49,280 nucleotides of DNA from an uncultured Ruminococcus sp. (GTDB lineage Bacteria; Bacillota; Clostridia; Oscillospirales; CAG-272). Positions 1 through 49,280 of the stretch are shown here, in pieces; positions within the stretch are counted from its first letter, which is position 1; the number at the start of each line of letters is the position of its first letter. The notes under the pieces were generated by a model, which was not told the DNA's origin, did not search any database, and worked only from the letters and a program-made list of their open reading frames with translations. Position numbers and translations under genes: made by a program. The DNA lies in assembly GCA_902761695.1 (NCBI GenBank), contig CACWLT010000001.1:1-49280 (forward strand), in the 5' to 3' direction.

Positions 1-325
1 AGCCGATATGCCGCATGAGCCACTCCTTGCCCACGAAGCCGTCCGAGGTGCAGACGATATTGAAGGGGCGGGGATAGAGGACGGTGGAGGCAATTTTCAG
101 ATCGATGAAGGAGGAGTGGTTCATGAGGAAAAGGGCGGGTTCGTTCTTTCCCAGCTTCTCCATGCCCGCCGTCTCCAGGGTGAAGCCGGTTTCCTTCAGG
201 TCCCCGGCGGAGACGGTTTTCAAAAGCCAGCGGAAGAAGGGGGCGGGCTTCACGGGCGGCTTATGGGTTGTCCGGGGCTTTGCCAGAGCCTCGGCGAGGG
301 TCATGTCCTTGACTTTGATTTTCAT
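1..325 (-). CDS. 1-acyl-sn-glycerol-3-phosphate acyltransferase-like protein (PlsC/LPLAT family), N-terminal part; rest lies outside the window
   Basis: Absent from the ORF track because it runs off the window edge. Reverse-strand ATG at 325..323 lies about 6 nt after GGAGG (complement of 331-335). Translation MKIKVKDMTLAEALAKPRTTHKPPVKPAPFFRWLLKTVSAGDLKETGFTLETAGMEKLGKNEPALFLMNHSSFIDLKIAS... carries the HX4D acyltransferase motif (NHSSFID). Confidence 0.6.
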   Translation of the reverse strand, partial: MKIKVKDMTLAEALAKPRTTHKPPVKPAPFFRWLLKTVSAGDLKETGFTLETAGMEKLGKNEPALFLMNHSSFIDLKIASTVLYPRPFNIVCTSDGFVGKEWLMRHIG

Positions 326-390
326 GATGTCCTCCGGTGGGAGAAATAGAAAGCAAAGACTTCGCCTTTACGGAATCCTCCGCTGCACTT

Positions 391-598
391 CATAAACTCG
401 ACAGGGCATTCCTGCCCTATCGGTGGAGGAGGATGAAGTTTGACCTGAACTTCAAGCAAAGGGGAACGCTTAATCTGCCGAGGGGAACACTGTTTTTCGC
501 TTCGGTTTATCTCGTCGGACACTCCTTCCACCGCGAGCGGTCCCCCTCCCTCTGAGAGGGAGGCAGGAAGACGTCCTGTGCTGACTGAGGGAGTGTCC
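391..598 (+). repeat. Hairpin-rich intergenic element, copy E (subfamily shared with copy D at 10157-10380, opposite strand)
   Basis: 391-480 (+) aligns with the minus strand of 10250-10343. ATAAACT is followed by hairpin CGACAGGGCA-TTCC-TGCCCTATCG, against CGACGGAGCA-TTCC-TGCTCCGTCG in D (compensatory changes). Next comes GATGAAGTT..GAACTTCAA against GTGAAGTTC..GAACTTCAG, then the shared AAAGGGGAACGC. A long closing stem GGACACTCC 517-525 / GGAGTGTCC 590-598 encloses CCCTCCCTC-TGAG-AGGGAGG. Confidence 0.6.
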
Positions 599-628
599 AA
601 TGAATACTTTTGCTGAAAAAGGGGGACT

Positions 629-1987
629 TTACTTCTCCATCCGGAACGCCGGGGCGATGGGGGTGTGGCCGCGGAGGATTTCGGGGATGGAGACACGGAG
701 GCCGCCGTCCGTGCGCTCGAACTTCATGGGGGCTTCCAGGCCGAGGAGGGTCAGCTTGTTCACCTCATGGGGCCAGGGGATGAAGAGGGTATCGGTGAGC
801 TTTTCCTCCTCCGGCAGGCGGACGAGGGCATAGTGGACGTCGCCTTTTTTCGTGAAGGCGGTGATGCCGTCCTCGTTGGGATCCGCCAGACGGGTGCCGT
901 AGATGGCCTCGCCGTTGTCGCGCAGCCAGTCGCCCATGCCGTCCACGGAACGAACGGCGGCAGCGGGGAGGTTTCCGTCCGGCTGGGGGGCGATGTTCAG
1001 GGCCAGATTTCCGCCCCGGCAGACCACGTCAATCAGGAGGTGGACCAGCTGGCGGGGGGTCTTATAGCGGTCGGCGAAACGGTAGGAGAAGGCGTATCCC
1101 ACGGTGACGCAGCTCTCCCACGGGACGCGGATGGGGGCGGTGGGCACGCTCTGCTCCGGGGTGATATAGTTCTCGTTGGGGCCTCCCACGGTGCGGTCCG
1201 CCACCAGCAGGCCGGGGGTGACACGCCTTGCCTTTTCCATGAACTCGGACAGGCGGATATCCTGGCCCCGGTTGTCCGGGCGCACCTGGCCGCCGTCCAG
1301 CCAGAGGATATCCAGGGGGCCGTAGTTCTCCACAAGCTCCATCATCTGGCCCTGGGTGAACTGGACGAACTTCTCCCAGAGCTCCGGCTTGGCCTTCGGG
1401 TCATAGGTGGGATTCCGTCCCCAGGCTACGGGGCGTTCCTGTCCCTCGGCCCAGTACCACGGGCAGTGCCAGTCGGGCTTGGAGAAATAGGCGGCGATGC
1501 CGATGCCCCGGGCCCGGAAGGCGTCGAAGGCGGCTTTCACGATGTCGGCGTGCTTATGGTTGTGGAAGGGGCAGTCGTGGGAGGTGGTCTTATAATCCGT
1601 ATACCGGGTATCCCACAGACAGAAGCCGTCGTGGTGCTTGGTGGTGAGGATATAATACCTGAAGCCGTTCCTGGCCGCCACGTCCGCCCAGACCTCGGGA
1701 CGGAAGCGGGCGGGGTTGAAGGACTTATTGAGGTTCACGTACTGGTTCCGGAAGGTCTCCGGGTCACTCTCCCAGTCGATCTCGTTCCGGCCCCACTCGG
1801 CGTCCTCGTCGGACAGGGGCCAGGACTCGCAGATCCCCAGTTCCGAATAGATGCCGAAATGCATCATGAGGGCCAGCTTCTGATCCTGGAACCACTCCAG
1901 CTTCGCCCGTACCGCCGGGTCCTCGGGCACTACGTAGGAATCCTCCCGGCTGCATCCGTGCATGCCTTTGATGATGGCGTCTGCCAT
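629..1987 (-). CDS. alpha-L-fucosidase, glycoside hydrolase family 29
   Basis: ORF 629..1993. ATG at 1987 lies 7 nt after AGGAGG. Motifs FGIYSELG and TTKHHDGFCLWDT are typical of GH29. No signal peptide. Confidence 0.9.
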   Translation of the reverse strand: MADAIIKGMHGCSREDSYVVPEDPAVRAKLEWFQDQKLALMMHFGIYSELGICESWPLSDEDAEWGRNEIDWESDPETFRNQYVNLNKSFNPARFRPEVWADVAARNGFRYYILTTKHHDGFCLWDTRYTDYKTTSHDCPFHNHKHADIVKAAFDAFRARGIGIAAYFSKPDWHCPWYWAEGQERPVAWGRNPTYDPKAKPELWEKFVQFTQGQMMELVENYGPLDILWLDGGQVRPDNRGQDIRLSEFMEKARRVTPGLLVADRTVGGPNENYITPEQSVPTAPIRVPWESCVTVGYAFSYRFADRYKTPRQLVHLLIDVVCRGGNLALNIAPQPDGNLPAAAVRSVDGMGDWLRDNGEAIYGTRLADPNEDGITAFTKKGDVHYALVRLPEEEKLTDTLFIPWPHEVNKLTLLGLEAPMKFERTDGGLRVSIPEILRGHTPIAPAFRMEK

Positions 1988-1989
1988 GG

Positions 1990-2445
1990 TCAATCCTCCT
2001 GTTTTTCGTCTGGTTCGTTTGCTGCCCGGTACTCCTCGAAGAGCCGCTCCATGACGGCGTCCGTTTCCCGGTCGTTCTTCTTCATATTGACGGGTCTGAG
2101 TTCCCGCGTGGTGAAGCAGTGCTTCGATTCGGCCCGGGCTACCTCCCGTCCGGTCCCCTTGTCCCGGATCTCGTAGGAGACGGTCATGCGGACGCCGTTA
2201 TAGGCCGTGATGACGGGGGTCACGGTGATAACGTCGCCGCTGGTCACGTGATAGAGGTATTTTACATCGACCTCCAGGGTGGGGATGGTGAAGCCCCTCT
2301 CCTCAAGGAGGGACATGGGGATCCCAAGCTTCTCCATCCAGTCGCAGCGGGCCTCCTCCATATAGCGGATATAGTTGGAATGGTGGACGACGCCCATGCG
2401 GTCCGTTTCGTAATAGTTGATCTTCCGCTCGTAGATATAGTCCAA
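1990..2445 (-). CDS. acyl-CoA thioesterase, YbgC/4HBT hotdog-fold family
   Basis: ORF 1990..2508. Core INYYETDRMGVVHHSNYIRYMEEAR is typical of 4HBT thioesterases. The upstream gene stops at 2450, so the likely start is TTG 2445 after GGAGAG. The exact start is uncertain. Confidence 0.75.
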   Translation of the reverse strand: MDYIYERKINYYETDRMGVVHHSNYIRYMEEARCDWMEKLGIPMSLLEERGFTIPTLEVDVKYLYHVTSGDVITVTPVITAYNGVRMTVSYEIRDKGTGREVARAESKHCFTTRELRPVNMKKNDRETDAVMERLFEEYRAANEPDEKQED

Positions 2446-2449
2446 GGGT

Positions 2450-3127
2450 TTATTCTCTCCTTCCGTCTTCTCTTGCCGTGAGGATGCGCAGGGTTTCCGC
2501 GGCGTCACGGTGGCGCACCTGCCGGGGATCGAAGCGGACGACGGCGTAGACGGCCTGCATGACGGCTCCCGCGCCGAAGGTGGACAGGAGGGTGCCGAAG
2601 CCCACGGGTCCGCCCAGAAGCCAGCCGAGAAGCAGCGCCGCGCCCCAGAGCAGGATCTCCACCACGCCGATGGGAATCCGCGGCATACGCCTGCCCAGAC
2701 CCACCAGCAGGGAATCCCGGGGTCCGCAGCCCTGGCCCTCCCGCATATAGATCCACATGCCCAGGGCCATGAAGACGAAGCCCGCGAGCATCAGGGCCGC
2801 GCCGAGGAAGGGATTTTCATTCTCCGGGAAGGGATTGAGGTCGCTCCATAGCTGGACGAGGTTCCCGGTCAGAAGGGCGTCGATGACGGTGCCGAAGCCG
2901 ATGCGCTCCCCAAGAAGCAGGTCGATCCCCAGAATCAGCACGCTGACGGCGGTCATGGCGAGGCCGTAGTTCAGCGGGGTATGGAGGGCGATGCCCGTGC
3001 CGAGGCAGTCCCAGGGGGCAAGGCCGATATTGGCCCATATGGTCAGATGGACGCCGAAAGCAAAGACCGCGAGACCCGCCGCGATTTTCAGCCAGCCGGT
3101 CAGAATCCCCCGCCGCGTCACGGACAC
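2450..3127 (-). CDS. YczE/YitT-like integral membrane protein
   Basis: Only the C-terminal ~225 aa of ORF 2450..3466 look like protein, with several hydrophobic segments (KIAAGLAVFAFGVHLTIWANIGLAPWD...). GTG at 3127 (or 3121) directly follows GGGAGGGGAGGG. The N-terminal 113 aa of the track ORF are Pro/Arg-rich junk. Confidence 0.7.
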   Translation of the reverse strand: MSVTRRGILTGWLKIAAGLAVFAFGVHLTIWANIGLAPWDCLGTGIALHTPLNYGLAMTAVSVLILGIDLLLGERIGFGTVIDALLTGNLVQLWSDLNPFPENENPFLGAALMLAGFVFMALGMWIYMREGQGCGPRDSLLVGLGRRMPRIPIGVVEILLWGAALLLGWLLGGPVGFGTLLSTFGAGAVMQAVYAVVRFDPRQVRHRDAAETLRILTAREDGRRE

Positions 3128-3154
3128 CCCTCCCCTCCCGTCGGTATTGCCTAC

Positions 3155-3183
3155 AGTATAGCAGATTTTTCCGGGATTCGCAA
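3155..3183 (-). promoter_or_regulatory. sigmaA-type promoter for the YczE-like gene
   Basis: Minus strand: -35 TTGCGA (3183..3178), 17-nt spacer, extended -10 TGCTATACT (-10 hexamer at 3160..3155). Confidence 0.5.
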
Positions 3184-3250
3184 CGGGTTCGGGGAAGAAA
3201 AGCGCGGGGATTCGGCGCGGGGCGGATTTCACGGACGCGGGCGGGAACCC

Positions 3251-3280
3251 TTGACAAGGATCCCCGGAATATGGTACACT
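3251..3280 (+). promoter_or_regulatory. sigmaA-type promoter for the beta-helix gene
   Basis: -35 TTGACA 3251-3256, 18-nt spacer, -10 TACACT 3275-3280, about 60 nt upstream of ATG 3343. Confidence 0.45.
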
Positions 3281-3342
3281 GAACCGCGGAAAAAACCGGC
3301 GCACCGGATCTGAATGTCCGGGGCCGGACCTGGGAGGATGCC

Positions 3343-5313
3343 ATGAAGGACCGGCAGTATGAGAACAGAGCGGAGGCGGGACGGATTCTGATGATCGCTC
3401 CGGACGGATGCGACGTAACGGGGGACGGATCGGCGGAGAAGCCTTTCCGGACGCCGGAGAGAGCAAGGGACGAGATCCGGGCCATGGAAGCGCTGCCCGA
3501 GGGCGGGGTGACCGTCTTCTTCCGGGCGGGGGAATACAATCTGGAAAAGACCTTTGTCCTGACGCCGGAAGATTCGGGCCGGGAGGGGGCTCCCATCGTC
3601 TGGGCGGCGTATCCGGGGGAGGAGGTCTCCCTGGTGTCGAAGGAGCCGGTCACGGGCTGGAGGCGGCTGACGGCGGCGGAGAAGGCGGGGGATCTCTTCG
3701 GGATGTCCGGCGAGGCGCGAGAGGCCGTCTGGGTCGCGGAAATCCCCGTGGGGCGGCGTTTCCACGATCTGTACGAAAACGGCGTGCGGCTGCCGAACTC
3801 CCGCATGATCCTCTCGGACGACTGGCAGCACACCTGGCCGAAGGTCCGGGCGACGCCGGGGGACTTCGGGCCGGAAGGGCTCAGGGGGCGCTTTGATCCC
3901 GGGGTGCTCGACGGGCTGGACGGCTGGGAGGACGCGGAGATCCGGATGCTCACGGCCATCTGGTGGAACGTGAACGCGGTTCTCGGGGGAATCGACGCGG
4001 AAGGCCGCACCGCCTTCATCCGCTCCGGGCTGACGGTGTTCTATCCGGGCTCGATGGAGAACGGGCGGGAATACAATCTCATGAACACGCCGAAATACCT
4101 GACCCGGGGAGAATGGTGCGTGGATTCCGCGCGGGGACGGGTTTACTACTGGCCGGAGAAAGGCGGGAATCCCAACGATTCCGTCCTCTTCGCGCCGGGG
4201 CTGCGGGAGCTATGGCGGTTTCAGGGGGACGAGGAGGCGCAGGGCTGGCGGCGGCAGGTGCGACACGTGGCGCTTCGGGGCCTGCGGTTCCTCTACACCG
4301 ACCGGGTGCCCGAGGACGAGCTGGATCCGGGGTGGCTGACGCGCAACGGCGAGAATCCGGACGGCATGATCTACATGCAGGGGGTGGATTCCTGCGCCGT
4401 GGAGGACTGCGCGCTGGGGTACTCCGGCTCCCAGGGCATCGTGCTGGACCACTACGCCGGGAACTGCTCCGTCACGGGATGCGAGATCGCCCACGCGTCC
4501 TCCGGCGGCATCTATATCACGGGATACGGGCCGGGGGCGGTGGACGTGAACCGACACCACAGGATCGCAGGGAACCACATCCACCACGCGGGGCTCGACT
4601 ACATGCACTCCTGCGCGGTTCAGATCTTCGGGTCCGGGGACAACGTGCTGGAATACAATTATTTCCACGATCTGCCCTACGCGGCGGTGTCCGTCATCGG
4701 CATGATCTGGACCCACATGCGGGGCGGGCCGGACGCCATCGACACGCAGAACGCCTACGGCCAAAAACAGACCATGTACAACGCCCGCTGGAACGAAATC
4801 GACCGGAGCGCGGTGAAGGACTATCTCTCGGCCCTTCCCTACCAGCACTCCGGGCGGAATGTGACGCGGTACAATATCTGCGACAACTACATGCAGGTGC
4901 TCCGGGACGGCGGTGCGCTCTACGCCTGGTGCTCCGGCCGGGACAAGGTCTGGCGGCACAACTGCGGTTATCGGGCCTTCACCGACGACTGGGGAGTCCG
5001 CGCCATACACATCGACGACTGGGAGGGCTTCAATACCATCGAGGAGAACCTCTTCCACGCCAGCGGCGCCACGGACAACAGCCAGACGAACGGCACCCGG
5101 GGCGGTCGGGGCGACGGAGAGCGGACGGATCTTGACGTCTGGGACGACACCCTGGGCGACAACGTCTGGAAGCGCAACGTCATCACGGCCGACGCTCTGC
5201 CCGCGGGATACGCCGCGCTCCGCGCCGAGATCCGGGAGAAGGCGGGCGGGTGGCTGTCCGTTCTGCCGGGCGGGGACGCGGCTGACGGCGGTGGGGACTG
5301 GGGCCGGGAATGA
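3343..5313 (+). CDS. right-handed parallel beta-helix repeat protein (pectate-lyase-fold, probable glycan-active enzyme)
   Basis: 656-aa ORF with RBS GGGAGGA before the ATG. The N-terminus (IAPDGCDVTGDGSAEKPFRTPERARDEI) and repeated G-x-x-I/V-x-G-N segments are typical of beta-helix proteins. No signal peptide. Confidence 0.7.
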   Translation: MKDRQYENRAEAGRILMIAPDGCDVTGDGSAEKPFRTPERARDEIRAMEALPEGGVTVFFRAGEYNLEKTFVLTPEDSGREGAPIVWAAYPGEEVSLVSKEPVTGWRRLTAAEKAGDLFGMSGEAREAVWVAEIPVGRRFHDLYENGVRLPNSRMILSDDWQHTWPKVRATPGDFGPEGLRGRFDPGVLDGLDGWEDAEIRMLTAIWWNVNAVLGGIDAEGRTAFIRSGLTVFYPGSMENGREYNLMNTPKYLTRGEWCVDSARGRVYYWPEKGGNPNDSVLFAPGLRELWRFQGDEEAQGWRRQVRHVALRGLRFLYTDRVPEDELDPGWLTRNGENPDGMIYMQGVDSCAVEDCALGYSGSQGIVLDHYAGNCSVTGCEIAHASSGGIYITGYGPGAVDVNRHHRIAGNHIHHAGLDYMHSCAVQIFGSGDNVLEYNYFHDLPYAAVSVIGMIWTHMRGGPDAIDTQNAYGQKQTMYNARWNEIDRSAVKDYLSALPYQHSGRNVTRYNICDNYMQVLRDGGALYAWCSGRDKVWRHNCGYRAFTDDWGVRAIHIDDWEGFNTIEENLFHASGATDNSQTNGTRGGRGDGERTDLDVWDDTLGDNVWKRNVITADALPAGYAALRAEIREKAGGWLSVLPGGDAADGGGDWGRE

Positions 5314-5343
5314 CGCTCCGGCGGTGTGGGAACGGCGGTTGTG

Positions 5344-6018
5344 TCAACGCTCGAAGATCACGCCGCCGGCCTGGGTCGGATGGTCGATATAGACGACCTC
5401 TGCGGCGTCGCTCTTATAGCGGAGGATATTCCGGACGATCATGAGGTCGCCCGCCGCGGAATCCGCCATGATGATCCCCATGATCAGCACGGACACCGAT
5501 CCCAGAAGAATCCCGGCGGCCATGGGGAGAACGCCGAGGAGGAGGAAGGGCATCAGCGCGCCGAAGATATACTGGCCCCGGGAAAGGGGGACACCGCAGG
5601 TGCAGTAGGGCGTCAGGTACTGCTTCATGAAGCCGAACTCGATATCCCGAAAATGACGCTCCGTGAAGACGGCCCAGCTCACCCCGTGGATCCCCTCATG
5701 GACCACGATCAGGACGATGAAGATCAGAACGAAGAGCAGAAGGGACGCCGGTTGACGAGCCGCTTCGTCAAAGCCGCCGAGGCCGTCCCGGTTCACAAGA
5801 AGGAGCAGGCCGAAGCCGATCACGAGAAGGGGGATCAGCAGCACGACGGCGAAGATATTTGCCTTCACGATGCTGACCGTCAGCTCGGTACGCCGGTATC
5901 CCTGCTCCGTCATCTTGGCGGACAGATCCTCGAAGCGGCTCAGCCGTTTCCGCTCCGCCTCCGTCAGCTCGCGGGAGGTCTCCCGGGTGTCCTGATTGCC
6001 GAATTTCTTTTCGCGCAT
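5344..6018 (-). CDS. DUF3267-like membrane metalloprotease (putative zincin, HExxH)
   Basis: 224 aa with RBS GGAGG. HEGIH motif between transmembrane segments (LLLFVLIFIVLIVVHEGIHGVSW). Confidence 0.65.
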   Translation of the reverse strand: MREKKFGNQDTRETSRELTEAERKRLSRFEDLSAKMTEQGYRRTELTVSIVKANIFAVVLLIPLLVIGFGLLLLVNRDGLGGFDEAARQPASLLLFVLIFIVLIVVHEGIHGVSWAVFTERHFRDIEFGFMKQYLTPYCTCGVPLSRGQYIFGALMPFLLLGVLPMAAGILLGSVSVLIMGIIMADSAAGDLMIVRNILRYKSDAAEVVYIDHPTQAGGVIFER

Positions 6019-6041
6019 GGTTTTTCCTCCGGGTAAGCAAA

Positions 6042-7124
6042 ATGAAATCGGCTTTATTTTACCACAAACATATGAACAGTGTGTGTCGGCGGGGGGATTT
6101 TCCTGCCGGCGCGGGTCACGGAGGTTTGGAACATGATCCAGAGCATGAATTTTCCCTGTCGAAGGAGTGCGTTCTTCCCTGGGGCAGCTGGGACGCCCTT
6201 GCGGATGAGCTCCGGCGTCTGGGGCTGGACGGCGTGGAGGGGATCGCGGATCCGGATTACTACGACGACGCCTTCCCTGCTTCCCTGCTGACGGGCTACC
6301 ACATGACCTTCTATCCGGACTGGGTGGACTTCTGGCACGGGGATGAAGCAGCGCTGATCCGGAAATTCGGGAGTCTCGAGGGGGCGCGGGGCTTTTACCG
6401 CTGTGCCTCTCCGGAGGAGTTTCTCGGGCTGTTCCGGGCGGACTTCCGGCTGGCGCGGCGGCTGGGGGCGAGGTATCTGGTCTTTCACGTGTCGGACGTT
6501 TCCATCGAGGAGGGGTACACCTACCGCTGGGAGCACGGAGACAGGGAGGTCATGGACGCGGCGCTGGAAATCATCAACGCGGTTCTTGAGGACGCGGAGC
6601 CGGATTTCGACTTTCTCGTGGAGAACCAATGGTGGCCGGGGTTCACCTTTACGGAGCCGGAGAAGACGGAATATCTTCTGTCCCGCATCCGGTATCCGCG
6701 GGTGGGGATCATGCTGGACACGGGGCATCTGATGAACACGGAATGGAGGATCCGGACGCAGGCGGAGGGGGTGGACTACATCCTCGCCATGCTGGAGAAG
6801 CACGGTTCGCTCAGCCGGTATGTGAGGGGGCTGCATTTTCACGAGAGCCTCAGCGGGGCGTACTGCCGCAGAACCATCGGGCGGGTTCCGGACGGATTCC
6901 CTGAGGATTACTACGAGGCCTTCTCGGTCAGCTACGGGCACATTCTGAAAATCGACCGGCACAATCCCTGGACCGATCCCGCCTGCGTGCGGATTCTCGA
7001 CGCGGTAGGACCTCAGTATCTGACCCACGAGCTGTCCGCGAAGCCCCGGAGATCGCAGATCGCGGCGGTGCGGAGGCAGCTTGAGACGATACGGAAGGGG
7101 AAAAAGAAGGAGGACACACCGTAA
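6042..7124 (+). CDS. sugar phosphate isomerase/epimerase (xylose isomerase-like TIM barrel)
   Basis: ARYLVFHVSD....LVENQWWPG....IMLDTGHLMN pattern of the AP-endonuclease-2/xylose-isomerase-like barrel. The 5' end is doubtful. The first ~35 aa look non-protein, and a well-placed RBS+ATG at 6133 is in another frame (see finding). Confidence 0.7.
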   Translation: MKSALFYHKHMNSVCRRGDFPAGAGHGGLEHDPEHEFSLSKECVLPWGSWDALADELRRLGLDGVEGIADPDYYDDAFPASLLTGYHMTFYPDWVDFWHGDEAALIRKFGSLEGARGFYRCASPEEFLGLFRADFRLARRLGARYLVFHVSDVSIEEGYTYRWEHGDREVMDAALEIINAVLEDAEPDFDFLVENQWWPGFTFTEPEKTEYLLSRIRYPRVGIMLDTGHLMNTEWRIRTQAEGVDYILAMLEKHGSLSRYVRGLHFHESLSGAYCRRTIGRVPDGFPEDYYEAFSVSYGHILKIDRHNPWTDPACVRILDAVGPQYLTHELSAKPRRSQIAAVRRQLETIRKGKKKEDTP

Positions 7125-7159
7125 AAGGCATGTCCTCGTTCTTCTGCCGGTTAAAAATA

Positions 7160-7632
7160 TTCACAACCTCTGAAACTCCAATTATGACAAGACTTTCGAG
7201 GTAGTTATAGCCGCGGAATCGAACGTGCTGTTTCATCTGTCCTCTATCGCGCCTCGTGTCATGCGCGTTTCGATCGCTGTTTGCAGGTTACCAGCGCGAC
7301 TGCGTCGGCGCGGCAAACCGATGAACTTCGTCTCCGACGGAGTTCATCGCATGTTTCAGCTGACGCAGCGTGGTCCGCCGGAGTTGCGTCAGCAACTCCT
7401 GAAGAATGCAGAGCATTCTTCAGGCGAGGACTTGGGATATACAGTCGTTTTTCGATACAGTTGCGAGCTGTCAGGTTATGCTCTCCGGCCAAGGGGGACC
7501 CGCACGAGGGGCACCTTCGGCCTGAGATGGTGTCCCTCGTGCCTGCCCGTTGCATGACTGCGTCATGCGGCGTAGAGGACATTATTCCTGAAACGCGCAG
7601 CGTTTCTTTCCTCATAGTGTGAACACACTATG
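7160..7632 (+). ncRNA. Candidate structured RNA / hairpin-rich repeat element, copy A (family unidentified)
   Basis: Aligns with 45130-45540 (-) and 45600-45935 (+). It is a chain of hairpins with compensatory substitutions between copies (details in findings). It ends in hairpin GAAACGC-GCA-GCGTTTC (7590-7606) + TTTCC, then palindrome CATAGTGTG-AA-CACACTATG (7613-7632). A weak promoter-like ATGACA 7184-7189 / TATAGC 7206-7211 lies upstream. ORFs across it are not conserved between copies. Confidence 0.55.
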
Positions 7633-7652
7633 CTTCAGAAGCGAAAAGGCGC

Positions 7653-10136
<2,484 letters not shown>

Positions 10137-10156
10137 ATAGTACTCCTTCCGGAATA

Positions 10157-10380
10157 ATGCCCCTGCGCGGGGCAGGCGGCACAGGGGACACCCGTCCCGC
10201 GCAGGGACATATAATCCAGAAACCCGTAGGGTTTCCTTCCTTAATTCTGCCGACCGCAGTCGGCGTTCCCCTTTTCCTGAAGTTCTGCCTGAACTTCACC
10301 CTTCTCCGACGGAGCAGGAATGCTCCGTCGAGCAGTTTATAGCTGTTTGTTATACAGGCTATTATAAAAACGCGCGGGGG
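10157..10380 (-). repeat. Hairpin-rich element, copy D, inside the mcsB-clpC intergenic spacer
   Basis: Minus-strand 3' part ..CTGGATTATATGTCC..GGTGTCCCCTGTGCCGCCTGCCCCGCGCAGGGGCATTATTCC matches copies A/B/C (CAGGATTATGCTCC..GGTGTCCCTCCCCCGCGCCTGCCCCGCGTAGGGGCAT in B; CATTATTCC in A). The 5' part matches copy E. It runs straight into the clpC RBS (GGAAGGAG) and lacks the terminal hairpin and palindrome. Confidence 0.55.
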
Positions 10381-10507
10381 AGAGCCCTGTCCGAGACAGA
10401 GAACTCTTCCCCGCTTCCGTCCTGCGGAACAGCCTTATCCTATTTCGATCGCTCAATCCTTATTATAAACCGTCCCGGGCTGTTCCATGCCGATGTCGTC
10501 CTTTTTT

Positions 10508-11524
10508 TTATCTGCCGCCGTGCAGGCCTGCCGCGCTGAGAATGTCGCGGACGCGGACCGCTCTGGCCTTATCCGGATCCGCAGAGGCGTCTTTGCCCTC
10601 CACCGCCGCCAGGGTATGGGGCAGGCAGGTGAACATAGCCTCGTCCACCAGCGGAACCGCGATGTCCGCCAGATTCATCGCCGCCGCCATGCGCATCCGG
10701 GAGTAGAGGGAACAGAGCTCGCCGGCCCCCACTCTTCCCGCGTACATGAGCATTCCGTACCGGCGGCAGGCTTCCTCGCTCAGCTCCGCCCGTTCATCCT
10801 CGGTGAGAGCATCGCGGTATTCGCGCTCCTTCGCCGTCAGACGCTCGGCGGCCTCGGTGACGGTCTTGGCCAGCTCCTCCTCCGTCATGCCCATGGTCTC
10901 CCGGTTGGCGATGACATAGAGGCCGGTGTTAACCCGCCCGCCGTCCAGGGAACGGATGGAGATGCCCTCCTTCGCCATGCGGAACGCCGCCCGGTTGAGC
11001 CATCCGGATTCGCCGCAGAGGGGCAGATGCAGGGTCGCGCTGACCCGCAGGCCGGTGCCCAGCAGCTCCGGATTTCTGGTCACATACCCGATCTGATCCG
11101 CGTAGGCCACCGGGAAAGCCTCATCCAGCAGGGTCTCCGCCGCGAAGGCCTTCTCCAGCGCCGCCGGAAGATCGTTGCCCGGGGCCACGGCCTCGATCCG
11201 CACGTGATCGGTCCCGCCCACGGTCACCGCCACCGAGAAGTCCTCGTTCTGGAACACGGCGGCGGGATTCTTCTTCTCCGCAGTCTCCCGGGAGATGATC
11301 CGCTGCTCGGTCAGGGCCAGCTTCTGTTCCTCCCCGGCCTCCGTCAGATCCGTCATGGTCCAGCCGTTCTCCGCCCGGTAGACGGTCTTTATCTTTTCGA
11401 TAAGCTCTTTCGCCTGCTCCGCGGTCATTTTATCGGTAAAGGGATAATCCTCGAGATTTCTTGAGAGCGCCGCCCGCGCATTCAGCACAACGTCTCCGTC
11501 GCGTCCTTCAGTCTTGTACCACAT
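10508..11524 (-). CDS. mcsB: protein arginine kinase McsB (ATP:guanido phosphotransferase)
   Basis: ORF 10508..11575. ATG 11524 follows AAGGAG and clears the mcsA stop at 11572. N-terminus MWYKTEGRDGDVVLNARAALSRNLEDYPF. Operon position is between mcsA and clpC. Confidence 0.9.
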   Translation of the reverse strand: MWYKTEGRDGDVVLNARAALSRNLEDYPFTDKMTAEQAKELIEKIKTVYRAENGWTMTDLTEAGEEQKLALTEQRIISRETAEKKNPAAVFQNEDFSVAVTVGGTDHVRIEAVAPGNDLPAALEKAFAAETLLDEAFPVAYADQIGYVTRNPELLGTGLRVSATLHLPLCGESGWLNRAAFRMAKEGISIRSLDGGRVNTGLYVIANRETMGMTEEELAKTVTEAAERLTAKEREYRDALTEDERAELSEEACRRYGMLMYAGRVGAGELCSLYSRMRMAAAMNLADIAVPLVDEAMFTCLPHTLAAVEGKDASADPDKARAVRVRDILSAAGLHGGR

Positions 11525-11571
11525 AGTCTGCTCCTTTCGATTCTCCGTCCGTTTCACACTGTCCGCTCCGG

Positions 11572-12273
11572 TCATTCTGCCTGATCGCCGGCGGGCTTGT
11601 CTTCCTCATGCTTTTCTTCCGCTTCAACGGGTGCTTCGGCGGGGGCCTCCGTCTTTTCCGCCGCAGATCCCTCGATCACCGCCGACGCCTGCCGTTCCGC
11701 CTCTTCCTCGGCGCGGAGCTTCTTCAGCTCGTCCCGGATGGCGGCCGCCTTCTCAAAGTCCTCGTTGTTCACGGCCTCCCGCTGCTCCTCGATGAGGGCC
11801 TCCATGCGGCGCTTCCTCTCGATGCGGCTGCGGTACCGCGCGGGAGCCCGTCCCGTGTGAACCGCCTTTCCGTGAACCCGGCTCACCGTGGGCGCCAGCT
11901 CCTCGGCGAAGGTCTCGAAGCACTTCGGGCATCCCGCGCCTCTGGTGGCGAAATCCCGCAGGGTCGCGCCGCAGCCCGGGCAGGTCTTCTCATCCTTCTT
12001 TTCCCGTCCGGATCCGGAGCCCAGCGCCCGGTCCGTTCCGAAGAAGCCGTTCAGAAGGCCGTTCAGTGTCTTCATGGGCCTCTGCAGGAAGGGCTCGTCG
12101 AAGAAGGAGTCAAAATCGTCGAAGAACCGGTCCATCCGGAAGGAGGGCAGCTCGTCCGCCTCCTCCATCTTCTTGGCGCAGTCGGCACAGAGCCGATAGG
12201 TTTTCGTCCTTCCGTTCACGTTTTCGTGATAGTAGTAGGTCGCTTCATTCTTTCCGCATTTTTCGCACAGCAT
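11572..12273 (-). CDS. mcsA: McsA, zinc-finger activator of McsB (UvrB/UvrC-motif protein)
   Basis: MLCEKCGKNEATYYYHENVNGRTKTYRLCADCA plus a second CxxC pair (CPGCG...CPKC) and a C-terminal UVR-like motif (FEKAAAIRDELKKL). RBS GGAGGA. Confidence 0.9.
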   Translation of the reverse strand: MLCEKCGKNEATYYYHENVNGRTKTYRLCADCAKKMEEADELPSFRMDRFFDDFDSFFDEPFLQRPMKTLNGLLNGFFGTDRALGSGSGREKKDEKTCPGCGATLRDFATRGAGCPKCFETFAEELAPTVSRVHGKAVHTGRAPARYRSRIERKRRMEALIEEQREAVNNEDFEKAAAIRDELKKLRAEEEAERQASAVIEGSAAEKTEAPAEAPVEAEEKHEEDKPAGDQAE

Positions 12274-12462
12274 GTCCGTATCCTCCGATTATTGCTCCGC
12301 CAACTAACAAACAGTTGACTTAATTGGTATGCTTTCTCAATAAGGCAGTACCGTATTTGGTTCCGGCGGCTGATCCCCGGCAGCATAACTCTTGGTTTGC
12401 TGTCACAGTAATAATGTCTGTTGTTATCCGCAGTATATGCCGCTTTGTCCCCGCTTATGCCG

Positions 12463-12915
12463 TCACATCATGTAAATCATCAGCATCCGCCGGAACATGT
12501 CCGCACGGAGCGCGTCTCGCTTTTCCGCCGGGCAGGCGTCCAGGGCGGCCTCCGACATGGCCTGCATGGCCAGCTTGCCTTCCCGCTCCGTCATGATCCC
12601 GTGATCCGTGAGATTGCGCAGGTAGGCCGCCGCATCCGCCTCGCCGAGCCCCTTGCCCACCGCCTGGAAGAAGTGCATCAGATACTTGCTCCGGCTCATC
12701 TGCACCCGGACGATCCGGATACAGCCGCCGCCGCCCCGCCTGGAGTCCGTGACGTAGCCGCGCTCCGGGGTGAAGCGGGAGGTGATGACGTAGCTGATCT
12801 GGGAGGGAACGCATCCCAGCTTCTGGGCCATGTCGTTCCGCCGGACCTCAGCGCGTCCGCCGCCCTCCTCCAGCATTTTTTCGATCATGGCGGCTATGTG
12901 ATCTGATAGAACCAT
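12463..12915 (-). CDS. ctsR: CtsR, class III stress-gene repressor
   Basis: ORF 12463..12996. ATG 12915 follows GGAGGG. MVLSDHIAAMIEKMLEE...AQKLGCVPSQISYVITSRFTPERGYVTDSRRGGGGCIRIV is the CtsR signature. Confidence 0.9.
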   Translation of the reverse strand: MVLSDHIAAMIEKMLEEGGGRAEVRRNDMAQKLGCVPSQISYVITSRFTPERGYVTDSRRGGGGCIRIVRVQMSRSKYLMHFFQAVGKGLGEADAAAYLRNLTDHGIMTEREGKLAMQAMSEAALDACPAEKRDALRADMFRRMLMIYMM

Positions 12916-12953
12916 ACCGCCCTCCTTCCTGAAGGACAGCCTGTCTTTTTGAC

Positions 12954-12970
12954 TTTGACTTTCTTTGTCC
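12954..12970 (-). promoter_or_regulatory. CtsR operator (near-consensus tandem heptad) downstream of the ctsR promoter
   Basis: Minus strand reads GGACAAA-GAA-AGTCAAA, against the published consensus RGTCAAA-NAN-RGTCAAA (one mismatch). A further GTCAAA follows (12953..12948). It lies 15-35 nt downstream of the -10 box. Confidence 0.6.
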
Positions 12971-12984
12971 TTCGCTGTGCCCTT

Positions 12985-13013
12985 ATTATAGTCCAAAGGT
13001 CAGGCAAAGTCAA
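12985..13013 (-). promoter_or_regulatory. sigmaA promoter of the ctsR-mcsA-mcsB-clpC operon
   Basis: Minus strand: -35 TTGACT (13013..13008), exact 17-nt spacer, -10 TATAAT (12990..12985). Confidence 0.7.
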
Positions 13014-13030
13014 AGTCAAAGAAAGTCAAA
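13014..13030 (+). promoter_or_regulatory. CtsR operator (exact consensus), abutting the -35 box
   Basis: Plus strand AGTCAAA-GAA-AGTCAAA (13014-13030) fits RGTCAAA-NAN-RGTCAAA exactly. An extra GTCAAA at 13009-13014 overlaps the -35. It is in inverted orientation relative to the 12954-12970 site. Confidence 0.65.
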
Positions 13031-13133
13031 TATCAGTCATAAAACCGGATCAGCACGATTTACATGGTTATTTCCTCGCTTTATCTCACGTATTCTCGCT
13101 TTTTCAAGTTCTTTTTCGCGGGGGAGAACCGGA

Positions 13134-13640
13134 TCAGCAGTCCCCCGCCGCATTGTTGTACGCCTCCGCCAGAGCCCGCCATGTCTTCCGGTCCGCCCGT
13201 CCGGTCACGTCCAGCCCCGCCGTCCGCTGAAACGCCGCCACCGCCCGCTCCGTCGTCTCCCCGTACCTGCCGTCCGCAGGGACCTCCGGGAGGGGATACT
13301 CCCCCGCCAGCTCCCGGAGAACCGCCTGAAGCAGAAGGACCCCGTCCCCCTCGTCCCCGGGACACAGGGAGAGCTCCCGGACCGCCAGATAAACCGGCGC
13401 GCGCTTCTCCTCCTCCTCCGCGCAGCAGGCCGCCACGGCATCCCAGGTCTCCCGACCGCAGATCCCGGTCACCGGCAGGCAGCGCTTCTCCTGAAAGAGC
13501 CGCACCGCCCGCTCCGTCGCTTCGTTCCACGCGCCGCACACCGGGACCTCCAGCTCCGGGATCCCCCAGGCCGCCCCCAGTCTGCAGAGCATCCGCTGCA
13601 GGAGAATAATCCGCTCCCGCTCATCCGTCAGATCCGCCAT
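13134..13640 (-). CDS. peptidoglycan-binding (PG_binding_1 repeat) protein
   Basis: ORF 13134..13805. ATG 13640 lies just after the upstream stop (13642). Two repeats of the A-V-x-x-F-Q-x-x-x-G-L-x-V-T-G-x-x-x-x-x-T-W type (AVRLFQEKRCLPVTGICGRETW, AVAAFQRTAGLDVTGRADRKTW). Confidence 0.7.
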   Translation of the reverse strand: MADLTDERERIILLQRMLCRLGAAWGIPELEVPVCGAWNEATERAVRLFQEKRCLPVTGICGRETWDAVAACCAEEEEKRAPVYLAVRELSLCPGDEGDGVLLLQAVLRELAGEYPLPEVPADGRYGETTERAVAAFQRTAGLDVTGRADRKTWRALAEAYNNAAGDC

Positions 13641-13641
13641 G

Positions 13642-15081
13642 TCAGGCCCTCCCCTCCGTGTTCGCTCCACCGGACCGCGCCGTGCCCAGAACGCCGCCGA
13701 ACTGTCCCTCAGCACCGTACCGTCCTTCCTCCAAAGCCCGGTACGCGTCGGACAGGGAGGCCCAGGTGTAGGACGCCACCGCCCCCGTGGGATCCAGCCC
13801 GGCAATCCTCTGCCAGATCCGCACCGCCTCCGCCGTCCGCACGCCGTAGATCCCGTCCTCCGTCAGCCGCGGGATGGCCCCTGAGACTGCCCCGATCCGG
13901 TTGAGCCAGGATTGCACCAGCCGCACGTCCTCCCCCCGGCTCCCCGTTCGGAGGGGCGTCCCGGGATAGGGCTTCGTGTACACCGGGAAATAGTTCTCCG
14001 GCAGGGAGTCCCGATAGATCATGTACCGCCGGTAAAGCAGCTCCCAGGTTGCCCGGTCCACGATCCCCGTCGCCGCCAGTCCCGCGTCCCGCTGAAAGTC
14101 CTCCACCGCGCCCCGGGTGACAGGGCCGAAAATCCCGTCCGTCTCCACGGGCCGCACCGTCTCGTCGAAGCGGGAAATAAAGGAGAGGAAATACTGCAGC
14201 TCCTTGACCTCGTTGCCCCGCAGTCCCTCGTAAAGCCGATCGCCGAAGAGCAGCGTCACGTCCTCCGGCGGGACCCCCTCCGCGTTCAGGTCGGACAGCC
14301 GCTTCACCGCCGCGTAGATCCGGGCAATGGCATACCAGGTCCCCCTGTCCACCTCCCCGTCGGGCTCCAGGCCGAACTGCTTCTGGAAGGCCTCCACCGC
14401 GTCCGCCGTCTCCGCCGAATAGACGCCGTCCAGCCGGGAGATCTTCGGGATGCCGGGGTAGTTCTTGGAGATCCGGTTCAGCCGGGCCTGGATGAGGTAA
14501 ACGTCGTCCCCGAAGCTCTCCGGGCGCAGCGGTTCCCCGGGATAGCTCTCCCGCACCCCCTCCACCGGCACGTCGGACACGATCTCGATATTGTCCCCGT
14601 AATAATACTGAAGGATTTCAAGGGGCGTCAGTCCTGCCCGGGCCAGCTCCACGGATCCCCACTGGGACAGCCCGCCGCACTGCACCTCGATGCCGTCGCA
14701 GTACAGGGCGAAGAGGGGCTGCACCTCCCCCCGCCGCCGGATATAGGAATTGAAGACCCCGTCCACCAGCCGGGAGACGTTCTCGAAGATGTCCCGCCCG
14801 TAGACAAAGGACTGGTCGATGGAGGTGGAGGCGGTCAGGTCGAAATCGTACCCCCGGCTGGGATAGTACTCCGTGTAGATCCGGTTCAGGGCGAAGCTGA
14901 TCTGGGCGTAGATATTGGCCAGCAGAGCGCTCTCCGGCCAGGTGGGATAGATTTCACTGGAGGCCACGTTCTTGATGTAATCCGCAAACGGCACCGTCAC
15001 GTTCCGCGCATCCGTCTCCGGCCGCCCCAGATGCACCGTCACGACCTCGGGGATCACCGGAACCCTCACGCCCGCGTTCAT
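13642..15081 (-). CDS. peptidoglycan-binding domain protein (N-terminal SpoIID-like/unknown domain + three PG_binding_1 repeats)
   Basis: 479 aa. Repeats AVEAFQKQFGLEPDGEVDRGTW, AVEDFQRDAGLAATGIVDRATW and AVRIWQRIAGLDPTGAVASYTW. ATGA start/stop overlap with the upstream gene at 15078-15081. Confidence 0.7.
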   Translation of the reverse strand: MNAGVRVPVIPEVVTVHLGRPETDARNVTVPFADYIKNVASSEIYPTWPESALLANIYAQISFALNRIYTEYYPSRGYDFDLTASTSIDQSFVYGRDIFENVSRLVDGVFNSYIRRRGEVQPLFALYCDGIEVQCGGLSQWGSVELARAGLTPLEILQYYYGDNIEIVSDVPVEGVRESYPGEPLRPESFGDDVYLIQARLNRISKNYPGIPKISRLDGVYSAETADAVEAFQKQFGLEPDGEVDRGTWYAIARIYAAVKRLSDLNAEGVPPEDVTLLFGDRLYEGLRGNEVKELQYFLSFISRFDETVRPVETDGIFGPVTRGAVEDFQRDAGLAATGIVDRATWELLYRRYMIYRDSLPENYFPVYTKPYPGTPLRTGSRGEDVRLVQSWLNRIGAVSGAIPRLTEDGIYGVRTAEAVRIWQRIAGLDPTGAVASYTWASLSDAYRALEEGRYGAEGQFGGVLGTARSGGANTEGRA

Positions 15082-15575
15082 GCCTCCCCTCCTTCCTCCC
15101 CGGCTGTTCCCGTGACAACGCCGCCGGACAATATGCCGTTTTTGCTGCCCACGTCCTCCCGGTTCAGTCCCCCCGGCTCCAGGGATTCCGTTCCCGGCGT
15201 CTCGTAAATCAGCACCTGATTCCCCGCGAACTCCCCGGCCAGTGCGCCAATGGGCTGCAGGTCCACCGTCTGCAGGGAGACCACCCCGGCAAAAACCGGC
15301 ACTCCCGCCGCCTCCACGGGATAGTACCCCGCCTTCCGGACCCGCACGGCGTACACGGCTCCCGGACTCTCATCCCCCGGCGAGGCGGAGTCAGATGCGG
15401 GCGGCGTTCTCAGCCCCACCGTCTCCGTCAGCCCGTCCCGGCCCGTGAGCAGGATCCGGATCACATCCCCCTCCGTCCCCGGCTCGTATTCGGATATGGT
15501 CACAAAGGCCCCCGCCACCGGGATCGTCCCGTTCACCTCCGTCACGAACACCCGCAGCCATCCCGTTTCCTCCAT
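15078..15575 (-). CDS. carboxypeptidase-regulatory-like (Ig-like beta-sandwich) domain protein
   Basis: 165 aa with RBS GGGAGG. LRVFVTEVNGTIPVAGAFVTI....GRDGLTE...YAVRVRKAGYYP pattern. First gene of a translationally coupled trio. Confidence 0.55.
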   Translation of the reverse strand: MEETGWLRVFVTEVNGTIPVAGAFVTISEYEPGTEGDVIRILLTGRDGLTETVGLRTPPASDSASPGDESPGAVYAVRVRKAGYYPVEAAGVPVFAGVVSLQTVDLQPIGALAGEFAGNQVLIYETPGTESLEPGGLNREDVGSKNGILSGGVVTGTAGEEGGEA

Positions 15576-15671
15576 CTGAAAACCTCCCGCAAAAGCTCTT
15601 CTCCGCCAGTGTATGCGCGTGTAAGGGATTTGTGCGCGGCGCGGCGGATTTTTCCGGCATTTCTCACGCAG

Positions 15672-15709
15672 AAAAAGCTCCCATGCGTAAAGCGCGCATA
15701 AGAGCTTTT
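15672..15709 (-). terminator. Rho-independent terminator after the Asp-box hydrolase gene
   Basis: Minus strand AAAGCTC-TT-ATGCG-CGCTTTA-CGCAT-GG-GAGCTTT followed by TTTTCTG. Confidence 0.55.
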
Positions 15710-15773
15710 GCTGATTGTCCGGTTCGGCCCGGAAGGTTCAGCTTGTCAGACGGCTGCCGTCAGACGGACCCTG

Positions 15774-17093
15774 TCAGGTCATGGCGGAGCCCAAGGCGTA
15801 GAGGTCGGCTTCCCGGAGGGTGATCTCCATCCGTCCGCTTTTTCCGGCCAGGCCGTCGACGTGCAGGGGGCGGGAGAGATCGTTGCCGTAGATCTCGTCG
15901 GAGGCAAACAGCTCGCCGCCGTCGGAATCGGCAATCCGCACCTTTACGCATCCGTAGGCAGAGGTGGAGAAATTCAGGAAAATGTCGTCTCTCTCGAAAT
16001 GAAGCGTCTTCGTCCGAAGCACACCGCCCTGCCCGTCCGCCCAGAGAGACATGAAGCGGAAGCGCGGCACGGCGTAGGCGAAGATCCCGTCGTCGTCCCA
16101 CATGTAGTTCTGCTCCGCATAGAAGAGGAAGCGGTCCCCGCGCGGAATGATCCCGCCGAGGGGGATGAAGCACCGCTGGGTCCATTCGTGGCTGTACAGC
16201 CCGCCCCGGATGAACGCGTCCCTCACCGGCCTGTCCCAGATATGGCCGTCCCGGGACGTCATGAGCAGCATGTCCGATACGCCGGGGCCGGTCTTGTAGT
16301 CCGGGAGCAGCGTCCGGGTCTCCATGAACCGCATCGGCATGGAGATCAGCATGTGCTCCGCGCCCGGGATCGGTCTGGCCGCGTTGGTGTAGAGGTGCTC
16401 GCAGATGCCGACGCCGGGGTACTCGTTCGGAATCGTCGGTCCCCAGTGGAGGAAGTCCTTCGATTCCGCCGAGGAGATGCACCGCCAGCCCGAATAACCC
16501 TCGTCCGACCACGTGCGGAAGTAGGCGCGGTATACGCCGGCCTCCGTGTCGTAAAAGGCCATGTTCATGGAGTCGAAGACGCCGTCCGTAATGACCGGTC
16601 CCTCCGCCATGAGGGTCCAGTCGATGCCGTCGGGGGAGGACCAGGCGCGGAGTCCGCCGGTGGACAGAAGCCCGCCGATGGCCTTGAAGCGCTCCCCGGG
16701 CCTGCAGGCCGGATTGGTGTCGAGGAAGGGGGCGAAGTTGTGGCAGTTGATGTCCATCCGGACAATGTTGTTCTCCCGGATGCCGTCGTAGTCGATCCGG
16801 TTGACCGCCGCCCGCTCGAAACGCACGCCGTCCTCGCTGAGTGCCAGGCAGGAGGTCTGCTTTTCGTCGTAATCGCTCCTGTCGTCTCCCGGAAATCCCC
16901 GGTAATAGAGCATAACCCTTCCCCCGTCGTCGATGACGGAGAGACCGAGTGAGCCCTCCTTCTCCCAGGGCCTGTCGAAGGGGAGAACCATCCCCAGCTT
17001 CTCCGGCTTTTCATACCGGAAGTGGAGCCCGTCCATGCTGTCGATGAGGTACCTGTCGGTCAGAAGCTCGACCCGTTTCCCGAAGTTGATCAT
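15774..17093 (-). CDS. Asp-box (BNR-like) beta-propeller protein, probable glycoside hydrolase of uncertain family
   Basis: 439 aa. Repeated S-x-D-G-x-x-W/F motifs (SEDGVRF, SPDGIDW, SRDGHIW). No signal peptide. ATGA overlap with the upstream small lipoprotein ORF (17090-17093). Confidence 0.6.
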   Translation of the reverse strand: MINFGKRVELLTDRYLIDSMDGLHFRYEKPEKLGMVLPFDRPWEKEGSLGLSVIDDGGRVMLYYRGFPGDDRSDYDEKQTSCLALSEDGVRFERAAVNRIDYDGIRENNIVRMDINCHNFAPFLDTNPACRPGERFKAIGGLLSTGGLRAWSSPDGIDWTLMAEGPVITDGVFDSMNMAFYDTEAGVYRAYFRTWSDEGYSGWRCISSAESKDFLHWGPTIPNEYPGVGICEHLYTNAARPIPGAEHMLISMPMRFMETRTLLPDYKTGPGVSDMLLMTSRDGHIWDRPVRDAFIRGGLYSHEWTQRCFIPLGGIIPRGDRFLFYAEQNYMWDDDGIFAYAVPRFRFMSLWADGQGGVLRTKTLHFERDDIFLNFSTSAYGCVKVRIADSDGGELFASDEIYGNDLSRPLHVDGLAGKSGRMEITLREADLYALGSAMT

Positions 17094-17536
17094 GTTTCCA
17101 GCCCCTTTAAAGTTTCAATGAGTTTTGCCATTTTCTTGGTGTACACCTTCAGGGATTTCTCCCAGGTGGACGCGTAGTTTTTGTTGGCGATGGTGTTGAT
17201 GATGTCGCCCACGTCGCGGCTGAAGATGTAGTTGTTGTATTCCTCCAGCCAGAGGTTCCGCTCGTAGACGGCGTCGTCCACCACGTCCCCGGTCTGTTCG
17301 GCCGCATAGAAATCCTGCCACTGCTCGCAGGCCGCGAGAACATTGAAATCGACGCCGCCGAAATCCTCTTTCGGGACCGGTGGGGCGGTTTCGGCCTCCG
17401 TCTCCTCCTCCGCGGCGGGAGCGGAAGGGGTGAGGGCGGCGGACGTCTCTTCCGGCGGGCTGTCCGTTCCCGCACCGCAGGCAGCCAGAGAGAACAGAAT
17501 CGAAAGGGTCAGCAGAACAGCAAGCAGCTTCTTCAT
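17090..17536 (-). CDS. 148-aa lipoprotein derived from an internally deleted solute-binding-protein paralog (possible pseudogene remnant)
   Basis: The signal peptide + lipobox MKKLLAVLLTLSILFSLAAC is identical to that of the SBP at 17598..19067. N-terminal (DFGGVDFNVL..TGDVVDDAVYERN) and C-terminal (NYASTWEKSLKVYTKKMAKLIETL) pieces match the ends of that SBP. About 340 aa of the middle are missing. Confidence 0.6.
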   Translation of the reverse strand: MKKLLAVLLTLSILFSLAACGAGTDSPPEETSAALTPSAPAAEEETEAETAPPVPKEDFGGVDFNVLAACEQWQDFYAAEQTGDVVDDAVYERNLWLEEYNNYIFSRDVGDIINTIANKNYASTWEKSLKVYTKKMAKLIETLKGLET

Positions 17537-17597
17537 GAGTTCTTCTCCCTTCTGATCAGGTATCTGAGGCCTTCGGCTTAGAGGGGCATCCGTGCGG

Positions 17598-19067
17598 TCA
17601 GTCCCCGAGCTTCGCGACCTTCTCCATCATCTTTCCGAGCATCTTGTTCATCGCCTTGTTCTGCTTCTCAAACCACGAGGCATAATTCTCGTTTAGTCCC
17701 ACCGAAAGCGAGATGTCCGTGCTGTTCAGCGCGCCGGAATAAACGTAGGAAAAATCACAGTGGACGTTATCGAAGACGATGTCCAGCATCTCGGCGGACT
17801 CCGGATCATTGACGTATTTCTGGGACAGGGCAATGTCGTAGTACGCCGGCTTGACGTCCTTCCACGACTGGTATTCCAGCGCTTCCATCAGAACGGCGCT
17901 GCGGTCGGGATCGGGTGCGTCGATCGGGATCCCCGTGACAAAGACGGAGGAGACGGATCCGTACCGCTCCTGCTCCTCACGGAACTTCGGCGGGGTCAGA
18001 ATGCCGTAGGATCCCATTTCCCGCATGTCGTCCTTCTGCGCGTAGAACAGCTGGTTAAGGAAGAACAGAGCCCGGCCGGACGTGAACGCGATCCTCATGT
18101 TGTCGTAATTGTGCGGACCGCCCTTGTCGTAGCCGCTGTAATAGTAATCGGCGTTGTAGAGCAGCTTGTACAGCAGCGCGTTGTCCTCGTATACGTTCTC
18201 CGTCGGTACGGTGGCGGACAGGCTTCCGTCCTCGCCGAAGGTCACGTAGGAATAGCCGCTGGAGGGATACAGGAAGCCGATGCAGTCCCACTGGGAGGTG
18301 ATCCCGTACCGGTCCTTTTCGTCGTACTGCCCGTTTCCGTCGAGGTCGGTCAGGACGGCTTCGGAGACCTGCATCATATAGTCGAAGGTCCACTTGCCCT
18401 CCCGCACCGTGTCGTACAGATTCCCGATCCCATACTGCTCGGCAAGGTCCGCGGAGTAAAACGTGACGAGGGTCCGGGCCATGGAGGGCATGTCGAAGAA
18501 CCCGGCGGCGAACATCAGCTTGTCCCCGAGCTGGATGTTGTCGTTGACGAACTGCATGTACCACGGTCTGTCCAGATCGACATAGTCCATTTTGTTCAGG
18601 TTGCGGAAGCATCCGGCGAGCGCGGAGGTGCTGAGATAGCAGCAGACGCCCAGGGCCAGGTCATACGCTCCCGAGCCCGCCGAAACGGTGTTGATCAGCT
18701 CCTGCTGATTCCGCCATTTCGAGGCGTCCAGATTGTAGGTCAGGCGGACGTTGAAGCGGTCGGAGACGGCGTTGTTCCGGTTGAAAACCGCGTCGTTCAC
18801 CACATCTCCGGTCAGATCGGCGTTGTAGAAGACGTCGTATTCGAAGGTATCGCCCCAGATCGTGACGTCCGCGCCCCCGTAATCCGCCTCCGGAAGATCG
18901 TCTTTAATCTCCGGTTCCGTTTCCGCCGGGAGCTCCTCGGCGGGTGTCTGTCCTGCCGAGGACGGAGGGGCTTTCGAAGACTCTCCGGCGTCCCCGGATC
19001 CGTTCGCGCAGGCAGCCAGAGAGAACAGAATCGACAGGGTCAGCAGAACGGCAAGCAGCTTCTTCAT
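17598..19067 (-). CDS. ABC transporter extracellular solute-binding lipoprotein (carbohydrate type)
   Basis: 489 aa. Lipobox LFSLAAC and a Ser/Glu/Pro-rich linker. Paralogous to 23932..25395 (DYGGADVTIW.. vs DFGGADVTAL.., NRNNAVSDRFNVRLTY vs ERNNRVEEKYNVRLKF). Confidence 0.85.
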   Translation of the reverse strand: MKKLLAVLLTLSILFSLAACANGSGDAGESSKAPPSSAGQTPAEELPAETEPEIKDDLPEADYGGADVTIWGDTFEYDVFYNADLTGDVVNDAVFNRNNAVSDRFNVRLTYNLDASKWRNQQELINTVSAGSGAYDLALGVCCYLSTSALAGCFRNLNKMDYVDLDRPWYMQFVNDNIQLGDKLMFAAGFFDMPSMARTLVTFYSADLAEQYGIGNLYDTVREGKWTFDYMMQVSEAVLTDLDGNGQYDEKDRYGITSQWDCIGFLYPSSGYSYVTFGEDGSLSATVPTENVYEDNALLYKLLYNADYYYSGYDKGGPHNYDNMRIAFTSGRALFFLNQLFYAQKDDMREMGSYGILTPPKFREEQERYGSVSSVFVTGIPIDAPDPDRSAVLMEALEYQSWKDVKPAYYDIALSQKYVNDPESAEMLDIVFDNVHCDFSYVYSGALNSTDISLSVGLNENYASWFEKQNKAMNKMLGKMMEKVAKLGD

Positions 19068-19165
19068 GAGTTCTTCTCCCTTCTGAAATAGGAATCGTAC
19101 AGATTTCCGAGCAGTGCTGTGTGTTTTTGCGTGATCCCGCTTCGGTCACAAGGCGGCCGGCGGGG

Positions 19166-20050
19166 TCATTTTCCGTATTCCTCGGGCAGGCACCCGCCCC
19201 GCCGGAGGAACAGCCGGTTCATGGAGGCCGGGGAGGAAAAACCCGCCCGGACGGAAACCTCCTTGGGAGTAAGCGACGGCGATTCCCGCATGATCCTGCA
19301 CGCCGTGGAGAACTGCATATCCTGCCGCACGGCGCGGAAGGATTTTCCGTACTGCCTCCGGATCAGCCGCTGGGTCTGCCTCTCCGAAAAGCCGAGGCGG
19401 CGGGCGATCTGTCCAAGCGGAATGCTCGGCTCGTTGAGCAGGTTCTCGAGGAGGATGCCGATGCTCTCCCCGTCGGGGGATTCGGCGGCCCCGGCCCGTC
19501 TGACCGGCATGTCCGCCCGGAACTGCTTGTCCGTGCGGAACTGATTGATGCAGTCGAACAGCAGAAAGACGGCCCGGCAGCATACGGTCTTCACATAGCA
19601 GTAATCCCGCAGGCTCCCGGTCTCACTCATGCGGGAGATCAGCCTGAGATCGGAGATCAGCGCGGGCGGGGGCGTGAAGACGGCGTTTTGTTCCGTCAGG
19701 GCCAGAAGCGTGCCGGTGAAATACGCATAGGCTCCGCCCTCCCCCGGGATCTGATGGACGGAGAAAGCCAGCGTCAGGTTTTCCGCGCCGTCTCCTGAAA
19801 TCTGAATCGGCAGATGCTCACATCCGGGCTCGATGACGACCGCCTCGCCCGCGGACAGTACCACGCTCTTCCCGCCGAAGTCGATCAGCCCCTCGCCCCG
19901 CACCACGAGATGCAGCTCGTAGTACTGATGGCTGTGGGACACAAGGGTCCGCTCGGCGGTATTCGTCTTGTGCCAGTGAAAATGATGGATCGTGAAGAGG
20001 GCGTCCCCGAAATCCATGTTTGTGCGGCTGATATCCAGGTACTCTTTCAC
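19166..20050 (-). CDS. AraC family transcriptional regulator (cupin sensor + HTH)
   Basis: ORF 19166..20080. C-terminal AraC HTH (IARRLGFSERQTQRLIRRQYGKSFRAVRQDMQF..A..I). Start uncertain; GTG 20050 after AAGAGG is preferred. Confidence 0.8.
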   Translation of the reverse strand: MKEYLDISRTNMDFGDALFTIHHFHWHKTNTAERTLVSHSHQYYELHLVVRGEGLIDFGGKSVVLSAGEAVVIEPGCEHLPIQISGDGAENLTLAFSVHQIPGEGGAYAYFTGTLLALTEQNAVFTPPPALISDLRLISRMSETGSLRDYCYVKTVCCRAVFLLFDCINQFRTDKQFRADMPVRRAGAAESPDGESIGILLENLLNEPSIPLGQIARRLGFSERQTQRLIRRQYGKSFRAVRQDMQFSTACRIMRESPSLTPKEVSVRAGFSSPASMNRLFLRRGGCLPEEYGK

Positions 20051-20237
20051 CCGCCGGCCTCTTTCCCCTGAAAAACTCACGGATTTGTATCATTCTTATT
20101 ATACACTCCGCGTCGGCGGGAAGTCAACACAAGAAAGCGACATCTTTTGGGAATAAGGTCGTGTTTTTCGGTTGACTATCCGGGGGATGCGGGGTATAAT
20201 GATGCGTGAACGCAAATCCGGCAACAGGGGAGAACCC

Positions 20238-21434
20238 ATGAAACGCCATCTTTCCAATTTTCTTCTTCTCTGGCTCCGCGACGGGCTGTACTGCCTCGCG
20301 ACGACCCTCTCCTCCGCCTCCGTCCTCCAGGCCTTCTTCCTGAAAATGGGCATGGAGAGCGGGACGGTGAGCTATTACACCTCCTTCACCCAGGCGGTTT
20401 TTCTCGTCTTTTCCCTCCTCTTCGCCGGCGCGGCGGACCGTTGCCGGAAAACGAAGCGGACGGCGACCCTGCTGTTTTTTGCCAACGCCGCCGCCCTGCT
20501 GCTGCAGATGACCCTGTGCCTGCTGCCGGAGAGCCCCGCCCTGTTCTGCTTCGCTGCCTTCGCGGTGGGAGCGCTTGTCAACGTCAGCAACACCGTCCGC
20601 GTGGTCTTTGAATACCGGATGATCTGCGAGGTCATTCCGGTGGAGCGGTATTCCCTGTATTCCTCCGTCAGCGGGATCGTCTGCGGCGTAGCGGGGATTC
20701 TGCCCGGGGTCCTGCTTCCCCTCTTCTACGGGCGGCATGATTACACGGCGGTGACGCTGGCGGTGTTCTGCGCCTCCGGGCTGTTCTGTCTCATGGCGGG
20801 CGTTCTCAACGGATGCCTGCGCCTTCTGCCCGGCAAGGAAGGGGAGGAACCGGCGGAGGCGCCAAAGGGAAAGCCCTCTTCCCACCGGGCCGTTCTCGGG
20901 AGGGAGGATTTCCGCCGTCTGGCCCTGCCGAACTTCATCCGCGGCTTCGGGGCGGGCGTGGTGGCCGTTCTGCCGCTTCTGGCCATGAAGGACGCGGGAT
21001 TGCCGAAGGAGCAGTCCGCCCTGGTCTCCGGGGTGATGAACGCGGCAACCTTCCTCAGCTGCGGCGTCTACGGCCTTCTGCGGCAGAGGAAAATCAGGGC
21101 CTCGACTCTGGGACTGGCGGGCTCCTGCCTGTTCTTCCTGCTCTGCGGCGCGTTTCTGGGTTCCCCCGTCTGGTTCCTCATCGTCCTCTTCTTCGCCTAC
21201 TGCGGCTATAACATCGTCTGCTACGCGATCCCGGACGCGGTGTATCAGCGGGTGGAGGAGGGCGTCATCAGCGCGTACCACACCTGGCGCATGGCTCTGA
21301 CGACCCTCGGAACGGTGTTCTCCACCGCCGTGATCGGCCTGATCGAGGAGACAGTGAGCGGCACGGTTCTGGCGGTCTGCGGGACCCTGTCGATCTTTCT
21401 CTGCTGCCTCGCCTATCACCATACCATGAAATGA
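20238..21434 (+). CDS. MFS transporter
   Basis: ORF 20172..21434. ATG 20238 follows AGGGGAG. About 12 hydrophobic segments. Confidence 0.75.
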   Translation: MKRHLSNFLLLWLRDGLYCLATTLSSASVLQAFFLKMGMESGTVSYYTSFTQAVFLVFSLLFAGAADRCRKTKRTATLLFFANAAALLLQMTLCLLPESPALFCFAAFAVGALVNVSNTVRVVFEYRMICEVIPVERYSLYSSVSGIVCGVAGILPGVLLPLFYGRHDYTAVTLAVFCASGLFCLMAGVLNGCLRLLPGKEGEEPAEAPKGKPSSHRAVLGREDFRRLALPNFIRGFGAGVVAVLPLLAMKDAGLPKEQSALVSGVMNAATFLSCGVYGLLRQRKIRASTLGLAGSCLFFLLCGAFLGSPVWFLIVLFFAYCGYNIVCYAIPDAVYQRVEEGVISAYHTWRMALTTLGTVFSTAVIGLIEETVSGTVLAVCGTLSIFLCCLAYHHTMK

Positions 21435-21495
21435 TCCCCGCCCCCGGACCGCGCCGGTAAAGAATCCGCAATAAAAAAACAGGAGGCAAACGCCC

Positions 21496-22590
21496 ATGAT
21501 CAGAGACTTCCATCAGATAAAGCCCGCAGTGGAGCACGGGATCGTTTACAGAAATCCCGATTCCTTCTTCGGGTACTGCGGCTGGCCCACGGTCTGCATC
21601 GACGAAAAAGGTATGCTCTACGCGGTCTGCTCCGGGTTCCGCGCCGCCCATGTATGCCCCTTCGGCAAGACGGTTCTCTTCAAGAGCGCCGATCTCGGGC
21701 GGACCTGGAGCATCCCCATGGTCATCAACGACACCTATCTGGACGACCGGGACGCCGGTATCCTGTCTCTCGGGAAGGACACGCTGCTCGTCACGTGGTT
21801 CAGCCACCCGGTCGGCCTCTATCAGACGGTCTACCGCCGCATGATCGGGGACTCCTGGTCCGTCGCGGGGACCATGGTGGACGAAGCGTATCCCACGGTT
21901 CCGGAGGCGCTGTCCCATGGCGGTTCCTGGGTCCGCGTATCCCGGGACGGCGGCATGACCTGGGGAGATACCGTCAAGGTTCCGGTCTCCGCTCCCCACG
22001 GTCCGATCCGGCGGCGTGACGGCTCCCTGCTCTACCTGGGCCGGGAGATGTACAACACGGAACCGGACGGCACAGTGGACGGGGATATCTGCGCCTACGA
22101 AAGCCGCGACGGGGGCACGACCTGGACCATCCTCGGCAAGGTGCCCCTGGACAGCGCGTGGAACGATCCCTGCGAGCCCCACGTGCTGGAGCTGGATAAC
22201 GGCCGTCTGCTGGGCATGATCCGCCTGGCCGTACCGGACGTTTACCTGACCGTCTATAAAACCGTATCCGAGGACGGAGGCCGCACCTGGACAAAGCCCG
22301 AGGAGATGGGGACCAACGGCGCGCCGCCGCATCTGATGCGCCATTCCTCGGGTGCGGTCATCCTGACTTACGGGCGCAGGACGGAGCCCTTCGGACAGCG
22401 GGCCCTGGTCAGCTTCGACGGCGGCGAAACATGGAAGGACGAATACGTTCTCCGGGACGACGGGCCGGGTGGGGATCTCGGATATCCCAGCACGGTCGAG
22501 CTGCCCGACGGATCCCTCCTGACGGTATACTATCAGGCCGTCCCCGGCGACCGGTACTGCTCCCTGCTCTGGACCCGGTGGTCGCTGTGA
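21496..22590 (+). CDS. BNR/Asp-box repeat exo-alpha-sialidase-like glycoside hydrolase (GH33-like)
   Basis: 364 aa with RBS AGGAGG. Five Asp boxes (SADLGRTWS, SRDGGMTWG, SRDGGTTWT, SEDGGRTWT, SFDGGETWK). No signal peptide. Confidence 0.8.
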   Translation: MIRDFHQIKPAVEHGIVYRNPDSFFGYCGWPTVCIDEKGMLYAVCSGFRAAHVCPFGKTVLFKSADLGRTWSIPMVINDTYLDDRDAGILSLGKDTLLVTWFSHPVGLYQTVYRRMIGDSWSVAGTMVDEAYPTVPEALSHGGSWVRVSRDGGMTWGDTVKVPVSAPHGPIRRRDGSLLYLGREMYNTEPDGTVDGDICAYESRDGGTTWTILGKVPLDSAWNDPCEPHVLELDNGRLLGMIRLAVPDVYLTVYKTVSEDGGRTWTKPEEMGTNGAPPHLMRHSSGAVILTYGRRTEPFGQRALVSFDGGETWKDEYVLRDDGPGGDLGYPSTVELPDGSLLTVYYQAVPGDRYCSLLWTRWSL

Positions 22591-22626
22591 TGCGGGGCGC
22601 CGGTGCTCCATAAAGCAAAGCATCGC

Positions 22627-22676
22627 AAAAAGACGCTCCCTTCCGTAAGGTGCAATTGCGGAAACGAGCGTCTTTT
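22627..22676. terminator. Bidirectional terminator between convergent genes
   Basis: AAAAAGACGCTC (22627-22638) pairs with GAGCGTCTTTT (22666-22676). It has an A-run on one side and a T-run on the other, and a long structured loop. Confidence 0.5.
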
Positions 22677-22717
22677 GCTTGTTCATTCTGCGGGAAATGT
22701 CCTCCAGGCGCGGGCAG

Positions 22718-23920
22718 TCAGGTCCTCATCCGCCAGTACGCGTTGACCAGGGCCAGGGGGGCGCAGGTGTGATGGCGGTCATAGTCGACGGCCTCCGCCA
22801 GCTCTTCGATCGCTTTGAGGGTCCCCTCCGGCAGCCGATACCCCGGGCAGAGAGCGGCAACGGCGGCGCACTCCCCGACGGCCCGCAGCGGATAAAAGGC
22901 CCGGTTTTCCCGGTATTCGCTCTGGCCGGGGTTGTAATAGATCTTGTCCCCGATGAATCCGACGTAATACGCCCGGACCTTGTTCCACGGCTGATAGGCC
23001 CAGTTCAGCCCGGCCAGCGCCTCCGGGGTCATGAGCGCCTTAGCCCGGGGAACGGCCATAACGCCGTACTGCTGTGCCAGATTCCGCATGAGCCCGTGGT
23101 ATTTCTCCCGCCATTCCTCCTCCTCCTCGGCCTCGTAAAGCAGGCGGAGGGAGTACTGCATCTGAAGGCCGATGTAGGTCTGACCGGAGGCGCACTGAAA
23201 CGGCAGAGACCGGCGGTATGCCTCCTCCCGGTACTGCCGGTACATCTTGCCCCAGTGCGCTTCCCCCGTGGTTTTCCAGGCGGCGGCGTAGAACATGGGG
23301 AGCCGGAGGTATTCATGCGGGCCGAGCTCCCCCCACATCTGCGAGACGATCCCGATCCGCCCGTCCTCTCGGAGCAGGTTCCAGCCGTTTTCCTCCCGCA
23401 CGTCCTCCTCGCACCGGGCGGCGATGGCGGAAAGATGCCTCCGTACGGAATCCCTCTGCCCTTCATCCGAAAGCGGGGAGCGATAAAGGACCCATGCCCC
23501 CCAGACCCAGTGGGTGAACTGATCCCGGGAGGAGTTGGAATAGTGACTCACGCCGTCCGCCGGAGAGACGCTGCGGGCCACAAAGCCCGGACGAGAGCAG
23601 ACGTCCATGCAGAGCTCCATCCCCCGGTAGATATCCGACGCCAGGCCGCGCATCCGCTCCTCCCCCGTGACCGCGTACCGGGCGGCGACGGTGTCCATGG
23701 CAGTGCCTGCCGTCAGGACGGAGTCCTCCATCCCCGTTCCGTGGCCGCAGGGATTGGGGAGGTCCCGCCGGATCAGCTCCGGGTCGGGCAGGTGCCAGGT
23801 CGCCGCGTCCGGACGGGCCACGATATCCCCGCTCTCCGGGCTGTCCACGAGATAATCGTAAAAGAGGCAGGTGCGGTGGTCAAAAAACCTCTCCCAGATA
23901 AAATTCCACGCCTTCTCCAT
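22718..23920 (-). CDS. hypothetical protein, possibly an alpha/alpha-barrel glycan-active enzyme
   Basis: Only the last 400 aa of ORF 22718..24880 are credible. ATG 23920 follows GGAGG and lies just after the SBP stop (23932). The protein starts MEKAWNFIWERFFDHRTCLFYDYLV. I recognise no diagnostic motif. Confidence 0.6.
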   Translation of the reverse strand: MEKAWNFIWERFFDHRTCLFYDYLVDSPESGDIVARPDAATWHLPDPELIRRDLPNPCGHGTGMEDSVLTAGTAMDTVAARYAVTGEERMRGLASDIYRGMELCMDVCSRPGFVARSVSPADGVSHYSNSSRDQFTHWVWGAWVLYRSPLSDEGQRDSVRRHLSAIAARCEEDVREENGWNLLREDGRIGIVSQMWGELGPHEYLRLPMFYAAAWKTTGEAHWGKMYRQYREEAYRRSLPFQCASGQTYIGLQMQYSLRLLYEAEEEEEWREKYHGLMRNLAQQYGVMAVPRAKALMTPEALAGLNWAYQPWNKVRAYYVGFIGDKIYYNPGQSEYRENRAFYPLRAVGECAAVAALCPGYRLPEGTLKAIEELAEAVDYDRHHTCAPLALVNAYWRMRT

Positions 23921-23931
23921 GACGCCTCCGC

Positions 23932-25395
23932 TCAGTCGAAATAGGTGGCCCGGATGTTTTCCAGCCCCGCATTGTATTCGTTTTCCCGGGAAGCGTAGTA
24001 GGAGGCGAAATCGGTGTTGTTCTCCTCCACGAACATCTGATAGGAATTGCCGAGGTTCAGAACCGTGGAGTAGACCCAGCCGAAGTCGAAGGACAGGGAG
24101 CCCCGGATCAGATCGATCATGCGGGCGGAATCGTCGTCCCGGGCGTATTTGGATTTCAGGGCGGTGTCGTAGAAGGCGGCGGAAACGGTGTCCGTGCTCT
24201 CCCGGCACAGCGCCTCGATGACGAAGGCCGCGGCATCGGTATCCCCGCAGGTGACCGGCACGCAGATCATGGACACGTTGTTGTTGGTGGAGGTCAGGTA
24301 ATCCGCCTGCGCCTCGTCGAACTTGGGATAGGGGATAATGCCGAAATCCGCTTCCATATCGCGCATGGCGGCGGCCTGACCGAACAGCCCTGCCGCAAAG
24401 AGTGCCTGCCCGTTCCGGAAGAGGCCGGTCAGGAGCGTCTTGTCGGAGGAGATAAAGGTCTCGCCGCTGTTGTTGTATAGGGAGACCAGGCTCTCCACCA
24501 CGGATACCGTGTGCTCGGTGTTCCAGGACAGGTACGGGGTGCCGTCGGCCTTCACGGAAACCACCGGGGTGTCGTAGGCCACCAGATACTGCCGCAGGTA
24601 ATCCCCGCCGGCGATCAGGCCGAACCGGTCCGCGTCGGTCATGGATCCGTCCCCGTTCACGTCCAGGGAGGTCCCGGCGATCAGCTCCTTCAGCTTGTCG
24701 TGGGTCCATTTGCCGGAATCCACGAGGGCGTAGAGATCGGGGAGACCGTTGGCGGCCGCCAGCTCCTTCTGCCAGTACATGCAGTAGAGGTATTCCAGCA
24801 TGGTCACGGTGATGTCCCCCGTGGCGATAAAGCAGCGGTTGTTCACCGTCAGCGCGTCCACGCCCTTCCGCGTCCACCATGCGCTGGAGAGATCGATGTA
24901 CGGCAGCTCCAGGAGGTTCAGAAAATCCCCCATGGTGACGTTCTGCACGATGGTGGCCTGATAGCCGGAGACGAAATCATAGGCCCCGTCCCCAGCCAGA
25001 ACGCTGTTGTGCACGGCGTTGATGAAATTGTCCTTGTTCCCCCAGTCGCCCCGGGTGTCCTCGAATTTCAGCCTGACGTTGTATTTCTCCTCCACGCGGT
25101 TGTTCCTCTCGGCGATGGCTTCGGAGACCATGGCGTCGCTCCCGCCCTCGTCCGGCAGGAATTCATAGGCCCATTCCGTGCGGATCAGGGCCGTGACATC
25201 GGCTCCCCCGAAATCCCTGTCCGGAAGAGGATCGGAGGCGGCTTCCGTTTCGGCCTCTCCATCCTCCGGAACCGGTTCTCCGACTGCGGCGGATCCGGCG
25301 TCGGGCAGCGTTTCCTCCGTTTTTCCGCCCGAGCAGGCCGCGAGGCAGCCGGACAGCATGAGCGCGGACAGCAGCAGGCAAAGGCATCGTTTCAT
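23932..25395 (-). CDS. ABC transporter extracellular solute-binding lipoprotein (carbohydrate type)
   Basis: ORF 23932..25428. ATG 25395 follows GGAAGGAGA. MKRCLCLLLSALMLSGCLAAC lipobox. Paralog of 17598..19067. Confidence 0.85.
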   Translation of the reverse strand: MKRCLCLLLSALMLSGCLAACSGGKTEETLPDAGSAAVGEPVPEDGEAETEAASDPLPDRDFGGADVTALIRTEWAYEFLPDEGGSDAMVSEAIAERNNRVEEKYNVRLKFEDTRGDWGNKDNFINAVHNSVLAGDGAYDFVSGYQATIVQNVTMGDFLNLLELPYIDLSSAWWTRKGVDALTVNNRCFIATGDITVTMLEYLYCMYWQKELAAANGLPDLYALVDSGKWTHDKLKELIAGTSLDVNGDGSMTDADRFGLIAGGDYLRQYLVAYDTPVVSVKADGTPYLSWNTEHTVSVVESLVSLYNNSGETFISSDKTLLTGLFRNGQALFAAGLFGQAAAMRDMEADFGIIPYPKFDEAQADYLTSTNNNVSMICVPVTCGDTDAAAFVIEALCRESTDTVSAAFYDTALKSKYARDDDSARMIDLIRGSLSFDFGWVYSTVLNLGNSYQMFVEENNTDFASYYASRENEYNAGLENIRATYFD

Positions 25396-25529
25396 GACAG
25401 TTTCTCCTTCCCGGTTGCGGTTTTTCATTGGATATGGTATACTGATTATACCCTGATTCCGCCGGAGAATCCATCAGAATATCCAAACAGCATTTGCGGA
25501 TTTCAAACCTGTTTGAGAGGAGATCCCCC

Positions 25530-26441
25530 ATGTCCCTCCCTTCCGATATCAATCCGATCCTGCGCTCCGCCGGTTATTTCCCGAACTGGCAGTTTCGCGA
25601 CGAGGACCTGAACATTTCCTACCACATGCGGGCCTTCTCCATCCACCGGGGACGGGCGCTGCTCACCATGGATGGCCGGGAGGAAGTGCTCATGAACGAG
25701 GGCGCCGTCCTCCTCCTCGCCCCAGGGCAGCCCTACCGCTTCACGCCCGCGGACGGGCCGGAGGGCTTCGATCTCTGCTGCATCACCTTCGATCTGCGGC
25801 AGGAATGCGGTGTGAAGCCGTACCTCCCGCCCGTGCGCCTCTCCGCCTTTCATCCGGAGTATCTCGTCGATCAGGGACTCCCCGCCAGGGACCTCGCTCC
25901 CTTTCCCCTTCTCCTCGGGGACGGCGGGGACATCGACGCTTACCTCATCCGGATCAGGGACGAGACCGAACACTGGAGCGCATATTCGGAGCCCTTCTGC
26001 TCGGGTCTTGTCAAGGCCGTCCTCTTCGGCGCGCTCCGGCTGGCGGGAGGAGGGGCGGAGAGGCCGCTTTCTCCGGCGGAGGAAAAGGCGGCGGGCGTGC
26101 TGCGATACATCGAGCACAACTACCGCCGTCCGGTCAACGCGGAGCAGATCGCCGCTGCGCTGAATTACCATCCCTATTATCTCGCGCGGCTTGTCAAAAG
26201 GTTTTACCATACGACCCCGGCGCGGTATCTCACCGCCTGCCGCATGAAGGAAGCTGCGCGGCTGCTCCGGGAGACGGATCTCTCCGTGGCGGAGGTAGCG
26301 GAGTACTGCGGATATCCGGATCCGACGCTGTTCTCCGCAGTCTTTCGCCGGAACATGGGCCGCACGCCGTCCTCCCTGCGGAACGACGCGGAATCCGCCC
26401 CCGACGGCGAACACCTTCCCGCCCCTCACACAGATCAGTGA
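25530..26441 (+). CDS. AraC family transcriptional regulator
   Basis: ORF 25494..26441. ATG 25530 follows GAGAGGAG. C-terminal HTH (IAAALNYHPYYLARLVKRFYHTTPARYLTACRMKEAARLL). Divergent from the SBP gene. Confidence 0.85.
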   Translation: MSLPSDINPILRSAGYFPNWQFRDEDLNISYHMRAFSIHRGRALLTMDGREEVLMNEGAVLLLAPGQPYRFTPADGPEGFDLCCITFDLRQECGVKPYLPPVRLSAFHPEYLVDQGLPARDLAPFPLLLGDGGDIDAYLIRIRDETEHWSAYSEPFCSGLVKAVLFGALRLAGGGAERPLSPAEEKAAGVLRYIEHNYRRPVNAEQIAAALNYHPYYLARLVKRFYHTTPARYLTACRMKEAARLLRETDLSVAEVAEYCGYPDPTLFSAVFRRNMGRTPSSLRNDAESAPDGEHLPAPHTDQ

Positions 26442-26716
26442 ACACGGGACGCTCCCAGGCTCGTCCGTATGAAAAACGCCCGTCGGAATACCGCCCCGCC
26501 GGTGTATGCGCATACCGGAAATCCGCGCTTTTGGCCGGAAATATGCATTGATATTCTCCGTTATGCAGAAATTCAAGTATATATTGAAATCCAGATTTTG
26601 CCTAAATTTACCAATTATTTTACCATTTTCTGCCGATTTTCCAGCGGCCTATCCTGCCATTTTATGCCATTATTCACAACATTCGACCAGTTTAACGCAA
26701 ATTTCGGCAAGCGAAG

Positions 26717-26746
26717 CTTGAATTTTGAAATTTTCGTAAATTCAAG
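26717..26746. promoter_or_regulatory. Perfect 9-bp inverted repeat in an AT-rich island (candidate operator)
   Basis: CTTGAATTT (26717-26725), 12 nt, AAATTCAAG (26738-26746). A third AAATTCAAG lies at 26569-26577. The repeat ends about 10 nt upstream of the -35 of the HTH-protein promoter. Confidence 0.4.
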
Positions 26747-26756
26747 AACAGCTTTA

Positions 26757-26785
26757 TTGCAATCCGGCCGGGTTTGTGCTATCGT
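26757..26785 (+). promoter_or_regulatory. sigmaA-type promoter for the XRE-HTH repeat protein
   Basis: -35 TTGCAA 26757-26762, 17-nt spacer, -10 TATCGT 26780-26785. Confidence 0.4.
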
Positions 26786-26869
26786 GGAGACACGGATCCG
26801 AACCGGCCGTCCGGCATCTGCGCAGAGGGCGGCTGTGAAAAAACATACATAATGACGAGGAGAACGGAT

Positions 26870-29209
26870 ATGACGGACAGAACCATCATCGGACAGCGCA
26901 TCGCGGAGCTGAGAAAGCAGAAGGGACTGACCCAGGCGGAGCTGGCGGACATGCTGGGCGTCACCCATCAGGCCGTGTCCCAGTGGGAACGCAGCGAGAC
27001 TCTGCCGGACATTCTGACCCTGCCCCGGATCGCGGAGATCTTCGGGGAGAACATCAACGCCATCCTGGGCCTTGAGGAAACCAAAACCGCGGAGGAGGGG
27101 CCCGTGCCCGCAGAAACCGAAGCACGGCAGGAGGACGGCGCGGCGGGTGAGGATATACCCCCGGAGGCCGCCTTTCCCGCCGGAGAGGAGACGTTTCCGG
27201 GCGAAGGGAAAGCCGAAGAAAAAGAAGAGAGCGGCGGAGATAACCCTCTCCATATCGATATCCCTCCGATCCCCGTCCCCGGCATGGGCGACCTCCCGAC
27301 CCCGCCGGTACAGGACAGGGAAGGCGCGGTGAACGCGGAGGATCTCAAGAAGGCGATGGCGGAGGCGGCGGACATGGCCCGTCAGCGTCAGGCAGCCATG
27401 AAGGCCTCCCTGAAGGACAAGGCGGAGGAATACCGGCGGATGGGCGAGGCAATGCGGCGTCAGGCGGCGGATATCGCGGAAAAGGCCCGCGCGGACGCGG
27501 CAAAGATGCGGGAAGAGGCAGCCAAAGCCAGGGACACCGCCCGTACCGAGGCCGCAAAAAAGCTGGAGGAAGCCATAGCGGAACGGAAGCGGAAGGAGGA
27601 AGAGCTGCGCGGCTGGGCGGAGGAATTTGACACCATGGGGAAGAGCCTCGAGGAGGAGGTCCGCACCCTGGAACCGGAATCTGACCGCATGGCCCCGGGA
27701 ATCGAATCGATGGAAGCGGAGCTTGACCGCATGAACCGGGAAATCGGGGCAATGGAGCCCCAATTCGACCGTATGGCCCGGGAGGCGGAGGAGACCGTTA
27801 CGAGGGAAATGGCGGCGCATACGGCGGCGGGAGAGAGCGGCGAGCACTTCCATGTGAACCCGGACGGCTGGTCCCTGCCCGCGTCGGAGGTTCAGTTCGA
27901 TTTCGGCGGGGAGGACGGGGAGTACGAGATCTGCTTCGTGAAGGACGGGAAGATCGTCACCTCCTTCACCGGCAATCCCGCTCATTTCGTCCACATCCAC
28001 GTGCACGGCGTGGGCGGCTCCCTGCGTTCCGAGCTGTCCGTGACCGTGGAGGGCGACGTGAACGGCAAGGCAGTCAGCGGACTGGACATGCTGGTGCGCG
28101 GAAACGTCAACGGTCCCGCCCAGGCCGGTCTGAACCTCACCTGCGGCGATGTCTGCGGAAACGCTAACGCCGGGCTGGAGCTGAAATGCGGCGCGGTGTC
28201 CGGGGAGAAATCTGCCGGAATCGGCGTGTCGGAGAACGGCGATGGGCATGAAAACGACGGCGCCAATGTGACCATCAACGGCGACTACTGCGGCGAGCTC
28301 TCCACGGCGGCCTCCGTGACGGTCAACGGCAATGTGGAGGGCAGCGTGTTCTCCTCCTCCGGCGTGCAGGTCAGCGGCAATGTGGAAGGCGACGTCACGG
28401 CGGACGGCACGGTCAGCATCGAGGGAGACGTTTCCGGCGACGTCACCGCGGCGGTGGATCTGACCGTGGACGGCGATGTGGACGGCGACGCCTCCGCCGG
28501 AAGGGATCTGACCGTGGACGGCGACGTGGACGGGGACGCCTCGGCCGAGGGCAATCTCCGCGTGGACGGCGACGTGGACGGGGATGCCTCCTGCGGCGGG
28601 GATCTGACCGTGGGCGGCAGCGTCTCCGGCGATTTCAGCCGCGCCGTAACGGCCAAAATCATGAACGCGGGGACCGGGAACGGCGACTCGGAGGTTCATA
28701 TCGACGGCGACTACGACGGGGATCTCTCCGGGGTGAACACTGTCATCGTGTCCGGCGACATCAACGGCGACGTGGCGGGCGCGCAGTCCGTCAGCGTGGG
28801 CGGCGACCTCAACGGGGAGATCAGCACCCAGGGCGATCTCAACCTGAGCGTAGGAGGCAGCGTCAGCGGAGATATCTCCTCCCGCAGCGGCACCGTCACC
28901 GTCGGCGGCGATGTGGGTGGAGATCTCAATGCGGGCGGAGCCGTAAACGCGGGCGGCAATGTCGGCGGTGACCTCAACGCGGGCGGTTCGGCCTCCGTGG
29001 GCGGAGAGGTCGGCGGCGATCTGGAAGCCGGACGGGACGTAAACGTAGGCGGCGATGTGAACGGCGAGGTGAACGCGGGCGGCAAGGTGTCCGTCACGGG
29101 CAGCGTCAGCGGGGATATCGACGCGGGCAGCACCGTCACCGTGGAAGGCGACGTGAACGGAGACATCGACGCCCAGAAGGTCATTGTCAGAGGAAAATAC
29201 GAGGAATGA
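26870..29209 (+). CDS. XRE-family HTH protein fused to an acidic linker, a long coiled coil and a C-terminal beta-helix-like G-D-V-x-G repeat region (bactofilin/DUF4097-like)
   Basis: ORF 26774..29209. ATG 26870 lies 7 nt after GAGGAG. The HTH is IIGQRIAELRKQKGLTQAELADMLGVTHQAVSQWERSE. The Ala/Glu/Arg-rich helical region spans roughly aa 150-330. From about aa 380 to the end there are dozens of GDVNG/GDVDG/GDLNG/GSVSG repeats. No transmembrane segment or signal peptide. Confidence 0.8.
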   Translation: MTDRTIIGQRIAELRKQKGLTQAELADMLGVTHQAVSQWERSETLPDILTLPRIAEIFGENINAILGLEETKTAEEGPVPAETEARQEDGAAGEDIPPEAAFPAGEETFPGEGKAEEKEESGGDNPLHIDIPPIPVPGMGDLPTPPVQDREGAVNAEDLKKAMAEAADMARQRQAAMKASLKDKAEEYRRMGEAMRRQAADIAEKARADAAKMREEAAKARDTARTEAAKKLEEAIAERKRKEEELRGWAEEFDTMGKSLEEEVRTLEPESDRMAPGIESMEAELDRMNREIGAMEPQFDRMAREAEETVTREMAAHTAAGESGEHFHVNPDGWSLPASEVQFDFGGEDGEYEICFVKDGKIVTSFTGNPAHFVHIHVHGVGGSLRSELSVTVEGDVNGKAVSGLDMLVRGNVNGPAQAGLNLTCGDVCGNANAGLELKCGAVSGEKSAGIGVSENGDGHENDGANVTINGDYCGELSTAASVTVNGNVEGSVFSSSGVQVSGNVEGDVTADGTVSIEGDVSGDVTAAVDLTVDGDVDGDASAGRDLTVDGDVDGDASAEGNLRVDGDVDGDASCGGDLTVGGSVSGDFSRAVTAKIMNAGTGNGDSEVHIDGDYDGDLSGVNTVIVSGDINGDVAGAQSVSVGGDLNGEISTQGDLNLSVGGSVSGDISSRSGTVTVGGDVGGDLNAGGAVNAGGNVGGDLNAGGSASVGGEVGGDLEAGRDVNVGGDVNGEVNAGGKVSVTGSVSGDIDAGSTVTVEGDVNGDIDAQKVIVRGKYEE
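28457..28600 (+). repeat. Three tandem 48-nt (16-aa) coding repeats within the HTH repeat protein
   Basis: Units 28457-28504, 28505-28552 and 28553-28600 encode DLTVDGDVDGDASAGR / DLTVDGDVDGDASAEG / NLRVDGDVDGDASCGG. Confidence 0.85.
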
Positions 29210-29277
29210 CGGCCCCGCTGAGACGATTTCCGGTATCCGAATGCCGGTGTTCGGCACGCTGTCTCAGCACAAAAAGC

Positions 29278-29316
29278 GCCGGGCAGGGAATTTCGTCTTC
29301 CCTGTCCGGCTGTTTT
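29278..29316 (+). terminator. Rho-independent terminator after the HTH repeat protein gene
   Basis: GCCGGGCAGGG (29278-29288) pairs with CCCTGTCCGGC (29300-29310, one G-T pair), followed by TGTTTT. Confidence 0.6.
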
Positions 29317-29410
29317 CCATAATGTAAAAATAATCGTTCCATCAATGGGCCTTAACCGGTTCTGACCGCACTGCACGGCGGCCGGAGCCTTTTTTATACC
29401 CGGAAAGCCG

Positions 29411-30607
29411 TCACGCCCACTCCACCCGGATCACCGGAGGCTCGTCCGGGATCTCGTCCGCCGGGATATCCGCAATGGACCACACCTGCCGCCGGGCCAC
29501 GTGGTCCGGGTCCATAAGGGTGGGCAGGGTTCCGTACCGGAGAGTCAGCGCAGCGCCGTTGTTCAGAAGCGTGGCCCGGGCGGGCGTCGGGAGGTCCTCG
29601 TCGAGGAAGGTGAGGGCCGTGGTGTCAAGACCCCGCCAGAAGTGGAAATAGGTGCTCCCGCCGCGCTCCGTGACGATGCAGGGTTCGCGTCCCCGGAGCG
29701 TATAGGTCCGGGCGGGGGCCTCCGTGTTCTCCAGGCCCTCTGCGGCGCGGCGGTACCAGCGTCCGATGCGGCGGAGCAGCTCCCGGGATTTCTCCGGAAT
29801 GACGCCCTCCGCCGTGGGTCCCGCGTTCAGAAGATAGCTGCCGCCCATGGCCATGATCTTGTCCACGGAGGACATGAGATGGCGGGCCGTGAAATAGTCC
29901 TCTTCGGCTCGGTATCCCCAGCTCTCCGCTCCCACGGACTGGCAGGCCTCGGTCATGGCGGTGAACCGGTCGCCCTCCGGAACCGTCCGCTCGGGGGTGG
30001 CGAAATCCCCCCGGTCAAAGCCCCGGTCGTTGATGAGAATGCCGGGCTGGAGGGACCGCACCAGCGCGTTGACGGAGGGATCCCCGATCTGCGGTGGGAT
30101 ATCCCAGAAGAAGGAATAGATCTTCCCGTACCCCGTCAGAAGCTCCCGCACCTGGGCCTTGACGAAAGCGATATAGGCCGCCATGTCCGGATGGCCGGGG
30201 TCCTTCGCCTTCCACTGATGGGAGGACAGGGGATTATAGGCGGCGGGGTGATGCCAGTCGGGGATGGAATAATAGATCGACAGATCCATCCCGTGCTTTG
30301 CGCAGGCTTCGGCCAGCATATAGAGGGTATCCCGGCCGTAGGGGGTGTGCATAACGTTGTAGTCGGTCTGCTTCGTATCCCAGAGGCAGAAGCCGTCGTG
30401 GTGCTTGGCGGTGAAGCAGATATAGCGCATCCCGGCCTCCGCCGCCAGCCGCACCCATTCGTCCGGATCGTACAGCACGGGATTGAACTGACCGGCCAGC
30501 GCTTCGTAGTCCTCGTGGCGCCAGTCTCCCCGGGCCAGCACCTGCTCGTGGACGGCGGGGATAGCGTACAGTCCCCAGTGGATAAACATGCCGAATCGGT
30601 TTTGCAT
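29411..30607 (-). CDS. alpha-L-fucosidase, glycoside hydrolase family 29 (second copy)
   Basis: 398 aa with RBS GAAGGAGG. FGMFIHWGLYA and TAKHHDGFCLWDT motifs. No signal peptide. Confidence 0.9.
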   Translation of the reverse strand: MQNRFGMFIHWGLYAIPAVHEQVLARGDWRHEDYEALAGQFNPVLYDPDEWVRLAAEAGMRYICFTAKHHDGFCLWDTKQTDYNVMHTPYGRDTLYMLAEACAKHGMDLSIYYSIPDWHHPAAYNPLSSHQWKAKDPGHPDMAAYIAFVKAQVRELLTGYGKIYSFFWDIPPQIGDPSVNALVRSLQPGILINDRGFDRGDFATPERTVPEGDRFTAMTEACQSVGAESWGYRAEEDYFTARHLMSSVDKIMAMGGSYLLNAGPTAEGVIPEKSRELLRRIGRWYRRAAEGLENTEAPARTYTLRGREPCIVTERGGSTYFHFWRGLDTTALTFLDEDLPTPARATLLNNGAALTLRYGTLPTLMDPDHVARRQVWSIADIPADEIPDEPPVIRVEWA

Positions 30608-30729
30608 AGCGGTCCTCCTTCAGGGCGCATCTCTCACGGCGATTATACCACATCCGGCCGGGGATGTAAACCGGGGCCGGGAAAAAGGCGGAGCGGGGCG
30701 CGTCCTTTGTCACATCCTGTCGGATATGC

Positions 30730-30758
30730 TTGATTTTCGCCGGAACGTATGTTATAAT
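30730..30758 (+). promoter_or_regulatory. sigmaA promoter of the exbB/exbD-like operon
   Basis: -35 TTGATT 30730-30735, 17-nt spacer, -10 TATAAT 30753-30758. Confidence 0.6.
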
Positions 30759-30790
30759 GAAGCCGTCCATCAACGGAGCGGAGGGAGCAC

Positions 30791-31282
30791 ATGGGATTTA
30801 TCGAAAAAATGCTGAAAAGCGCGGGCTCCGACTGGTACATCTTCGCGGCGGCGCTTCTGGCCCTGGTCTGCCTCGTCATCGTGCGGAACGAGAACCGCAG
30901 CGTGGAGGAGGAATTCGACACCTGGAAAAGCGAAAACCACTACTCCCGGTACAAATACAAGCGGCTGACCAATTTCTATTCTCTCTTCCTGACGCTGATC
31001 ACCATCTTTCCCCTCCTCGGCATGCTGGGGACGGTCTTCGCCCTCCTCCAGCTGGATTTCACCGGGGACGCGGCGCTGGCTGTGGCCAAAAGCAGCTTCT
31101 TTGACGCCCTGACCTCCACGGCCTGGGGCATCATCTTCGCCCTGATCTTCAAGCTGGCCAACGCCTTCATTTCCACCTCCGTCAGCGACAACATCGAAAA
31201 GGTGTCCGCTCTGATCGACGGGAAGGCGGAAAACATCGACCTGAAGCAGGAAAAGGCAAAGAAGAGAAAGGGACGCGCATGA
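30791..31282 (+). CDS. MotA/TolQ/ExbB-family proton-channel protein (short, 163 aa)
   Basis: RBS GGAGGGAG. Three hydrophobic segments. FPLLGMLGTVFALL and TSTAWGIIFALIFKLANAF resemble the conserved ExbB/TolQ C-terminal core. Confidence 0.7.
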   Translation: MGFIEKMLKSAGSDWYIFAAALLALVCLVIVRNENRSVEEEFDTWKSENHYSRYKYKRLTNFYSLFLTLITIFPLLGMLGTVFALLQLDFTGDAALAVAKSSFFDALTSTAWGIIFALIFKLANAFISTSVSDNIEKVSALIDGKAENIDLKQEKAKKRKGRA

Positions 31283-31857
31283 AATACCGGGACACGCCCC
31301 TGGACTTCACCTCCCTTCTGGACATCGTGCTGATCATCCTGTTCTTCTTCGTGCTGTACGGCTCCTTCGACGCGGGCCGGGCGGAGGAGGAGGCGCAGGC
31401 AGCGCGGGCGGAATACGAGGAAAAGCTGGCGGACCTGGACGCGGAACAGAATCGTCTTGACGCGGAGCGGGACCGGATGGATGCGGAATGGGACCGGCTC
31501 GCGGGGCTGGACAAGAACGCGGCGGGCAATCAGCGGGCGCTGGAGGCCTTCGGACGGGGGGATTCCCTCTCCCTCATTCTCATGAAGGAGGATGACTCCC
31601 CCGACTGGACCCTGAACGCCGTGCGGGGAGAGAATCCCGTGGGGCAGATCATACCCGGGGAGGAGATCTCCGAGGCCGTCCCCGCGCTGCTCCGTGCTCT
31701 CGGGCTGACCGACGGCGACACGGCGCTCGTCACGTTCGTCTACGACGGGAGCGTTCTCGGCACCCATCTCATCTGCCAGAACGTCCTCTCCGGGCTGGAG
31801 AAGGCCCAGGCGGCATGGGGCAATCTGTACGTAAATACCATCAATATATCAAGGTGA
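31279..31857 (+). CDS. ExbD/TolR-like protein with inserted coiled coil
   Basis: ATGA overlap with the upstream gene. N-terminus PLDFTSLLDIVLIILFFFVLYG is the ExbD/TolR TM signature, followed by an Ala/Glu/Asp/Arg-rich helix and a small C-terminal domain. Confidence 0.65.
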   Translation: MKYRDTPLDFTSLLDIVLIILFFFVLYGSFDAGRAEEEAQAARAEYEEKLADLDAEQNRLDAERDRMDAEWDRLAGLDKNAAGNQRALEAFGRGDSLSLILMKEDDSPDWTLNAVRGENPVGQIIPGEEISEAVPALLRALGLTDGDTALVTFVYDGSVLGTHLICQNVLSGLEKAQAAWGNLYVNTINISR

Positions 31858-31867
31858 GGTGCTTCCT

Positions 31868-32290
31868 ATGAGCGAAGAGAACGGAAAGAAAAGAGGCGGC
31901 GGCGGACGGGTTGCCGCAGGCGTGGGCGGAGCGGCTGCCGTTCTGGCTCTGCTCTATTTCGGCGCGGGTCATTTCGGCCTGGGCCCCGGAAACGGATTCG
32001 GCCTGATAAACGACGCGAAGCCCGCCGGGGAAACCACGGTCGAAGAGGAGCAGCCGTCGGTCACCGTGGCGGTGGGAATCGAGATCCGCGTGCAGGGCCG
32101 GGAGTACAACTACAACAACGTGACCTACGGCAACGCGGAGCATTCTCTGGAGGATCTGACGGCGGAGCTGGGTTCCCTTCCATCCGGCACGCCCGTCACC
32201 CTGATCGTGGAGGACAACGCGGCCAAGAACGCCGTGGATGATCTGCGCGACGCCCTGACCGCCGCGGGATTCACGGATATACGGGAATAA
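31868..32290 (+). CDS. single-pass membrane protein with ExbD-like C-terminal domain
   Basis: ATG 31868 lies 8 nt after GGTGAGG (the track uses GTG 31859). TM segment VAAGVGGAAAVLALLYFGAG. The C-terminus ...PVTLIVEDNAAKNAVDDLRDALTAAGFTD resembles the ExbD periplasmic domain. Confidence 0.5.
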   Translation: MSEENGKKRGGGGRVAAGVGGAAAVLALLYFGAGHFGLGPGNGFGLINDAKPAGETTVEEEQPSVTVAVGIEIRVQGREYNYNNVTYGNAEHSLEDLTAELGSLPSGTPVTLIVEDNAAKNAVDDLRDALTAAGFTDIRE

Positions 32291-32308
32291 TACCCCCGCC
32301 ATAAAACA

Positions 32309-32345
32309 GACTGACGCCCGGTGAAGAACGTCAGTCGTTTTTTTA
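32309..32345 (+). terminator. Rho-independent terminator of the exbB/exbD-like operon
   Basis: GACTGACG (32309-32316) pairs with CGTCAGTC (32329-32336), followed by GTTTTTTTA. Confidence 0.75.
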
Positions 32346-32367
32346 TATTCTGTCCGCTTTCCCGCCG

Positions 32368-34848
32368 TCAGTCCTCGAACAGGCTCCGGACGGCCAGAAC
32401 CAGAAACATGTAGTGGGAGGATCCGCCGCCCATGACATATTCCGTCTGCTGCCACAGGAAGGGGAATTCCAGAAGCTCGGGCAGGTCGGGGCGGATCAGG
32501 GCGGTCCCGGACACCACGCCGCCGGGGATGTAGGACCAGTCCGCCCGGTTGGCTCCGTAAGCGGTTGTGGCGGAGACGGCCCCCACCCCGGAGGCAAAGG
32601 ACGCGGTGTTCTCCCCCGGATGACAGCCCAGGATGAAGTTCAGGGCATTGCACAGAAGCTCCGGTCCGAAGAGCTCCGGGAAGGCCCGGTACAGGAAGTA
32701 GTGGCGGAAGGCCTGGCTCTGGATGTCCCAGCCCGCGCCCCAGATGTGGGGACGGTAGGGAATGCCGTAGGGAGTCTCCGCGCTTCTCCTTTTCACGTCC
32801 TCCGCCACGGGAACAAGGGCCTCCCGGACGGCGGCGGAGAAGGTCTCGTCCCCGATGGCCGGGAGCGCTCTGGCCATGATCCAGCCCAGGGAGCCGATGT
32901 TTCTGCATACGGTTTCGGTCTGCTCCAGCAGGAAGGAGCGGTACAGTTCGCCGCCCGTGGTCAGATAGAGCTCGGCCGCCGCATGCAGCTTTGCGGTCAC
33001 AGCCCGGGACGCGTCGGTTTTCTCATACAGCTCTTCCGCAACCCGGAGGGCGTCGTCGGCCATGGCGTCATCGAAGCCCCGCATGACCCTCGCGCAGGCA
33101 GCCAGCTCCGCCGCCGTGGTCAGCTCTCTTGCGGGATTGTCCTCCGTGAAGACCCAGCGGTCGTCCCCGTTCCCGGCTTCGCCGTCGGTCATGGTCGAGG
33201 CGTCTCCCAGAAGAACGTACTGGCGCAGATCGGAGCAGATGATGCCCCGGTAAAGCCGCCCCAGAGCTTTGTACCCGCCGACGACGGTCAAGAGGCCGTG
33301 GGCGATCTGCTGAAGGATGTCGTTCTTGCCGTCGGGCTGGTGGATCTCCACGTTTTTCTTCTCTTCGTCAATGGCGGTGGCGTCGTAATCCACCCTGAAG
33401 GCCTCGTAGGTCAGGGCCAGGATGTACGCCTCCCCGGCCTGGGATTCCACCCGCAGATCGAAGTCCCCCGCGTCGTGCCATCCGCCCCGGTTCAGTCCGG
33501 GAACGGGATCGCCGGGCGCGTACTTCGTCAGGGTGGAGGGGCCCTGGGCGTAGCCGTCGATGTGATTGTAATTCACGGGAGCCATGCGGGCGTCGTCGTT
33601 GTGGCAGAGGCCGTGCCAGACCCGGTATTTCTCGCTGACCCGCATATGGCACATCTGCACGGGAAGGAAGTACTCCAGCACCGGCTGCCAGACGCCCCGG
33701 TCATAGACGTCCCGGGCGATGCGGAACACGGGCGTCTCCGATCCGCCGCATCTGAGACGGTAGAGCCCCTCGGTTTTCACGTCGGAGAAATCGAAGAGCA
33801 CATACCGGCTGCGCAGGAAGCGGCCCCACTCCGTCCCGCCGAGAACAGCGGCCTCCTCCTCCCCGCTCTCCCCGATCCGGCAGAGAACGGCCTCCCCGGT
33901 TTCCGTGTCCCGCCTGTCCAGCTCGCAGACCGCGATCTTCGGCTGATCCGGATGGTAGCCCACCTGGGAAATCTGGAGCACGGGAGGATGGATCCAGCTC
34001 TCTTCGGAATGGGGCGTGATGACCCAGCGGAGCTTTCCGGAGGCGGGCAGGGGGGAGGAGAGGACGAACCAGCCGTTGTTGTGGTTCATGCGCCCGTCGT
34101 AAAGGCGCAGCTCCGCGTCCTCCGATACCACCGTCATGCGGATCAGGGGATCCTCCGGGCAGAGGGTGAAGCGGTGTCCGGCGGCGTAGGGCACTGCCGT
34201 CAGCTCGTCCGCCGTCATGGGATTGTAGCCCGTCCCCTGCCCCGACAGACGGTCTGGATCGACGGTGAGGACGCCGTCCCGCAGGGGTTCCCGGATGCGG
34301 AGGGGATAGAGGGGATCCCGCGCCTCCACGGGTCCGTTCGGCTGACGGGGAAAGACGCCGGTTTTCTCATCCATGATCCAGGACATGCCGAAGAGGACCC
34401 CCGGGAACAGCTCCAGATTGAAGGAGAGCTTGCCGAGATATTCCGGCGGTACGGGCCGGTCGGTCTGGGCGTCCACCGTGACGGATTCCCCCTCTCCCGT
34501 TGTCGTGACGGTGTAGGAGAAGCGGAAGTCCGGGTAGATCATGGGGTTGAAGCCGGTCAGATGGCGGTCGGGATCCGGATAAATCATGGCGGCGGTGATG
34601 CTGTTGTCAGAGGGATCCTGAGTCCGTCCGGTCTTTTTCGGGACGGGCTGCCACTGGCCGGGGGCGGGCTCGAAGCGCAGGTCCCCGTTTGCGGCGATCC
34701 GCCTGCCGTGCATGATGACGCTGACGCCGGACTGATGGCCCTCCGGATAAAAGTCGTCGAAGGCCATGACCTCCACGCCCCCGCGCCGGAAATACCCGGT
34801 CTCCGGATCGAGGATGAAGGAAGGGAAACTCTTTTCGTTCGCCTGCAT
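32368..34848 (-). CDS. glycoside hydrolase family 9-like protein with N-terminal Ig-like region
   Basis: ORF 32368..34908. ATG 34848 follows AGGAGG. GGWHDAGDFDLRVESQ resembles the GH9 G-G-W-x-D-A-G-D signature. 826 aa, no signal peptide. Confidence 0.6.
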   Translation of the reverse strand: MQANEKSFPSFILDPETGYFRRGGVEVMAFDDFYPEGHQSGVSVIMHGRRIAANGDLRFEPAPGQWQPVPKKTGRTQDPSDNSITAAMIYPDPDRHLTGFNPMIYPDFRFSYTVTTTGEGESVTVDAQTDRPVPPEYLGKLSFNLELFPGVLFGMSWIMDEKTGVFPRQPNGPVEARDPLYPLRIREPLRDGVLTVDPDRLSGQGTGYNPMTADELTAVPYAAGHRFTLCPEDPLIRMTVVSEDAELRLYDGRMNHNNGWFVLSSPLPASGKLRWVITPHSEESWIHPPVLQISQVGYHPDQPKIAVCELDRRDTETGEAVLCRIGESGEEEAAVLGGTEWGRFLRSRYVLFDFSDVKTEGLYRLRCGGSETPVFRIARDVYDRGVWQPVLEYFLPVQMCHMRVSEKYRVWHGLCHNDDARMAPVNYNHIDGYAQGPSTLTKYAPGDPVPGLNRGGWHDAGDFDLRVESQAGEAYILALTYEAFRVDYDATAIDEEKKNVEIHQPDGKNDILQQIAHGLLTVVGGYKALGRLYRGIICSDLRQYVLLGDASTMTDGEAGNGDDRWVFTEDNPARELTTAAELAACARVMRGFDDAMADDALRVAEELYEKTDASRAVTAKLHAAAELYLTTGGELYRSFLLEQTETVCRNIGSLGWIMARALPAIGDETFSAAVREALVPVAEDVKRRSAETPYGIPYRPHIWGAGWDIQSQAFRHYFLYRAFPELFGPELLCNALNFILGCHPGENTASFASGVGAVSATTAYGANRADWSYIPGGVVSGTALIRPDLPELLEFPFLWQQTEYVMGGGSSHYMFLVLAVRSLFED

Positions 34849-34879
34849 GACGCGTCCTCCTTGTGATTCGGTTGATCCC

Positions 34880-34908
34880 ATTATAGCATGCCCCGCAGGT
34901 CGTGTCAA
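34880..34908 (-). promoter_or_regulatory. sigmaA promoter of the GH9-like gene
   Basis: Minus strand: -35 TTGACA (34908..34903), 17-nt spacer, -10 TATAAT (34885..34880). Confidence 0.65.
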
Positions 34909-34924
34909 TCCGCCCCGGCAAATG

Positions 34925-34952
34925 AAAAAGAGCCGCGTGAAACAGCTCTTTT
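34925..34952 (-). terminator. Weak terminator after the M28 peptidase gene
   Basis: AAAAAGAGC (34925-34933) pairs with GCTCTTTT (34945-34952). On the minus strand a T-run follows the stem. Confidence 0.4.
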
Positions 34953-34983
34953 CCCGTATGCGGAAGGCAATGTCCCTTATCCC

Positions 34984-35979
34984 TCACGCCTTCCCGCCGA
35001 AGGAACGGAAGATGGCCGGGGAGGAGAACAGGTCGGTCAGAAGCTCCAGGTTGCGGTCGTCGAAAACGGTGTCCTTCGCGGTGTGGATCTTATCCATATA
35101 GAGGCCTATCCGCTTCGACTCGTTGAGAGCGCAGACGGCGGCGGACACCTGGAAATTCGCCTGGTCGGAGGGATAGATGGTCCCCTTCTTCGGGCAGACC
35201 TCGCAGGTGCGGGAATCTCCGGCAAAAATCCGCTCCGCCTCCTCCCGCAGGACGGCGTAAACGGGCAGCCGCTCCGCCTTCTTCGAGAAGAGAACGAGGA
35301 TATGGCCGCCGTCTGATACGCAGTCGAGGTTCACGATCAGCCGGTTCTTCTTCACCTCGGGATGGGCGGCGGCATACCCGGCGGATCCCAGAAGGCCGTT
35401 CTCCTCGTTGTCGAAGAGGATGAAGGCCGCCCGCTCTCCCGCCAGCCGGTCCGCCAGGGTCAGCACGGCCACGGTGCCGGAGGTGTTGTCGTTGGCGGTG
35501 TGGGGATTGGGATGGTTGCCCATGAACACCCACAGCATGAAGACGATGCCCGCGATGAGGATCCCCTCCGTCAGCAGCAGTCCCCACAGGTCCGGCAGAT
35601 CGCGGGTCAGCCATGCCACAGCGAAGACCAGGGCAAAGAGCGGCACTACGAATAAAAGGGCCACGGCGATCTGGTACAGGAGAAAGAGGAACAGGTTCCT
35701 CGGGGTGATGAAGTTCGGAAAGGGCAGCCCGGCGCAGGTGTCGTAATGGGCGGTGTACACCACGTCGGCGGTCTCCGGATCCCCGATGACGATGTTGCGG
35801 CTCTTCACGAGGGATCCGCAGGTCTCCACCTTCATCCGGTCGCCGAAATGGTTTTTCAGCATGTCGATAAAGGCGGTCTTCTGCTCCTTCCGCTTCCGCA
35901 CCTCATAGGCGGGGAGGATGATGTTCTTCCAGGTGAGCCCGGAATCCCGGGGATTGTTCAGGCTGGTATCCTGCTGCAT
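34984..35979 (-). CDS. M28 family metallopeptidase with inserted transmembrane segments
   Basis: 331 aa. AHYDT, NDNTSGTVAVL and DNEENGLLGS match M28 zinc-ligand motifs. The hydrophobic insert is LFLFLLYQIAVALLFVVPLFALVFAVAWL. Confidence 0.7.
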   Translation of the reverse strand: MQQDTSLNNPRDSGLTWKNIILPAYEVRKRKEQKTAFIDMLKNHFGDRMKVETCGSLVKSRNIVIGDPETADVVYTAHYDTCAGLPFPNFITPRNLFLFLLYQIAVALLFVVPLFALVFAVAWLTRDLPDLWGLLLTEGILIAGIVFMLWVFMGNHPNPHTANDNTSGTVAVLTLADRLAGERAAFILFDNEENGLLGSAGYAAAHPEVKKNRLIVNLDCVSDGGHILVLFSKKAERLPVYAVLREEAERIFAGDSRTCEVCPKKGTIYPSDQANFQVSAAVCALNESKRIGLYMDKIHTAKDTVFDDRNLELLTDLFSSPAIFRSFGGKA

Positions 35980-36016
35980 CGGCGTTGTCGCTCCTTGTTT
36001 GATTCAGTCGGCCTTC

Positions 36017-36045
36017 ATTGTACACCGCCGCCCCGGATTTGTCAA
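36017..36045 (-). promoter_or_regulatory. sigmaA promoter of the M28 peptidase gene
   Basis: Minus strand: -35 TTGACA (36045..36040), 17-nt spacer, -10 TACAAT (36022..36017). Confidence 0.6.
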
Positions 36046-36054
36046 GCGGGAAGG

Positions 36055-36090
36055 AAAAACCGCCCTCTCCCGGGTTGGGGAAAGAGCGGT
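36055..36090 (-). terminator. Terminator after the beta-galactosidase gene
   Basis: Minus strand ACCGCTCT..loop..AGAGGGCGG followed by TTTTT (complement of 36055-36059). Confidence 0.45.
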
Positions 36091-36129
36091 CGATACTGTT
36101 TTCGGTCGCCTGTACGGGTTTGACGCGCT

Positions 36130-39351
<3,222 letters not shown>

Positions 39352-39436
39352 TCATTCTCCGTGACGGCGTGCCGGAGCTGGGATAAAGGGAGGGCAATTT
39401 TTCCCGCTCCTCTCCCGCTTTTTTTCGGATATCCCC

Positions 39437-39465
39437 TTGACAAAACGAACGCCGTGCTGTATAAT
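39437..39465 (+). promoter_or_regulatory. Consensus sigmaA promoter of tRNA-Cys
   Basis: -35 TTGACA 39437-39442, 17-nt spacer, -10 TATAAT 39460-39465, 11 nt before the tRNA 5' end. Confidence 0.75.
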
Positions 39466-39476
39466 ATCATGTGTAC

Positions 39477-39548
39477 GGCGACATAGCCAAGCGGTAAGGC
39501 AGAGGTCTGCAAAACCTTCATTCTCCAGTTCGATTCTGGATGTCGCCT
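39477..39548 (+). tRNA. tRNA-Cys (anticodon GCA)
   Basis: Acceptor GGCGACA/TGTCGCC, D arm GCC-AAGCGGTAA-GGC, anticodon loop CTGCAAA, T arm TCCAG-TTCGATT-CTGGA. CCA is not encoded. Confidence 0.9.
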
Positions 39549-39549
39549 T

Positions 39550-39582
39550 CCCCGGTTCGGAAGAATCGGGGGTTTTCTTTTT
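39550..39582 (+). terminator. Terminator after tRNA-Cys
   Basis: CCCCGGTTC-GGAA-GAATCGGGG followed by GTTTTCTTTTT. Confidence 0.6.
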
Positions 39583-39714
39583 CCCACAGCTCCGGCGGAC
39601 GGCTTTTTTTCACAAAATCCGGTTCTCTTTTCATCTTTTCTTTCGTTTTTGCTTGCATTCCGGGTTCATATGTGGTACAATACAATCAGAATTTTTCTCT
39701 TCCGGGAGGATCAT

Positions 39715-40092
39715 ATGGCAACATTCATCGTCAAGCAGACCGCTACCGGCTTCAAGTTCGACCTCAAGACCGACGCCGGCGTTATCGCGACCTCCGAGGT
39801 GTACACCACCGAAGCCGCCTGCAAAAAGGGTGTGGACAGCGTGAAGAACAGCGCTGCCGGCGAGGTGGAGAACCAGACCGTCGAGGGCTTCGAGACCAAG
39901 AAGCATCCGAAGTTCGAGGTGTACGAGGACAAGGGCGGCGCGTTCCGCTATCGTCTGAAGGCCGCCAACGGTCAGATCATCGCCACCTGCGGCACCCTGG
40001 CCTACAAGACCGTGGACGAGGTCCTGGCCGTTGTGGAAGCCGTAAAGGCAGCCGCTCCCGACGCAGGCGTGCAGACCTTCGCCACCGTCTGA
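39715..40092 (+). CDS. YegP/DUF1508 family protein (two tandem DUF1508 repeats)
   Basis: ORF 39649..40092. ATG 39715 follows GGGAGGA. Repeats are FKFDLKTDAGVIATSEVYTTEAACKKGVDSVK and FRYRLKAANGQIIATCGTLAYKTVDEVLAVVEAVK. Confidence 0.75.
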   Translation: MATFIVKQTATGFKFDLKTDAGVIATSEVYTTEAACKKGVDSVKNSAAGEVENQTVEGFETKKHPKFEVYEDKGGAFRYRLKAANGQIIATCGTLAYKTVDEVLAVVEAVKAAAPDAGVQTFATV

Positions 40093-40119
40093 ACAACTCA
40101 GTACCAACAGCCGAAGAAG

Positions 40120-40146
40120 GGATCGCGGACCCCGCGGTCCTTTTTT
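40120..40146 (+). terminator. Rho-independent terminator after the YegP-like gene
   Basis: GGATCGCGG-ACC-CCGCGGTCC (9-bp stem, one G-T pair) followed by TTTTTT. Confidence 0.75.
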
Positions 40147-40192
40147 ACACCGCCAGACACCCCCCGGATTTTCCTTGACCAAACCATACTGA

Positions 40193-40582
40193 ATGATCGG
40201 AGTTATGCTTATGAACTGCCCTGAAAACAAATGCTGTCTCCGTACCCACGTCGAGACGACGCCGGACCGGGTCGCGGAAGACCTTACCGCCGCCGGACGC
40301 CGGTTGCTGATCCTCTACGGTTCCTCCCTCCCGGCCGATCTGCGCGAACGGCTGACGGAAAAAGGCCGCGACTTCCGGATTTTCGAAATGTCCGGCGCGG
40401 AGCCCTCCCCGCTTAATGAATCCGTACTGATCGGCGCTTCCATCTGCCGCCAGGAGAAAATCGAGGTCCTGCTGGCTGTCGGCGGTACCTGCGTGGTGGA
40501 CTTTGCCCTCCGCGTGGCCGACTGTTTCCGGGAACGGGATCCCTCCGGACACGGCGTGCATATCGTCCACCTCGCCGCGTAA
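40193..40582 (+). pseudogene. N-terminal fragment of an iron-containing alcohol dehydrogenase (about 125 aa of a typical ~380)
   Basis: RLLILYGSS...FEMSGAEPSPLNESVLIGASICRQEKIEVLLAVGGTCVVDFAL resembles the Fe-ADH N-terminal Rossmann part (GGGS-x-x-D motif degraded to GGTCVVD). The ORF ends soon after. No metal-binding His region. Confidence 0.5.
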
Positions 40583-40780
40583 AACGACGCCCGCGAACCG
40601 ATGCGCACCACGGTCCGGCGAAAAGTTACAGTAGTAGTCGCATAAAGACATTTTTTTTCAAAATCCGCACCGGAATTCCCGATTTAAGGCGGAGAAATAC
40701 AATGTCGGCTTGTTTTTTGAATTCTTTTATGCTATAATAAAATTAATAATTCTATACCCCCCCATGAAAAGGAAATCGCC

Positions 40781-41221
40781 ATGAACCGCACCGCAGAAGA
40801 AGCCCTCCGTCTTGACAATCAGCTTTGCTTCCCCCTCTACGCCGCTTCAAGAGAGGTCATCAAGCAGTACCATCCTCTCCTTGCCTCCCTCAACCTGACC
40901 TATACCCAGTATCTCGTCATGCTGGTCCTGTGGGAGAAGGCGCCCCTCAGCGAGAAGGAAATGGGCCTGAAGCTGCACCTCGACAGCGGCACGCTCACCC
41001 CCGTTCTGAAGAGCCTGGAAGCCAAGGGCTATATCCTCCGGACCCGTTCCAAGGAAGACGAGCGCGTGGTCTGCGTCCTTCTCACGGATGAAGGGGCCGC
41101 GCTGAAGAACCGCGCCGGTGACGTTCCCGCCCAGATCGGCGCCTGCATCCCCCTGACGGAGGAGGAAGCCGTCACCCTGCATACCCTGCTCTATAAGATC
41201 CTGGACAGCGAAGAAAAATAA
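40781..41221 (+). CDS. MarR family transcriptional regulator, OhrR-like
   Basis: 146 aa. LDNQLCFPLYAASR (reactive Cys context of OhrR) and winged-helix LTYTQYLVMLVLWE...LDSGTLTPVLKSLEAKGYI. Confidence 0.8.
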   Translation: MNRTAEEALRLDNQLCFPLYAASREVIKQYHPLLASLNLTYTQYLVMLVLWEKAPLSEKEMGLKLHLDSGTLTPVLKSLEAKGYILRTRSKEDERVVCVLLTDEGAALKNRAGDVPAQIGACIPLTEEEAVTLHTLLYKILDSEEK

Positions 41222-41287
41222 AGAGCGACCGTTGCCTACGGGGGGATTTCCGCAACAGGAAAATCCCCCCGTTTTTTATAAAATCCC

Positions 41288-41316
41288 TTGACAAACCGGC
41301 GTCCCGGTGCTATAAT
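41288..41316 (+). promoter_or_regulatory. Consensus sigmaA promoter of the tRNA-Thr/tRNA-Tyr pair
   Basis: -35 TTGACA 41288-41293, 17-nt spacer, -10 TATAAT 41311-41316. Confidence 0.75.
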
Positions 41317-41356
41317 GTACAGGCATTCAGTCGGATGAACCGGTTGATGTGAACAT

Positions 41357-41428
41357 GCTGGTGTGGCTCAATGGCAGAGCAGCTGATTTGTAATCAGCAG
41401 GTTGTTGGTTCGACTCCGATCACCAGCT
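41357..41428 (+). tRNA. tRNA-Thr (anticodon TGT)
   Basis: Acceptor GCTGGTG/CACCAGC, D arm GCTC-AATGGCA-GAGC, anticodon arm GCTGA-TTTGTAA-TCAGC, T loop TTCGACT. Confidence 0.9.
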
Positions 41429-41465
41429 TGAGCGCAGCCCGGAACAAATTCCGTGCTGCCCTTAC

Positions 41466-41547
41466 GGGGGAATTCCCGAGTGGCCAAAGGGGACAGACTG
41501 TAAATCTGCTGGCACCGCCTTCGGTGGTTCGAATCCACCTTCCCCCA
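41466..41547 (+). tRNA. tRNA-Tyr (anticodon GTA), long variable arm
   Basis: Acceptor GGGGGAA/TTCCCCC, anticodon loop CTGTAAA, variable arm GGCACCGCC, T arm GGTGG-TTCGAAT-CCACC. Confidence 0.9.
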
Positions 41548-41560
41548 TCCAAATAAAAAC

Positions 41561-41587
41561 GGACGCCTCGCGCGTCCATTTTTATTT
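41561..41587 (+). terminator. Terminator after the tRNA pair
   Basis: GGACGC-CTCGC-GCGTCC followed by ATTTTTATTT. Confidence 0.65.
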
Positions 41588-41595
41588 GGATTCCG

Positions 41596-41885
41596 ATCAG
41601 GTGGATTCGAAGGGCGCGTGTCAGAAACCAGTCCGGGGGACTGTTTTCCCGCGCCCCGGCCGATCCGAGGATCGGCGAATCCACCGCCGTTAAAGCTCAG
41701 CTGTCCCGCATCCCCCTCCTGCGAATTCCGCGCCCCGGCCAAACTGTCAGTAAACTGACACCGCAGATCGGCGCCGATTGAAAATCGGAGATCCACCGTC
41801 ACTAACTCAAAGCTGTCCCGCGTCCCCCTTCTCTGGTACCCGCTCACCCGGATTCGAAGGGCGCGTGTCAGAAAACAGTCTCCCC
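41596..41885 (+). repeat. Block of interspersed direct repeats with tRNA-fragment-like words
   Basis: GGATTCGAAGGGCGCGTGTCAGAAA(C/A)CAGTC at 41603-41634 and 41850-41880. CGCGCCCCGGCC at 41650-41661 and 41729-41740. ATCCACCG..AAAGCT..CTGTCCCGC(A/G)TCCCCCT at about 41669-41710 and 41781-41830. Several small hairpins lie between them. Confidence 0.6.
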
Positions 41886-41886
41886 C

Positions 41887-41915
41887 TTGCACATCCCCGC
41901 CCGATGGTGTATAAT
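41887..41915 (+). promoter_or_regulatory. sigmaA promoter of the DUF3592 gene
   Basis: -35 TTGCAC 41887-41892, 17-nt spacer, extended -10 TGTATAAT (hexamer at 41910-41915). Confidence 0.6.
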
Positions 41916-41961
41916 AAACCCGCCGGCCAACACCCCCATCATCCTTACGGAGGACCGCATC

Positions 41962-42384
41962 ATGAGCAGAAAAACCACCCTGATCCTGGCCATCGTTTTC
42001 GGCGTGATCCTGTTCGGCTTCGGACTGTACCTGTCCTTCTTTGAAACCAGAGGATTCGTCCGTACCACCGCGATAATCGAACAGATCGAGGAGACCTGGA
42101 CGGGCACGGACGGGGACGGATACGACCTGTACGACCATGAGGTCCTGGTGTCCTATACCGTGGACGGCGTGACCAGACAGAGCAGGCTGGACACCTGGAG
42201 CGCCGATTACGAGGTCGGCAAGCGGGTCCGGATCTATTACGATCCCGCCGATCCCGAAAAGATCCACGGTGACAGCAGAAAGCTCGGCATGATCCTCTGG
42301 ATCGCCGGACCCGTCGTTGCGGCCGTCTCCGCCGTGACCCTCGTCCGGGAGAGCCGGAAAAAGGAAGAGCAGCCCGCCGTGTAA
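41962..42384 (+). CDS. DUF3592-like membrane protein
   Basis: ORF 41887..42384. ATG 41962 follows GGAGGA. TM - beta-rich domain - TM layout (LILAIVFGVILFGFGLYL ... RVRIYYDPADPEKI ... ILWIAGPVVAAVSAV). Confidence 0.65.
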   Translation: MSRKTTLILAIVFGVILFGFGLYLSFFETRGFVRTTAIIEQIEETWTGTDGDGYDLYDHEVLVSYTVDGVTRQSRLDTWSADYEVGKRVRIYYDPADPEKIHGDSRKLGMILWIAGPVVAAVSAVTLVRESRKKEEQPAV

Positions 42385-42484
42385 ATCCGGATCCGAAACT
42401 GTAAACAGCGGTCTTCGCTCCCATATTGCGCCTTCTTTCGTTTTTCACCTCCTGCCGCCGGAACATCCTGAAGCCTTCACCGTA

Positions 42485-42537
42485 CAAAAAACCGGACGTG
42501 TCATGCCTCGCCGAAGCATACCACGTCCGGTTTTTTT
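42485..42537. terminator. Bidirectional terminator between convergent genes
   Basis: AAAAAA-CCGGACGTG (42492-42500) pairs with CACGTCCGG (42522-42530), followed by TTTTTTT. Confidence 0.7.
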
Positions 42538-42550
42538 ATTCGCGCCGGGA

Positions 42551-45103
42551 TCAGTTCCCTTCCTCCTCCGCCAGAGGGACCGCGCCCTCCAGCATATCGG
42601 TCTCCGAAATCCGGCCGTCCTTCAGAAGGAACGTGCGGATGGCGAAGGGCTCGAAGTCGGCGTCGAAGGCCAATCCGGCGGCAGGCAGATCGACGTGGGC
42701 TTTCACGGCGATCCCCTGGGCCTCGTAAAGCCGGAGGATCCAGGCGTCCCCGTCCCGCTCGCTCCGCTTGAAGCAGGAGAGAACGACATTTTCCACATCG
42801 ATCGTGCAGAGGGGCGCGGGCTTCTCCCCGTCTCCCGAAGGACAGAAGGCGAATCCGTAGGGCGTCCGGTTCCACATGGCCGCCTCACGATCCACATTTT
42901 TGAAGCGCTCCTCCCGTTCGCCGCCGGTGAGACGGAAACGGTACCGCCGTTCGCCCTGATCCATTCGCTGCTGGTACATGGGCTCGTGGAAGGGCTCTCC
43001 CCAGGCGGACCGGCCGGAACCGTAGCCGGCGGACCGGAGCAGGGTCACCCGGAGCACGCCGTCTGAAAAGTCAGAACCGTAAACGCCGTCGTCCAGCACG
43101 GTCAAAGCGCGCTCCTCATCGGCGACGGCCTGCCAGTACTGAGAGAAGGTGTCCTCTCCGCGGCTGCCCGGGGTGAGCTTTTCCCGCCCGAACATGGTCA
43201 TGCCGAAATGACCGCTGTTTTCAAGCGCCGTGGGGATCCGCAGCTTCAGCCGCTTCTCGTTCTCCGCCCAGAAGACCCGGACCTCTATGTCAAGGGCCCC
43301 CGAGATTTTGCCGACGATATACCGCACCAAGGCCCGGGAACCGCCGTATTTCATGTCGGCCTCGATGACCGTTTCGACCTCTCCCTCCTCCACGGCGCGG
43401 ACGGGGGAGACGATCTGTCCCTTGACGCCGGAGAAGTCCGTGGCCTCGCCGGGAGTCATGAGGGTGAAGCGGCCCTCGGGATAGCGGAGATCCAGCTCCG
43501 GATGGCCGTCCCAGCAGGAAATGGCGTCCCGGAAGACCTCCAGGGACAGCGCCCCGGGTTTCAGATACTCGGTCCCGTCCACAACATAGGAATCGACAAG
43601 TCCCGTGCGGGTGTTGACAACCACCTGTCCCCGGGCGGTATCCACCGTCAGAAGATTGCGCCGCTCCCATTTCTCCCGGCCTTCCCATCGCTCCCGGTTC
43701 GCCTGCTCCACCGTGGGGGCGGGACGGGCGGGGATGGTCTCGAACTTCACGTCGAAGCGGGTGACGGAGAAGGGAGAGAGCGGGTGCTCGATGATGATCC
43801 GCTTGCACCAGTCCATGTAGAAGTTGCCGCTCTCCTTCGCCTGCTGGCAGGGCACCCTGACGCCGTCCATATACGCGATGGGATTGGAGAAGTCCTTGTG
43901 CCACATCTGCCGGGGCAAAAGGAACTCCACGTCCACGGGCTGGGTATAGGGGAACGGATGGGGATTGTACAGAAGGATCGGCACCGTGTCCCCGTCGGAA
44001 ACCGGCTCCTGTCCGGCACACAGGGCCAGGAAGTACTTCGATTTCAGCTTGTTCGTGATCTCCAGGCCGTGGTGGAGCATCCGGATCACGTCCTCCTCCA
44101 CGGGCTGGATGCAGGAGCCGGGCAGGGAGTCGTGGAACTCCGCAAAGAGAAGATCCCGCCAGGCGTCGTCCAGCTTCTCCTTCTCATAGACGGACAGCCC
44201 GCTGAGCGCCGCGTGGGACGCCATGGCCTCCGTCATGCAGAGGTCGTTCTCCAGCCTCCGGTGCAGCTGCTTGATCCGGATGATGGACGTGTAGCAGCCC
44301 TCCATCAGGTGGTTCAGCCCCCGGTTGACCACGGGCAGGGACGCCCGGTCGACGGTTTTGAAATAGTCGTCCGGGGTGGAGTGGACGAGGTCGGCGCCGG
44401 ACGCACGCAGAGCCGCGATGTCGTCCAGATCCTTCCGGGAGGGGCCGCCGCCGTGATTGCCCACCCCCCAGAGATAGAGGGCGTTTTCCTCGTTCTCATG
44501 GCGCTTCAGCCAGCCGGGACGATCCTCCGTGCCCGAGAGCTCCTCCGCCGCCTGCCCGAGGACGGAGTTATACCCCTTGTCGGAGCGGTGGACCAGGATC
44601 TCCGATCCGTCGTACCCGGTCCAGAGGAAGTCCTCGTTCGGGAAGTCGTAGTTCCCCCGGCCCGGGCGGATGTTGACGTAGTGCCGATAGCCGCACTGAC
44701 GGAGCACCTGCACCAGCCCCCGGGCGTGTCCGAAGGAATCCACGTTCACCGCCGTCACGGGGACCTCGCCGAATTTGTCGTAAAAATAGATTCGCCCTCT
44801 GAGGATCTGCCGCACGATGGACTCCCCCGCCGGGATGTTGCAGTCCGGCTGCAGGAACCATCCGCCGACGATCTTCCACCGGCCGGACTTCACCTGCTCC
44901 CGGATCTTTTCAAAGAGGGCGGGCTCGTGCTCCTCCACCCATTCGTAGAGGAGGGATTCGTTGTGGTTGAAGATGAAATCGGGGTATTCGTCGATTAGGC
45001 GCGCGGCGGAGCGGAAGGTGGAAATGGCCTCGCTCATGCCGCTCTCCCACTGCCAGAGCCACACGGGATCCAGGTGGGCGTTGCAGAACATATAGGTTTT
45101 CAT
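42551..45103 (-). CDS. alpha-mannosidase, glycoside hydrolase family 38
   Basis: 850 aa with RBS GGAGG. N-terminus CNAHLDPVWLWQWESG....GGWFLQPDCNIP is typical of GH38. No signal peptide. Confidence 0.9.
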   Translation of the reverse strand: MKTYMFCNAHLDPVWLWQWESGMSEAISTFRSAARLIDEYPDFIFNHNESLLYEWVEEHEPALFEKIREQVKSGRWKIVGGWFLQPDCNIPAGESIVRQILRGRIYFYDKFGEVPVTAVNVDSFGHARGLVQVLRQCGYRHYVNIRPGRGNYDFPNEDFLWTGYDGSEILVHRSDKGYNSVLGQAAEELSGTEDRPGWLKRHENEENALYLWGVGNHGGGPSRKDLDDIAALRASGADLVHSTPDDYFKTVDRASLPVVNRGLNHLMEGCYTSIIRIKQLHRRLENDLCMTEAMASHAALSGLSVYEKEKLDDAWRDLLFAEFHDSLPGSCIQPVEEDVIRMLHHGLEITNKLKSKYFLALCAGQEPVSDGDTVPILLYNPHPFPYTQPVDVEFLLPRQMWHKDFSNPIAYMDGVRVPCQQAKESGNFYMDWCKRIIIEHPLSPFSVTRFDVKFETIPARPAPTVEQANRERWEGREKWERRNLLTVDTARGQVVVNTRTGLVDSYVVDGTEYLKPGALSLEVFRDAISCWDGHPELDLRYPEGRFTLMTPGEATDFSGVKGQIVSPVRAVEEGEVETVIEADMKYGGSRALVRYIVGKISGALDIEVRVFWAENEKRLKLRIPTALENSGHFGMTMFGREKLTPGSRGEDTFSQYWQAVADEERALTVLDDGVYGSDFSDGVLRVTLLRSAGYGSGRSAWGEPFHEPMYQQRMDQGERRYRFRLTGGEREERFKNVDREAAMWNRTPYGFAFCPSGDGEKPAPLCTIDVENVVLSCFKRSERDGDAWILRLYEAQGIAVKAHVDLPAAGLAFDADFEPFAIRTFLLKDGRISETDMLEGAVPLAEEEGN

Positions 45104-45129
45104 AGATGCCTCCGGTGTTTCCGGTACCT

Positions 45130-45540
45130 CCGGATCGTAATGATAGTGTGTTCACACTATTAAGGAAAGAAAACTTTCCTTCGCATAAGGAAACAAACGC
45201 TGCGCGTTTGGAAACGGTTTATGCCCCTACGCGGGGCAGGCGCGGGGGAGGGACACCATCTCAGGCCGAAGGTGCCCCTCCCCCGAGGGTCCCCCTTGGC
45301 CGAGGAGCATAATCCTGGCTACCCATATCTGAATCGAAAATCGATTGTACATCCCATGTCCACGCACGGAGAATGCAAAGCATTCTCCTGGAGTTGCTTT
45401 GCAACTCCAGCGGACCACGGTGCGTCAGCTGAAACATACGTGAAACTACGTCAAGGACGCAGTTTCACGGTTTCCTGCGCCGACGCAGTCGCGCTGGAGC
45501 CTCGGAAACAGCGATCGAAGCGCGCATTGGGCAAGGTGCT
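45130..45540 (-). ncRNA. Candidate structured RNA / hairpin-rich repeat element, copy B
   Basis: The reverse complement aligns with copy A over its whole length. Big stem-loop at 45244-45284, terminal hairpin at 45194-45210, palindrome ATAGTGTG-TT-CACACTAT at 45143-45160. There is an extra ~27-nt insertion (45161-45190) duplicating the CTTTCCT region. The 3' end lies about 30 nt upstream of the GH38 start codon on the same strand. Confidence 0.55.
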
Positions 45541-45599
45541 GGACTTTGAACTTCGCTGTTCTATTCAAAGACAGATTTGAATTCGCGAGGCTGAACTAT

Positions 45600-45935
45600 C
45601 AGTCTCATCTTTTCTCCTTCGCGACCGTGTAATGCGCGTTTCGATCGCTGTTTGCGTCGCCGGCCCGGCAGAGCAAACCGATGAACTTCGTCCCCGACGG
45701 AGTTCATCGCATGTTTCAACTGTACTAACACAGTCCGCGCGAGGACATGAGATACACAATCGATTTTCGATTCAGCTACGAGCTGTCAGGTTATGCCATA
45801 CGGCCAAGGAAACCCCCGCACGGGGGGAAACCTTCGGCCTGAGATGGTGTCCCCCCGTGCCTCCCGCCCTGAGCAAGGGCATTCAATTTGAAACGCGCAG
45901 CGTTTCTTTCCTTTTCGTGTGAACCCACTATAGTA
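45600..45935 (+). ncRNA. Candidate structured RNA / hairpin-rich repeat element, copy C (about 60-nt internal deletion)
   Basis: Aligns with copy A. Stems at 45650-45655/45673-45678, 45680-45687/45701-45708 and 45818-45832/45846-45860, terminal hairpin at 45890-45906, degenerate palindrome at 45916-45933. It lacks the two hairpins found at 7380-7424 in A. It is divergent (head-to-head) with copy B. Confidence 0.55.
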
Positions 45936-47069
45936 TCAGTCCTTCAGAAGTTCGCAGACCATCTCCAGGTTCTTTATGATCTCCAGATGCTGGGGACATT
46001 TGCTCTCGCAGGCGCCGCAGCCGATGCAGTCGTCAAAGGTCTTGCCGCCGTGGCGCACGTAGTCCCGCCACATGTTCTTCGCGTGCTCCTTCAGGCCGTA
46101 GACATTGTAATAGGTGTACATCTCGAAGATCCGGGGGATGTCGATGTCCATGGTGCAGGGCTGGCAGTAGCGGCACCCGGTGCAGTAGAGCTCGGAGAAC
46201 TTTTTGATCTCCTCCATGGCGCGGCCCAGCTGTTCCCATTCCTCCGCGGAGAAGGCCGTGTCGTCGGAGGCCACCTTCACGTTCTTCTGCACCATGTCCA
46301 GGGTCTGCATGCCGGAGAGAGCGCAGCAGAGGTCCGGATTGCCCAGGCAGAACTTGAAGGCCAGCTCGTAGGTGGCGATGGATTCCTTGCCGGTCAGCTT
46401 GGCGTAGAGATCGGTGGGAGCCGCCAGCCGTCCGCCGCCCACGGGCCCCATGGCCACGGTGCCCAGTCCCTTTTCGTGGACGTACTTCATCATCTCCTCG
46501 TTGGAGCGGTCCAGCAGGTTGTACTGGCAGAGCATGGACTCCATGGGGATGCCCCTGGCCTCGGCGGTGTCCGCGATGTACTTTATGGCCGACGGATGGT
46601 CGTGGAAGGAGAAGGAGATATGGCGGATCAGCCCTTCCTCCTTAGCCTTCGCCGCCTCCTCCAGCAGGCCCTCTCCCAGGATCAGATCGTCGAACACGCC
46701 CCGGCTGATGCCCCAGAAGTGGTAAAAATCGATGTGGTCGGTCCCCAGCTGCGTCAGGCTGGATTCCAGGCGGCGGCGGTATCCTTCCCTGCCCATGCCC
46801 TTGTCCATGGGACATTTTGTGGAGATGAGGATCCTGTCCCGGAAGTCCTTCACGGCCTTGCCCAGAGCGGCCTCGCTGTGCTGGCTGCAGTAGCCGGGCG
46901 CCGTGTCGAAGTAGTTGACGCCGTTGTCGCAGGCATAGCGGATCATCTCGTCCACCTTGTCCTGATCCACCAGCATGCCGTCGCCCTCCTTATATTCGGG
47001 GAAGCGCATGCAGCCGAAGCCCAGGGCGGATATCTTCTCGCCGGTCTTGCCGAATTCGCGGTAGTTCAT
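45936..47069 (-). CDS. aldo/keto reductase with C-terminal 4Fe-4S ferredoxin-type cluster motifs
   Basis: 377 aa. The AKR N-terminus is REFGKTGEKISALGFGCMRF...YFDTAPGY. The C-terminus has CTGCRYCQPC and CIGCGACESKCP. Confidence 0.85.
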   Translation of the reverse strand: MNYREFGKTGEKISALGFGCMRFPEYKEGDGMLVDQDKVDEMIRYACDNGVNYFDTAPGYCSQHSEAALGKAVKDFRDRILISTKCPMDKGMGREGYRRRLESSLTQLGTDHIDFYHFWGISRGVFDDLILGEGLLEEAAKAKEEGLIRHISFSFHDHPSAIKYIADTAEARGIPMESMLCQYNLLDRSNEEMMKYVHEKGLGTVAMGPVGGGRLAAPTDLYAKLTGKESIATYELAFKFCLGNPDLCCALSGMQTLDMVQKNVKVASDDTAFSAEEWEQLGRAMEEIKKFSELYCTGCRYCQPCTMDIDIPRIFEMYTYYNVYGLKEHAKNMWRDYVRHGGKTFDDCIGCGACESKCPQHLEIIKNLEMVCELLKD

Positions 47070-47210
47070 ACTGTATTCCTTTCTTACATAATAGTCTCAA
47101 AAAAACGCGTTGATCCATAATACACTATTTTTAAGGATTTGTCAAGGCTTTTGCAAAATCGTATTACCCGTCAGGGACCGTTTATTCCCGCCCGGTTTGA
47201 TAAAATCGTC

Positions 47211-47239
47211 TTGCGCCGGGGGAGCGGATATGGTATAAT
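47211..47239 (+). promoter_or_regulatory. sigmaA promoter of the acetyltransferase gene
   Basis: -35 TTGCGC 47211-47216, 17-nt spacer, -10 TATAAT 47234-47239. Confidence 0.5.
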
Positions 47240-47309
47240 GACTGAAAAACCCGCCCGTCCGGGAGACGAAAACCGGACCGGTCCCGAAAGAGCGGAAGGG
47301 AGGACGGTC

Positions 47310-47810
47310 ATGCTGTCCGTTCAGATCAAAAAAGCAGAGCGCAAGGATATCGACGGGATCCTTTCGATTTACAACGAAGAGGTGGAAAACGGCATCGCCA
47401 CTCTGGCCACGGAGCCCATGACCCCGGAGGACGGGATGCGCTGGCTGGCGGAGCACGAAGGAGGAAACCGCTGCGCCTTTGTCGCTGTTCTCGACGGGCA
47501 GGTGGTCGGGTATGTCTCCCTGTCCCGCTTCTCCCCCCGGGGCGGATACGACAGAACGGCGGAGCTGTCCATCTACGTAGCCAAACCGTTCCGCGGACAG
47601 GGGATAGCCGGCCAGCTGATGGCATTCATCCTCCGCCGGGCCGAAGCGGATCCCGCCGCCCACGCCGTGGTCTCCATCATCACTGCCGACAACACCGCCA
47701 GCCGGAACCTGCACGAGAAGTTCGGCTTCCGTCACATCGGCAGGCTGAAGGAGGCCGGGTGGAAATTCGGCATCGCCCTGGACGTGGACTATTACGAACG
47801 GATGGTGTGA
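47310..47810 (+). CDS. GNAT family N-acetyltransferase (phosphinothricin-acetyltransferase-like)
   Basis: ORF 47139..47810. ATG 47310 follows GGGAGGA. IYNEEVENGIATLATEPMT...RGQGIAGQLM...NTASRNLHEKFGFRHIG. Confidence 0.8.
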   Translation: MLSVQIKKAERKDIDGILSIYNEEVENGIATLATEPMTPEDGMRWLAEHEGGNRCAFVAVLDGQVVGYVSLSRFSPRGGYDRTAELSIYVAKPFRGQGIAGQLMAFILRRAEADPAAHAVVSIITADNTASRNLHEKFGFRHIGRLKEAGWKFGIALDVDYYERMV

Positions 47811-47837
47811 ACGGAACCGGGAAATCCGCAAAAGGGC

Positions 47838-47866
47838 TTGCTATTTTCGGAAGATTGTGTTATACT
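47838..47866 (+). promoter_or_regulatory. sigmaA promoter of the aldo/keto reductase gene
   Basis: -35 TTGCTA 47838-47843, 17-nt spacer, -10 TATACT 47861-47866. Confidence 0.55.
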
Positions 47867-47948
47867 GTTATAAATAGTACGCTATCTTCGCATTGTTTAT
47901 CCGGCGACGGATCATCCCGGGATCATCCCGACTGATAAGGAGCACCAC

Positions 47949-48965
47949 ATGAGCTATCAGCAGTACGTACCCTATACTCCGGACGCGGGCCGCTACGACG
48001 GCAGAATGCCCTACCGCAGATGCGGCAAGAGCGGATTGAAGCTCCCCGCCATCTCCCTCGGCCTCTGGCACAACTTCGGCGACATCACCCCCTTCGGCGT
48101 CCAGCAGGGGATTCTGCGCGCGGCATTCGACTGCGGCATCACCCACTTTGACCTGGCCAACAACTACGGCCCGCCCTACGGGGAGGCGGAGCGCAACTTC
48201 GGCGAGCACATGAAGCGCGACTGGAAGCCCTTCCGGGACGAGCTGGTGATTTCCACGAAGGCGGGCTACGACATGTGGAAGGGCCCCTACGGCAACGACG
48301 GATCGCGGAAATACCTCATTGCCTCCATCGACCAGTCCCTGAAACGGATGAACCTCGACTACGTGGACATCTTCTACCATCACCGCCCGGACGACGGCAC
48401 CCCCATCGAGGAGACCATGGGCGCGCTTTACGACATCGTGAAGAGCGGCAAGGCCCTGTATGCCGGGATCTCCAACTATAACCCGGAGCAAACCAAAAAG
48501 GCCGTCGCCTGCATGAAGGAGATGGGCATGCACATGCTGATCCATCAGCCCAACTACTCCATGTTCAACCGCTCCATCGAGCACGGTCTCACCGACGTGT
48601 GCCGGGAAGAGGGTGTCGGGATCATGGCGTTCGGGCCTCTCGCGGGCGGCAAGCTGACCGGACGGTACCTGAACGGCATCCCCGCTGATTCGAGAGCCGG
48701 TCATGACCCGCGCTTCCTCCGTCCCTCCGACATCAACGAGCAGCTGCTCGCCACCGTCCGGAAGCTCAACGAGATCGCCGTGGCCCGCGGGCAGTCCCTG
48801 GCGCAGCTGGCCCTGGTCTGGGCGCTGAGACTTCCCGAGGTCACCTCCGTCCTCATCGGCGCGTCCCGGGCGGAGCAGGTCCGGGAGAACGCGAAGGCCC
48901 TTGAGAACATGACCCTCACCGACGAAGAGCTGGCCGCCGTCGACGCGGTGCTGGCAAATCGATAA
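47949..48965 (+). CDS. aldo/keto reductase, YghZ/L-glyceraldehyde-3-phosphate-reductase-like
   Basis: 338 aa with RBS AAGGAG. YRRCGKSGLKLPAISLGLWHNFG...FDLANNYGPPYGEAE. Confidence 0.85.
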   Translation: MSYQQYVPYTPDAGRYDGRMPYRRCGKSGLKLPAISLGLWHNFGDITPFGVQQGILRAAFDCGITHFDLANNYGPPYGEAERNFGEHMKRDWKPFRDELVISTKAGYDMWKGPYGNDGSRKYLIASIDQSLKRMNLDYVDIFYHHRPDDGTPIEETMGALYDIVKSGKALYAGISNYNPEQTKKAVACMKEMGMHMLIHQPNYSMFNRSIEHGLTDVCREEGVGIMAFGPLAGGKLTGRYLNGIPADSRAGHDPRFLRPSDINEQLLATVRKLNEIAVARGQSLAQLALVWALRLPEVTSVLIGASRAEQVRENAKALENMTLTDEELAAVDAVLANR

Positions 48966-48989
48966 AGCAGACCGACCGCGCCTTCCCGC

Positions 48990-49040
48990 AAAAAACCTCC
49001 CGGCATCCTGCACCCAATGCGGATTCCGGGAGGTTTTATT
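48990..49040. terminator. Bidirectional terminator
   Basis: AAAAA-ACCTCCCGG (48995-49003) pairs with CCGGGAGGT (49026-49034), followed by TTTATT. Confidence 0.6.
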
Positions 49041-49082
49041 ATGGCGGACATGGATTCCCCTGCCTGCGGGACGGTTTATTTC

Positions 49083-49280
49083 AGTACTCAATCCCTCGTC
49101 TGGCGGCGATCCCGCGGTCGAAGGGGTGCTTTTCCTTGCGCATTTCCGTGGCGTAATCGGCCAGCTCCGTCAGCTCCGGTGCGGGATCCCTTCCGGTCAG
49201 CACGATCTCGCGCCGCTCCCCTTCCGTCCGAAGAAAATGCAGCACTGCCTCCCGGTCCAGGGCGCCGTACGCATAGGAGG
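49083..49280 (-). CDS. cobO: cob(I)yrinic acid a,c-diamide adenosyltransferase (CobO/BtuR type), C-terminal part; 5' end outside the window
   Basis: Reverse-strand translation ...SYAYGALDREAVLHFLRTEGERREIVLTGRDPAPELTELADYATEMRKEKHPFDRGIAARRGIEY* matches the conserved CobO C-terminus (TGR...ADxVTEM...KHP...G..AR.GIE). Confidence 0.7.

Follow-up and report, generated by a model that had tools for sequence, protein, structure and literature searches.

The hairpin-rich element at positions 7160-7632 of the window (the whole stretch of 49,280 nucleotides that was analysed) probably belongs to an undescribed repeat family of rumen Oscillospiraceae whose interspersed members are modular, non-coding and rich in hairpins and behave in the genome like the REP, BIME, BOX, ERIC and Correia repeats. 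The sequence-only reading had described three copies of the element, here termed A, B and C. These copies are homologous and hairpin-dense and can be aligned over their common parts, with the coordinates and sequences it gave, and no reading frame is conserved among them, as it also observed. A discrete RNA gene present in three copies is, however, contradicted by the genome-wide distribution of what proves to be a modular and polymorphic repeat, with dozens of copies per genome. When a repeat proliferates, its copies can inherit compensatory differences from source copies that already differed, and such differences are therefore no proof that each copy is a functional RNA.

In an arm of the element, a 5' motif and two covarying 5' helices precede a core, which is followed by the pyrimidine tract UUCCUU. 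Three hairpins make up the core: a long one whose GGCCUGA loop can pair with GGCC upstream of it, a second one with the loop GCGYA, and one of 7-8 bp with a GNA loop. Small hairpin modules can be added at several sites of the arm, and arms occur singly, as in copy A, or as head-to-head dimers round a conserved junction, as in B/C. The positions of these features in the window are given in Table 1.

Table 1. Copies, parts and fragments of the element in the window.
Feature	Positions	Strand	Remarks
Copy A	7203..7631	+	Single arm; core 7476-7614, 99.4 bits (core covariance model)
Conserved 5' motif ATGCGCGYTTCGATCGCTGTTT	7261..7282	+	Common to SIG615 and 73 rumen-metagenome loci
5' helices (i) and (ii), copy A	7279..7348	+
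46-nt twin-hairpin module, copy A	7379..7424	+	GGAGTTGC..GCAACTCC plus GAAGAATGC-AGA-GCATTCTTC
Upstream GGCC, copy A	7487..7490	+	Can pair with loop GGCC as a 4-bp pseudoknot
Main core hairpin, copy A	7502..7542	+	14-bp stem; 7-nt loop GGCCUGA at 7519-7525
Terminal hairpin, copy A	7590..7613	+	GAAACGC-GCA-GCGTTTC, C-GNA-G triloop, then pyrimidine tract TTTCCTC
3'-terminal palindrome ATAGTGTGAACACACTAT, copy A	7614..7631	+	Inter-copy similarity stops directly 3' of the palindrome
Copy B	45143..45567	-	Left arm of head-to-head dimer; 124.3 bits
B/C arm junction	45528..45631	.	Conserved, asymmetric; near-identical in L075, recognisable in 12 dimers
Copy C	45583..45931	+	Right arm of dimer; 128.7 bits
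Fragment D	10137..10345	+	mcsB-clpC spacer; core covariance model match 10120-10243, 48.5 bits
Fragment E	~330..470	-	Downstream hairpin modules and a terminal-hairpin-like hairpin (GNA loop)

The 3' ends of a TIM-barrel sugar isomerase gene (+) and of clpC (-) converge on copy A, whose 5' motif is preceded by about 55 nt of conserved 5' flank (CCGCGG...TCGCGCC..TGTC). The pyrimidine tract that follows the terminal hairpin of this copy is anti-Shine-Dalgarno-like. Copy B is in sense orientation to a GH38 alpha-mannosidase gene, whose start codon lies about 40 nt beyond the 3' end of the copy, and copy C, which has neither the twin-hairpin module nor the mini-hairpin of helix (i), points towards the 3' end of a gene for an aldo/keto reductase. 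The sequence-only reading had not listed two further fragments in the window, D and E. In fragment D a partial core is inverted and is accompanied by the second core hairpin, with its GCGYA loop, by the terminal hairpin, with a GNA loop, and by three more hairpin modules; fragment E stands directly upstream of a Shine-Dalgarno sequence and an ATG. Start codons are found about 100 nt past the terminal hairpin in copy B and about 35 nt past the similar hairpin in fragment E. A two-motif pattern derived from copies A, B and C (CGGCCAAGG-N10-40-TTCGGCCTGAGAT) matched three times in the window and not once in 100 shuffles, which excludes chance. The window is 100% identical to metagenome contigs (assembly labelled STEW19-1), two of which end inside copies C and A, as is expected of a repeat.

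The same pattern matched at 60 loci in species-representative genomes. Four rumen MAGs account for 55 of them, namely RUG12770, with about 45 copies, Oscillospiraceae SIG615, RUG12348 and one from reindeer. The five other matches lie inside a conserved proteobacterial coding region and are unrelated chance hits. A separate scan with the 5' motif yielded 73 rumen-metagenome contigs and one IMG/VR contig with a capsid gene, and the core covariance model gave 153 matches in 660 kb. The family thus comprises more than 130 distinct cores from the four rumen Oscillospiraceae/Ruminococcus MAGs, the 73 rumen-metagenome contigs and the one phage-like contig. The elements have a base composition of about 60% G+C, and in RUG12770 the copies have a further 5' extension leading to a very abundant palindrome, GTTTCACGTGAAAC, and stop-codon-rich heptamer repeats. 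Copies within one genome have mostly diverged by more than 7%, so that there has been no recent burst.

Arms are 350-450 nt long and are built of parts that vary in presence and position. A stem at 7398-7409/7413-7424, in which the sequence-only reading had found one A-T pair replaced by G-C in copy B, was confirmed and forms half of the twin-hairpin module, which other copies carry elsewhere, within CGGCCAA^GG. The 5' side of the core loop carries insertions of varied hairpins, the mini-hairpin GCRCGAC-TGC-GTCGGYGC occurs in several contexts and also in tandem, and GCACGACTGCGTCGGTGC occurs three times in tandem. In copy A, helix (i) encloses an inserted mini-hairpin, GCGCGAC-TGC-GTCGGCGC, and a second insertion of the same type, GCATGAC-TGC-GTCATGC, had been aligned with the GCCCC/GGGGC hairpin of B and its counterpart in C. 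These sequences do form paired hairpins, but they are not homologous, as B and C carry the ordinary second core hairpin where A has the mini-hairpin.

Twelve head-to-head pairs of arms were found, B/C among them, with gaps of 360-500 nt, as against no close tail-to-tail or tandem pair, and in these dimers both arms face outward to the flanking genes. Ranked by identity, the partner arm came between 16th and 132nd of 132 in ten of the 12 dimers; partner arms are thus usually not closest relatives, and each arm folds alone. The dimer junction contains an ORF of 15 codons (MRLIVQPREFKSVFE in the window), which was rejected, since neither its start codon nor its frame is conserved. The metagenome and viral collections scanned with the 5' motif contained no autonomous version in which the two halves are split by an ORF; apparent split-half exceptions were hairpin-insertion or deletion variants, together with one unrelated match (L106).

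Compensatory change between copies, reported from the three copies of the window, held when we built a covariance model of the 122-position core and aligned 148 distinct copies. In this model-fitted alignment, with kinship ignored, 93.0% of cells were paired, compared with 77.1% after shuffling and 39-58% with slid partners, and double changes occurred in 24 of the 27 pairs. The helices are supported by covariation beyond the shuffle and slide controls. The first 5' helix, GTTTGC at 7279-7284 with GCAAAC at 7313-7318, is indeed GTTTCC/GGAAAC in copy B, and across the family its variable pair is G:C, C:G or U:A (GTTTGC/GCAAAC 48, GTTTCC/GGAAAC 18, GTTTTC/GAAAAC 12, GTTTTC/GGAAAC 4). The pair-preserving difference reported for helix (ii), at 7320-7348, was also found as described. 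This helix is a 13-bp hairpin in copy A and occurs in 45 sequence variants, of which 33 fold into a continuous helix of 13-14 bp and the remainder into shorter or interrupted hairpins; in the family it usually has a U.G wobble at one position. The stem of the main core hairpin was likewise substantiated, with strong covariation, and the terminal hairpin remains paired in all of its family variants (GAAACGC, GAAAGGC, GAAACCC, CAAACGC and GCAAATGC).

The 13-nt loop closed by the main core stem had been described as invariant, which is true inside the window only; elsewhere it is UGCGGCCUGAGCU or UACGGCCUGAGUU. Positions 2 and 12 of this loop covary (UA 88, GC 18, AU 3), so that the true core loop is the 7-nt GGCCUGA, found in 90 copies, with GGCCAGA in 14 and GGCUUGA in three. 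The pseudoknot suggested for this loop can be retained in part. Pairing of GGCC with GGCC is possible in 108 of 108 cells and includes three A:U double changes, but the AAGG:CCUU half fails in 18 copies and clashes with the covarying closing pairs of the core loop. The main core hairpin also has a G.U that recurs family-wide, a U.U mismatch and two closing pairs; G.U recurs at fixed positions in two helices, and in 68 copies at one pair. The sense strand of copy A folds to -193.6 kcal/mol (z = -8.2), and the antisense strand folds 23 kcal/mol worse. As a measure of strand-specific signal, G.U in the helices outnumbered A.C by 137 to 68, but this excess vanished, at 69 to 68, when one column was left out.

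The loop of the terminal hairpin is C-GNA-G in 130 of 139 copies, with its middle base free, and GNA loops are also found in other modules (GC-AGA-GC, GC-GGA-GC, GAC-GAA-GTC). Triloops of the form NGNAN', such as d(GCGAAGC), are a specially stable class for DNA, not RNA. The C-GNA-G triloops therefore suggest folding of single-stranded DNA as much as of RNA, and the structural signal, which is clear, may reflect selection in either.

The location of the copies is that of an extragenic repeat. Outside gene calls lie 129 of 133 distinct cores, the typical site being downstream of a stop codon or terminator and ahead of the following Shine-Dalgarno sequence, intercistronic spacers included, and elements are found inside the conserved mcsB-clpC, atp and nusA-infB operons. 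Cores are co-directional with their flanking genes in the sense orientation in 51 cases and antisense in 28, with 11 in convergent and five in divergent arrangements. Both orientations thus occur, at about 2:1 towards sense, and the upstream gene shares the strand of the element in 73 cases versus 38 (p = 0.001). The genes downstream are unrelated (valS, atpA, dnaG, purA, ylxR, ecfA, nagB and genes for solute-binding proteins), several of them inside universally conserved operons, and clustering of 1046 flank ORFs revealed no shared flanking ORF or transposase, only recurrent families of ordinary genes of sugar and other metabolism; those shared among the 55 rumen-MAG loci encode solute-binding proteins, Gfo/Idh/MocA oxidoreductases and ABC ATPases. 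For about 20% of copies, a Shine-Dalgarno sequence and start codon on the same strand follow the terminal hairpin at a distance of 17-30 nt. Promoter scans upstream of A and in the B/C junction gave nothing convincing, and by eye no conserved promoter is present in the dimer centres. An intrinsic-terminator scan flagged the terminal hairpins of B and C, not that of A; the tail is UUUCCUU, with no U-run.

Related genomes differ in their copies. In one orthologous spacer the element is inverted in SIG615 relative to RUG12770, and upstream of an orthologous oxidoreductase gene each copy is nearer to its own genome's subfamily than to the copy in the other genome. The window and a relative with a 96% identical McsB have roughly the first 165 nt of the mcsB-clpC spacer in common, including a terminator, after which the window has about 215 nt of element modules and the relative 62 unrelated nt. 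This sole comparison of a filled with an empty site is therefore one of sequence replacement, not of clean insertion; a search for an empty site at copy A through homologues of the TIM-barrel gene was uninformative, as synteny was not conserved. Single arms have no terminal inverted repeat, dimers having inverted arms, no target-site duplication was seen by eye in the dimers of the window and L075, and no conserved target tetranucleotide was evident at the element ends. No gene for a Y1/HUH enzyme, RAYT included, was found among the ORFs of about 800 kb of fetched flanks. Given that a mobilising enzyme, a terminal inverted repeat and a target-site duplication were not found, we infer mobility only from distribution and polymorphism.

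The proposal that the element is undescribed withstood comparison with known families. At gathering score, Rfam 15 identified only three tRNAs in the whole window, and at E<=1-10 copy A, the B/C region and a full-length RUG12770 copy gave only chance-level matches well below that score. The families in question were HEARO, IS605-orfB, group II intron, T-box, ROOL, GOLLD, OLE, raiA and ribozymes, of which the HEARO and IS605-orfB models were presumably present in the library used. An apparent MIR4416 hit merely reflected the B/C inverted repeat. No description of the family was found in the literature searched or in Rfam. The family is new and is not homologous to its closest relatives in behaviour, REP/BIME/REPIN and BOX, being about ten times the size of REP and far more structured.

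The likeness to REP, BIME and REPIN sequences of Enterobacteria and Pseudomonas is nonetheless extensive: tens to hundreds of copies, all of them outside genes and few of them between divergent ones, conserved motifs combined in mosaics, inverted doublets, which recur in this family, alongside singlets, no target-site duplication, and placement after stop codons or terminators and inside operons. REP elements act as mRNA stabilisers or attenuators. REP units are, however, simple palindromes of 20-40 nt, in contrast to an arm of 350-450 nt with at least seven distinct helices and a possible pseudoknot. The two also have no sequence similarity, the flanks examined contain no RAYT, and the halves of the doublets do not co-evolve to keep a long hairpin as those of REPINs do. 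The BOX repeats of Streptococcus pneumoniae are modular (boxA, boxB(n), boxC), 67-637 bp long, highly base-paired and intergenic; they are co-transcribed, can alter the expression of neighbouring genes and have slow current mobility (PMC3049150). They are a precedent for structured, co-transcribed repeats of modular build that influence adjacent genes (PMC3049150); RUP and SPRITE belong to the same comparison. Unlike our element, for which the dimers of the window and L075 were inspected by eye, BOX has terminal inverted repeats that pair together and is believed to move as a MITE, the hallmarks of which are such repeats and a direct target-site duplication; hosts, base composition and sequence also differ.

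The non-autonomous IS200/IS605 derivatives known as PATEs and the guide RNAs of TnpB/IscB (omega RNA, HEARO) are similarly structured, multi-copy and non-coding, have a sharp 3' boundary and no target-site duplication, and include pseudoknotted RNA scaffolds. In contrast to these, none of the more than 130 copies of the element adjoins a TnpA, TnpB or IscB gene, and its ends have no similar subterminal hairpins. The earlier observation that transposase, TnpB, IscB and reverse transcriptase genes are not nearby thus extends to every copy examined. In clostridial operons such as cip-cel of Ruminiclostridium cellulolyticum, intercistronic stem-loops are reported to set mRNA processing and stability (PMC10311766). 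Those stem-loops resemble the element in their position between cistrons and in a likely mode of action on the transcript but are unique and locus-specific, in contrast to a dispersed homologous family (PMC10311766).

We propose that copies of the element accumulate only in free DNA between genes and turn over between related genomes, that they would spread in trans, whether through non-autonomous mobility or because copies recombine with or convert one another, and that they are probably mostly co-transcribed with their flanking genes. The sense strand would fold, and its hairpins would act generically on the host transcript as an exonuclease barrier, processing site or attenuator, and not in the manner of an RNA specific to a ligand or target. 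As the main alternative for how the structure is selected it is possible, if rather unlikely, that the hairpins were selected on the lagging-strand template of a single-stranded DNA mobile element and are recognised by an HUH/Y1-type enzyme encoded elsewhere, on the model of REP/REPIN with RAYT or of PATEs, such that the RNA structure is a by-product. The prevalence of C-GNA-G loops and the recurrence of GNA in other modules would be consistent with this, as would the occurrence of head-to-head doublets with singlets, as in REPINs, and the lack of a target-site duplication or classical terminal inverted repeat; the 2:1 gene-sense bias would correspond to the lagging-strand template for co-oriented genes, and the fixed wobbles can be read as G.T, a mismatch that is tolerated in DNA. 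The roughly 800 kb of flanks that contain no Y1/HUH gene, the absence of an evident target tetranucleotide at the ends, an element length ten times that of REP units, and the low identity ranks of partner arms, with no arm-to-arm pairing kept as in REPINs, argue against it. A purely mutational origin, in which within-strand templated mutation or gene conversion between palindrome halves creates apparently compensatory changes with no selection for structure, could draw on the many stems that are perfect palindromes and on the swapping or tandem duplication of whole hairpins, such as the triplicate GCACGACTGCGTCGGTGC. This is extremely unlikely in view of fixed features that are not palindromic (the G.U in 68 copies, the U.U, bulges and the asymmetric GGCCUGA, GNA and GCGYA loops) and of the compensatory A:U changes in the 4-bp long-range GGCC pairing.

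Two further explanations, as stand-alone structured RNA genes or as cis-regulatory leaders, fit the distribution poorly. Strong covariation, fixed G.U pairs, near-invariant loops and peripheral insertions that spare the core are the pattern of a functional RNA, the GGCC:GGCC tertiary pairing is never broken, and no Rfam family matches, all of which would suit non-coding RNA genes with their own promoter and a trans-acting or catalytic function. The terminal hairpin with its U/C tract, which would end such genes, is terminator-like, but the tract has no U-run, and no promoter-like site was found upstream of A, in the B/C junction or conserved in dimer centres. Genomes with dozens of diverged copies, many of them truncated or rearranged, copies inside operons in either orientation, and rapid turnover between relatives make such genes distinctly improbable. 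A leader of the downstream gene, whether a riboswitch, a protein-dependent attenuator or an anti-Shine-Dalgarno translational switch, would account for the roughly 20% of copies whose terminal hairpin and UUCCUU lie close to a Shine-Dalgarno sequence and start codon, with a similar arrangement in B and fragment E, for the complementarity of UUCCUU to Shine-Dalgarno sequences, and for the outward direction of both dimer arms. Such proximity is to be expected in any case where an element fills a short spacer, although in these copies it could also be the sign of a specific function as a leader, and not just of too little room. We consider a leader very unlikely for the family, as the constant sense orientation before functionally related genes that is typical of riboswitches and leaders was not found: no function is common to the downstream genes, the orientation is antisense in 28 of 79 co-directional cases, 11 copies, including A and C, face a convergent gene, and orientation differs at an orthologous site.

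The near-fixed core loop and the GNA loops suggest a specific partner, which the purely generic role in our preferred reading, that of a co-transcribed interspersed repeat, does not explain. Pairing between GGCCUGA and GGCC, the fixed wobbles in two helices, and the conserved GNA and GCGYA loops are the grounds for considering each arm a self-folding nucleic-acid machine with such a partner, which would make the family a new class of mobile structured RNA or a new type of single-stranded DNA transposon. We consider this unlikely. As RNA, the arm may be a processing or ribozyme-like module, or a scaffold for an RNA-guided or RNA-binding protein; as single-stranded DNA, it may represent structured arms of 400 nt mobilised by a putative enzyme. 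Either kind would have spread through the operons of an entire clade of uncultured rumen bacteria.

For work on these genomes, the elements matter in that contigs break at them, affecting assembly and binning, and in that they yield spurious ORFs of 100-120 aa and false calls of novel non-coding RNA in annotation. The more than 130 natural variants can be used to ask whether structure is selected in RNA or in single-stranded DNA. For operon expression, structures of 350-950 nt between cistrons are predicted to affect processing, stability and read-through. For the biology of repeats, the family is notable in behaving like REP/BIME yet having a size and structural complexity that are as a rule confined to functional RNAs. 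If our interpretation is true, an abundant uncultured clade of rumen Oscillospiraceae has filled its intergenic and intercistronic spacers, some of them inside universally conserved operons, with one large family of structured repeats.

Partial copies of the element family lie at two further sites in the window. In the 371-nt mcsB-clpC spacer of the ctsR-mcsA-mcsB-clpC operon, the site of fragment D, an intrinsic-terminator-like hairpin (GGGGAAGAG..CTCTCCCC) with a T-run, common to a close relative, is followed by element-derived modules, among which an inverted partial core adjoins the clpC Shine-Dalgarno sequence. Fragment E, made of the "downstream" modules GAAGTTCAGGTCAAACTTC and GGGCAGGAATGCCC, places a GAA-loop hairpin immediately 5' of a Shine-Dalgarno sequence and ATG.

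Features of the window, with positions on the forward strand
Feature	Position	Strand	Remark
Fragment E	~330-470	-	upstream of gene starting at 325
Spurious element ORF	6928-7236	-
Spurious element ORF	7225-7557	+
Spurious element ORF	7259-7615	-
Mini-hairpin	7295-7312
mcsB-clpC spacer	10137-10507
Element-derived modules in spacer	10137-10345
GGA-loop hairpin	10300-10330
80-nt repeat (family D4)	17476-17555; 19007-19086		98% identity
Large ORF	26774-29209
48-nt repeat array (families D1-D3)	28040-29170		within large ORF
tRNA genes (three)	39477-39548; 41357-41547; 41582-41880		together with 52-nt repeat (family D11)
Spurious element ORF	45221-45580	+
15-codon junction ORF	45557-45607	-
Spurious element ORF	45632-45922	+

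Two small hairpins recur in the window and at element loci on other contigs. The hairpin GACGG(N)-CAGGAAUG-(N)CCGUC, found also at L010, L012, L028 and further loci, displays GGA in its loop and resembles the CsrA-binding consensus RUACARGGAUGU. The mini-hairpin GCRCGAC-TGC-GTCGGYGC, present also in the L053:7843 region, L056 and L060, is inserted at several positions of the element and occurs as three copies in tandem; its behaviour is that of a tiny, independently expanding module.

The 14-nt palindrome GTTTCACGTGAAAC, absent when looked for in the window, is extremely abundant in the MAG RUG12770 (L004-L060, for example L012:1100-1300), where it forms the centre or boundary of several differing repeat types. 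Degenerate heptamer repeats (GGCTAGT, GAGTTAG, GAATTCA), rich in TAG, TGA and TAA, typically lie 5' of it and start directly after stop codons. In another rumen contig, a homologue of the TIM-barrel gene, the sugar isomerase gene beside copy A, is followed by three copies of an unrelated ~100-nt tandem repeat (GGCTGACAGTAGCGAGAATTCCC..., L137:4560-4900).

Other repeats in the window include a G/D/V-rich array of 16-codon periodicity and a 52-nt direct repeat (81% identity, family D11) close downstream of a tRNA pair. Two neighbouring minus-strand genes each carry, across their starts, a copy of an 80-nt segment that takes in the Shine-Dalgarno sequence, the start codon and a signal-peptide-like region; the near-identity of the two copies suggests that these paralogues were recently duplicated or underwent conversion.

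Open reading frames also occur within the elements. At the junction of the head-to-head copies B and C, an ORF of 15 codons (peptide MRLIVQPREFKSVFE*) has a Shine-Dalgarno sequence and runs from the 5' flank of C toward B; akin peptides, MKLKVQ(P/L)RG..., occur in some other dimers, often with the start codon absent. Spurious ORFs of 96-119 aa arise from the elements on both strands, and these could be called as hypothetical proteins by automatic annotation.

Follow-up and report, generated by a model that had tools for sequence, protein, structure and literature searches.

The Correia elements of Neisseria, the ERIC or IRU sequences of enterobacteria, the BOX and RUP elements of pneumococcus and the bcr repeats of the Bacillus cereus group are structured, interspersed intergenic or MITE-like elements of bacteria. 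They are non-coding and intergenic, occur in tens of copies per genome in either orientation relative to genes, are modular or mosaic in build, polymorphic in their insertion among strains and predicted to form stable transcript folds. The family of elements described here shares these properties, but its members are two to four times larger, fold into more than ten helices with a candidate pseudoknot and with compensatory change at 66% median identity, lack a target-site duplication (TSD) or universal terminal inverted repeat (TIR), and form dimers that are obligatorily head-to-head.

REPINs are inverted doublets of REP units that are mobilised by RAYT transposases; the REP units are simple palindromes of ~20-40 nt, and both copies pair mutually. 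As in the present family, the persistent or mobile unit is an inverted doublet, single units also occur, and the elements are long-lived, vertically inherited and without TSD. Here, however, the arms are ~350 nt long and only ~75% alike, and each has its own selected internal multi-helix fold. PATEs and the omega-RNA or HEARO RNAs are comparable in being ORF-less, multi-copy derivatives with strand-specific structure and without TSD, and in combining a terminal hairpin near the 3' end with an ornate RNA beside the element end. In our family, by contrast, a conserved target motif is lacking, Rfam models (HEARO, IS605-orfB motifs) are not matched, tnpA, tnpB and iscB are not linked to the copies, and the terminal hairpins vary within one genome.

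A third point of comparison is found among large structured RNAs. ROOL, which was first seen in rumen metagenomes (PMC5737381, PMC12286853), as well as GOLLD, OLE and raiA, resemble the family in a length of several hundred nt, many helices, strong covariation and a biochemical function that is not established. The family nevertheless has no similarity to their covariance models, its copy number per genome is far higher, it is insertion-polymorphic and dimeric, and there is no sign of high RNA abundance.

Architecture of the locus

The window, i.e. the whole stretch of 49,280 nt that was analysed, holds between a GH38 alpha-mannosidase gene and an aldo/keto reductase (AKR) gene a block of 794 nt made up of two outward-facing copies, B and C, of a non-coding element of ~330-470 nt (Table 1). 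In strains with an empty site, AKR is the upstream gene of an AKR-GH38 operon. A preliminary description had seen in the block an imperfect inverted repeat, and collinear arms were indeed found by repeat search, blastn and nhmmer. Within the window, the repeat search paired 45187-45209 with 45891-45913 (96%), 45221-45312 with 45791-45882 (71%), 45314-45370 with 45734-45790 (81%) and 45503-45528 with 45631-45656 (92%). By blastn and nhmmer B and C are the same element in opposite orientations, and both, together with the single copy A, match the family profile with E-values of 1e-69 to 1e-88. They were also correctly recognized as two independent copies that face away from each other; the identity of B and C is only ~75%, and their leaders and modules differ.

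Several details require revision. The conserved 5' edges of the two copies are ATGCGCG motifs (45527->45521 in B and 45632-45638 in C), and they are 104 nt apart rather than 60-90 bp as first estimated; this gap consists of the beta leader of B and the alpha leader of C, back to back. The end of B was placed ~30 nt before the GH38 start, but the distance from its terminal hairpin to the ATG (45103) is about 40 nt. The tail of C overlaps the AKR stop codon (45936-45938). What had been taken for a 27-nt duplication in B is a real extra segment, but it represents an optional hairpin module, TTTCCTTATGCGAAGGAAAG plus a second TTTCTTTCCTT, that is seen in another family member, the X1 variant of an A-like copy. 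The supposed ~60-nt deletion in C is the compact form that prevails in the family, and it is A and B that carry two optional extra hairpins found in a minority of copies.

Table 1. Coordinates of the head-to-head dimer, its flanking genes and related elements in the window.
Feature	Position	Strand	Basis and remarks
GH38 alpha-mannosidase gene (flank)	42551..45103	-	Pfam Glyco_hydro_38N, Alpha-mann_mid, Glyco_hydro_38C
Head-to-head dimer block, whole	45142..45935	.	insertion relative to empty-site strains; contig junctions
B terminal hairpin, ATAGTGTG-AA-CACACTAT in sense orientation	45143..45160	-	read from sequence; this type also ends copies A, L009, L114, L116 and L061
B optional extra 3' hairpin module (TTTCCTTATGCGAAGGAAAG + repeated TTTCTTTCCTT)	45161..45187	-	alignments A1, A2
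Left 11-nt perfect inverted repeat AAGGAAAGAAA, inversion crossover site	45162..45172	.	junctions in X2, X3, X4
Copy B core	45188..45527	-	nhmmer model positions 1-280, E = 3.7e-69; 5' domain closed by GCGCG/CGCGC, then 3' domain
B beta-type 5' leader, including palindrome ATTCAAA-N6-TTTGAAT	45528..45583	-	homologous beta leaders in L055, L104, L117, L061, L058
C alpha-type 5' leader (CGCGAGG...CTCCTTCGCG...GTGTA)	45584..45631	+	homologous alpha leaders in A and >25 other copies
Copy C core, compact majority form	45632..45912	+	nhmmer model positions 1-280, E = 6.1e-88
Right 11-nt inverted repeat TTTCTTTCCTT, inversion crossover site	45903..45913	.	junction contigs; doubles as 3' strand of the GAGGA/UUCCU closing helix
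C terminal hairpin (CGTGTGAACCCACTATAG) and AGTATCAG tail	45916..45939	+	sequence; tail consensus from other copies
Aldo/keto reductase (AKR) gene with 4Fe-4S domain (flank)	45936..47069	-	Pfam Aldo_ket_red and Fer4 families
Copy A, single full-length element	7179..7647	+	extent from repeat depth; nhmmer E = 1.4e-69
Copy A sigma70-like motif ATGACA-16-TATAGC	7184-7211	+	promoter scan
Copy A alpha leader	7212-7260	+	
Copy A core	7261-7612	+	
Copy A terminal hairpin, then tail	7614-7631	+	
Degenerate head-to-head remnant between mcsB and clpC	10150..10330	.	nhmmer match 10187-10242 and sequence reading
Remnant, first piece	10150-10192	-	
Remnant, 3' piece	10193-~10330	+	

A dispersed family of non-coding elements

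The copies in the window belong to a previously undescribed family of non-coding, intergenic, interspersed elements of rumen Oscillospiraceae. An element starts with a leader of alpha, beta or gamma type and continues with a variable 5' domain that is closed by a GCGCG/CGCGC helix. The 3' domain that follows is conserved, spans ~190 nt and is closed by GAGGA/UUCCU. Within it lie a long central hairpin, whose loop CCUUCGGCCUGAGAUGG is invariant, the candidate GGCC/GGCC pseudoknot and two further hairpins. The element ends with a terminal hairpin whose sequence varies and a short tail after it, which in many copies is AGTATCAG.

The family is multi-copy, dispersed and polymorphic for presence and absence. 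An exact 21-mer was found at 28 loci in 3 MAGs, a single MAG holds at least 36 copies, and after a metagenome scan the total reached 134 copies at 92 loci. The k-mer depth in four rumen metagenomes was 600-1300 over conserved blocks as compared to ~10 in the flanks, and in metagenomes from cattle, sheep and goat rumen the conserved blocks were 60-100x as deep as flanking or single-copy DNA. As many copies are located at contig ends, the family breaks MAG assemblies. Identity among the 29 complete 3' domains of one MAG, in which 36 copies were detected, has a median of 66% and a maximum of 87%, so that the fold is retained across deep divergence; the earlier statement that the copies evolve independently holds even inside one genome. 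Note that near-identical copies were absent from this MAG, MAG assembly being biased against them. Such an absence is unusual for an active mobile element.

Coding is excluded, since indels are not multiples of three and the hairpins covary. For the window and 16 other loci there was no match to an Rfam family at gathering or permissive thresholds, and at E <= 10 eukaryotic miRNA or lncRNA matches alone appeared, at chance level. The covariance models of ROOL, GOLLD, OLE, raiA, HEARO, group I/II introns and ribozymes gave no match at the gathering threshold, and searches of the literature and with sequence strings returned nothing that resembled the family. Three further leads were discarded. 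Neither motif matched in a viral contig collection, which speaks against a viral or phage origin. A recurrent protein of ~520 aa beside the copies has no family matches and most likely is a spurious antisense ORF in GC-rich DNA; the family gives rise to long ORFs that are spurious but may be taken for genes by automatic annotation. Finally, a stretch of 1 kb with ~90% identity between the window and the loci L008 and L023 is a conserved plus-strand aldo/keto reductase gene and not a mobile unit.

Conservation of the fold

In 19 full-length copies, compensatory changes were found at 20 of 55 pairs. For 63 diverse 3' domains, 98.0% of the cells are paired as opposed to 90.7% in shuffles (0/500), double-change cells number 123 versus 36 in the shuffles, and with the partners slid as a control only 40-60% of cells are paired. 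G-U cells (~99) far outnumber A-C cells (~13). The candidate GGCC/GGCC pseudoknot is paired in all 63 sequences, with three changes from G-C to A-U. Sense strands fold better than antisense strands, as in copy A with z-scores of -7.6 and -6.15, respectively, but strand asymmetry alone is no proof of RNA, because single-stranded DNA also tolerates G-T pairs. The multi-domain fold, with its more than ten helices and invariant loops, has been kept by compensatory change, and this on a single strand.

Selection acts on the fold within each copy and not on an arm-to-arm cruciform. A snap-back of the large inverted repeat, as envisaged in the preliminary description, is thermodynamically favoured for a single strand that runs through both copies (-468 versus -336 kcal/mol), but the cruciform is not the fold under selection. 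The 3' hairpin GAAACGCGCAGCGUUUC with the subsequent UUUCCUU was considered as an intrinsic terminator and rejected: in 100% of the sequences its U-rich tail can be paired to the internal GAGGA, which makes a closing helix more likely.

The dimer as a unit

All 22 close pairs (within 300 nt) are head-to-head, with 0 tandem and 0 tail-to-tail arrangements. Their spacers are alpha plus beta leaders that are homologous across genomes and across the loci of one genome, and the dimer, with two 5' leaders fused back to back and the 3' ends outward, is a recurrent unit at many loci. Empty sites in related strains, for which the preliminary description had proposed a check, were found on contigs that lack both copies: in X1, 45125 is joined to 45936, the intervening 15 nt aligning to 45126-45141, and in X33, 45103 is joined to 45935. 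In relatives AKR and GH38 are separated by 25-40 nt and form one operon. The whole 794-nt block was gained or lost at once between the AKR stop and the ribosome-binding site of GH38.

Our preferred reading, to which we assign a probability of roughly 55%, is that of a structured-RNA element of mobile origin that is transcribed outward and whose dimer moves as a unit. The folded form would be a transcript starting in or just upstream of the leader, and each arm of a dimer would be transcribed outward without ever containing its partner, so that the far more stable arm-to-arm snap-back is avoided. The elements may have been moved by a putative trans-acting factor acting at the terminal hairpin and tail, and the presence of one such end at each dimer boundary would explain why dimers are exclusively head-to-head. 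The fold is probably under continuing selection in individual copies, and in consequence the RNA would do something for the element or its host, with GH38 presumably not being specifically regulated by the element. If this is true, the family ranks among the most abundant uncharacterised structured non-coding elements of the rumen habitat, in Oscillospiraceae, and joins large tertiary-structured RNAs with interspersed mobile repeats, two classes that are usually separate. Two questions become tractable with it, namely what keeps a fold intact across dozens of diverged copies and by what route a head-to-head dimer turns into a persistent unit. The family also makes the operons of glycan-degrading enzymes differ in structure between strains, as with the insertion and inversion in AKR-GH38.

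A more far-reaching reading is less likely and is put forward only tentatively. The family might constitute a new class of ornate, pseudoknotted bacterial RNA of ~350 nt that, with a putative protein partner, forms a self-contained mobile or invertible system. Dozens of diverged, structurally intact copies per genome, typically divergent gene pairs, would then be served by a partner such as a recombinase, a transposase or an RNA-guided enzyme, whose action would extend to the terminal hairpin and the TTTCTTTCCTT motif, in a system unlike the known IS, MITE, REPIN and omega-RNA systems.

Mobility and element ends

Among the window ORFs no linked transposase, recombinase or nuclease was detected with Pfam, and none was recurrent in 148 loci. 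It is doubtful, but worth considering, that the elements derive from a single-stranded-DNA transposon as PATEs of the IS200/IS605 type, possibly with an omega-RNA-like scaffold; their strand-specific hairpins would serve a Y1 transposase, and the conserved 3' domain would provide the guide-RNA scaffold of a nuclease similar to TnpB or IscB, with its gene at another place in the genome. A target-site duplication of fixed length was seen neither at 12 well-defined copies nor on comparing the filled and empty sites of the window, as would fit such elements, but the 5' flanks also lack a common motif, where a conserved target of 4-5 nt is called for. The 3' end has the appropriate form of a hairpin, which is a constant feature, followed by a tail of ~8-11 nt, yet the hairpin sequence varies between subfamilies of one genome, which would demand several transposase specificities. 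A 5' counterpart of the hairpin is seen in some subfamilies only. Similarly, the ornate, pseudoknotted 3' domain does adjoin the element end but does not match the Rfam models of HEARO or IS605-orfB RNA. Many copies without ORF and a strand-specific fold that tolerates G-T or G-U pairs agree with a PATE origin; against it, tnpA, tnpB and iscB adjoin none of the 134 copies, and the head-to-head dimer has no counterpart in the IS200/IS605 family.

We regard it as rather improbable that the elements are purely selfish MITE or foldback DNA, in which hairpins are by-products of palindrome-rich sequence without RNA function, the dimer being a composite transposon. Their dispersed, non-coding and insertion-polymorphic nature is compatible with this, as are the identical, outward-directed ends of the dimer, but 98% pair retention at 66% median identity and the large excess of G-U over A-C are unexpected from neutral decay of double-stranded DNA palindromes, and the invariant loops and the candidate pseudoknot also speak against it. 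TIR-like complementarity of the 5' and 3' ends co-varies in three subfamilies, but family-wide the signal is not significant (9/52 copies versus 6.8% in controls, Mann-Whitney p = 0.125). Dimers have inverted ends by construction. Neither a TSD nor an autonomous partner accompanies the elements, and no autonomous IS with the ends of the family was found in the 148 loci.

The sole transposase found, of the IS5 family, is an ORF in L035 (DUF772; homologues are named IS5 family transposase) that lies near a terminus identical to the family hairpin plus AGTATCAG. It was rejected as an autonomous partner. The IS5 ends are different (GGAACCACTGAATAAA), and relative to a complete IS in L151, with the TIR GGAAATGCTGATTAAA/TTTATTCAGCGGTTCC and a TTAG duplication, the IS boundary in L035 falls ~110 nt short of the family-like terminus. 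The DNA in between is the atpB-atpE intergenic region that is also present in L116 and L017, so that the IS5 element has no relation to the family and was inserted next to a solo terminal module.

Inversion of the block

An inversion across the repeat, considered in the preliminary description, was observed in three sheep metagenomes (X2, X3 and X4), with both orientations present in X4. The two junctions, 45172 to rc(45901...) and 45903 to 45173, were both seen in all three, so that in some strains the block has been inverted via exchange inside the 11-nt terminal inverted repeat. In invertons short inverted repeats likewise bound a segment that occurs in both orientations in natural populations. 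It nevertheless seems quite improbable that the block is a programmed switch, with a site-specific recombinase that turns over the 730 nt enclosed by the 11-nt repeats and thereby alters transcription into GH38. Both orientations do coexist in one sample, but in X4 these could be two strains. The crossover maps to a short, perfect inverted repeat on the edge of the element and not to the longer, 24-nt identical tract within the arms, but template switching at an 11-nt microhomology fits this as well, and a flipped hairpin loop in L055 shows that events of the template-switch type happen in these palindromes. A second dimer, L055, did not yield an inversion junction, but contigs break there at its 24-nt repeat. 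Unlike in invertons, a recombinase gene is absent from the window ORFs scanned, a promoter is not demonstrated, and as the inverted segment itself consists of two homologous elements, the flip is nearly symmetrical and merely swaps the arms.

Neighbouring genes, promoters and transcripts

The flanking genes of the family are unrelated in function and include clpC, atp genes, AKR and membrane proteins. A role as a divergent promoter cassette for flanking genes is unlikely, with 0 of 12 pairs located between divergent genes, and the spacer is not a separate promoter region but consists of the elements' own leaders. A consensus scan of the B-C spacer returned no canonical sigma70 promoters. Upstream of alpha leaders, a sigma70-like motif with at least 8 of 12 matches occurs in 27% of single copies versus 6% of positional controls, a modest enrichment in which most promoter-like matches are weak. 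Where DNA and RNA data came from the same sample, the element had an RNA/DNA depth ratio of 0.005-0.010, and of 0 in a second run; the ratio is not above that of clpC and could be due to DNA carry-over. In contigs from the unstranded RNA runs, conserved blocks were enriched about as in the DNA runs.

It is very improbable that B serves GH38 as a cis-regulatory 5' leader or riboswitch and that C lies beside it by chance. B does lie on the GH38 strand and ends shortly before the start codon, on which the proposal of a ~400-nt leader was built, but orientation relative to neighbouring genes is random across the family and B is thus not a specific GH38 leader: with naive ORFs, 23 copies are on the same strand as the downstream gene and 22 on the opposite one, and for single copies between co-directional genes in GC3-filtered gene calls the numbers are 16 sense and 15 antisense. 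These counts agree with the earlier remark that the family is not consistently a 5' leader. The neighbours of family copies are unrelated, the block has been inserted, and in relatives GH38 is expressed as part of an AKR-GH38 operon that is free of the element.

Misassembly can create inverted repeats, but the likelihood that the assembly made a false inverted duplicate of one copy is next to nil, since B and C are too dissimilar in sequence (~75%), leaders and modules, independent runs provide contigs over the centre (a 150-nt X1 contig covers 45507-45656 with 0 mismatches, and X3 covers the centre too) and over both outer junctions, so that the arrangement stands, and the same architecture is found 21 more times in other assemblies.

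Copies in the window

A repeat search of the window gave collinear inverted-repeat segments at 45187-45528 and 45631-45913, and when this region was compared with the window by blastn both arms proved to be copies of one element, B and C, with a third copy, A, at ~7230-7631. The three-way alignment has a mean column identity of 73% and contains long invariant blocks. A family profile built from full-length relatives was used to place the three cores, with E-values of 1e-69 to 1e-88; repeated k-mer depth around copy A covers 7179-7647. As evidenced by these searches and by independent contigs, the inverted repeat that a preliminary description had placed at 45130-45935 is real, its two copies do point away from each other, and the flanking genes are those named there. 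An assembly artefact is ruled out, as B and C are only ~75% identical, with different leaders and optional modules, and as contigs from independent rumen metagenomes span the dimer centre and both outer junctions. What had been read as a 27-nt duplication in B and a ~60-nt deletion in C needs correction, since it is the optional modules that differ between the two.

Positions of elements and genes in the window or, where an L handle is given, in a locus collected for the family
Feature	Position	Strand	Remarks
Copy A core	7261-7612	plus	family profile
Degenerate head-to-head remnant	10150-10330		both 5' halves deleted; between mcsB and clpC
Three ordinary tRNA genes	39477-39548, 41357-41428, 41466-41547	plus	Rfam 52-68 bits; unrelated to element
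GH38 alpha-mannosidase	42551-45103	minus	flanks dimer
Copy B core	45527->45188	minus	family profile
Copy C core	45632-45912	plus	family profile
Aldo/keto reductase (AKR) with 4Fe-4S domain	45936-47069	minus	flanks dimer
GNAT acetyltransferase	47139-47810	plus	real gene under antisense ORFs
L-glyceraldehyde-3-phosphate-reductase-like AKR	47949-48965	plus	real gene under antisense ORFs
Solo terminal modules	L035 433-457; L137 79-103; L070 ~3066-3090	L070: minus	orthologous ATP-synthase loci, different assemblies
IS5-family IS	L035 1-~330; L151 ~1030-2250	L035: minus	DUF772 N-terminal ORF, then DDE_Tnp_1 ORF, apparently two frames

An abundant family of modular elements

An exact 21-mer of the most conserved loop was found at 28 loci in only three species-representative genomes, all of them rumen-type Oscillospiraceae/Ruminococcus MAGs, and had no match in viral contigs. 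Metagenome contigs were scanned with a degenerate two-block pattern and the matches then filtered by the family profile, which brought the collection to 134 copies at 92 loci, the majority of rumen-metagenome origin. The k-mer depth of the conserved blocks in gut metagenomes of cattle and sheep is 600-1300, versus ~10 for flanking single-copy DNA. At least 36 copies were detected in a single MAG, SIG615, where 29 complete 3' domains have a median pairwise identity of 66% and a maximum of 87%, figures to be read with the tendency of near-identical repeats to be lost in MAG assembly.

From 5' to 3', the alignments define a leader of alpha, beta or gamma type, the invariant motif ATGCGCG, either of two alternative 5' modules with or without optional extra hairpins, CGCGCGAGGAC, a conserved 3' domain of ~190 nt, the hairpin GAAACGCGNAGCGTTTC and then TTTCCTY, a terminal hairpin that is always there and variable in sequence (ATAGTGTGAACACACTAT in the window), and a short tail that in many copies reads AGTATCAG. 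Many SIG615 copies (seen at L001, L009, L014, L019 and L020) run past the terminal hairpin into further repeated hairpin modules, such as TTAATCCAATCCGCAAATGCGAAGCGTTTGC, a repeat of the 3'-hairpin variant CAAATGCGAAGCATTTG. This end of the element is modular and allows tandem extension. Solo terminal modules (hairpin CCCCTTAG(T/A)AGGG, then ATTTAGTATCAG) occur without the element core, so that the end module is able to exist, or to remain, alone.

No Rfam family matched the window's element or 16 other loci at gathering or permissive thresholds, and a literature search that included the motifs as literal strings returned no description of the family. ROOL is a known ornate RNA, first seen in rumen data (PMC5737381, PMC12286853), that is present in Rfam. 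Its Rfam model did not match the element. A coding function was rejected, as the long ORFs over copies are interrupted by hairpin indels in relatives.

The head-to-head dimer as a unit

Among copies less than 300 nt apart in the 134-copy collection, 22 pairs are head-to-head and none tandem or tail-to-tail, so that about a third of the copies reside in dimers. The spacer, misread in the preliminary description, is no sequence of its own: an alpha leader from one arm meets a beta leader from the other. It is homologous across the dimers of the window, L055, L016 and SIG615. Near-identical spacers are found at different loci of one genome, and the L055 dimer adjoins unrelated genes, which shows that the dimer has spread or persisted as a unit.

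Presence, absence and inversion between GH38 and AKR

Strains devoid of both copies were seen twice. In one bovine-metagenome contig 45125 is joined to 45936 via 15 nt aligning to 45126-45141, and in a more distant relative 45103 is joined to 45935 via 23 nt. In these empty-site strains only 25-40 nt separate the AKR stop from the GH38 start, and the two genes therefore form one operon. The 794-nt block 45142-45935, both terminal hairpins included, is present or absent as a whole, and no target-site duplication was evident between filled and empty sites.

The structural instability suspected across the repeat was borne out by an inversion of 45173-45902 in three sheep metagenomes from different samples: on the GH38 side the contig reads up to 45172 and then switches to the reverse complement of 45901-45886, and on the AKR side 45903 is joined to 45173. 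The crossover falls in the element's conserved 3' edge motif, here a perfect inverted repeat of 11 nt (AAGGAAAGAAA / TTTCTTTCCTT). Both orientations occur in one sample (run X4), and the bovine run matches the orientation of the window. No inversion junction was seen at a second dimer, L055, where contigs break at the 24-nt terminal repeat and a junction could have been missed. At L055 3828-3844, in the 3' hairpin on the minus-strand arm, the loop reads GCTTCGC in sense orientation, flipped relative to the GCGAAGC or GCGCAGC of the family, and other strains (runs X16 and X48) have the canonical loop; the flip is a small palindrome-mediated inversion of the type made by template switching.

A selected, strand-specific fold

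For 19 full-length copies RNAalifold predicted 55 pairs, 20 of which carry compensatory double changes. The 5' GCGCG and an internal CGCGC are kept by both alternative 5' modules because they pair in the predicted closing helix of the variable 5' domain. In 63 diverse 3' domains (mean column identity 63%), standard pairs occupy 98.0% of pair cells versus 90.7% upon shuffling (0 of 500 shuffles reached the observed value), and sliding the 3' partners by 1-3 columns lowers the paired fraction to 40-60%; cells changed on both sides number 123, where 36 are expected. That 98% of pairs are kept at a median identity of 66% implies a fold under selection, rather than neutral decay after a recent burst. 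The internal GAGGA pairs with the 3' TTCCT tail in every one of these sequences, and a terminator-like hairpin flagged by the consensus scan therefore sits inside this closing helix and was dismissed. A candidate pseudoknot joins GGCC at alignment columns 71-74 to GGCC of the invariant loop (122-125); it is paired in 63/63 sequences; three of them have a double change from G-C to A-U here, and in these three alone a competing local hairpin is disrupted. The fold is strand-specific, with ~99 G-U versus ~13 A-C cells, and for A, B and C the sense strand folds more stably than the antisense by 8-24 kcal/mol.

The folded molecule would be an RNA transcribed from the sense strand, starting within the leader or a short way upstream of it. 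Enrichment was seen for sigma70-like -35/-10 pairs that end within a few nt of the alpha-leader start, with matches of at least 8/12 in 27% of single copies versus 6% of positional controls and in 13% versus 1% for dimers; copy A has ATGACA-16-TATAGC at 7184-7211. On one strand both arms would form a ~270-bp imperfect duplex of -468 kcal/mol, versus -336 for two separate folds, and a transcript or single strand across both would snap back and lose the selected fold. Outward-transcribed units would never include the partner arm, and avoidance of snap-back may be the reason that dimers are exclusively head-to-head. As the dimer would present the same terminal hairpin and tail at each boundary, a factor acting on this end could move, excise or invert the pair in one piece. 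Co-varying 5'/3' terminal inverted repeats were found in three subfamilies, with no significance family-wide. Contigs of the unstranded RNA runs hold the conserved blocks at an RNA/DNA depth ratio of 0.005-0.010, and 0 in a second run, a level no higher than for clpC in that sample, and DNA carry-over could account for it.

Gene neighbourhood

In this window of 62% GC, many long ORFs run antisense to real genes, e.g. 47868-49091 (-), 47142-47831 (-) and 45888-47120 (+), and such ORFs skewed the neighbour statistics until we filtered by third-position GC. With naive ORFs, 23 copies have their downstream gene on the same strand and 22 on the opposite one; with filtered calls, single copies between co-directional genes are sense in 16 and antisense in 15, five further ones lying between convergent and three between divergent genes. 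This neutrality contradicts the proposal that B is a ~400-nt leader dedicated to GH38, and agrees with the earlier remark that the family is not consistently a 5' leader. A promoter cassette for the flanking genes was likewise rejected, 0/12 dimers with both flanks resolved being located between divergent genes. Recurrent ~520-aa ORFs beside copies are most likely spurious and antisense, and a conserved reductase gene accounts for a 1-kb stretch that is ~90% identical between the window and L008/L023.

The scanned ORFs of the window encode no transposase, recombinase or nuclease domain, nor does any protein family recur next to copies. An IS5-family transposase at L035 was considered as autonomous partner, a terminus identical to that of the family lying ~190 nt from its start codon. 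Comparison with the complete IS at L151 places the IS end ~110 nt short of this terminus, with atpB-atpE intergenic DNA in between. The IS has thus inserted next to a solo terminal module and is unrelated to the family.

Relation to known systems

The closest kinds are structured interspersed or MITE-like repeats (Correia, ERIC, BOX, bcr), REPINs, IS200/IS605 PATEs with omega-RNAs, and large ornate RNAs; each has some features in common with the family and differs in at least one defining test. Unlike MITEs the family has neither target-site duplication nor autonomous partner, its arms are not the short REP palindromes of REPINs, it lacks the target motif, linked gene and model match of PATEs, and it matches no covariance model of known ornate RNAs. 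We file it with the interspersed structured repeats, as a new variant. A new RNA-protein mobile or invertible system is given about one chance in five.

Other observations at element loci

The atpB-atpE intergenic region (L116 ~2335-2545; L017 ~7190-7400) holds a ~200-nt sequence conserved between genomes, at whose end stand a hairpin, GGCTTCTTTCAAGAAGCC, and then a T-rich run; it matched nothing in Rfam at E <= 0.01, the cyanobacterial ATPC motif included. The L035 IS is inserted in this region and cut by the contig end; the IS5-family ends carry the TIR GGAA(A/C)(T/C)(G/A)CTGA(T/A)TAAA, with a TTAG duplication in L151.

In the window, a minus-strand stress operon (7653-12996; ctsR, a gene at 11572-12273, mcsB-like ATP:guanido phosphotransferase, clpC) hosts family elements, copy A at its 3' end and the degenerate remnant inside. 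The minus-strand 3'-domain piece of the remnant stops 14 nt before the clpC ribosome-binding site, and its plus-strand piece comprises the last hairpins and two more, which have their homologues in the 3' flank of copy L026.
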